54,848 bases of DNA. It comes from Basidiobolus meristosporus CBS 931.73. Lineage: Eukaryota; Fungi; Basidiobolomycota. Position numbers and translations under genes: made by a program. Under the pieces are notes generated by a model. That model was not told the DNA's origin, did no database searches, and saw nothing but the letters and a program-made list of their open reading frames with translations. Of the stretch, positions 1 through 54,848 are shown piece by piece (within the stretch, counting starts at the first letter, position 1; every line of letters starts with the position of its first letter). The DNA is taken from positions 1 to 54,848 of the forward strand of contig MCFE01000594.1 of assembly GCA_002104905.1 (NCBI GenBank). Direction: 5' to 3'.

Positions 1-1250
1 CTCAGTATCATCCATGTTTGCTGCAACACCTCCTTCACGCTCCTCTTGGATTTAGCCACTTCCTTGCCCTCTTCCTCTTCTGTGCCCGGTTCCATGTCCT
101 TGTCCCCTTCCTTGCTCTCTTTGTACTCTACCTTCACTCCTGGCATCTACCCGGCTACTGCCTGCTTCCATGCTTCTTGTTTTTTATGAAGGATTATGTC
201 TACTTTCTCCACTTTTATACTCATTTGGATGATATTGGTGGCCCATTCATCATATCTTTCCTTTGAGGTTACTGAGCTTCTTGCTCCTACATAACATCCA
301 TCTAGCCAGTATTTGAATCATTTGATGTACACATAAGTTAAATTTATTCTGTTCTTATTAACACCCTTTTATTTTATTAAAATGCAAAACTACATTGGCA
401 AAATTATTTGGTTTTGGTAATTGTCAATTCTTGTTCCGTCTCTTGGCTGTGCGACTGTTTCTCTACCTGATCTAAGAAGTGATGCAATTGACTATCACTT
501 AATTTATCAGTCTCTGCCTGATTTTCCTTCATATGCTTATAATCCTAATAAGCCACTTGGAGTACTTTATAGTGAGGCAAAGAAGAACTAAGCTGAAGTT
601 TGTTTTGGGACTGCTCCACTGCATTAGCTCATTTTCTCCTCAGGACAACTGAGTCATCTGCCAATTTTTTCCAAGTTTTCTCCAGGTATTTGGGACTTCC
701 AAAGGTACCACTACCAGAACTGGTAATTGTACTGCTCTTCTTGCCGCAATCTTTGTCTATAGTAGACTCTTGGTCTTCCTTTGGAGCGCAAGGATTGCTA
801 TAGTAGAGGCAGCTTTCTCTTTTGGTCTTGATCCCCGAGTAGCGGTCCTTAAGCTTTCCCCTCATGACTTGTTTATTGTCCGTGTTGGTGCTCTACTTGG
901 TGGAGTGTCAGTGAGTGCTGTTTAACTACTAGTTGTTCTCTTCTGTCCTGTAGATTTATATTACTTTCATATACACTTACTTCATCACATTTCACTTTTG
1001 CCTCTCTTGTGACTGTACTCTGGTTTCATTCCTTGACGGCTAGACAAAACCAAGGCCACCGCATATTGGGTGCAGTGGTTTAGTGATCAAAGAGCAAGCT
1101 ATTGATGCTAATATTGATTTTGAGCATATTGTCTAGGAATATCTTGGAACCAACTAGAGTAAATAGTTACTCAATAATTCACATAGTACCACTATTTGCG
1201 CATCAATACTTGCTAACAACAAAGCAATGCTTTTCTATGATGTTCCATTC

Positions 1251-1878
1251 CCACGCGGCTGTTTGTTGATAGTCCGTACAATACACAAGTGAGCGTTTAA
1301 AGTAAGCATCCACACTACTTTCTGGGGGTATGGTTACTGCGTACTATAAAAGTGCGTTAGGGACTCATGTAAAACTATCATGATGAAAAATAAAAGCACT
1401 TTATTACCGCGCGGCTGATGATTGATAACTCCTGCTAGACACAAGTAAACGTAGCAAGTGGGTATCCTTAAAACCTGTTGGGGTATGGTTACTGCGCACT
1501 ATGAAAGTGCGTTAAGGACTCATGTAAACTATCATGATAAAAATAAAAGCACTTTATTGCCACGCGGCTGATGATTGATGACTCCCGCTAGACACAAGTA
1601 AACGTAGCAAGTGGGTATCCTTAAAACCTGTTGGGGTAGGGTTACCGCGCACTATGAAAGTGCGTTAGGGATTCATACAAAACTAGCATGATGAAAAATA
1701 AAAGCATTTCAGTATTGTGCAGCTGATGATTGATGGCTCCCACTAGACACAAGTAGACGTAGCTAGTGGACATCCTTAAAACCTGTTGGGGTATGGCTAC
1801 TGCGTACTTTAAAGTGCGTCAGAAACTCATGTAAAACTATCATGATGAAAAATAAAAGCACTTTTGTACCATGTGGCT
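1251..1878. repeat. Tandem minisatellite, ~154-bp unit, ~4 copies
   Basis: GGGTA(T/G)GG(T/C)TAC(T/C)GCG recurs at 1326, 1481, 1634 and 1789 (periods 155/153/155); diverged partial copy from 1251; last copy ends ~1878. Confidence 0.9.
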
Positions 1879-2394
1879 AAGTTTTACAATTCCTACGGGA
1901 TACATGTGCGCATAGAACATAAGTAGTAGTTGCAATGGTGTCAAATAAAGTTTCTATTATAGCCATAATATATATTGAACTTTGGGATACGCTTTATATT
2001 TGGTAAAAGCAATCGGGTTACAGAAAATTTGTATTGGCCATGAATTTTTTTATCATATTAGGGCCGTGCAATTTATGGTGCCCAAAGCTTATCAAAATAG
2101 GGGATTGTGGCCAGATTGGGATGAATCCCATTAATTATTAGATATACATTAAAAGTAACAATTTATTAAGTAAATAGCCATCAAGACTTATACAGAGCAT
2201 ATGGACAGTATAGGGAGACAAATATTGGCCCAGACATGCCCACTATATGAGCAGACAATGTGCCAATTGTAGGGTAAAAATATTTATGGTTAGGGTGCTA
2301 AGGGTTAGGAGGAGGAATTCTAACCCTCAGGGACCAGAACCAAGAATGAGAGAAAAGTAATCCAACAGGAATTTAAAGAGTATGGGTGCAGTAT

Positions 2395-2505
2395 GGGGGA
2401 TTGCATCCCCCAAACCCCCTGCTTTTTTATTCTCTAGGGGACTGCGTCCCCCAGACCCCCTGCTTTTTTATTCTCTAGGGGACTGCGTCCCCAAGACCCC
2501 CTGCT
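2395..2505. repeat. Three ~41-bp tandem units, each with a GC-rich hairpin
   Basis: GGGGGATTGCATCCCCC (2395-2411) and GGGGACTGCGTCCCC (2437-2451, 2478-2492), each followed by ACCCCCTGCT. Confidence 0.9.
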
Positions 2506-2552
2506 CTTCTATCCTTTTCCTAGTCCTTACTATAACACCTACACCCTAACCC

Positions 2553-3195
2553 TTGGTACCTTATCTTCCAATATCTCCCTGTATCCATGCAGCCAATGGA
2601 ACCTTTGGGTTCTACCCATACCAAATTAAAATGGTCTATCTCCATGCTTCCTTCCTGGTCAAGCTTCAGAAATCACATAACCCCTCCATCAAACAATGGC
2701 TTAAATCTAACTCCTTCCTGAAATCTTCTTGCTGGCACACCCTGGTTGGCTCTGCTGTAGTAATAGAGCTTGCTTCTATATTTCAAAAAGCTGAGAAACC
2801 AAGACCACTGGCTCAGGACCATCTAAGATCAATGTGGCAGAGTGACTTACAAGTCCACACACCTTTCCTACTACACCTAATTCCAGGCTGAGTTCCAGTC
2901 TTGGATTATATTGATCAGAAATATCTACAATTTGTACTTCCCCTAAAACCCTTGAATTCTATATATACCCCTGATGAGCTTTACTTTATTGAAACAAACA
3001 TTACAGATGAAACAAAGCATAAATTAGACTACTTATTAGAGAGATTCTAGACTTCTTAATTGGCTTCTTGATTTGTACTTGGATTAGTTCTTGACTCAAA
3101 TAAAGATTCCACCACTTGGTGACTTTCCTCCCCCCATAACCTTGTCTGAAATCAAATAAAGATTTCACCTACCTTGGTGACTTTCCCTCCCTTAA
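2553..3195 (+). mobile_element. 5'-truncated non-LTR retrotransposon (LINE-like) relic, unit 1
   Basis: Frame 2553-3050 has one internal TGA (2889-2891) and is paralogous over ~165 aa to unit 2. Followed by two AATAAA + CACC..GGTG hairpin tails (~3100, ~3156). Confidence 0.5.
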
Positions 3196-3202
3196 CCCAG
3201 CT

Positions 3203-3884
3203 GACTCCTTCTACTCCAGCAGTTTGTCTTCCCTGTCCTGGAATTTGGCTTACCACTTCTCTCTCTTACTTCTAGAGACTGCACCAAGCTTGACAAGTAT
3301 GCAGTATGGTGCATTACCTCCTTGGTGCCTCATTTGCCTGAGTGCCCCTACAGACATTCTATTGTTGGTGCATTGGGTTTATGCCCTAAAATATCAGACT
3401 TCTCTACCTTAGAACCAGATTATATCTCAGACTTCACCACTGCAACAACCCACTGATTAAGGCTTGGAAGAGTACACACCACACTACACCTGGCTCCTGC
3501 TGGAGAACTATACTTGGAGATCCTGAAGTCAAGAAGTTTGCTCATTATATTCTGCAGTCAGAAAAACCCAAGCTGGACTACCTGAAGTACTTGACAGACC
3601 TTTGGCAGCAATATCTGCAGCAGCACACTCCCTTTTTGATGAATATCAGTCCTTATCACATTCCCCTCATTAATATTGTTCACAAGTCATTCATACCTCT
3701 CTTGCTACCCCCCTTCCCACTGAACAGTGTCTTGAGCACTGAAGAACTATCATCACTTCTTATTAACTTACCTACAAACTCCCCTCAGCTACACACTCTT
3801 GTATCAAAGCTACAACAGTAGTGCTGGCTTCATTGTTTCAACTGAAATAAAGTTTTCACCTGTTGGTGACTGTCTCCCTCCCTC
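3203..3884 (+). mobile_element. 5'-truncated LINE-like relic, unit 2 (post-RT thumb region to ORF end)
   Basis: LLQQFVFPVLEFGLPLLSLTSRDCTKLDKY resembles the 'fvrPvLEYg...kLe' region after non-LTR RT domains. Frameshift near 3388, stop at 3821, AATAAA + TCACC-TGTT-GGTGA tail at ~3846-3870. Confidence 0.6.
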
Positions 3885-3886
3885 AG

Positions 3887-4507
3887 GTGATTGTTTGAGA
3901 TCATATAGTGCCTTTTTAAGCTTGCAGACCAAATGAGGCTTATCTTGGTCAGTAAACCCATTATGCTGGTCCATATACACATGCACATTGAATTATCCAT
4001 TCAAAAATGCAGTTTTTACATTCATATGATGAATAAAAAGCGTATATTTGGCTGCAATAGCCATTATTAATCTGATGGATTTAAGCTTGGCTACTGGTGC
4101 AAAGGTCTCAGTATAGTCAAGTCCTTTTGTGTGAGAGTATCCTTAGGCCACAAGTCTTCCTTTGTATCATTTAATTGTACTATCAGCCTTGTATTTTTTC
4201 TTGAAGACCCATCTGCATCCAATTGATTTTTGGCTGATTGGTAATTTGACTAAGACCCAAGCTTGATATTCCATCAGTGCCTGATATTCCTCAGTCATTG
4301 CGTATCTCCAAAACTTTGTCTGAGGGCTATTTTGGGCCTCTTTTACAGTCTGGGGCTCATCAGTATGGACTGAATAGATATAGGCTGAGTTTGTACCCTC
4401 ATTGATATAGTAATTTGGGCTATTTCTTGTCTGATTCAATCTCTGGGCATTTGATACTGGAATGATCACTTCTGGGATTTTTCCTGGGCACTAATTATGG
4501 CTGAACC
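3887..4507 (-). mobile_element. Ty1/copia element B, distal fragment (IN C-terminus to start of RT), truncated at left
   Basis: ORF 4167-4469 (EPQTVKEA...CRWVFKKKYKAD); continuous with 9182 onward once element A and one TSD copy are removed. Confidence 0.9.
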
Positions 4508-4856
4508 TGTTGTAAGAGTCTTGGAGATATTGGAAGTGATTGGGAGAACAAGTAGATTATGTGGTTTTCACTTAATGATTTATTGAATGTAAAAGTGGTA
4601 TTTATACTTTTACCTGGTCTTGGCATTACAAACACGTAGAATAGATTAAGGAAGGTCCCAAGAACATGTGTGCAAAGTTTGGGGCTGTTTGGACAACTTT
4701 GAGAATTTTCATGCTCTGGGTACCTGGCATTTTGGTGAAAACATTCAAAGTAAATCCCAACAAGGAATTTGGTCAGTATTCTCTAGGATTTGAGGGTAAT
4801 GATCTAAGTGACTAAGTTAGGTGAATATTTAGGTGGAAATTACGAATTTTACAACA
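4508..4856 (-). repeat. 3' LTR of copia A, preceded on the minus strand by PPT CTGAGTGGGAG
   Basis: TG..CA termini; 6 substitutions versus 8833-9181; PPT at 4857-4867 directly after the pol stop. Confidence 0.95.
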
Positions 4857-4867
4857 CTCCCACTCAG

Positions 4868-7800
4868 CTAAATGTTCATACTGACTAGTCCTAATTTTGA
4901 CCTAAGATATTCAAACTTGTCTCTAGCTAATGGTTTGGTAAATATGTCTGCAATCATTTCATCTGTAGGACAGTAATCTAAGCTAACTAAGTTATTCTCT
5001 ATAGCTTCACGTATGAAATGATGTCTAATATCTATGTGCTTGGTTCTAGCATGAAAAGTTGGATTCCTACCTAATTGTATACATCCTTGATTATCTTGAA
5101 ATAAAGTAATAGGCGTTTTTTGACATAGGCCTAAATCTGTAAAGAGCTTTCTTAACCACATTGCTTCTTTTGTAGCTTCACAGGCTGCCATATACTCTGC
5201 CTCTGTGGTAGAAAGTGCTACGGTTGGTTGCTTTCTTGAATTCCATGAAATTGCTCCTTGACAGTAAAGAAAGGTGTATCCTGTGGTGGATCTTCTGTCT
5301 TCTAAATTTCGTCCCCAATCTGCATCAGAGTATCCCACAAGATCTTGTTCTGAGTCCTTATAAGTGTATCTTAAGCAGATATCAGCAGTTCCTTTTAGGT
5401 ATCTAAAAATCCGCTTAACTGCTGCAATATGATCAGATCCATAGCTCTGATTATGTTGGCTGACAACTCCCACTGAATATGAGATATCTGAACATGTTCC
5501 AAGCAAGATATACATCAGACTGCTGACCATAGATTGATAAGGAAAGTCAGGGCTTTCAGATGGCACCAAGCTCTCTTGATTAGGTTGAGTTTTGACCAAG
5601 TTAAGGTTTGTCTCCATTGGGGTAGCTGCAGGTTTACAGTCTTCCATTTTGTACTTCTTTAGTATATCTTGAATATACTTGGATTGGCTTAGGGTAATAG
5701 TCTGGGTACTTCTGTCTATGGAGAACCTAATCCCTAAGTAGTAACTAAGTTCTCCTAGATCGGACATCTTGAACTCCTTAGATAGGCTGGATTTAGTCTC
5801 TTCCAATGTTTCTAGGTTATTGGCGGCTATAATAAGATCATCCACATATAGAGCTAATAGAACTGGATTTGCTCTATCTGGCTTATAGTATATACTATAG
5901 TCAGCATTACTCCTTTTGAAACTCAAAGATTCCAAATAAGAATCTATCTTGCAATTCCAGGCTCTTGGTGATTGTTTGAGACCATATAGTGACTTTTTAA
6001 GCTTGCAGACCAAATGGGGGTTATTTTGGTCAACAAACCCATCAAGCTGGTCCATATACACGTCCTCATCAAGTTCTCCATTCAAAAATGCAGTTTTTAC
6101 ATCCATTTGATGAATAAAAAACTTATATTTGGCTGCAATAGCCAATATTAATCTGATGGAATTAAACTTGGCTACCGGTGCAAAGGTCTCAGTATAGTCA
6201 AGTCCTTTTGTTTGAGAGTATCCTTTGGCTACAAGTCTTGCTTTGTATCTTTCAATTGTACCATCAGCCTTGTATTTTGTCTTAAAGACCCATCTGCATC
6301 CAATTGATTTTTGGTTGATTGGTAATTTGACTAAGTCCCAAGTTTGATTTTCCATCAGGGCCTGATATTCCTCAGTCATTGCAGATCTCCAAAACTTTGT
6401 CTGAGGGCTATTTAGGGCCTATTTTACAGTCTGGGGTTCATCAATATGGACTGAATAGGCATAGGCTAAGTTTGTACCCTCATTGATATAGTAATTTGGG
6501 CTATTTCTTGTCCGATTGGATCTCCGGGCATTTGATACTGGAATGATCACTTCTGGGATATTCCTGGGCACTGATTCTGGCTGAACCACGGTTGTAGAGT
6601 CCTCTGGAGTGAAAAAATTTTCATTGTTTTGCTCTGATTCAATCCTGACAATTGGTGGACTTGAGATCAGATTTTTGTCATCATCTGATGTCATTTTTTG
6701 TGAAAATTTTGAATTTTCATCAAACAACACATCCCTGGACTTGATCAGCTTCTTTGCTTTGGTATTGTAGAGTCTGTATGCCTTACTCTCATTGCAGTAG
6801 CCCAAAAATATGCATTTTACACTTTTTGGCTCAAATTTTGACTGATTTCCAGCCAGTTTTTTGGCATAGGCTGTGCACCCAAATATTCTTAGATGTTCTG
6901 CACTTGGTCTGTATCCATACCATGCTTCAAATGGAGTAGAATCACGAAGTATTCTGTTATAACTCCTATTTTTAAGGTATACAGCAGTGGCAACTGATTC
7001 CGCCCAAAAATCATAGGATAATTTTTGATCATGGATCATAGATCTTGCCATATCAATTATTGACCTGTTAGCTTGTTCTGCTACTCCATTTTGCTGTGGG
7101 GAGTATGGTACAGTAGTCTCTTGCTTTATCCCATGAATTTTGCAGAAGTGGATGAAGAGTTTTGAGGTATATTCTCCACCATTGTCAGAGCGTATTTTCT
7201 TGATTTTTTCACCAGTTTCTCTCTCCACCATGGCTTTAAACTCCCTGAACTTAGACAGAGCTTCTTCCTTTCTCTCCATGAAGTAGACCCATGTGTATCT
7301 TGTATAATCATCAATAAAAGTGATTAAATACTTCATCCCGCCTAAGGATAAATTTTGTATAGGTCCACACAGATCTGAGTGAATTAGATCTAATTTTTTC
7401 TTAGTTTTGATTAACCCAGAGCTCTTGAACAGTTGTCTGGCTTGTTTCCCATATATGCAGGCTTCACAGTGCTCCAAATTAGCTGGGGGATCAACTTTCA
7501 CTCCAGAAATTAGCTGATCTTTGATCATTTTGCGCAAATAATCAAAATTGATGTGCCCAAATCTCCTGTGCCAAAGCATTGGTGTTTCTTCATTTAAGTT
7601 ACTTATATTGGCTTCCAGATATGATGGAATATAAGTCAACTTGTATAGATTCTGATCTCTGATGCCCGAAGCAATATGAGCACCATTTTGATCAGTGATC
7701 CTGCATCCAGAATTGTCAAAACTGAAACTGAGTCCTTCTGCTGTGGCCTTGCTTACAGAGAGTAGGTTCTTGGCTATTTCTGGTACATAGAGTACTTCTT

Positions 7801-8801
7801 TAAAGGTCAGTGTATGGCTTCCTTCACTGCTTCTAAGGTTTACTTGGATAGTTCCTTCTCCCACTGCATCAAGTGTTCTATTGTCACCCATGAAAACCTT
7901 CTTAATTGGAATTTCTTGATATTGGGTAAAAAGTTCTTTTTGGTGTGTAAAGTGTTGAGAAGCTCCAGAGTCAATATACCACGTCTGAGAATCCTTGTTT
8001 GTGGTCATATTTAGTGCAGATATAAATAGTCTATCTTCAGTTGTTGCAGCATTTCCATATTCAGGCTTCTTTTGCTGATAATCTCTCTTTTTGAAACACC
8101 GGTCTGATGTGTGTCCTTTCCTTTTGCAGTAGTTGCAAAATAGGTTGCTGTTGCCTTTGTAGGGTCTTGGGTACCTCCTTTGTTGGTTATCATTGCTTAT
8201 TAAAGCATTTTCTTCTTCCTTCTTATTGGCGCTTGATTTTCTTAATTCTTCATCGAGGAGCCTTCCATTAAGGTCAAATCTTCAGTTCTGGACTCTAGGG
8301 CTGATACAAGGCCCTGAAACCCGTCTGTCAGGCTATTCAGGATGGCAACTATCACATCCTCATCAGTAGTTGGTACGCCCACAGATTCCATCTCATCTAC
8401 CAGCAGGGTATTCTGTTAATTAGATTTTTCATTTCTTCTCCTGGCAGCATCTTTGTAGTAAAGAATTTTCTTCTCAGATACATTTTCTTGGCAGCTGAAC
8501 ATGACTGGTAGGTGTCTTCTAATGCCTTCCAGGCATTCTTTGCTGTTTTTGCTCTTGAGCATTTAATTAGCAATTTGTCCTTGACATTAAGGCAAATGCA
8601 GTTAAAGGCACTTTGTTCTTTCTTCTGGTACTTTAAGGCTTCCTCTCCCACGTTTTTAGGAGGGCATTCTTCTCCCATGACAATATCCCAAAGGCCTCTT
8701 TCTTGTAGCAGCATCTTCATCTTCACCTTCCACACTTGGTAGTTGGATCCATCCAACTTTTCAGCAGAGGGAAAAGTTCCAGTAATAGCAGTAGTAGACA
8801 T
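4868..8801 (-). pseudogene. Copia A gag-pol polyprotein, disrupted
   Basis: MSTTAITG.. from 8801; zinc knuckle CNYCKRKGHTSDRC; PR WYIDSGAS; IN HRRFGH..CEAC, HSDLCGP, RSDNGGE; RT YVDDL; RH GYSDADW. Versus sister copies: 1-bp deletion ~8410, 10-bp deletion ~8268, GAG>TAG at 6419-6421. Confidence 0.93.
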
Positions 8802-8820
8802 TGCAGAGAGTGACAGCTCG

Positions 8821-8832
8821 GGGCTCATAACC
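8821..8832 (-). promoter_or_regulatory. Primer-binding site GGTTATGAGCCC (tRNA-iMet half-molecule type)
   Basis: Directly after the 5' LTR; same 12-mer at 11429-11440, 31042-31053 and 39967-39978; matches the Ty5/copia Hemivirus-type PBS. Confidence 0.88.
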
Positions 8833-9181
8833 TGTTGTAAGAGTCTTGGAGATATTGGAAGTGATTGGGAGAACAAGTAGATTATGTGGTTTTCACTTAA
8901 TGATTTATTGAATGTAAAAGTGGTATTTATACTTTTACCTGGTCTTGGCATTACAAACACGTAGAATAGGTTAAGGAAGGTCCCAAGAACATGTGTGCAA
9001 AGTTTGGGGCTGCTTGGACAACTTTGAGAATTTTCATGTTCTGGGTACCTGGCATTTTGGTGAAAATATTCAAAGTAAATCCCAACAAGGAATTTGGTCA
9101 GTATTCTCTAGGATTTGAGGGTAATGATCCAAGTGACTAAGTTAGGTGAATATTTAGGTGGAAATTACAAATTTTACAACA
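8833..9181 (-). repeat. 5' LTR of copia A
   Basis: TG..CA termini; TATAAATA on the minus strand at 8931-8924; AATAAA downstream; followed by the PBS. Confidence 0.95.
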
Positions 9182-11788
9182 GAACCATGGTTGTAGAGTC
9201 CTCTGGAGTGAAAAAATTTTCATTCTTTTCCTCTGATTCAATCCTGACAATTGGTGGACTTGAGATCAGATTTTTGTCATCATCTGATGTCATTTTTTGT
9301 GAAAATCTTGAATTTTTGTCAGAAAACACATTTCTGGTCTTGATTAGCTTCTTTGCTTTGGTATTGTAGGGTCTGTATGCTTTACTCTCATTGCAGTAAC
9401 CCAAAAATATGCATTTTACACTTTTTGGCTCAAAATTTGACTGATTTCCAGGCATTTTCTTGGCATATGCTGTACACCAAAATATTCTTAGAAGCTCTGC
9501 ACTTGGTCTGTATCCATACCATGCTTCCAATGGAGTAGAATTACCAAGTATTCTGTTTTAACTCCTATTTTTAAGGTATACTGCAGTGGCAACTGATTCC
9601 ACCTAAAAATCATAGGATAATTTTTGATCATGGATCATAGATCTTGCTTTATCAATTATTGATCTATTAGCATGTTTTGCCACTCCATTTTGCTGTGGGG
9701 AGTATAGTACAGTAGTCTCTTGCTTTATCCCACAAATTTTGCAGAAGTAGATGAAGAGTTTTGAGGTATATTCTCCACCATTGTCAGAGCATATTTTCTT
9801 GACTTTTCACCAGTTTCTCTCTCTACCATGGCTTTAAGCTCCCTGAACTTGGACAGAGCTTTTTCCTTTCTTTCCATGAAGTAAACTCATTTGTATCTGG
9901 TATAATCATCAATAACGGTGATTAAATACTTCATCCTGCCTAAGGATAAATTTTGCATAGGTCCACACAGATTTGAGTGAGTTAGATCTAATTTTTTCTT
10001 AGTTTTGATTAACCCAGAGCTCTTGAACGGTTGTCTGGCTTGTTTCCCATATATGTAGGCTTCTTAGTGCTCTAAATTTGCTGGGGGATCAATTTTTACT
10101 CCAGAAATTAGCTGATCTTTGATCATTTTGCGCAAATAATCAAAATTGATGTATCCAAATCTTCTGTGCCAGAGCATTGGTGTTTCTTTACTCAAGTTAC
10201 TTATATTGGCTTCCAAACATGATGGAGTATAAGTCAACTTGTATAGATTCTGATCTCTGATACCCAAAGTAATATGGGCACCATTTGAATCAGTGATCTT
10301 GCATCCAGATTTGTCAAAGCTGAAACCAAGTCCTTCTCCAGTGGCCTTGCTTACAGATAGTAGGTTCTTGGCTATTTCTGGTACATAGAGTACCTCTTTA
10401 AAAGTCAGTGTATGGTATCCTTCACTGCTTATAAGGTTTACTTGGATAGTTCCTTCTCCCACTGCATCAAGTGTTCTATTGTCACACATGAAAACCTTCT
10501 TAGCTGGAATTTCTTGATATTGGGTAAAAAACTCTTTTTGGTGTGTAAAGTGTTGAGATGATCCAGAGTCAATGTACCATGTCTGAGAATCCTTTCTTGT
10601 GGTCATATTTAGTGCTGATATGAATAGTCTATCTTCAGTTGTTGCAGCATTTCCATATTCTGGCTTCTTTTGCTGATTATCTCTCTTTTTGAGACACTGG
10701 TCTGATATGTGCCCTTTGGTTTTGCAGTAGTTGCAAAACAGGTTGCTTTGCCTTTGTAGGGTCTTGGGTACCTCCTTTGTTGGCTATCATTGCTTATTAA
10801 AGTATTTTCTTCTTCCTTCTTATTGGCGCTTTATTTTCTTAATTCTTCATCCAGGAGCCTTCCATATACGTAATCTAAGGTCAAATCTTCAGTTCTGGAC
10901 TCTAAGGCTGATACAAGGCCCTAAAACATGTCTGTCAGGCTATTCAGGATGGTAACTATCACATCCTCAGCAGTAGTTGGTACGCCCACAGATTCCATTT
11001 CATCCACCAGCATGGTACTTCTGTTAATTAGATATTTCATTTCTTCTCCTGGCAGCATATTTGTAGTAAAGAGCTTTTGTCTCAGATACATTTTCTTAGC
11101 AGTTGAACATGGCTGGTAGGTGTCGTCTAATTCCTTCCAGGCATTCTTTGCCATTTTTGCTCTTGAGCACTGAATCAGCAATTTGTCTTTAACATTAAGG
11201 CAAATGCAGTTAAAGGCACTTTGTTCTTTCTTCTGTCACTTTAAGGCTTCCTCTCCCACATTTTTAGGAGGGCATTCTTCTCCCATGACAATATCCCAAA
11301 GGCCTCCTTCTTGTAGCAGCATCTTCATCTTCACCTTCCACACTTGGTAGTTAGATCCATCCAACTTTTCAGCAGAGGGAAAAATTCCAGTAATAGCAGT
11401 AGTAGACATTGCAGAGAGTGACAGCTTGGGGCTCATAACCAGTTGTAAGAGTCCTGGAGATATTGGAAGTGATTGGGAGGGCAAGTAGATTTTGTTGTTT
11501 TCACTTGATGATTTATTGAATGTAAAAGTAGTATTTATACTTTTACATGGTCTTGGCATGACAATCACATAGACTAGGCTAAGGAAGGTCCCAAGAATAC
11601 ATGTGCAAAGTTTGGGGCTGTTTAGACAACTTTGAGAATTTTCATGTTGTGGGTACCTGGTATTTTGGTGAAAATATTCCAAGTAAATCCCAACAAGAAA
11701 TTTGGTCAGTATTCTCTAGAATTTGAAGGTAATGACTTAAGTGACTAAGTTGGGTGAATATATAGGTGAATTACCAATTTTTACAACA
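9182..11788 (-). mobile_element. Copia element B, proximal part (5' LTR 11441-11788, gag, PR, IN), decayed
   Basis: Fragmented ORFs 11236-11682, 10921-11181, 10064-10606 and 9174-9530 match A; PBS at 11429-11440; one LTR end mutated (AGTTG). Confidence 0.93.
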
Positions 11789-12375
11789 AATCCAAGTTGA
11801 ATACAATTAAGTAAAAATCTAACTTTTTGTGCTAGAACTAAGTGCATAGATATTTTACATCATTTCATACATGATGCTATGGAGAGCAACTTGATTAGCT
11901 TAGATTGCTGTACTACAGATGAAATGACTGCAGACATATTTACCAAACCACTTGCTAAAGACAAATTTGAATATCTTAAGTCAAAATTAGGACTAGTCAG
12001 GATGAACATATAGCTGAGTAGGAGTGTTATAAAGACTCATAATTCCACCTAAATATTCACCTAACTGACTCACATAGATCATTACCTACAAATCCCAGAG
12101 AATACTGACAGACCAAATTCTTTATCAGCATTTACTTCAAATATTTTCACCAAAACATCAGGTACCCAGAACATCAATAGTAGAAAGTTGTCCAAAGAGC
12201 CCCAAGTTTGCACACATACTCTTGGGACCTTTCTAGGTCTATTCTAAATGTTTTCATGCTATTACCATTTAAAATTATAAATACTACTTTTACACTCAAT
12301 ACAATTATTAAGTGAAAGCCAGATAATCAACTTGTTCTCCCAATCACTTCCAATATCTCCAAGACTCTTACAACA
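11789..12375 (+). mobile_element. Copia remnant C: RNase H end, PPT and 3' LTR (12025-12375)
   Basis: ..DIFTKPLAKDKFEYLKSKLGLVRMNI* then CTGAGTAGGAG, then TGTTA..CAACA. Confidence 0.85.
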
Positions 12376-13310
12376 TCTAGTTCCTGGTAGATCCTAAATA
12401 TGCCAGTCTGTGCAACACCTTCAAGACTCCAAGACCTACTACTTGCCTATGTTTTCAACCCCTCCACCCTATGATCAAATACCTTGGCCTGTATACCCAA
12501 TTGTTGTTTTCTGCCAACCTGATCTTGCTCAGCATGGTTACAATTGTTAGTGCTCAGCTGCCTTCTCTATTTGTCCCACCAGTGCAATTTGGGCCAGCTT
12601 GAGTCCTTTGGAGCTTACTAACCTTTGTTAGCAGCTTTCACAAAATTATATTTCCCTTTATTTGCTTAGCACATAGTATATGTAGCACTTGGCTTCTCTA
12701 TTTTGAGTTACTGAAGTGAAGACATCACCTTTTGATAATTACCACCTTCCCCCTTAATCTAACTATAAGAGCCTTTGATATGTAGTAGGACAAGCTATCT
12801 ACAGCTAATCACAGGCTAATGATGGGCTTAACAAATTATGCCGCCAGCTTAGTAAAGTAGTCTCAAGTTGCTAAAGGACTTGCCTGCACAAAAGCTTAGC
12901 ATTTAATGCTTATGGCAGAAGTTTAAGTATTCACGAGCAATAGAAAAGCTCCTATGGCCTGCTTTACAGCCAATAACTCATTGACACCTGTCAATTGAGT
13001 CAGTGATGGTACCACTAACCTTTTTCCATTTGAGTGCAAACTCCTTGAAGTACTATAGAAAGATGTTACAAATTACGCTTTAAGCACATGAGCCTGCCAA
13101 GTTTGAGGATACTTAGAGCTGTAACAATGATAATGGTAATATCGGCAATATTCAGATGTGGGCAATGCCTACAACGACGTGAAGTATCAAGTAGGCTTAA
13201 ATCTCCAATTGTAGGTAGATTATGCGGTTTTCACTTGAATGAATTAGAGAATGCACGAGTAGTAATAAGTTCGGCCTACAGGTCGATCATTGCATTATTT
13301 TATTTGAGAA

Positions 13311-13631
13311 TCAAACGCAAGGGCACTTGAGAGACCTTGCTGCTTTAGGGAATCTGCTATACCCGGCTTTATCAACGATGTAGGAGTTACCACCGCACTT
13401 GACTTCAGAGTATATGGTACACTTGTGAGATCCTGCCGAGTATCCCGAGATGAATGGGCCACCGGTTAAATTGATACAGGCGTTGCCACTGCTGACGTTG
13501 ATACACTTGGCTTTGCCTGTCGACTTGCAAACGTACATGCTACTTCCGCTTTTCCAAGGAGGACACCATGCGTTGCACTGAGCGGTAATGATGAGCATTG
13601 CGGTACTGAGTAGAATGATGTCCAACTTCAT
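13311..13631 (-). CDS. Small secreted cysteine-rich cationic protein, 106 aa (crystallin-like antimicrobial/effector candidate)
   Basis: Hydrophobic signal peptide (~1-21), 8 Cys in the mature part, 11 K/R versus 2 D/E, CTIYSEVKCGG motif, intronless, TATATAA 50 bp upstream. Confidence 0.8.
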   Translation of the reverse strand: MKLDIILLSTAMLIITAQCNAWCPPWKSGSSMYVCKSTGKAKCINVSSGNACINLTGGPFISGYSAGSHKCTIYSEVKCGGNSYIVDKAGYSRFPKAARSLKCPCV

Positions 13632-13680
13632 GGTAACTATTTCGTGGAGAACTTGTCAGCACCTGGTCTTTTAACGGTGC

Positions 13681-13687
13681 TTATATA
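13681..13687 (-). promoter_or_regulatory. TATA box of the secreted-protein gene
   Basis: TATATAA on the minus strand, 50 nt upstream of the ATG at 13631. Confidence 0.55.
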
Positions 13688-13712
13688 GCTTGCCCAGAGT
13701 CAGGTGGAAGCT

Positions 13713-13793
13713 GTACTAATAGAATGACCGTTTGTAGAGAGATGTTGTACTAATAGAATGACCGTTCGTAGAGAGATGTGGTACTAATAGAAT
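13713..13793. repeat. 34-bp tandem repeat, ~2.4 copies
   Basis: GTACTAATAGAATGACCGTTYGTAGAGAGATGTK at 13713 and 13747, partial copy at 13781. Confidence 0.9.
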
Positions 13794-14810
13794 CTTCTGC
13801 TTAAGCTTTGACAAACAAGATGATCTTGCTGAATATGGAGCCATCTAGGTACATCATCTAGATGCGTCTACCCTGTTCATCCTTGTACTACTACTGGGAG
13901 CACCCGGGTTTACAATTTCACGTATGTACGATCCAGTCTTGGACTTGCTTCCTGTCCCCACATAACCATAGCATAGTGGACCGTTGTAAGTAGGGCCAAT
14001 GCCGGTAACATATCGAACTAGTTCATACAGAATCCGCATATCCTTGTATCCAACTGGTCCATAAAGATGAAGGGCTTTCTGTCGTTGACATCTAAGATCT
14101 GGGATCATGGAGAAGCGCGACTGAAGCAAATGAAAGACGGGGAAAACATTTGCAGCTCTGAGCTACGAATACGGCATGCCCTTGGAGACACCAAACCGAT
14201 TGCACATGTGGGAGGCTCAGCTCAGTTGATTTCGCCCAGAATGGTGTTTTATACAGTCGAGATTCGATCGGATCCTCCCATTGCACTTCGGGCTGTTTTA
14301 AATACATTATGATATGTATAAGCTGGGAATACTCTTGATACTCAGCCCCTCCAAGATCCCTATTACACAGAAGGTCATCATCCATACTCATCAAGCGAAT
14401 CAGCAACCAACAAAGTAGCCGCACCGCCTTTCTCCATCTTGAACCACCCCTCCATACCAAGCATCTATATATGCTCATGGCCATATTGACGAATCACATG
14501 GTTATACATACAACGGAAAGTATTTTGATTCGAGCTTGGCATTCCTGGTCTCGACTTACTACATACAGCGTTGTTTCAAGAGAGGTATTGCGGTCGATTG
14601 TACCAGCGCCGCGGATCTCCATTAACTCTGTTATAAGGGGAGATGGGATTGCATCTTCTATTCCGATACAACTACTTGAATACCACCATGCGACACACTC
14701 ACTCAATGATCAGATGTAGACACGCGTCTAGTGGGAAAAAGAGCATCGCTCTAAACGTTCGCACAGGGTACACTCCAGTCTAACCGATTCCTCAATTTTA
14801 GTAATATATC

Positions 14811-15292
14811 ATGGAGGCTGTGACAACCGCCAGCGCCATGTTTCATACCATTGCGACTATGACCATGCTCAACGCCAAGGTCCCCTCCGGGTCTCACCAA
14901 CCCCTCTGGGCCACGAAACTTCCGCTCAACCTCCAGCCCCACGTGGAAAGTTTCACGAAGGTTCTCGTCTCCGACACGGGGGTAAACTATGTGACCATTG
15001 CCCGAGTCATCTCCACGTTGGTTTTGGACACCTTAAGCTCGACACACGACCTGCATGTTTGCTCACGCGCAGGCAAGATACCTGTGAGAAAAGCATTCGT
15101 AAGCACATGAAAAGCCCCCGAAAGCGCGAAAGACGCATCGCCAAAGCGACCATGAGATCCCATCCCGAAGAAGCGGGCGAGGGCACCGAGTATCGCGAGG
15201 CTCAAGGCCTGACCCACATTCCTGCGGTTGGTGAGGTCGAAACCGAGGATCCTCAGGAAGTTGGCAATGCCGCCGATTTGGCCAATCAGTAG
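14811..15292 (+). CDS. Candidate two-exon orphan gene (~141 aa)
   Basis: Two C/G-ending-codon ORFs (14811-15110, 15059-15292) join in frame through a putative intron 15017-15072 (GTTGGT..CTCAC..CAG). A possible 5'UTR intron (GTACAC..CTAAC..TTAG) ends at 14801. No recognisable domain. Confidence 0.4.
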
Positions 15293-15584
15293 CTCCTTTG
15301 GTGAATGAATGGATGTTTGTTCTTTTGAATACGCCCCCTTCCCCTCCCTCCCCACCCACCAGTGGAGCGGGCGAATCAATCCGTGAAGGTCCAATAAACT
15401 TTGGCCCGTGTGTGACCTGACGATATGCACACTTGTTGCCATCCATGCGCAAAATTCATCGGTTTGCTTTTCGCTTGATTGATCCGAGGCAACGGTAGAT
15501 ACCATTGCGTTCGGACCTCACGAGTACACGTTCTTGGTCGTGTTGAGACAAGCTTAGACTCATTCTCCGATCCCCCCTGCAAAA

Positions 15585-15666
15585 TGATGAGAGTGGGGTT
15601 CGAACCCACGCCTCCGAAGAGACTGCGACCTGAACGCAGCGCCTTAGACCACTCGGCCATCTCACC
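15585..15666 (-). tRNA. tRNA-Leu(CAG), intronless, long variable arm
   Basis: GGTGAGA/TCTCATC acceptor stem, D-loop GAGTGGTCTAAGG, CTGCG-TTCAGGT-CGCAG anticodon arm, GGTTCGAACCC T-loop, then TTTT terminator. Confidence 0.98.
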
Positions 15667-16144
15667 AATTATTTTGAATGTATTATTTAATTATTCATAT
15701 GTGATTATTGTAGCTTAACTAATTGCTTTAACCTAATAGAAAATGGCCATTTGATCATAAATAAAGCCAAATATTCATCACGTAAATCAGACATTTACTG
15801 CGTAAAAATGAAAGCGCAAATATTGCAAAATATCTAATGTGTAGTAACATGATATTTGACTATTTCAGATATCTTTATCCCAAGCTGGTTTAGGGAAGGT
15901 GGTTTGGGGGAGGGGACCCCGTCTGGAGAGACACGTCCACGTTAGATAGAAAGCGTGAGTTGGTGGGATGATGTGGGTCGGGATTTTTTTTTCTTTTTTA
16001 CCAAATTTCCATGAATCCGTTCATCACGCACTTATGCCAGGATGGGAAATGGATTTCGCCCAGGAAATCCCATGCAGGATGCGATAAGAGTCCCCATCCC
16101 GAAAAATCGATCTCTTCACCAGCAGTGCACCATATCCCCAAGTC

Positions 16145-18646
16145 ATGTCTGAAGAGAATGCCCCGGAGAGGAAGCGGATTTACCTGGGCGGTTTGGCACC
16201 CGACGTGACCGCCGCCGACGTCGAGAAGCGGTTCCACACCTTCGGCACCCTCTCCTCGGTGGAGTTGGTGTTGAACGAGTTCACCGGTATTTAGGACCGC
16301 CGTTTGTTTGGTCCGGTTCGGGTGGACTTTCGAGTGCTTACCTTTTCCCGTTTGTTATTTTCAGGGAAATGTCGTGGTTTCGCCTACTTGAACCTGGATA
16401 TCACGCCCGCGAACTGGAAAAAATGTAGGGTTTCAGTGGAGCTGCGCCTTTCTTGGTCCAATTTCTAACCTAGATCGGGGGCTGTCTTTGTCCTTGTGCT
16501 GCTGTGTAGGTTATTCCATGTACAACGGGACCAAATGGAAGGGCCAACAATTGAAGCTTGAGGAAGCCAAGACCGATTACATGACCAAGTGGGTGTTCCT
16601 AGTTCCCAACCCCCCTTAGCTGCTTTTCTTTATACTGACCTTTGCTAGGCTGAAGAAGGAATGGGAGGAGGCAAAGGCGAAAGAAGAGAACCCCAAACCT
16701 AAGAAGAAGAGAAGCGCCTCGGTTGATGGTTACGAGGCAGCCGACATGACCCTAGTCAACGAGAAGAATGTGGATGGACGTAAAGTAGGTTGATTTGGCG
16801 TAGTTCGGGGCAAGCTACTCCGGAGACTAACGGACAACATTTGTTTGAAGGGGTGGAAGAGAGGACGCTACGGCCGTGCGGTGGCGGTGATGAAGCTTAA
16901 AAAAACCGACGGCACACCGGTAAACCAGGTTGCTTTCACCACGACTTCCTGCTCCAAGTAATGACATTCGACCCTCTGTAGTTCACCTACGATCCCTCTC
17001 ACTACAAGAACAACCTCGAGAAGCTGTTCGGCTCCGTCAGGCCGCTGCCCATCTCGAAGCTAACCTGGAGCTATGACCAAACCAGCAACCACAATCTCGT
17101 GGAAGACGAAGTGGCCGTACCCGAGCCTAGGAAGCCCGCCACTGAAAGTTTAATCAAGGTTAGTTGGGAATGGCTGTTGCACATACGGAGATTCCTCTTA
17201 CACGGTCGTCCAATCAGGCAAACGAGCAACGACTGGAGGCGTTGAAACGTCGACAGGAGGAGCAGGAGAGATCCAGGAAGATGATCAAGGAATCCCTTTC
17301 AAACATCGACGGCAAGGTAAGGCTTTTCTTTGGACGTGAGCGGTATCTAGCAGGGCACTAACTCCCGGGAAGAAATCCGAGGGCCATATCGTGTTCGAAG
17401 ACTCTGACGACGAGGCTCAGCAGAAAGGGAAATCGCTGTTCGACTCGGATTCCGACTCCGAAGAAGCCCCGGGTGACTTTGGTACACACCTTTCGAACAC
17501 CTTTGCCGCGTCCCACCACTCACCCCCCTTTCTTCCACCACCACAGACATCGAGATCAACGAGGCCTTCGAGGGAGAGGCCGGTCGTAAACGTTTGGCTC
17601 TTCAGAAACGATTCGGTGGCGATGAGCGTTTCAAGCTTGACGAGGACTTCATGGGCGATGAGGAGATAGCCCAGCGTGAAGAGGCGAAGCGCGCCGAGGA
17701 GACGAAGGAGGAGGCCGCGGATGATGACGATGACATCAACGTCAAGCAGGAGAACAGCGTAGCCATGAGCATTCTGAACTCCCTGTTCCAGGATGCCCCT
17801 GCGCCCGTCGTGTAAGTGGACCTGTCGACCGAGGGTTGTTGGATGCCTCGCTTACTTTCGACTTTTCTGTAGCGAGAAGCCCGCCGAGGTGAACGCCAGA
17901 TACTGGAAGCCTGTCACTCGCTTCGATCCAGATGCCGAGGATGCTGACGAGATGCTGGTTGATGAGACGCTCGCGGAAGAGGCCGACGACCACCCAGCAC
18001 AGGCTTACGAGCCCAGCACAGCCCCCGACGTGTCCGACGAGAAGAAGGTGGTGATCAACACCAATCTGAAGTCCGTGTTCTCAGGTAACTTCTAACCCCT
18101 AACCCCCCCCCTCCGCTCCACCGCAAATCGAGCCTCACCCAATCTCGCCATTTACCCAGGCAACGACGAGGGCTTCACCTTGTTCGGTGGCTCCGAGTCC
18201 GAAAGCGATGATGAGCCCGTAACCCCGTTTGCCTTCCCAACCTCCCAAGTCGAGGCGTCGGTAAGTGTGCCCGGTACCGATCCCCCTCCAGCAAAGCCAT
18301 ACTCACCCCCGTCCCAATAGCCCACTCCCCTCACCCGCCTCAAATCCGTCACCGCCGCTCCAGCCGTCCAGCGATCTGGAGCGCTCTTCTTCTTCCATCT
18401 CTACGATCCCGAGATGCACAAGCGATCGAACTTCAAGGAGGACCGGGTGTTCGCCCGCACCGGAACCATGTACGTATGGATCGCCCCCCATTGTGGCGTG
18501 GACCGTCTACTCAACTTTGCATTTCCAGCGAGGAGGTCACCGCGGCCTGGCAGGAGCAGCGTTCGGAGCTGACCCAGGAATACAAGAGGAAGCACAAATC
18601 GGCCACTCGCAAGAAGCTCAAGATGAAACGGAAGTATGTGAAATAG
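16145..18646 (+). CDS. NOL8: NOL8-like nucleolar RRM protein, multi-exon
   Basis: Spliced N-terminal RRM (RIYLGGL..KCRGFAY..YNGTKWKGQQLKLEEAK; exons 16145-16286, 16365-16424, 16510-16588, 16649 onward), acidic middle, C-terminal FFFHLYD..VFARTG..LTQEYKRKHKSATRK. Later exon borders not all resolved. Confidence 0.78.
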
Positions 18647-18705
18647 GATTATGGGTTTATTTGGCCACTCTAAAAAGAAGGTTTGTTGCACCGTGCGCTC
18701 AGAGG

Positions 18706-19591
18706 TCAAGAGTGGGCCTCGGATTCGGGATCCTCAGCGGCAGCGGCAGCGGCCGGGTACTGGATGTAATTCGTTTGGTGGCGGGTGGTGAACGACCTTT
18801 CATCCTTGCCGTTGATATAGTTGTTCTGGATTAGTGAATAGAAATAAATGTAATAGAATAGCAGGTCATCGTAGCGACCGTCGTAGGGGCTCTGGTGGGC
18901 CACGGCGTATTCCTTGTATAAATAATAGATCGCCTCGATGGTGGCCAGGTGGGTCTCGTCGCAGTTCTGGTACCGCCAGAAGGTGGTTTTTTGCGTGGGG
19001 ATTTTGACCTTGCGGACCTTCTCGAACTCCGGGGTGTTGTGGAGAATGGAGCTGGCCTGCTTCCAGGTCCCGTCCACCACGATAACCCGCGAGAACGACT
19101 CTCTTGGAATCTCCGACATGGGCTTCGCATCCTGTGGAGAGGCCGACTTGAGCTGGGGTGTGCGTGTGTGAATGGAGGATAGGGCGGCTGCTTACCTTGG
19201 AAGGGAACAGTAACAGGGTGTCCTCGAGGTTGGTCAGATCGGGGAGTTCGTTGGGATACGTGTATATTTCCACATCCTGGGGGGCGACGATTTTCGCGTG
19301 AATGGCTGTTGACTTACCGTCCCTCTCCGCCTGGTGCTTGATGCTTTCAAGAGGTCAGCGTAGTCGTTTGTAATTGAGGAGGACGTCAGCTACTTACACA
19401 TCAAGTTTGAAGGGAAGATTTACGTTGGGGATGAGGTCCTTGGAACAACCAACAACTTCGAAGCATCTATAGCAAAAGTATTTGACGGACTTCTTACAGA
19501 CCGGGCATTTCTCGCGGGTCTGGCAAGCGTCGAGCACTGACAGGTCACTCAGTCGGAGCGTTTCAAAGGTCTCGGGGATGCTCCGCTTCAT
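18706..19591 (-). CDS. DTWD1: DTW-domain tRNA-uridine aminocarboxypropyltransferase, DTWD1-like, 3 exons
   Basis: CPVC..KYFCYRC, IKH..E.DGKSTAIHAK, LLFPS, VVDGTWKQA, TTFWRYQ, LATIEAIYY. Confidence 0.9.
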
Positions 19592-19844
19592 TCTCGGTCT
19601 AGCTGGCGAAGTCCGTGGATTGAAAAAGGAGGGAAATAAAAAAAAATACTCGTTTGGGACTAGCTTTGTAGGATCGGTGGTGGGATCGTCTACTTGGAAG
19701 CATCTTCGATTTGTTCGTTTATTTGGGAAAATTCGATTTGTGTCTTCGTGAATTATGTAGGATTTTTCAATTGGATCGTTATTGCTAAATGGTAACTGGA
19801 TTGAACTTTGCGGATGGGCTGGTGTGATTGATTGTTTCTCGATA

Positions 19845-21161
19845 CTAAGCCATGTATATCCTTTGAATCCCAACCTTTTTCACCCGACAGATGCAACATT
19901 CGGCGATTGTGTTGGCACAGCCCTCGCAAAGCGCCAAATGAAAGCAGGGGACTATGGCGTGCGTGACCAGTCTTTCGTAGCATACCCGGCATTCCACCAG
20001 CATCGGTTGTCCACGTGACTCCTTGACACACAACTCCAGCTCGCTGACACGCTTCGAGAGTATCATATTTTCCCTCCTCGACTCGTGAATGACCTGGTGC
20101 AGCCGTTTGTTAGCTGAATGAAGAAACTCCGTCTCCATCTCCAGGGCATGGAACTCGCTGGAGCTTCGGTATGGCTCGCCGGGTCCAGGCAGCTTGGACA
20201 TGACATCCGTGCCATTACCTGGTTTGTCTACACTGTGCGGGTCTGGCATATGACCTGGGGTGGTGATATCGATTAGGCAGTCCGTGTCAGACGAGGTCGA
20301 GCTGCTCGATGTTTTGACCACTTCCATTGGCTCAAGGATTTCGGGTGATGGAGACAAGCTTCGCTGCTTGTCTGGCGGATATGTGGCATGAATGTTCTCC
20401 AGGGGCCTCTCAAACCTCAGGTCTTCGGCCCAGAGAAACCAAGTGCATTTTTCCCGGCTGTGGTATCTCTTGTAGTTTGGACACCCGAATCCGTATCTAC
20501 GATAATTCTTCCCCTCTCGATACGTCCGGTTGATGGTGACATTTTGCCCGCAAAAGCACGTAGGAGTGATATGGTATTGTTTGGCAAAGGGGTTTGAGAG
20601 CCTGAAGTAGACGCAAAAGGTGAAGTTGAAGTAAGGGCATAGTTTCAATTCCTTGTGTTCGAAGTTGTCGTTGTAGCGGTAGGGCGGCATTTTCCCAAAG
20701 AAAAAGCTGTCCCAGGCTTTCTTGTGAATGTGAAAGCCACATATCTTCGGCTGGCTGTCGTTCTCCGAATGCGGCGTGTAAGAGCAATCTGAAAAAGAGA
20801 CAGAGTCCTCGTGGCTAAGCTCTCGAAGAGTGTCAACGATAGAGTCGATTTCTCGCTCTATCCTTATATTGGACATTTGACGCTGCGCCTTGGCCTTCGC
20901 TCGAGATGAACACTTGGAGGGCTCATGCACGTAGTGGCACTCAAATATAGTGCCAAAGTTGATTGAGGTCGAGCAGGCTGCTGGTTTATGACAGAAACAT
21001 AATGGAGGGTCAGTGTACTTGGGCTGGAAAGGACCCATGATAACGGACATGTTGTTGACAACAGAAGAGTATGCTGGCTCCCAAGGCTTTTGGTAAATTG
21101 ACTTTATGCAGTCAGGTGGAAATGGGACAGAATACCAATCATCCAACATCTGAAGATCCAT
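19845..21161 (-). CDS. Intronless protein (438 aa) with GRF-type zinc finger(s), coiled coil and C-terminal RING-HC; putative E3 ligase
   Basis: CFCG..T..GKN.RR.GFGC..C.WF.W (GRF-like), variant CFCHKPA..C..CGFH, and CRVC..PCFHLALC.GC..CCICR. First ATG at 21161. Confidence 0.82.
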   Translation of the reverse strand: MDLQMLDDWYSVPFPPDCIKSIYQKPWEPAYSSVVNNMSVIMGPFQPKYTDPPLCFCHKPAACSTSINFGTIFECHYVHEPSKCSSRAKAKAQRQMSNIRIEREIDSIVDTLRELSHEDSVSFSDCSYTPHSENDSQPKICGFHIHKKAWDSFFFGKMPPYRYNDNFEHKELKLCPYFNFTFCVYFRLSNPFAKQYHITPTCFCGQNVTINRTYREGKNYRRYGFGCPNYKRYHSREKCTWFLWAEDLRFERPLENIHATYPPDKQRSLSPSPEILEPMEVVKTSSSSTSSDTDCLIDITTPGHMPDPHSVDKPGNGTDVMSKLPGPGEPYRSSSEFHALEMETEFLHSANKRLHQVIHESRRENMILSKRVSELELCVKESRGQPMLVECRVCYERLVTHAIVPCFHLALCEGCANTIAECCICRVKKVGIQRIYMA

Positions 21162-21252
21162 CAATTTATAGGAATATTTATTAAAATAGAAACAACTGAT
21201 TGACAATAAATGCAGGTAGATACATGGTGGATTTCGCCCAGAGGTTTCAGTT

Positions 21253-22767
21253 CTAGACCCCAGCGTGCTCAACCGCCTCGGTCACCACCTGGCCATTGAC
21301 TATTTTACTCTTAAACTGCTCAGGAACTGGCTTCTCAACGAAATCGCCATCTTCCGATGATGGGATAGGAGATGTTCACTTCAGAGCTCTTGGCGGTGAA
21401 AACATCCACATCCAAGCATTCCTTGCTCAGGAAGAGCTGGGCTCCGTCGGTCTTGTCGATAACGATGGTTGGTGTGACGCCGAGGACTTGCACCTGGACC
21501 GACTTGCTATTGACAATGTCGATGGTGGACACGGTGGACTCGAACACGACTCCGGTCTTTTTGCAGGTGTCGACGATGATGGCGTTGACTTTGCCCTTCA
21601 CTTGGATGGTGCTGCCCTCGCATCCATAGATGTATACACTCTGTCTGGTCTCGGTTTGGTCGATGATAAGTTGCTGGTTGTTGATTTGGTTCTCGATGAT
21701 CCATTTGTTTCCGTCCAATTGGAATTTGGCTGGCTTCTTGGTGGCTGTGGGGGCTGCTGGCTTCTGTGCTGGTGCTGGGGCAGACGCAGATGCGGCAACT
21801 GCTCCGCTGGCTCTGAGCTCGGGATTTTTGTGGGTCATCTGATCTTTGCTAACCTTCTTAAGACCGGCGGTGATACCCTCGCCCTTGTTAATCTCGTTGA
21901 AGAGATTCGACATATCAGGAGTGGACTGCTGGGCAGGAGCCTGGAAATCAGCCGGGGGTGGGGGAGGTGGCGGGGGAACTGAGCCGCCAGCGGGGGCGGG
22001 AGGAGCAGCGTTGTCGTTGAGGAAGGTTTGTGCGTCACGGCCCTTGGGGTTCCATACCAATCCTGTTGTGTGGTGTTCCTTTACATAGGCTTGCAAGTCG
22101 GTAAGTAGCGCAATGAAACTGTTGGCCCAAACGATGTGCTTGCGATCCTTGTCCTTGAACTCCTTCATCACGCGATTAGCATAAAAGACAGCACTGTCCT
22201 TCATTTCACCGACATAGGGAGCTGGAGCTGGCTCGACAGCAACCCAACCCAAAGCAGGAATGCCCTCGCCTACGGTAGAGAGGTGGTTGTAAAAGGGGGA
22301 GGCTCTGTTCTTCTCGCGAATGTCGGTAATCTTCTCGAGGGCCAGTTGGGTGGGCTTCAAGAGCTCGGCGTAGACGGATGAAGTGACGTCGGGCTTCTGG
22401 GCTTGTGTAGCGATACTGATAAGCTTGCGTTGGGCTTGGAAGATTTGCTCGACCGCATCACTCTGTAAGAGGGGAATCGGGTCGTGAATATCAAGCACCC
22501 TGCGGGAAAACTCACCACATTACGTACCTGCTCCTTAACCAATCCGTCGATGGTTTTCGAGTTGTCCACAAAGGTCTTGAGCGAGGAGAAAATGATATCA
22601 TCGAATGCTCTCAAGGCAGGGGCGGCGTCCTCTCCGGCGGCACCCTCTTGGGCGGCCACAGGAGCACTGGCACCAGTGACTTTCTTGCCCAAGGCAATGT
22701 CTTCGAGCTTGGAAGTGGCCGCCTCCAAGCGCTTGATTAGGGTTGTGAGTAAACTTTGATCAGCCAT
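21253..22767 (-). CDS. SRV2: Adenylyl cyclase-associated protein CAP/Srv2, 2 exons, apparent frameshift near 21362
   Basis: LIKRLEAATSKLEDIA, FYNHLSTVGEGIPALGW, poly-Pro, KNPELR, CARP C-domain; phase-0 intron ~22464-22527. The conserved tail EDGDFVEKPVPEQFKS..VEHAG lies in another frame ending TAG at 21253. Confidence 0.92.
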
Positions 22768-23092
22768 TGTTCGATGTTCGCAAAAAGCACGCTGTTGAGG
22801 TGCACCTGAGCTTGCCACTTCAAATGCAGCCAAGAAATCAAATATACCCACGTCATCCGGGGCTTGACCACTTGATTGGTTGACGGCAAGAGGCATGAGG
22901 GTAATAAACCATGGCCCGCTCGATGAAAGGCTATTGGACACCCACCTGTGCGCCAATATGTGTGTAATCTCTCGGTCATTTGTGTGCCATTTGAGAGTTG
23001 ACATAAACAGTAATCAACGAGTAAAGGACGTAGGCAAGCAAGTGTAATAAAGGAGATGTAGTTTATTGATGTTCAAAGAAAATCATATCAAC

Positions 23093-23978
23093 TTAGGCAG
23101 AGCCGGCCAATTGTCTCTCTCTTCTACGGTCACGCTCTTCGGTGATGGTGAGCTTGACGCCCTTGTTCTTGGGCAAAGAGATCCAGGGCTTGTTGCTTTC
23201 GCCAATGACGAAGACGTTGGACAAACGGGTGGCGAATTGGCGGTCAAGGGCATCCTTGACGTGGACAATATCGAAGCCACCGTGGTGCTTCTCACGGTGA
23301 GTGATGACACCAACACGACCCATGTTACGTCCGCCGGTGATCATAGCAACATTACCAACATCGAACTTGATGAACTCGGTCATCTTGCCGCTCTCAAGGT
23401 CGAGCTTGACGGTGTCGTTAGCCTTGACAAGGGGATCGGGGTAACGGAGGGTACGGCCATCGTGGGTGATGACGAAGGGAATGCCCTTGGCACCGATTTG
23501 GACCTTCTTGACCTTGCAGAGCTTGTACGAGGCCTCCTCGGCAGAGATTCTGTGAACGGTGAAGCGACCCTTGGTGTCGTAAACGAGACGGAAGTGCTCA
23601 CCGGTTTGCTCGATGGAAATAACATCCATGAAACCGGAAGGATAGGTGATGTCGGTTCTGACCTTACCGTCGACCTTGACCAAACGTTGCATGAGGATGC
23701 TTTGGACCTCCTTCTTGGTAAGGGCGTACTTGAGACGGTTTCTCAAGAAGATAACCAAAGGAAGGCACTCACGGAGCTTATGGGGACCAGCGGAAGGTCT
23801 GGGGGCATAAGTACCGGTGAGTTTGTCAAGCATCCAGTGCTTGGGAGCATTGAGACGCTTAAGATGTTTCTTTGGTCCGCGAGCCTAAGATTGAAAGAGT
23901 GTCAGTGAATCCATTCAGTGTGCATCCATCCGTCGCCCCTTATATGGAGGAGGTGATTGATTAAGGAGGACATACCAT
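23093..23978 (-). CDS. RPS4: 40S ribosomal protein S4 (eS4)
   Basis: ATG-only exon 23978-23976, intron GTATGT..TTAG, exon 23884-23093 [22 protein letters not shown].. Confidence 0.98.
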
Positions 23979-24226
23979 GGTGGGCAAATAAACAAGGATG
24001 AACCAAGGTGAAAGGAGGGAAAACCTGCCAATTCCAATGACTTTTTAAACTTGGCCAGAATCAACGCATTAAAATCCGAATTTTTTTGTAATCATCGCTT
24101 TCTTTTGGGAATCATCGCTTTCTCATGTCTCCCATCATTTCTGACCCATCGCCCATTTTTCATGGTCCAAATGGTAACCATTGCCTGCCAAAGATGGAAA
24201 TCTGGGTTTTCGGAGGGAATTCTGGC

Positions 24227-24244
24227 GTGTGTGTGTGTGTGTGT
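24227..24244. repeat. (GT)9 microsatellite
   Basis: Perfect GT run between the divergent RPS4 and Zds1-like genes. Confidence 0.9.
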
Positions 24245-24603
24245 GCGCTTGAGGTATCTGTGGCTCTTTCCACTGCACTTTGTTCATTGAATTCCCTATT
24301 TCCAAAGATATTATTTAATTGGAGCATATTGATTGGACAGCCAGTGCCGATTTGCTTGTCCTCTCAGTCCCTGGTGCCATATCCACCATTTCCCTACAAA
24401 GTAATATTCCTCAGGTACTTGTTATTAACCTCACTAGCCTCCGTTATTTCTCCGCGGCTCCTTTCTTACCCACCAACCCTATCTTCCCACCTGGCTTTGT
24501 ACTAGTATTGCGTCTGAGCGCCTGTCTTTGATAGAGGCGGTTTCTTCGAATTTACTTCCTCTATTCTGCCAGATTAGCCAACATTCCCCTATTCCCACTT
24601 CAG

Positions 24604-26752
24604 ATGGTGAATTCCTCCTCACACTCCACCAGCATAGAAGCAGACACCCTCAACCAGAGCACCCCAACTAATAGCATGGTGGTACTGGATTCCACCCACG
24701 ACCATCCGCACCTTTTTGACCATCTCGCAGACAACGAAGTCCCCTTACCTGAGACCAAGCATGTTTCCAGACAGCCAGCAGTGGAAATGGAGAGCACGAG
24801 CCCCGGCTCCTTATCCGAATGGGCGCTAAGCGAGAACCCTTCTCACCTGTTTTGGGTCCCTGCACACCTTCATCCAGAAATCGCTCCCCATCAATTCAAA
24901 ACCTGGCTAATGAAACATTCGAGCGCAGTCAACCAGTCAGAGACCACACTAAGTCGACGGAAATCCATCCTCTCCTTACATTCTTACAGTGGCGCCGATT
25001 TTGCCAACGAGCCAACTGCTGGCGAAAAGCCCTCCGCCAAACCCCCTTTGAACCCCTCCGGTTTAAAGAGGCAGTTGACCGTGACCACTGGAATGAAAAT
25101 CCCCACTAGCCAAGGTTTCAAGCGTTTCTTTATTCCTTCTCTTTTGTTGTGAAGTCCTTAGAATATCCAAGCAAGCCCCCCAGCCCGCATATTTTCACCA
25201 AGTTCGTTCCCCAGCCCGTTTTTATTGCAGACGTGACTAACAATTTCTCTTACGTTCCTTTGGGCTGCAACTCATATTCAAGACAAGGCGGGGAATGGGA
25301 AGCCCGTATTCAATCCACCTTTTCTGATCCAAAGTGCGGACCTGCGACCCTCGCTGAAACGAAGCGCCAGAACCAAGGTCCGCCGAAACTCGGTCAAATC
25401 CACCGAATCTCGAATCAACGCCACCATACCAACCCTGCGCAAAAGCAAATCAGTAGAAGGAGGCCTTTCCCAAACGAAGAAAATCAATTTAGACAAAGCG
25501 GGTGACACCTCGGAAGAAAGCGGGCCACTTGCGGGTGAGCCCGAGGAGTGCGCGGATGAGCAGAACGAGGAAAAGGACTCGCTGGAAGAACGTTCTGCTT
25601 CCAAGCATCCACCGCCCAGAAAAGACTCCTTGCCCGCCCTTCCAAATCTAGGTACCTATTTGTACATGTCAGCAGCGATGGCCGTATTCACTGAATGTAG
25701 TAAACCTAGATACCCTCCCGCCGGTGAAAACCCCGGAAACCCTGGAGAAATCGACCCCGGGGATCCCCAAGAAGAAGGGATCCTCCTGGTCGTGGCTGTG
25801 GGGAAACGAGCCCAACGATGTCACCGCTCCAAAGGCCCCAAAGTCCAAAAAGGCCGATAAAAGCAGGTCGCCGTCGCCGGAAGAGTTGTTGGGGAACTCG
25901 GAAGATGCCAAGAATGACGAAGAGAGAGCGGAGGGCGTAACGAAGAAGAAGCCCTCGAAAAAGAAGAAGCAGGCCAGCCCCGACGCCGAGATCGCTCTTC
26001 CACAAGAGTTAAACCAACCCATCGCCGACCAAAAGATCAAAAAACCCTACTCGCCTATCCTAACCTTCTTCTCCAAGTCCAAGAGCAAGGCAAGTCTGAC
26101 TCCCCAGGGGAGCGAGACCCCTGCGCCAAACGAGAATGCCACGAAGCCGGACATGTCCCCTGCTAAGCCGCGATACACCAACTATAGTCGACTGCCGATC
26201 CATATCGAGAGAGCGATATACCGGCTCTCCCACATCAAGTTGACTAATCCACGCCGCCCTCTGTTCCACCAGGTCCTGATATCCAACCTGATGTTCTGGT
26301 ATCTGTCCATAGTCAGTAAGCAGAGCTCGGACCCTGCAGGCGCAGAAGACCGTACCACCAAGGAGGCCAAGATCGTGAAGAGCAAGGTGGGCAAGACGGG
26401 GGGCGGTCGCAGAAGATCCAAACGCTCCCCTCCCGACAATCCGGACGGCATGGGGAACGGGAAACGCTCCGAGATGCTGGTGAAAAGCCCACAGTACAGA
26501 AAGCAGCACCAACATATTCATAATGGCGGCATGGGTGTGATGCTCAAGAGCCAGGCGGAGGCCACCCGTCACCATCTAGCCAAGAGTCATTCGGCCTACT
26601 CGGACAGCAGTTCCGATACCGACTCCGATACCAGCTACGATTCATTGAGCAGAGGTGATGAGGACGACAACGATGGGGGCGATGGCGATGGCGATGATGA
26701 TGACGACCTGCCCTTGGCGATATACAGAGGAAACCTCACAAGCGCCTCCTGA
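24604..26752 (+). CDS. ZDS1: Zds1/Zds2-like protein (PP2A-Cdc55 regulator family), 3 exons
   Basis: PSHLFWVPAHLHPEIAP, SLKRSARTKVRR, and Zds_C-type RLPIHIERAIYRLSHIKLTNPRRPLFHQVLISNLMFWYL; introns ~25114-25282 and ~25652-25710. Confidence 0.85.
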
Positions 26753-27123
26753 CCCCACCTGCCATGCAGCCCACCTTTCAGTAGGTTTTTGTCCCACCCA
26801 CCAACCCAGTCCTTATGCCAACCCAGTCCTCCCCTCATAAATGTATATTTGGCCAATACCGCGAATCCGTAGAGCACCGTGAGCTTAATCCAAAACCCAT
26901 TAATTCTTGATTAAAGTGGATCTCGAGTGAGGCTATCCAAATCAACCTTCCGCCATCCGGCAAATTTTCTGGAATCTTTCTGGAATCGAAAAAAATTCCT
27001 TTTTTCTTTCGCGCGGGCGAGGATTGCCCCCCCCGTCGAATCACGTGCGACCACTTCGATAAATATCCTCCCCCTTGTCCGAGGAATCTTCCTTTTCCAT
27101 TTCCCGCCTAACCTCTAGGAATC

Positions 27124-27839
27124 ATGGGTATGTATCGTTGAAAATGCATCGGTCGCGGTTGCCATAGGCATCCATCCACCACCCCACCATGGAAGCACCG
27201 TAGTAACAATTGATCCCGCAATGTATAGGTATCAGCAGAGACTCTCGTCACAAGAGATCCCACACCGGTGCCAAGCGCGCCCACTACCGCAAGAAGAGAA
27301 AGTTCGAGTTGGGCCGTCAAGCCGCTAACACCAAGCTCGGTGCCAAGCGTATTCACGAAGTCCGTGTCCGTGGTGGAAACCGCAAGTTCCGTGCCCTTCG
27401 TCTTGATACTGGTAACTTCTCCTGGGGATCCGAGAGCATTGCCAAGAAGACCAGAATCGTTGCCGTCGTCTACAACGCCTCCAACAACGAATTGGTCCGT
27501 ACCAACACCCTCGTCAAGGGTGCCGTCATCCAAGTCGATGCCACTCCCTTCCGTCAATGGTACGAGAGCCACTACGCTCAACCCTTGGGCCGCAAGAAGA
27601 CCAAGGGTGCCGAGGTTGAGGCCGAGGCTGAGGTCAAGCGTTCCAACCACGTTCAACGCAAGATCGATGCCCGCAAGCAAGCCGCCAAGGTCGATCCCCA
27701 TTTGGCCGAGCAATTCTCCACCGGTCGTTTGTACGCCATCATCTCTTCCCGTCCTGGACAATCCGGCCGTTGCGACGGTTACATCTTGGAAGGACAAGAG
27801 CTTGACTTCTACATCCGTAAGCTCAAGGCCCGCAAGTAA
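27124..27839 (+). CDS. RPS8: 40S ribosomal protein S8 (eS8)
   Basis: Exon ATGG 27124-27127, intron GTATGT..TAG, exon 27229-27839 [17 protein letters not shown].. Confidence 0.98.
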
Positions 27840-28124
27840 ACTTGCCGCCCTGGAAACCCAGTATCGAAATAAAATTTCCTTCCTCGGCTACAAATCATTT
27901 CTATGTGTTGTCTGAATTGTTTTGCGTGTGTGGGTGGTGTGCGAGATGGTGGTTCATTGGATGGTCCAGGGACAGGCGCAAATGCTCCTCCCGCATTCGA
28001 TTGGGACCTCATGCTGGACCGGGACGAGCACGTGACCGGCCCGATTGGGATGGGTGATTTACTTGGGGTACCATTTGCCTACTAGTGAGGGTGGATCGAG
28101 GTTCTTTCTCTGACAGCTTCGAAG

Positions 28125-28980
28125 ATGAGTGCCAACAACCTATCACTTTACACGACCAAAGCGGTGCTTCTTTTGGATTCCGAAGGGAACCGCCTCCTGG
28201 CCAAATACTACAAACCCTCCACCGGGGACTTCAAAACGCTCAAGGAGCAGAAGGCTTTCGAGAAAGCTTTGTTCGAGAAGACCCGACGTACCAATAGTGA
28301 GTTCATCTTTGACGTCGTTCAAGCCGACGCTCCTTCTTACCTGTTCCTGTACTTGTAACCATACCCACACCTACGCCTTTCCCCTTCCCCTTCCCCTTCC
28401 CCTTACCCGTACCCGTGCTTGTGTTCGTAACCATACTTACCTCCTCCCTTTTCAACCTCTCGATAGGCGAGATCATCTTGTTCGAAGGTCAGGTCGTGGT
28501 TTATCGTAGCTCAGTAGATGTGTATTTTTACGTGGTCGGCTCGGCGGAGGAGAACGAGCTTCTGTTGTCCTCGGTATTGAGCGCATACTACGAGGCGGTC
28601 AGCACTTTGCTCAGGTGAATATCCGGGGTTTACCTCTTCAGCATCTCGCCCCTTCGACTGAACCTTTTGCTTTGTCCCGACAGAGACCAGATCGAGAAGA
28701 GAACCGTCCTTGATCACTACGATCTGGTCACCCTTGCTCTCGACGAGACCATCGACGACGGGTACGTTTCAGTTGGCCCCTGCCCACCTTTCCCCCTCCC
28801 CCATTTCTAACCTTTCTCCACCAACTCCCCAGCATCATCTTGGAGGTCGAACCCGAGAACATCGTATCCAGAGTGTCGAAACGTGGTCAGGACTCCTTCG
28901 AAGGCTCCCTCACCGACCAAACCTTGCTCCAGGCCTACCAGACCGCAAAGGAACGTTTCGCCGGGTCCATATTCAGGTAA
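28125..28980 (+). CDS. RET3: Coatomer zeta subunit (zeta-COP), 4 exons
   Basis: [56 protein letters not shown]. Confidence 0.93.
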
Positions 28981-29339
28981 GTGGTCCATCGCCCAACTCG
29001 TCCCTGCACCGAGCCACCCATTAACCCTCCCTTCGCTTCCGTGCAGCCTCTGATCGGTTCTAGAGTCGGTTCTCTCCCTTCCCCTTCCCCATCTCCATCC
29101 CCCACCCCACAAGAGAACAATAAATCCCCCTAGTGCAGCGTGTTTAGACCCAAGGATGTCGCGTTCCCCAGGTTCAGCCCCCCCCTCCATCTGGCGCCTC
29201 GCTCGATCTCCAGGGTTGTTTTGATGTCGGGAAGGGTTTTTTTCGTTCCTCAGCCGCCAAATCCGGTCGTTCTGGGGACCGGTCCGGCGGGTGGTCGAAG
29301 GCCAGTCATCCATCCTCTCCGTTTTGGAGATATCTGAAG

Positions 29340-30640
29340 TGACTGGGAGAAAGTGGATCATCTGGTCTCCACTTCATGACTTATTCAATGTGAAAGTGCC
29401 ATTGGTACTTTCACCTGGTTTTGGCATCGTAAGCACATAGAGTATGCTCAGGAAGGCCCCAAAAGCATGTGCACAAGCAATGGGCCAGGGCCTTTGGACA
29501 GATTTAGAAATTCTCCGTGTCCTATGTGTTGCAAGTGCTCTGGAGGCATTGGAAGTGATTAGGAGAACAAGTGGATTATGTGGTCTTCATGTAATCATTT
29601 ATCAAATGTAAATGTGGTACTCATACTTTTAATTGGACCTGGCCAGGGAATCACATAAAGTATGCTTGAGAAGGTCCCAAGAACATGTGTACCAAGCTTG
29701 GGGTTCTTTGGATAACTGGTACCTGATAACTTGGTGAAATAGTCCTAACCAGGAATTTGGTGGGAATTCTCAAAGATTTACAGACCATGATCTAAATGAT
29801 CAAGTCATGTGAACACTTGGGTGAGATTACATAATCTGCAACACTCCCACTCAACCAAACACTCATGCATACTAGGCCTAGTTGTGATCTAAGATGGTCA
29901 AGTCTGTCACTAGCCAATGGTGCTGTGGATGTATCCACAATCATTTCACCAGCAGTGCAGTAAGCTAAGTTTACCAAGTAATCCTCAATTGCTTCCCAGA
30001 TGATGTGATGTCTATATCTATATACTTGGTTACAGGACAGAAGACTGGATTTCTAATTAATGGCATAACTCCTTCATTATACTGGAATGTAATAGTGGGA
30101 AAGTGTTGACACAAACCTAACTCTTCAAAGAGCTTTCTTGTGTTATAAATTTGGTAATCACACCTTTGTATTCACTTAACTTAGTCATTTGAATTGCAGT
30201 CTACAAATCTTAGAGAATTCTGGCCAAGTTCCTTGTCAGGATTTATTTAGAATATTTTCACCAAAACATCAGGTATCCAGAAGATGCAACATCTTACAGG
30301 TGTCCATATAGCCCCAGACTTTACCCACAGGTTATTGGTGTTGCAAGTGTTGTGGGAGTTTTGGAGATATTGAAAATGTTTGGGAGAACAAGTGGATTAT
30401 GTGGCTTTTGTGGTAAGAGTTTTGGAGATATTAGAGGTGATTGGGGGAACAGTAGATTAGATGGTTTTTGCATAATGATTTATTGAATGTGAGAGTAGCA
30501 TCTATACTTTTGCATGGTCTTGGTGCAACAAGCACATATAATATGTTGAGGAAGGTTATAAGGACCTGCATGCAAAGTTTGGGGCTGTTTGGACCACTTA
30601 TCTAATTTTCATGTTCTGGGTACCTGATGTCTTGGTGAAT
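29340..30640. mobile_element. Cluster of old, fragmented copia LTRs and an RNase H relic
   Basis: Several diverged copies of the copia LTR in both orientations; PPT plus RH remnant at ~29845-30130. Confidence 0.75.
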
Positions 30641-33606
30641 TGCATTGACTCAATGCATGTTGACTTGGTGCATGGTGCTCTTGTGAAGGATGTTGGCATA
30701 GATTGGATTTGTTGTAAAGATTTGTAATTCCACCTAAGTATACACCTAACTTAGTCACTTAGATCTTTACCCTCAAATCCTAGTGAATAGTGACCAAATT
30801 CCTTGTTGGAATTTACTTAGAATATTTACCCAGAACATGAAAATTAGATAAGTTGTCCAAACAGCCTCAAACTTTGCACACACATTCTTGGGACCTTCCC
30901 CAACCTACTCTATGTGTTTGTTATGGCAAGACTATGTAAAAGTATAAATACTACTTTTACATTCAATAAATCATTAAGTGAAAACCACATAATCTACTTG
31001 TTCTCCCAATCTCTTCCAATATCTCCACAACTCCTACAACAGGTTATGAGCCCCAAGCTGTCACTCTCTGCAATGTCTACTACTGCTAGTACTGGAATTT
31101 CTCCCTCTGCTGAAAAGTTGGATGGATCTAACTACCAAGTGTGGAAGGTGAAGATGAATATGCTGCTACAAGAAAGAGGCCTTTGGGATATTGTCATGGG
31201 AGAAGAATGCCCTCCTAAAAATATGGGAGAGGGAGCCTTAAAGTGACAGAATAAAGAACAAAGTACCTTCAACTGCATTTGCCTTAATGTTGAAGACAAA
31301 TTGCTAATTCAATGCTCAATAGCAAAAACAGCAAAGAATGCCTGGAAGGCATTAGAAGACACCTACCAGTCATGTTCAGCTGCTAAGAACATGTATCAGA
31401 GACATATATTCTTTACTACAAAGATGCTGCCAGGAGAAGAAATGAAAAATCTAATTAACAGAATTACCCTGCTGGTATATGAGATAGAATCTGTGGGTGT
31501 ACCAACCACTGATGAGGATGTGATAGTAATCATCCTGAATAGCCTGACAGACATGTTTCAGGGGCTTGTATCAGCCCTAGAGTTCAGAACTTAAGATTTG
31601 ATCTTAAATTACGTGTATGGAAAGCTCCTGGATGAAGATTCAAGAAAATCAAGCACCAATAAGAAGGAAGAAGAAAATTCTTTAATAAGCAATGATAACC
31701 AACAAAAGATGTACCCAAGACCCTACAGAGGCAACAGCAACCTGTTTTGCAACTACTGCAAAAGGAAAGGACACACATCAGACCCGTGTCTCAAAAAGAA
31801 AGATAATCAGCAAGAGAAGCCTGAATATGGAAATGCTGCAACAACTGAAGATAGACTATTCATATCTGCACTAGATATGACCACAAACAAGGATTCTCAG
31901 ACGTGGTATATTGACTCTAGAGCTTCTCAACACTTTAAACACCAAAAAGAACTTTATACCCAGTATCAAGAAATTCCAATTAAGAAGGTTTTCATGAGTG
32001 ACAATAGAACACTTGATGCAGTGGGAGAAGGAACTATCCAGGTAAACCTTAGAAGCAGTGAAGGAAGCCATACACTGACCTTCAAAGCAGTACTCTATGT
32101 ACCAGAAATAGCCAAGAACCTACTATCTGTAAGCAAGGCCACAGCAGAAGGACTCAGCTTCAGCATTGACAATTCTGGATGCAGGATCACTGATCAAAAT
32201 GGCGCCCATATTGCTTTGGGTATCAGAGATCAAGATCTGTACAAGTTGACTTATATTTCATCATATCTGGAAGTCAATATAGGCAACTTAAAGAAGAAAC
32301 ACCAATGCTTTGACACAGGAAATTTGGGCACATCAATTTTGATTATTTGTGCAAAATGATTTAAGATCAGCTAATTTCCTGAATAAAAATTGATCCCCAA
32401 GCTAGTTAAGGGCACTGTGAGGCCTGCATGTATGGGAAACAAGCCAGACAACCATTCAAGAGATCTGGGTTAATCAAAACTAAGAAAAAATTAGATCTAA
32501 TTCACCAAGTTCTGTGTGGACCTCTGCCAAATGTATCCTTTAGCAGGATAAAGTATTTACTGACTTTTATTGATGATTATACAAGATACACATGGGTCTA
32601 CTTCATGGAGAGAGAGGAAGAAGCTCTGTCTAAGCTCAGGGAGCTTAAAGCCATGGTGGAGAGAAAAACTGGTGAAAAAAATCAAGAAAATTTGCTCTGA
32701 CAATGGTGGAAAATATACATCAGAACTCTTCATCCACTTCAGCAAAATCATGGGATAAAGCAAGACACTGCTGTACCATACCCCCCACAGCAAAATAGAG
32801 TACCAGAATGTGTAAACAGATCAATAATTGATATGGTATGATCTATGATCTGTGATCATAAATTATCCTGTGATTTTTGGGCAGAATCAGTTGCCACCGC
32901 TGTATACCATAAAAATAGGAGTATTAACAGAATACTTTGTGATTCTACTCCATTTGAAGTATGGTAACAATACAGACCAAGTGCAGAACATCCAAGAATA
33001 TTTAGATGCAGAGCATATGCCAAGTAACTGCCTGCAAATCAGTCAATATTTGAGCCACAAAGTGTAAAATGCATATTTTTAGGCTACTGCAATGAGAGTA
33101 AAGCATACAGACTCTACAATACCAAAGTAAAAAAGCCAATCAAGTTCAGGGATGTGTTTAATGAAGATTCAAAACTTTCACAAAAAATGACATCAGATAA
33201 ATACAAAAATTAGATCTCAAGTCCACCAATAGTCAGGATTGAATTAGAGCAAGACAATGAAAGCTTCTTCACTCCAGAGGACTCTAAAACTGTGATTCAG
33301 CCTGAATCAGTGACCAGATATATACCAGAAGAGATCATTCCAGTATTAAGTGCCTGAAGATCCAATCAGACAACAAACAGCCAAAACTACTGTATCAATG
33401 AGGGTAGAAACATTGTCTATGCCTATTCAGTCCATATTAATGAGCCCCAGATTGTAAAGGGCCCTATATAGTCCTCAGATGAAGTTTTGGAGACCTGCAA
33501 TGACTAAGGAATATCAGGCCCTAATGGGGAATCAAGCTTAGGACTTAGTCAGATTACCAATCAACCAAAAATCAATTGGATGCAGATGGCTCTTCAAGGC
33601 AAATAC

Positions 33607-33955
33607 TGTTGTAAGAGTCTTGGAGATATTGGAAGTGATTGGGAGAACAAGTAGATTATGTGGTTTTCACTTAATGATTTATTGAATGTAAAAGTGGTAT
33701 TTATACTTTTACCTGGTCTTGGCATTACAAACACGTAGAATAGGTTAAGGAAGGTCCCAAGAACATGTGTGCAAAGTTTGGGGCTGTTTGGACAACTTTG
33801 AGAATTTTCATGTTCTGGGTACCTGGTATTTTGGTGAAAATATTCTAAGTAAATCCCGACAAGGAATTTGGTCAGTATTCTCTAGGATTTGAAGGTGATG
33901 ATCTAAGTAACTAAGTTAGGTGAATATTTAGGTGGAAATACAAATTTTTACAACA
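33607..33955 (-). mobile_element. Solo copia LTR inserted in D
   Basis: 349 bp TGTTG..CAACA with TSD AATAC on both sides; host RT resumes afterwards. Confidence 0.96.
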
Positions 33956-34138
33956 AATACAAGGCTGATAGCACAGTTGAAAGATACAAGGCATGACTTG
34001 TGGCTAAAGGATACTCTCAAACAAAAGGACTTACTACACTGAGACCTTTGCACTGGTAGCCAAATTTAATTCCATCAGATTAATATTGGCTATGGCAGCC
34101 AAATATAAGTTTTTTATTCATCAAATGGATGTAAAAAC

Positions 34139-34488
34139 TGTTGTAAAAATTCGTATTTTCCACCTAAATATTCACCTAACTTAGTCACTTAGATCATCAC
34201 CTTCAAATCCTAGAGAATACTGACCAAATTCCTTGTTGGGATTTACTTAGAATATTTTCACCAAAATACCAGGTACCCAGAACATGAAAATTCTCAAAGT
34301 TGTCCAAACAGCCCCAAACTTTGCACACATGTTCTTGGGACCTTCCTTAACCTATTCTACGTGTTTGTAATGCCAAGACCATGTAAAAGTATAAATACTA
34401 CTTTTACATTCAATAAATCATTAAGTGAAAACCACATAATCTACTTGTTCTCCAAATCACTTCCAATATCTCCAAGACTCTTACAACA
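34139..34488 (+). mobile_element. Solo copia LTR inserted in D
   Basis: 350 bp with TSD AAAAC on both sides, inside the host MDVKTAF codons. Confidence 0.96.
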
Positions 34489-35662
34489 AAAACTGCATTT
34501 TTGAATGGAGAACTAGATGAGGATGTGTATATAGACCAGCCTGATGGGTTTGTTGACCAAGATAACCCCCATTTGGTCTGCAAGCTTAAGAATTCACTAA
34601 ATGGTCTCAAACAATCCCCAAGAGCCTGGAATTGCAAGATAGACTCTTATTTGGAATCTTTGAGTTTCAAAAGGAGTAATGCTGACTATAGCATATACTA
34701 TAAACCAGATAGAGCAAATCCAGCTCTATTAGCTCTATATGTGGATGATCTTATTATAGCCGCCAATAACCTAGAAACATTGGAAGAGAAAAAATCCAGT
34801 CTATCAAAGGAGTTCAAGATGTCCAATCTAAGAGAACTCAGTTACTACTTAGGGATTAAGTTCTCCATAGACAGAAGCACCCAGACTATTACCCTAAGCC
34901 AATCCAAGTATATTCAAATATACTAAAGAAGTACAAAATGGAAGACTGTAAATCGGCAGCTACCCCAATGGAGACAAACCTTAACTTGGTCAAAACTCAA
35001 CTAAATCAAGAGAGCTTGGTACCATCTGAAAGCCCTGACTTTCTGTATCAATATATGGTTGTCAGTCTGATGTATATGATGCTTGGAACATGTCCAGATA
35101 TCTCATATTCAGTGGAAGTTGTCAGCCAACATAACCAGAACTATGGGTTTGATCATGTTGCAGCAGTTAAGTGGATTTTTAGACACCTAAAAGGAACTGC
35201 TTATATCTACCTAAGATACACTTGAAAGGATTCAGAAAGGCTCTTGTGGGATACTCTGATGCTTATTGAAGACAAAATTTAGAATACAGAAGATCCACTA
35301 CAGGATACACCTTTCTTTACTGTAAAGGAACAATTTCATGGAACTCAAGAAAGCAACCAACCATAGCACTTTCCACCACAGAGGCAGAGTATATGGCAAA
35401 CTGCAAAGCTACAAAAGAATCAATGTGGTTAAGAAAGCTTTTTACAGATTTAGGCCTATGTCAAAAAATGCATATTACTTTATTTCATGGCAATCAAGGA
35501 TGTATATAATTAGGTAGAAATCCAACTTTGCATGCTAGAACCAAGCACATAGATATTAGACATAATTTCATATGTGAAGCTGTAGAGAATAACTTAATTA
35601 GCTTAGTTTACTGTCCTACAGATGAAATGATTGCAGACATATTTATCAAACCATTGGCTAGA

Positions 35663-38600
35663 TGTTGTAAGAGTCTTGGAGATATTGGAAGTGATTGGGA
35701 GAACAAGTAGATTATGTGGTTTTCACTTAATGATTTATTGAATGTAAAAGTAGTATTTATACTTTTACCTGGTCTTGGCATAGCAAACATGTAAAATAGG
35801 TTAAGGAAGGTCCCAAGAACATGTGTGCAAAGTTTGGGGTTGTTTGGACAGCTTTGAGAATTTTCATGCTCTGGGTAAATATTCTAAGTAAATCCCAACA
35901 AGGAATTTGGTCAGTATTCTCTAGGATATGAAGGTAATGATCTAAGTAACTAAGTTAGGTGAATATTTAGGTGGAAATACAAGTCTTTACAACACTCCCA
36001 CTCAGCTAAATGTTCATACTGACTAGTCCTAATTTTGACCTAAGATATTCAAACTTGTCTCACGCTAATGGTTTAGTAAATATGTCTGCAATCATTTCAT
36101 CTGTAGGACAGTAAACTAAGCTAATTAAGTTATTTTCTATAGCTTCACGTATGAAATGATGTTTAATATCTATGTGCTTAGTTCTAGCATGAAAAGTTGG
36201 ATTTCTACCTAATTGTACACATCCTTGATTATCTGGAAATAAAGTGATAGGCATTTTTTGACATAGGCCTAAATCTGTAAAAAGCTTTCTTAACCACATT
36301 GCTTCTTTTGTAGCCTCACAGGCTGCCATGTACTCTGCCTCTGTGGTAGAAAATGCTACGGTTGGTTGCTTTCTTGAGTTCCATGAAAATTTTCCTTTAC
36401 AGTAAAGAAAGGTGTATCCTATGGTGGATCTTCTGTCTTCTAGATTTTGTCCCCAACCAGCATCAGAGTATCCCACAAGAGCCTGTTCTGAATCCTTATA
36501 AGTGTATCTTAAGTAGATATAAGCAGTTCCTTTTAGACATCTAAAAATCCACTTAACTGCTGCAATATGATCAGATCCATAGTTCTGATTATGTTGGCTG
36601 ACAACTTCCACCAAATATGAGATATCTGGATGTGCTCCAAGCATGATATGCATCTGACTGCCTATCATGGATTGATAAGGAAAGTCAGGGCTTTCAGATG
36701 GCACCAAGCTCTCTTGATTTGGTTGAGTTTTGACCAAGTTAAGGTTTGTCTCCATTGGGGTAGCTGCCAGTTTACAGTCTTCCATTTTGTACTTCTTTAG
36801 TATATCTTGAATATACTTGGATTAACTTAGGGTAATAGTCTGGGTGCTTCTGTCTATGGAGAACTTAATCTCTAAGTAGTAACTGAGTTCTCCTAGATTG
36901 GACATCTTGAACTCCTTTGACAGACTGGATTTAGTCTCTTACAATGTTTCTAGGTTATTGGTGGCTATAATAAGATCATCCACATATAGAGCTAATAGAG
37001 CTGGATTTGCTCTATCTGGCTTATAGTATATGCTATAGTCAGCATTACTCCTTTTGAAACTCAAAAATTCCAAATAAGAATCTATCTTGCAATTCCAGGC
37101 TCTTGGTGATTGTTTGAGGCCATATAGTGACTTTTTAAGCTTGCAGACCAAATAGGGGTTATCTTGGTCAACAAATACATCAGGCTGGTCTATATACATG
37201 TCCTCATCAAATGCTCCATTCAAGAATGCAGTTTTTACATCCATTTGATGAATAAAAAACTTATATTTGGCTGCAATCGCCAATACTAATCTGATGGAAT
37301 TAAACTTGGCTACCAGTGCAAATGTCTCAGTGTTGTAAGTCCTTTTGTTTGAGAGTATCCTTTAGCCACAAGTCATGCTTTGTATCTTTCAATTGTACCA
37401 TCTGCCTTGTATTTTGTCTTTAAGACCCATCTGCATCCATTTGATTTTTGGTTGATTGGTAATCTGACTAAGTCCCAAGTTTGATTTTCTATCGGGGCCT
37501 GATATTCCTCAGTCATTGCAGATCTCCAAAACTTTGTCTGAGGGCTATTTAGGGCCTCTTTTACAGTATGGGGTGCATCAATATGAACTGAATAGGCATA
37601 GGCAAAGTTTGTACCCTCATTGATATAGTAATTTGGGCTATTCCTTGTGCGCTTGGATCTCTGAGCATTTGATACTGGAATGATCACTTCTGGGATGTTC
37701 CTGGGCACTAATTCTGGCTGAGACATGGTTGAAGAGTCCTCTGGAGTGAAAAAATCTTCATTGTTTAGCTCTGATTCAATCCTGATAATTGGTGGACTTG
37801 AGTTCAAATTTTTGTCATCATCTGATGTCATTTTTTGTGAAAATTTTGAATTTTCATCAAATAACACATCCCTGGACTTGATCAGCTTCTTTGCTTTGGT
37901 ATTGTAGAGTCTGTATGCATTAATCTCATTGCAGTAGCCCAAAAATACTCATTTTACACTTGTTTGCTCAAATATTGACTGATTTCAGGCAGTTTCTTGG
38001 CATATGCTGTACACCCAAATATTCTTAGATGTTCTGCACTTGGTCTGTATCAATACCTTGCTTCAGATGGAGTAGAATCACAAAATACTCTGTTATAACT
38101 TCTACTTTAAAGATATACAGCAGTGGGAACTGATTCCACCCAAAAATGATAGGATAATTTTTGATCATGGATCATAGATCTTGCCATATCAGTTATTGAT
38201 CTGTTAGCACATCCTGCTACTCCATTTTGCTGTGGGGAGTATGGTACAGTAGTCTCTTGCTTTGTCCCATGAATTTTGCACAAGTGGATGAAGAGTTCTG
38301 AGGTATATTATATACCATTGTCAGAGCATATTTTCTTGATTTTTTCAGCAGTTTCTCTCTCCACCATAGCTTTAAACTCCCTGAGCTTAGATCAAGCTTC
38401 TTTCTTTCTCTCCATGAAGTAGACCTATGTGTATCTTGTATGATCATCAATAAAAGTGATTAAATACTTCATCCGGCCTAAGGATAAATCTTGCATAGGT
38501 CCACACAGATCTGAGTGAATTAGATCTAATTTTTTCTTAGTTTTGACTCACCCAGAGCTCTTGAATGCTAGTCTGGCTTATTTCCCATGTATGCAGGCTT

Positions 38601-40326
38601 CACAGTGCTCCAAATTAGCTGGGGGATCAATTTTTACTCCAGAAATTAGCTGATCTTTGATCATTTTACATAAATAATCAAAATTGATGTGCCCAAATTT
38701 CCTATGCCAAAGCATTGGTGTTTCTTCATTTAAGTTACTTATATTGGCTTCCAGATATGATGGAATATAAGTCAACTTGTATAGATCTTGATCTCTGATG
38801 CCCAAAGCAATATGAGCACCATTTTGATCAGTGATCCAGCATCCAGAATTGTCAAAACTAAAACTGAGTCCTTCTGCTGTGGCCTTGCTTACAGAGAGTA
38901 GGTTCTTGGCTATTTCTGGTACATAGAGTGCTTCTTTAAAGGTCAGTGTATGGCTTCCTTCACTGCTTCTAAGGTTTACCTGGATAGTTCCTTCTCCCAC
39001 TGCATTAAGTGTTCTGTTGTCACCCATGAAAACCTTCTTAATTGGAATTTCTTGATACTGGGTATAAAGTTCTTTTTGGTGTGTAAAGTGTTGAGAAGCT
39101 CCAGAGTCAATATACCACGTCTGAGAATCCTTGTTTGTGGTCATATTTAGTGCTGATATGAATAGTTTATCTTCAGTTGTTGCAGCATTTCCATATTCAG
39201 GCTTCTTTTGCTGATTATCTTTCTTTTTGAGACACGGGTCTGATGTGTGTCCTTTCCTTTTGCAGTAGTTGCAAAACAGGTTGCTGTTGCCTCTGTAGGG
39301 TCTTGGGTACATCTTTTGTTGGTTATCATTGCTTATTAAAGCATTTTCTTCTTCCTTCTTATTGGTGCTTGATTTTCTTAATTCTTCATCCAGGAGCCTT
39401 CCATATACTTAATTTAAGGTCAAATTTTCAGTTCTGGACTCTAGGGCTGATACAAGGCCCTGATATTTGTCTGTCAGGCTATTCAGGATGGTAACTACCA
39501 CATCCTCATCAGTAGTTGGTCCACCCACAGATTCTATCTCATATACCAGCAGGGTAACTCTGTTAATTAGATTTTTGATTTCTTCTCCTGGCAGCATCTT
39601 TGTAGTAAAGAATTATCATCTGAGATACATTTTATTAGCAGCTGAACATGACTGGTAGGTGTCTTCCAATGCCTTCCACGCATTCTTTACCGTTTTTGCT
39701 CTTGAGCATTGAATTAGCAATTTGTCTTTAACATCAAGGCAAATGCAGTTAAAGGCACTTTGTTGTTTCTTCTGGTACTTCAAGACTTCCTCTCCCACAT
39801 TTTTAGGAGGGCATTCTTCTCCCATGGTAATATCCCAAAGGCCTCTTTCTTGTAACAGCATCTTCATTTCACCTTCCACACTTTGTAGTTAGATCCATCC
39901 AACTTTTCAGCCAAGGGGAAAATTCCAGTAATAGCAGTAGTGGACATTGCAGAGAGTGACAGCTTGGGGCTCATAACCTGTTGTAAGAGTCTTGGAGATA
40001 TTGGAAGTGAATGGGAGAACAAGTAGATTATGTGGTTATCACTTAATGATTTATTGAATGTAAAAGTAGTATTTATACTTTTACATGGTCCTGGCATGGC
40101 AAACACATAGAATAGGTTAAGAAAGGTCCCAAGAACATATGTGCAAAGTTTGAGGCTGGTTGGACAACTTTGAGAATTTTCATGTTCTGGGTACCTGGTA
40201 TTTTGGTGAAAATATACCAAGTAAATCCCAACAAGGAATTTAGTCAGTGTTTTCTAGGGTTTGAAGGTAATGATCTAAGTGACTAAGTTAGGTGAGTATT
40301 TAGGTGGAAATACAAATTTTTCAACA
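35663..40326 (-). mobile_element. Copia element E, full length but decayed, probably recombinant
   Basis: LTRs at 35663-35994 (332 bp) and 39979-40326, PPT, PBS 39967-39978, all domains in fragments; flanks CTAGA and TTCTA do not match. Confidence 0.92.
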
Positions 40327-40459
40327 TTCTACGCCTTTGTAATGCCACACCATGTAAAACTATAAATACTACTTTTACATTAAATCAATCAGTAAGTGAA
40401 AACCACATAACCTATTTGTTCTCCCAATCACTTCCAATATCTCCAAGACTCTTGCAACA
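40327..40459 (+). repeat. 3' half of a copia LTR
   Basis: Starts mid-LTR at TTCTACG, includes TATAAATA, ends CAACA and abuts the copia protease region of F. Confidence 0.85.
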
Positions 40460-43400
40460 AATTCTGGATGCAAGATCACTGATCAAAATGGTACCAATAT
40501 TGCTTTGGGTATCACAGATAAGAAACTCTACCAGTTGAGTTATATTCCATCATATCTGGAAGCAAACATAAGTAACTTAAATGAAGAAACACCAATTCTT
40601 TGGCACAGGAGATTTGGGCACATCAATTTTGATTATTTGTGCAAAATGATCAAAGACCAGCTAATATCTGGAGTAAAAATTGATCCCCCAGCTGATTTGT
40701 AGCACTGTGAAGCATGCATATATGGGAAACTAGCCAGACAAGCGTTTAAGAGCTCTGGGTCAGTCAAAACTAACAAAAAATTAGATCTAACTCACTCAGA
40801 TCTGTGTGGACCTATGCAAAATTTATCCTTAGGTAGGATGAAGTATTTAATCACCTTTATTGATGATTATACAAGATACACATGGGTCTACTTTAAGAAG
40901 AGAAAGGAAGAAGCTCTGTCTAAGCTCAGGGAGTTCAAAGCCATGGTGGAGAGAGAAACTGGTGAAAAAATCAAGAAAATATGCTCTGGCAATGGTGGAG
41001 AACATACCTCAAAACTCTTCATCCACTTTTGCAAAATTCATGGGATGAAGCAACAGACTACTGTACCATACCCCCTATAGCAAAATGGAGTAGTAGAATG
41101 TGCAAACAGATCAATATTTGATATGGCAAGATCTATGATCCATGATCCAAAATTATCCTATGATTTTTGGGTGTTGTAGTGGGGTCACAGTGACACCCAC
41201 AGGCAGATGTGTTCATTCCCATACATTCACTTCCCTAAAAAGGATTACCCCCCCTATATTAGTATCAACCCAAATTGCAATATTTTCTATTCTGTCTATG
41301 TGATTATTACTATGCAACCTGACAAACTATTTGTCACTATTAACCCATTGCACAAGCTATTCCTATTCCTTGCCAAGATGCCCAGATAAGATAGTTACCA
41401 TATAAGGCAGGTACCCCTAAGAGTGCCTATGTCATGTGACCATCCTGGTTTCATAACCCTCCTATCCTACTACCATATGAGGTAACTACATGAGACAGAG
41501 GTTTTATATTACCACTATCTGATTGGCTAGGTGCTACTATGTCTCATGGAGCAATCCACCAAGAATTGGCGCTATTTTTAGTACACAATAACATGATTGG
41601 CTGTCTACTACCTCCTGGAAACTTACAGAAAGTATTTTCTAGCACAAATTTGAGCAGCAAAAAAAAGTATATAAGGGAGGCTATCCCTTAAAATAAATCA
41701 TCCCTCTTCCAATATTCCAACTTATTGATTAGTGAGATCACCGCTACCTATTACCACTACTTTCTGACTCAGACCTGACAATACTCCCAGGAAACCACAC
41801 TGACAGCCAACTGACCTTGGAGGCACTACTTGCGAGGAATACTCAGAGTAGGTATATTTTATTATATTTGTTTGTTTTCCCAAGTTTGCTCTTGTACAGG
41901 CAAAGATACTTTTCAGTCTTTGTAACTATTGGTCAAAAGCTGCATTCTTATCAAGTCCCTGTTGGTGGAGTTTACAGTTGTTTTGACTTTGGAAGCTTTA
42001 GTACATTGTCATCTCAAAGGACATTGAAGCCATTATAAACATTTGTTAAGATGCCAACTAAGTTGGGAATTGTAGTTCAATAGTTTTCCCTTGACAAGCT
42101 TGATGCTTTATCCCCTTTCATATTAGATTAGACAAAAGACCCAGTATTCCTAGCAAGCTTCTGCCAGAGGTTATTGCACCCAGTCAACACCCCACACACA
42201 TTCACACTTGAGAAGTGTTGGCCGTATTTTGCCCTTTGGACTAATACACCACCACAGCGTAATCAGTTGATACAGTTGTATACCTTAAATATAGGAGTTA
42301 TAACAGAATACTTTGTGATTATACTCCATTTGAAGCATGGTATGGATACAGACCAAGTGCAGAACATCTAAGAATATTTGGGTATACAGCATGTGCCAAG
42401 AAACTGCCCAAAATCAGTCAAAATTTGAGCCAAAAAAGTGTTGAATTTATATTTCTGGGCTACTGCAATGAGAGTAAGGCATACAGACTCTACAATACCA
42501 AAGCAAAGAGGCTAATCAAGTCTAGGGATGCGTTGGTTGATCAAAATTCAAAATTTCCACAAAAAAAGACATCAGATGATGACAAAAACCGGATCTCAAG
42601 TCCACCAATTGTCAGGATTGAATAAGTGCAAAACAATGAAAACTTTTTCACTCCAGAAGACTCTACAACCATGGTTCAGCCAGAATCAGTGCCCAGGAAT
42701 ATCCCAGAAGTGATCATTCCAGTACCAAATACCGGGAGATCCAAGTGGACAAGAAATAGCTCAAACTACTATATCAATGAGGGTACAAACTTAGCCTATA
42801 CCTATTCAGTCCATACTGATGAGCCACAGACTGTAAAAGAGGCCCTAAATAGCCCTCAGACAAATTTTTGGAGACCTGCAATAACTGAGGATTACCAGGC
42901 CCGATGGAAAATCAAAATTGGGGCTTAGTCAGATTACCCATCAACCAAAAATCAATTGGATGCAGATGGGTCATCAAGACAAAATATATAGCTGATGGTA
43001 CAATTGAAAGATACAAAGCAAGACTTGTTGCCAAAGGATACTCTCAAACAAAAGGACTTGACTATGCTGAGACCTTTGCACCGGAAGCCAAGTTTAAAAC
43101 CATCAGATTAATATTGGCTATTGCAGCCAAAATAAGTTTTTCATTCATAAAATGGATGTAAAAACTGCATTTTTGAATGAATCACTTGATGAGGATGTGT
43201 GTATGTACCAGCCTGATGGGTTTGCTGGCCAAGATAACCCCCATTTGGTCTGCAAGGTTAAAAAGTCTCTATATGGTCTCAAACAATCACCAAGAGCCTG
43301 GAATTGCAAGATAGATTCTTATTTTGAATCTTTGAGTTTTAAAAGGAGTAGTTCTGACTAAAGCATATACTATAAGCCAGATAGAGCAAATCCAGCTCTA

Positions 43401-44750
43401 TTAGCGCTATATGTGGATGATCTTATTATAGCCACCAATAACCTAGAAACATTGGAAGAGACTAAATCCAGCCTATCTAAGGAGTTCAAGATATCCAATC
43501 TGAGAGAACTCAGTTACTACTTAGGGATTAAGTTCTCCATAGACAGAAGCACCCAGACTATTACCCTAAGTCAATCTAAGTATATTCAATTTATACTAAA
43601 GAAGTACAAAATGGAAGACTGTAAACCGGCAGCTACCCCAATGGAGACAAACCTGAACCTGGTCAAAACTCTACCAAATCAAGAGAGCTTGGTGCCATCT
43701 GAAAGCCCTGACTTTTCTTATCAATTTGTGACTGGCAGTCTGAAGTATATCATGCTTGGAACATGTCCAGATATCTCATATTCAGTGGGAGTTGTAAGAC
43801 ACCATAATCAAAACTGAGGATCTGATGATATTGCAGCTGTTAAGCCAATTATTAGATACCTAAAAGGAACCACTGATATCTGCTTAAGATACATTTATAA
43901 GGATTCAGAACAGGCTCTAGTGGGATACTCTGATGCTGATTGGGGATAAAATTTGGAAGACAGAAGATTCACCACAGGATACACCTTTCTTTACTGTAAA
44001 GGAGCAATATCATGGAATTCAAGAAAGCAATCAGCTGTAGCACTTTCTACCACAGAGGCAGAGTACATGGCAGCATCTGAAGCTATTAAGAAGGCAATGT
44101 GGCTAAGAAAACTCTCTACAGATCTAGGCCTATGTCAAAAAACTCTTATTACTTTATCTCAAGATAATCAAGGATGTATACAATTAGGTAGAAATCCAAC
44201 TTTTCATGCTAGAACTAAGCACATAGATATTAGACATCATTTCATACGTGAAGCTATAGAGAATAACTTGGTTTGGTTGGTTTACCGTTCCACAGATGAA
44301 ATGATTGCAGACATACTTTTCAAGCCATTGGCTAGTGACAAGTTTGAATATCTTAGGTCAAAATTAGGACTAGTCAGTATGAGCATTTAGCTGAGTGGGA
44401 GTGTTGTAAAAGTTTGGAATTCCACCCAAATATTCACCTAACTTAGTCACTTAGATCATCACCTTCAAATCCTAGAGAATAATGACCAGACTCCTTGTCA
44501 GGATTTACTTGGAATATTTTCACCAAAATACCAGGTATCCAGAACATGAAAATTCTCAAAGTTGTCCAAACAGCCCCAAACTTTGTACACATGTTCCTGG
44601 GACCTTCCTTAGCTTATTACACATGTTTGAAATGCCAAGACCATGTAAAAGTATCAATACTACTTTTACATTCAATAAATCATTAAGTGAAAACCACATA
44701 ATCTACTTGTTCTCCAAATCACTTCCAATATCTCCAAGACTTTAACAACA
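40460..44750 (+). mobile_element. Copia element F, 5'-truncated (PR to RH, PPT, 3' LTR 44402-44750)
   Basis: Fragmented IN/RT/RH ORFs; CTGAGTGGGAG then a 349-bp LTR; interrupted at 41175-42256. Confidence 0.92.
41175..42256 (+). mobile_element. Solo LTR of a second family (LTR2, 1082 bp)
   Basis: TGTAGTGGGGT..ACACCACCACA termini, 4-bp TSD GTGT/GCGT, TATATAA and AATAAA inside. Orientation inferred from the TATA box and homology to the chromovirus leader. Confidence 0.85.
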
Positions 44751-44855
44751 TATCTGGCACTATAATCTCTACTATAAGGCCAGTGGTAGAATAGTTACAG
44801 GTAATTTTACTCAATCTTACTTATGTTGATCAGAGTAGTGCTTTCCTTGCTTTAT

Positions 44856-45401
44856 TTACTCTACATAATGCTCCAGACACATTTCTCTCAGTTGATGTCT
44901 TCTTGTATGAATATACTGTGCATTGATAAGTATCTTAACTATCTCACCTATTTTGCTGTTTTGTCCTATATATGACTTTCCTTTGTATTTACCAGCCAAT
45001 ATGCTGAGTTGCTTCAGATATCCAAGTGTATGGTCTACCCTCACTCTGAAATGATTAAATATCTCATTGTAGAGTCTCTGCTTCCTGCTAAGCACACAAT
45101 TCCTTAGCTTCTTATAAGCTGTGATACATCCTAGTCTGTGACAATCCTCTCCTATATAAGCTAAGTCTGCCATATAATTCTCCTCTCTACTGAATTCTGG
45201 ATGATTCTCTACCCAGAGTGCATTTTTTTGATTAAAATCAAGCCATTGCAAATCAGTGATCACAAAGTTTTTGATATAAGTAATATCAAGATTGTCTAAC
45301 ATTTGAGTCAGAACCCCTATAAATACATCATCTGTAACATCAGTTCAGCCACTTGGTCTGTTTTGCACCTACTCAATCAGACACATGCCAGCTATGAAAC
45401 C
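44856..45401 (-). pseudogene. PIF/Harbinger (IS5-like DDE_Tnp_4) transposase relic
   Basis: YMADLAYIG..ITAYKK..LSRKQRLYNEIFNHFRVRVDHTLGYLKQLSIL matches the family C-terminal pattern; in-frame GFIAG..NRP upstream, interrupted by two stops. Confidence 0.7.
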
Positions 45402-46094
45402 TTGTCAGATCACTAAGATCAGGCATTTACTTGCACAATGAGCCAAATGTATATTTGATGGCTAATCTGGCAGCTTGTTTATTAGTCCAAGAGCCATTTG
45501 GGGGACTGACAGGTTCAGGATACTTTTGGACCAATTAACCACTGAGATACAATCCAATTGGAGTGATGGTAGCTAAAATGGTAAGTATCAGTGTAGTTTA
45601 TAGTGTAATATGCTTTTATTGCAATTTGCATTAAAAAAACATATCCAAATACTGGATTTTACCTACCATAATAGCAGTATCCAATTGTGCACATGATGCA
45701 AACATTACAAGTCTGCATAATCATCTGTGCCAACCTCATTGTGTCAGATTGTGCCATAGTGTGCAAGATTGTCTCACATAGTGCAAAATTTTCCAGGAGT
45801 AGTCCTGCCTGCTGGTAGCTAAATTATTGTGCTTGATTGTTCTTGATGGCTACAGATTGTGCTGCATGCCTGGACACAGTACAATGGAACAAGTCTAAGC
45901 CCCATTTGGTCTGCAAGCTCAACTTATCTTTATATGGACTCAAGCAATCACCAAGAGCCTGGAGTAGAACGATAGATTTTTATTTTAAATCTCTGAGATT
46001 CAAAGTTATAACACTGACTAAAGTTTACAATATGAGCCAGATAGTGCAAGTCCAGTTCAATTTGATCTGTATGTGGATGATGTATCATAGCTAC

Positions 46095-47162
46095 TGTAGC
46101 GGGGTCACAGTGACACCCACTGACAAATGTGCTCATTCCCATATTTCTACTTGCCTATTTTTCTATTACCCTTATATTAGTTTTATCCCACTTATCTTAC
46201 TTGCTTGGTACTATTACATAAGCTGGCTGACTATCACACCTGCTTACCTGTTACATAAGTTATCCCTCACTTTATGTAAGATTGCTTGAAGTAAGTGCTT
46301 TGAAATTAGGCAGGTACCTGCACCAATACCAGTAACAAATTCCTAAATTGTGTCACCATTCCAACAACTTTCATACCATATTTGGTATCCCTATGTTACA
46401 CAGGTTGCAGAATACTGATTTCTGATTGGTTGGGAGTGCTGTGTCTCTTAGACCTTTTGATACCTACTTAGAACATTCTTAGCTCATTCTGGTGCCTTTA
46501 AGATTTCTGGTTGGCTACTGGAACCTTCTAGAACACCATGATTAGTAATCACTTTGTCAGTATGAAAAATATATAAGGAAGGCAATCCCTCATCAGTGAA
46601 TCATCATCCCTTTTATCAATATACTAACTTGTTGATTAATGTGTTCACTGCCACCTGCTGCTACCTGAACTTCCAACCACAGACCTCAGGACACTCCCAG
46701 GAGACCATGCTGACAGCCAACTGACCTTAGAGGCACTACTTGTGAGGAATATACAAAGTAAGTTTCTTTTATTATATTTGATTCTTTCCCAAGTTTGGTC
46801 TTGTACAGGCAAAGATGCTTCTCTGTCTTTGTAACTATTGACCACAGCTATATTCTTATCAAGTCCATGCTGGTCAAACTTACAATTGTTTGGACTTTGG
46901 AAGCTTTAGTACATTGCCATCTCAAAGGATGCTGAGCCCAGCACATACTTTTGTTAGGGCACCAACTAAGCTGGGGATTGCAGCTTAATATTTTTCCCTT
47001 CACAAGCTTTTGGCTTTATTCCCCATCACATTAAATTAGAGACAGATCCCATGTATTCCTAGTAAGCTTTGCAAGAGGTTATTGCACTCAGTGAGCACCC
47101 CACACACAAAACACCAGAGAAGTGTTGTACGTATCTCTCCCTTTGACTTATACACCACCACA
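46095..47162 (+). mobile_element. Solo LTR2 (1068 bp)
   Basis: TGTAGCGGGGT..ACACCACCACA, 4-bp TSD CTAC/CCAC. Confidence 0.85.
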
Positions 47163-47765
47163 CCACCAATAACCTAGAAGCATTGTAAGTTACTGAATCC
47201 AGGCTATACAAAGTTTTCAAGATATCTGATCTACAAGAACTCAGTGACTGCTTAGGCATAAAGTTCTCCATTGACAGAAGTACTCAGATTATCACCCTAA
47301 GCCAGTCCAGGTACATTCAAGATATATTAGAGAAGTATCAAGTGGAAGGCTGTACACCAGCAGCTACCCCCTTGGAGACACACCTCAACATGGCCAAGAC
47401 TCAAACAAATCAAGAGAGCTTGGTGCTATCTGAAAGCTCAAGTTTCCTTATCAATATATGGTCAGCAGTCTGAGGTATATCCTGCTTGGAACATGTCTAG
47501 ATATCTCAGGTTTTGTGGGAATTGTCAGCCAGCATAATCAGAGCTTTGGATCTGATCATGTTGCAGCAGTTAAGCTGGTTTTTAGATATCTAAAAGGAGC
47601 TACTATATCTGCTGAAGATATACCTATAGGATTTGGAACAGGATCTTGTGGGATGCTCTGATGCTGATAGGACACAAAGTTTAGAGTACAGAAGATCCAC
47701 CACAGCATGCATCTTTCTTTACTGTCAAGGAGCATTTCATGGAACTCAAGAATGCAACCCACTGT

Positions 47766-48820
47766 TGTAGTGGGGTCACAGTGACACCCACTGACAAATG
47801 TGCCCAATCCCATATATTTTACTTCCCTAAATCTATACTACCTGTGTTCAAATTTTATCCCATTTAGCATATCTGATCAGTACTATCCCATAAGCCAGTT
47901 AACTATGATACCTGCTTATTTATTTCACACATTATCCCTTGCTTTATGTAAGATTCTAGTTGTATGTGCTTCTATACAAGCCAAGTATTTGTGCCAAGAC
48001 CTATGATAAATGACCAATTTGTGTCACCATCCCTATGATTCTTACTTTATATATGGAGTCCCTATGTTGCACTGGATTCAGAATACTGATCCCTGATTGA
48101 TTGGATGTGCAGTACCTCTTAGGACCTTCCAGCATCTACTTAGAACATTTTTAGCTCATTATGATGTCATTTAGAGTTCTATTGAACTCTGGAACCTTCT
48201 GGCACTTCATTATTAGTTATCACTTAGCTTGGGAGAAAGGTACATAAGGGAGACAACCCCTCAACAATAAACCTTCATCCCTTTCATCAATATACCAGCT
48301 TGTTGATTAGTGTGATCACTGCTACCTGAACTTCCAATCCCAGACCACTGGACACTCTGAGGAAACCACACTCACAGCCAACTGACCTTGGAGGCACTAC
48401 TTGGGAGGAATACTCAGAGTGGTATCTTTTACTATATTTGATTCTTTCCCAGTTTTGTTCTTGTACAGGTAAAGATACTTCTCTGTCTTTGAAACTATTG
48501 CCACAGCTATATTCTTATCAAGTCCCTGCTGGTCAATATACAATTGTTTGGACTTTGGAAGCTTTAGTACATTGTCATGTCAAAGAATGCTGAGCCCAGC
48601 ATATACTTTTGTTAGGACACCAACTAAGTTGGAGATTGTAGTTCAATAGTTTACCCTTGACAAGCTTGTGGCATTATTCCACTTCACCTTAGAGTAGAGA
48701 CAAAGTACAAGTATTCTTAGCAAGCTTTTACCGGAGGCTTTTGTACCCAGTTAACACCCCACACACAAATACTTGAGAAGTGCTGGACATTTCACTCCCT
48801 TGGACTTATACACCATCATA
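47766..48820 (+). mobile_element. Solo LTR2 (1055 bp)
   Basis: TGTAGTGGGGT..ACACCATCATA, 4-bp TSD CTGT/CTAT. Confidence 0.85.
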
Positions 48821-49269
48821 CTATAGCACTGTCTACCATACAGGCAGAGTATAGGGCAGCCTGTGAGGCAACAGAAGAAGCAAAGTGGCAAAGAATGCTC
48901 TTTTAAATCTAGGCCAATGTCTAAAAATGCCTTGTACTTTGTTCCACAATAATCAAGGATGTTTACAAGGAAGTCAAGTCCAACTCTTTATACTTGAATT
49001 AAGCACATAGATATCAGATTTTGCTTCATACATGAAGCTGTGGCAAGTAGCTTAGTAAGCTTAATGCACTGTCATTTGGATAAAATGGTTGAAGAGATAT
49101 TCACCAAACCATTTGCTAGAGACAAGTTTGAACATCTTTGGTCAAAATCTGAACTAGTCAGCATAAGTATTTAGTTGAGTGGCAGTCTTGTAAAAGTTTG
49201 TAACTTCATCTAAATATTTACCTATTGTATTGAAATAGATCATTACCTTTAAATCCAAGAGATTAATAG

Positions 49270-49798
49270 TGTCATGATCACATGACAACCATGAACACCC
49301 ATGCCAAGTTTCAGCTTCCCAGCTCAATTTCTAAGAGATTCCTTCCGGAACCTTCTACCACCTTCCAGAAAGTTCCTGACCATTCCAAACCATTGTTACA
49401 CAATGGAACATTCCATGGAAGCTTTCCATCGTATTTTTTATAGTCCAGTACCATATATGGAAATACCAGGTCACATGACTTAGTCACATGATCAGGTGAC
49501 CCAATCCATTTCCCCATCCTGTCTCAGTACCGTGTCATCTATGTCATTATCCCCAGCACCATTGCTGTGCCTCACCCCACAACCCCATTAGTATTAGCTA
49601 ACATCTCTCGGCATCAATATAGCCAAAAAGTATATATAGTCCTATCCCCCCTTAAGTATTCCTCAGTCTGATAAACACAGGTCTTGAATAAACAGCCTTG
49701 CCTTGGAAATCTGTCTTGCCTTGTTGATCCACACCTAAGTCCTTTCCTGGTCCTGCCTTGCCTAGCTCTACTCTCCTGCCTTGTGTCTATTCATAACA
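49270..49798 (+). repeat. Chromovirus 5' LTR (529 bp)
   Basis: TGTCATGA..TCATAACA termini; TATATATA at 49631-49638; the first ~188 bp recur at 54659-54848. Confidence 0.93.
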
Positions 49799-49810
49799 GT
49801 TTTATCAGAC
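49799..49810 (+). promoter_or_regulatory. Self-priming PBS GTTTATCAGACT
   Basis: Exact reverse complement AGTCTGATAAAC at 49665-49676 in the LTR, just downstream of the TATA box. Confidence 0.88.
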
Positions 49811-50204
49811 TCCCCTGACTTACCTGTGGATCCCTGCCTTCTGCCCAAAGTTTGAAGAAAACTTGTAAAAGGAATACTCACCATAAGTATCACCCATCAT
49901 CTTTCCCTAGTCTTGTCCTATAAAGGCAAAGATACTTTATCTTTGTAAAACTATTGGTCAAAGCTGCATTCACTTTATTACCCTGCTGGTGGAGTTTACA
50001 GTTGTTACAGTATTGGAAGCTTTAGTACAATACTCTATCAAAGGACATTGAAACCAGTACCTTCTGAAGTGACGCTAACTTATTTAAGTTGGGGATTGTG
50101 GCTCAATAGTTGTATTCTTGACATACTAGTGGCTTTACAAACCCACAATCTAGTTTAGTATATTCCAGTATTCCTTGCAAGTTCATCCGCCTTCCTCTGC
50201 TACC

Positions 50205-51137
50205 ATGTCCAACCTAGAGCTGAACTTTGCCCAGCTCATGGCTGCCTTTACCCAACTGCAGCAAGACCATGCAGACCTCAGAAACACTCTTGCTCAGTTC
50301 CAGAACCAAAGTGTCCAGCAAACTAGCCATGTCCCAGTCTACCAAGAACCCAAGTATACTCCTGCTACCAAGTTCAATGGCTCTCAGAATGAATTCCGTG
50401 GCTTCATCAACATGGTGAAGAACAATCTTGCACTCCAGCCCAACCGGTACCCCACTGACCAGGCCAAAGTTGGTTTCATCTCCAACCTGCTTACTGGTAC
50501 AGCTCTCAAGTGGTTCTCCCCATTAGTGGAGACCAACTCTCCCCTCCTCAGAGACTACCAAGCTTTCCTCACTGAAATGGAGCTAACATTTGGTAACCTT
50601 GACCAAGCCAGAACTGCTGCCAACAAGATCAAGACCCTCAAGCAAGGGAACAAACCAGCATCAGTCTATGCCTCAGAATTCCGACAACTCTCCAGTGACC
50701 TCAGCTCCTGGGGTCAAGCAGCCTTGATTAGCCAATTCCAAGATGGCCTCAATGATGAAGTTTGTGATCTGCTACTCACACTCCCAGATCCAGATACATT
50801 GGTTGAAGCTATGCACCAAGCAATCCGGTGTGATAACAGACTATTCCAGAAGAAGCAAAAGAACCGTCAAAGACACATTCCTGTTGCAGTCCCAGCCCCT
50901 CCTGCTCCCCAAGTCACTCCAGAAGATCCTATGCAGATTGATAGTGCCAAATACAGGAAACTATCAAAGAGTGAAAAGTCCAGACGTCAACAAGCCAACC
51001 TCTGTCTATACTGTGGCCAACCAGGTCACTTTGCCAAGTCCTGCCCCAACAAGAAGTCCAGCTTCAAGCTGATGCAGTCCTCCAGCAACCAACCTGATGC
51101 AGATCTGTCGGGAAACTCCAATGTCCAGTTGCACTGA
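50205..51137 (+). CDS. gag: Chromovirus Gag
   Basis: [39 protein letters not shown], zinc knuckle [14 protein letters not shown]. Confidence 0.96.
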
Positions 51138-51230
51138 CAGGCTTGCAACTGGACCCACCCATGAAAATCCAGCATATCCAAGAATCTTCCTTTGCCACAA
51201 AATCTATCCAGTCCTTGAGAATGCCTGTCA
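51110..51230 (+). promoter_or_regulatory. -1 ribosomal frameshift signal (slippery heptamer plus stem-loop/pseudoknot)
   Basis: G GGA AAC in the gag frame (51110-51116), 6-nt spacer, 11-bp stem 51123-51133/51144-51154; loop TGACAGGC is complementary to GCCTGTCA at 51223-51230. Confidence 0.85.
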
Positions 51231-54200
51231 AAATCCAGATCCCTGACTCCAGTCCTGTCCCAGCCCTAGCCCTGATTGATTCTGGTGCTTCATCCTGTTT
51301 CATTGACCAAGCCTTTGTCCAGAAGCACTCTATTCCTGTTACCTTGAAATCCTGTCCAGTCCAAGTAGAAGTTATTGATGGAAGATCACTCTCCTCTGGT
51401 GCCGTTACCCATGAAACATGCTTACTCCAGCTATCCAGTACTGCCCACCAAGAAAGAATCGCCTTCAACATCATCAACTCACCACACTATCCTATTGTGC
51501 TTGGAAGCTCATGGCTGAGCTACCACAATCCGAGTATTGATTGGAAATCCAAGATCCTGTCATTCACCAGATCCCACCAAGTCAACTCCATGAAATCTCC
51601 AGACCCTGATAACCGTGAAAAGACGGTTGCCAACAGTTCAACAGCCCAAGATACCTTGCCAGCTGAAGGAGCCCCCTCAGCAACTATACCAGCCAAGTAC
51701 CAAGAGTTTGCCCATGTCTTTGACAAGAAGAATGCAGAACTCCTCCCTGACCATCGGCCTTATGACTGCCCTATTGACCTTGAAGATGGAAAAGTCCCTC
51801 CATTTGGCCCAATATATAACCTCTCCCAGCCGGAGTTGAAAGAACTCCATGGTTATATTCAAGAAAACCTCCAGAAGGGTTTTATTCAGCACTCCAAATC
51901 ACCTGCTGGAGCCCCAATCCTCTTTGTCAAGAAGAAGGATGGCACCCTCAGAATGTGTGTGGACTACCGTGCTTTGAATAAGATCACAGTCAAGAACCGC
52001 TACCCCCTGCCCCTGATCAACACACTGTTGGATCAGCTATCTGCTGCCCAAGTCTTCACCAAGATAGACTTGAGAGGAGCTTACAATCTTGTCAGAATCA
52101 AGCCTGGTGATGAATGGAAAACTGCCTTTCGCACAAGATATGGTCACTTTGAGTACAAAGTAATGCCATTTGGCCTCACCAATGCCCCTGCTGTGTTTCA
52201 ACACCTCATGAATGACATATTCCGCGAATACCTTGACCAGTTTGTGGTAATCTACCTTGATGATATTCTCATATACTCCAAGAGCCAAGATGAACATGAT
52301 GAACATGTCAAGAAAGTATTGAGAAAACTAGACTCTGCCGGTCTCTATGCCAAGTTAGAGAAGTGTGAATTTGACCAGAGAGAAGTAGAATTTCTGGGTT
52401 ACCTCATCAGCCCTGAGGGAACAAGAATGGACCCAGAGAAAGTTGACTCAGTCCAGTCCTGGAAAACTCCAAGCTCAGTCAAGGAAGTACAATCCTTCCT
52501 GGGATTTGCCAACTTCTATCGCAGGTTCATAGCCAACTACTCCAAGATAGTCACCCCTCTCACAAAGCTTACCCAGAAGAACACACCTTTTGCCTGGAAT
52601 GAGGAGCAATCCAGCTCATTCAACCAACTCAAGAAATCTTTCCTGAAGGCCCCCCTGCTTGCCCACCCTGACCTTGAGAAGCAATTCATAGTGGAGACTG
52701 ATGCTTCTGATTTTGCCCTTGGTGCCATACTCTCCCAGTATGATGAGGACAATGTGTTGCACCCCATTGCATTCTACTCTCGGAAGTTTTCCCCTGCAGA
52801 GATCAACTATGATATCTATGATAAGGAGTTGCTTGCCATCATTGTAGCCTTTGAGCAATGGAGACACTACCTGGACGGTGCAAAACACAATATCAAAGTC
52901 TTCTGTGACCATAAGAACCTTGAGTACTTTACAACTTCCAAAGTACTAAACCGGAGACAAGCCAGATGGTCACTCTTCCTGTCCAGCTTTGACTTTACTA
53001 TCACCTATAGACCTGGTGCAAAGCAAGGAAAGCCTGATGCCCTGTCCAGAAAAAAGGAATATGCCCTGGAAGAGGGAGATGATGCCTGTTGGCAAATGGA
53101 ACACCCATTGCTGAGCAAGAAACATTTTGAGATTCTTGCCACCCAGTCCTCAAGTCTTGTCATCCCTTCATTCCTAGTAAGGATATCAGAATCCCAAGCC
53201 TCTGATATGACTTCCAGCACCATCAAGAAATATCTGGAATCCCCAGTTGGGCCCCCTCCCAAGTTCCCAAACATCCAGAACCTGCATTTGGTAAACAACC
53301 TCATCTACCACAAGCAGCAGCTTTATGTCCCAGACCTTGCCACCCAGCTAGACATCATTAAGTCTCGGCATGATTCAATGGCTGCAGGCCACTTTGGTAC
53401 TGCCAAAACCTTGAATGCTATCAAAAGAGATTTCTGGTGGCCTAGAATGATAACTCTTATCAAAGAGTACATTCTGACTTGTGATATTTGCAACCGTGCA
53501 AAACCAGCCAGACACCAGCCCTATGGACTTCTTCAACCCCTGCCTATCCCAGAACACCAATGGAGATCTATATCTATGGACTTCATTACTGACCTCCCTG
53601 AGTCATGTGGCTTCAATGCTATACTTGTAGTGGCTGACCGGCTGACCAAGATGGCTCACTTCATCCCTTGCTGTAAGAACACTGATGCAAAAGAAACTGC
53701 TGCTTTAGTCCTGAAGAATATTTTCCGCCTTCATGGTATCCCCAGTGATATTGTGTCAGATAGAGGCCCACAGTTTGTGTCCAAGTTTTGGAAACACTTC
53801 ATGCAATACCTTGGTGTTCAAGTCAAGCTCTCTACTGCCTTCCATCCACAGTCTGATGGCCAGACTGAAAGAATCAACCAGATTCTGGAGCAATACCTCC
53901 GGTGCTATATCAATTACCAGCAAGACAATTGGGTTGATCTACTCCCTGTTGCTGAGTTTGCCTACAACAACTCAAGCCATAGTGCAACCGGTTTTACACC
54001 ATTCTATGCAAACTATGGATTCCACCCTCAGTTTGATATCCAGATTCCAACAAACCCAATGAGCCCACATGCGGCTGAACATGCCCAAGCAATCCAGGAC
54101 ATCCAGAACACCCTCAAGGAAGAGCTATCCTTAGCTCAGGAAAGCTACAAGAAATTTGCCAATCTAAAACGGCATCCCAGCCCTGATCTTAATGAAGGAG

Positions 54201-54658
54201 ATTCTGTATGGTTGCTCAGAAGAAACATCAGCACCAACCGCCCTTGTGACAAGTTGGATTTCAAGAAACTTGGTCCCTTCAAGATCAAGAAGAAGCTTAG
54301 CCCTATAGTATATCAGCTACAGTTACCAGCAAGTATGAAAATCCATGATACTTTCCATGTGTCCCTCCTGGAGCCGTATTGTAGGAACACATTGCCAAAC
54401 CGGCAAGAAGCAAAGCCCCAAGCTATCCAGGTTGACCAACATCAAGAATTTGAAGTTAAACAGATTCTAGACTCCAAGTATATCCGGTCAAAGCTGTACT
54501 ACTTAGTAGACTGGATTGGTTATGGCCCAAGTGACCAAACATGGGAACCAGCTACACATCTCACTAATTGTCAAGAACTAGTTACCCAGTTCCACCAACA
54601 ATATCCTGCAAAACCTGCCCCAAAGGGAAACAGAGCTCCGCCTGGAAGAGGAGAATAG
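51110..54658 (+). CDS. pol: Chromovirus Pol (PR-RT-RH-IN-chromodomain), -1 frame relative to gag
   Basis: [60 protein letters not shown]. Frame open from 51098 to the TAG at 54658. Confidence 0.97.
54644..54658 (+). promoter_or_regulatory. Polypurine tract
   Basis: GGAAGAGGAGAATAG directly before the 3' LTR. Confidence 0.85.
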
Positions 54659-54848
54659 TGTCATGATCACATGACAACCATGAACACCCATGCCAAGTTT
54701 CAGCTTCCCAGCTCAATTTCTAAGAGATTCCTTCCGGAACCTTCTACCACCTTCCAGAAAGTTCCTGACCATTCCAAACCATTGTTACACAATGGAACAT
54801 TCCATTGGAAGCTTTCCAATCGTATTTTTTATAGTCCAGTACCATATA
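54659..54848 (+). repeat. Chromovirus 3' LTR (partial)
   Basis: No substitutions versus the 5' LTR over the visible part; two 1-bp insertions near the window end. Confidence 0.95.

Follow-up and report, generated by a model that had tools for sequence, protein, structure and literature searches.

Evidence for probable Tf1-type self-priming in an intact Ty3/gypsy chromovirus of the zygomycete-grade fungus Basidiobolus meristosporus

How is reverse transcription primed in an LTR retrotransposon whose 5' LTR is not followed by a tRNA-type primer-binding site (PBS)? This question is raised by the end of a scaffold of Basidiobolus meristosporus (here, the window, which is the whole stretch of 54,848 nucleotides analyzed), where repeat comparison, open reading frames, and a domain search delimit one LTR retrotransposon in the region from 49270 to 54848. 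The 5' LTR is directly followed by GTTTTATCAGACT, which is not a PBS of the TGG type. The absence of a TGG tRNA-type PBS had been noted in the original prediction; the 25 nt past the LTR end contain no TGG, and the nearest one, at 49828, is too distant and lacks support in the relatives. The RNA of Tf1 anneals to the PBS through its first 11 bases, and cleavage by RNase H falls between bases 11 and 12 (PMC7175516). The Tf1/sushi group, whose members are known from fungi, vertebrates, and some non-seed plants, has self-priming as its common feature (PMC6317226; PMC4600332; bioRxiv 10.1101/2022.12.06.519325), and Tf1 requires two further duplexes, the “pretzel” (10.1101/2022.12.06.519325). The original prediction proposed self-priming of this type for the window element. 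Our analysis suggests that the element very probably self-primes its reverse transcription in the manner of Tf1, with the first 11 nt of its own RNA, a reading that is supported by the anatomy of the element and by the full covariation of primer and PBS among no fewer than 21 related families.

The features of the element are collected in Table 1. The pol gene lies in the −1 frame relative to gag and is open from 51110. By Pfam, Pol carries, in this order, protease, reverse transcriptase, RNase H, integrase zinc finger, rve, SH3_Tf2-1, and Chromo (E 1e-13) domains, and its catalytic residues, including the acidic residues of RNase H, are invariant in an alignment with 10 relatives. Gag also matches the RTL/LDOC family in the Pfam search, and its best solved relative is PEG10; the best solved relative of Pol is Ty3 Gag-Pol (7q5b, E 1e-151). 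Two 1-nt indels are the sole differences between the LTRs over the 190 nt of the 3' LTR. Given the open gag and pol genes, the catalytic motifs, the polypurine tract, and the LTRs, the element is therefore, as judged from its sequence, an intact Ty3/gypsy chromovirus of B. meristosporus. Both this description and the view that the host is an early-diverging fungus had been put forward from the DNA alone, and both hold: B. meristosporus is a zygomycete-grade fungus. The element may be active at present. A tblastn search of the scaffold with gag and pol returned no second chromovirus copy, only the element itself, and the exact gag product has no record in other assemblies. A motif AATAG found upstream of both LTRs was taken as a chance occurrence because of this absence of another chromovirus copy; the relatives show the normal order of polypurine tract, 3 nt, and TGT.

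Table 1. Observed and predicted features of the Basidiobolus chromovirus and the basis of each assignment (positions are those of the window)
Feature	Position	Strand	Basis or remark
5' LTR (TGTCAT...ATAACA), 529 nt	49270..49798	+	Start: repeat with 3' LTR; end ...ACA: homology to relatives with both LTRs
Predicted U3	49270..49664	+	Within 5' LTR
TATA box TATATATA	49631..49638	+	Sequence reading
Predicted R and U5	49665..49798	+	Within 5' LTR
Predicted self-primer AGTCTGATAAA, first 11 nt of transcript (C−1/A+1 start)	49665..49675	+	Exact reverse complement of 49801..49811
CACAGGT, possible flanking-duplex arm	49676..49682	+	Possible partners ACCTGTG at 49822..49828 (downstream of PBS) or CCTTGTGT at 49779..49786
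TGAATA	49685..49690	+	Pairs with TATTCA at 49788..49793 in the minimum free energy fold; U5-IR-like helix adjoining the PBS duplex
Candidate polyadenylation signal AATAAA	49687..49692	+	Sequence reading; would put the end of R some tens of nt past +1
Spacer GT between LTR end and PBS, 2 nt	49799..49800	+	1 to 3 nt in relatives, mostly GT
Predicted primer-binding site TTTATCAGACT	49801..49811	+	Exact complement of 49665..49675; paired with nt 1 to 11 in minimum free energy and centroid folds
gag: capsid and CCHC zinc knuckle	50205..51137	+	Pfam Retrotrans_gag, Ty3_capsid, DUF4939, zf-CCHC
Slippery heptamer G GGA AAC	51110..51116	+	−1 phase into pol; gag stop 19 nt on
pol: protease, reverse transcriptase, RNase H, integrase, SH3 (Tf2-1 type), chromodomain	51143..54658	+	Pfam
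Polypurine tract GGAAGAGGAGAA	54644..54655	+	3 nt ahead of 3' LTR; relatives have purine run, 3 nt, TGT
3' LTR, first 190 nt only (scaffold ends)	54659..54848	+	Repeat with 5' LTR

From 49799, directly past the ...ACA end of the LTR (49798), the sequence reads G-TTTT-ATCAGACT, and the PBS arm begins 2 nt past this end. Its exact reverse complement starts at an A preceded by a C, 27 nt past the end of the TATA box; counted from the first T of this box, the distance is 34 nt. The original prediction had placed the partner at this same distance from the TATA box and had described the complement as 12 nt long; the complement is real but extends over 11 nt, and the quoted GTTTATCAGACT, in which a T was dropped, is absent from the window. 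Mismatches bound the 11-nt duplex on both sides (C49676/T49800 and C49664/C49812), and its length therefore equals that of the Tf1 duplex. The primer/PBS pair is the longest inverted pair of the entire LTR-leader region. When the LTR was shuffled, 6 of 20,000 shuffled LTRs carried the reverse complement of any 11-mer that begins 0 to 4 nt after the LTR (about 3 in 10,000); an analytic estimate of the chance is about 6e-4, with the position behind the TATA box not yet required.

For comparison, we used the DNA of 87 loci of pol relatives with 35 to 62% identity. Homologs of Pol number in the thousands, although the best are only 62 to 65% identical; among the homologs listed, the nearest named relatives are fungal (Cunninghamella, Berkeleyomyces, and Microbotryum). 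At least 21 related families share the same anatomy, in which a TATA motif, a segment of 9 to 12 nt, the LTR end, a spacer, and the exact reverse complement of the segment follow one another. The TATA motif is found in 18 of the 21 families, 31 to 39 nt before the first base of the primer (31 to 35 nt in 17 of them). The segment nearly always starts with an A after a pyrimidine, the ...ACA end of the LTR lies 53 to 373 nt downstream of it, and the exact complement begins 1 to 3 nt past ...ACA in the 21 families, with GT as the most common spacer. In the relatives with both LTRs, the 5' and 3' copies share the same ...ACA end, the complement follows the 5' copy only, and 5-bp target duplications are visible. 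A composite signature (ACA, spacer, a complement no shorter than 9 nt, and a correctly spaced TATA) was present on the coding strand in 25 of 88 sequences, versus 1 of 88 on the reverse strand, which served as the control. None of the fetched contigs of the relatives begins at a primer as a transcript would.

While this geometry is conserved, the primer sequence is not. Across the 21 families there are 15 distinct primer sequences (for example, CAGTCTCGACAA, ATTCCGGTTCAA, AAGGTGAACAA, ATCGAGTTCTT, CAGTTCGAATAT, AGTCTGAAAT, AGTTTGTTAAT, and AACGGTCAA), each matched perfectly by its own PBS. The primer of L046, AGTCTGATAAT, is one base off that of the window element, and its PBS carries the compensating change. 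Compensatory changes in related families, which the original prediction had named as a check, are thus found in abundance. Because the PBS differs between families and yet matches the LTR of its own element, a shared tRNA primer is ruled out. The conserved geometry combined with the variable primer supports self-priming of the Tf1 type as the probable mechanism. The three “LTR2” copies of the same scaffold (41175, 46095, and 47766) were rejected as comparators; the common part is only a leader module of about 270 nt, with no alignment across the primer and PBS.

Folding of the predicted 5' RNA at two lengths gave minimum free energy (MFE) and centroid structures that close with nt 1 to 11 paired to the PBS, and the MFE structure likewise closes with the 5' end on the PBS in 20 of the 20 families folded. 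Taken together, the R-U5 region does not fold with exceptional stability (z about −1.3). Neither of the two candidate auxiliary helices of the window element is above chance: the CACAGGT (49676–82)/ACCTGTG (49822–28) duplex has a predicted energy of −11.2 kcal/mol and a shuffle P value of 0.19, and the TGAATA/TATTCA helix has a shuffle P value of 0.13. For the Tf1-type flanking duplexes, the combination of 18 families gave Fisher P values of 0.07 and 0.41 versus shuffled controls. The extension of the fold that had been proposed between ACACAGG (49675–81) and CCTTGTGT fares accordingly, in that both segments are present, but their pairing is not above chance and is absent from the MFE fold. 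Separately, a 9-nt complement between AGTATTCCT (49655–63) and AGGAATACT (49870–78) nests around the primer/PBS pair. The overlapping segment AAGGAATACT (49869–78) has two complements: AGTATTCCT, immediately ahead of the predicted +1, and AGTATTCCTT (50167–76), immediately ahead of the gag ATG. The pair of 49869–78 with 50167–76 flanks the leader module of about 270 nt that is common with the LTR2 family, and its arm cores, AGGAATA and GTATTC, are invariant in a four-copy alignment.

The probable course of priming can be outlined as follows. The predicted first base of the transcript is A49665, about 33 nt downstream of the TATA box. From there, the leading 11 nt of the RNA (AGUCUGAUAAA) would fold back over the remaining 125 nt of R-U5 onto the PBS, and the RNase H of the element itself, by analogy with Tf1, would cut after nt 11 (A49675), i.e., between nt 11 and 12. 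Prerequisites for this cut are seen in an RNase H domain with the conserved acidic residues and in a duplex that is closed off by a mismatch beyond nt 11. Once released, the 3' OH could prime minus-strand strong-stop synthesis from 49800 back to 49676, through U5 and R. Later, the plus strand would copy the primer, so that the PBS would be rewritten in each replication cycle and the pair would stay perfectly complementary. Regeneration of the PBS by plus-strand copying of the primer is what the usual scheme of LTR reverse transcription leads one to expect, and the title of Atwood-Moore et al. 2006, a paper cited in PMC6317226, points the same way. Such regeneration would explain the perfect pair in so many families.

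There are other ways to read the same arrangement. Priming might still be by the element's own RNA but in a modified form, with a start upstream of 49665 (e.g., near 49650 to 49655) that leaves the 11-mer internal and calls for processing on both sides or for a longer nested structure via AGTATTCCT/AGGAATACT. The 9-nt complement around the primer/PBS pair would fit such a structure, and a PBS copy just upstream of the primer in several relatives indicates that upstream sequence may matter. Nevertheless, we regard an upstream start as improbable: the complement begins at a pyrimidine-A step in 21 families, the distance of this step from the TATA motif (in the 18 families that have the motif) is the normal spacing of a start site, the duplex of the window element ends in a mismatch exactly at −1, and the RNA of Tf1 begins with the primer itself (PMC7175516). 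Still less probable, and indeed very unlikely, is a reading in which the inverted repeat takes no part in priming and is either a relic or an RNA structure of the LTR that serves packaging, dimerization, or termination, the element being dead or primed by some other means. That the overall fold is not exceptional would agree with such a feature, whereas the positions of the two arms speak against it; the downstream arm always lies 1 to 3 nt past the LTR end, where a PBS must be, the upstream arm lies at the predicted +1, and both positions hold in many diverged families with intact open reading frames. In addition, no other PBS candidate is present.

A host tRNA fragment as the primer, in the way of the half-tRNA priming known in Ty1/copia lineages (PMC6317226), with a coincidental match to the LTR, seems scarcely credible. 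The complement of the PBS does contain a loop-like motif, CUGAUAA (CTGATAA inside AGTCTGATAAA), that resembles the anticodon loop of tRNA-Ile(GAU). However, no tRNA-like sequence follows past the 11 nt, an 11-nt LTR match is expected by chance at only about 3e-4, and the PBS sequences of sister families are unrelated while each fits its own LTR. Furthermore, the only tRNA of the scaffold, Leu-CAG, shares no complementary stretch as long as 6 nt with the priming region, and Rfam gave no match in 49200–50300 at E values up to 1.

In 4 to 7 of the 21 related families, U3 carries a copy of the PBS of 6 to 10 nt after the TATA box and ahead of the self-primer (L001:8195–8227, L013:1966–1996, L058:1392–1411, and L006:4297–4315), and the predicted start site is thereby spanned by a local hairpin (shuffle P ≤ 0.008 in four families). 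The window element has no such copy. The U3 copy might mask the copy of the primer in the 3' R. A broader proposal is that a large, mostly metagenomic radiation of fungal chromoviruses, including the Basidiobolus element, primes through a simpler structure than that of Tf1, namely a bare panhandle of 9 to 12 bp between the 5' end and the PBS, without the auxiliary “pretzel” duplexes, and that a subset of families has the U3 copy of the PBS instead, with a possible role in masking the primer copy of the 3' R or in regulating priming; we consider this proposal doubtful.

The surroundings of the element and the contigs of its relatives offer a few further observations. LTR2 is represented by three LTR copies of about 1 kb (TGTAGTGGGG...CCCCACACACA) at 41175–42200, 46095–47108, and 47766–48767, each with its own TATA box and with the module of the chromovirus leader in its R/U5 part. 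Pol fragments of the Ty1/copia type (RVT_2, rve, gag_pre-integrs, and Pol_BBD) are found at 4868–8008 (−) and 31598–32359 (+), with several related copies across the scaffold; the original prediction had suggested that a copia element next to the chromovirus is primed by a half-tRNA. The middle of the scaffold contains host genes for a RING finger protein, the cyclase-associated protein CAP, and a Zds_C protein. The CAP open reading frame matches K493DRAFT_326761 of B. meristosporus CBS 931.73 with 100% identity, which confirms the host. Over the whole window, the observed/expected ratio of CpG is 0.44, versus 0.96 for GpC; the low CpG ratio of this repeat-rich scaffold is compatible with methylated cytosines or with biased mutation. 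In the metagenome contigs L001 to L004, a related element is arranged as head-to-tail units (pol-LTR-gag-pol-LTR-gag) with a period of 5739 nt and one LTR per unit. Either the units form genuine tandem arrays with LTRs in common, or a repeated element was assembled cyclically.

At the sequence level, the element appears to belong to the Tf1/sushi group, as indicated by its anatomy and the covariation and, indirectly, by the Tf2-1-type SH3 domain, the PEG10-like Gag, Ty3 as the closest solved relative of Pol, and the fungal hosts of the nearest named relatives. Self-priming is the mechanism expected for this clade, and the element is a further example of established Tf1/sushi-type self-priming. 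The term “self-priming” was not found in the literature searched on zygomycete fungi, which is no proof of its absence there. Our finding leaves the knowledge of how reverse transcription is primed unchanged; it extends a well-characterized priming mechanism to a zygomycete-grade fungus, and the many independent compensatory changes indicate that a large and for the most part unsampled radiation of fungal chromoviruses uses this mechanism generally. There are also two practical uses: (i) the rule for the priming signal lets annotators set the U3/R boundary, and hence the predicted start of transcription, from DNA alone, and (ii) the signal helps to flag young, potentially mobile copies in Basidiobolus.

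Among the known systems, Ty3 of Saccharomyces cerevisiae has the closest solved Pol, with the same domain order. Ty3 is primed by tRNA-iMet and has a split PBS, whereas the window element lacks a TGG-type PBS and possesses a chromodomain. Self-priming has been predicted from LTR/PBS complementarity, as it is here, for Tj1 of S. japonicus, Tcn1 of Cryptococcus, the Tcn1 clade of mosses and club mosses, and the vertebrate sushi-ichi elements (PMC4600332, PMC7175516, PMC6317226). Those predictions were mostly made from single elements, in contrast to the covariation over 21 families that is available here. The likeness to the sushi group extends to Gag, which is most like the sushi-derived PEG10 and matches the RTL/LDOC family. 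Tf1 and Tf2 of Schizosaccharomyces pombe, the founders of self-primed reverse transcription, share with the window element the 11-nt duplex of the RNA 5' end and the PBS just past the 5' LTR, which is predicted here, as well as the lack of a tRNA PBS, the Ty3/gypsy type, a chromodomain integrase, and an LTR ending in CA (PMC7175516; 10.1101/2022.12.06.519325). They differ in that their primer sequence is another one, and the “pretzel” duplexes of Tf1 have counterparts without statistical support in the window element. Moreover, gag and pol of the window element are separate frames joined by a −1 frameshift, while the fission yeast elements are discussed as having a single open reading frame or an in-frame stop (10.1101/2022.12.06.519325), and the host of the window element is not a fission yeast but a fungus of the zygomycete grade.
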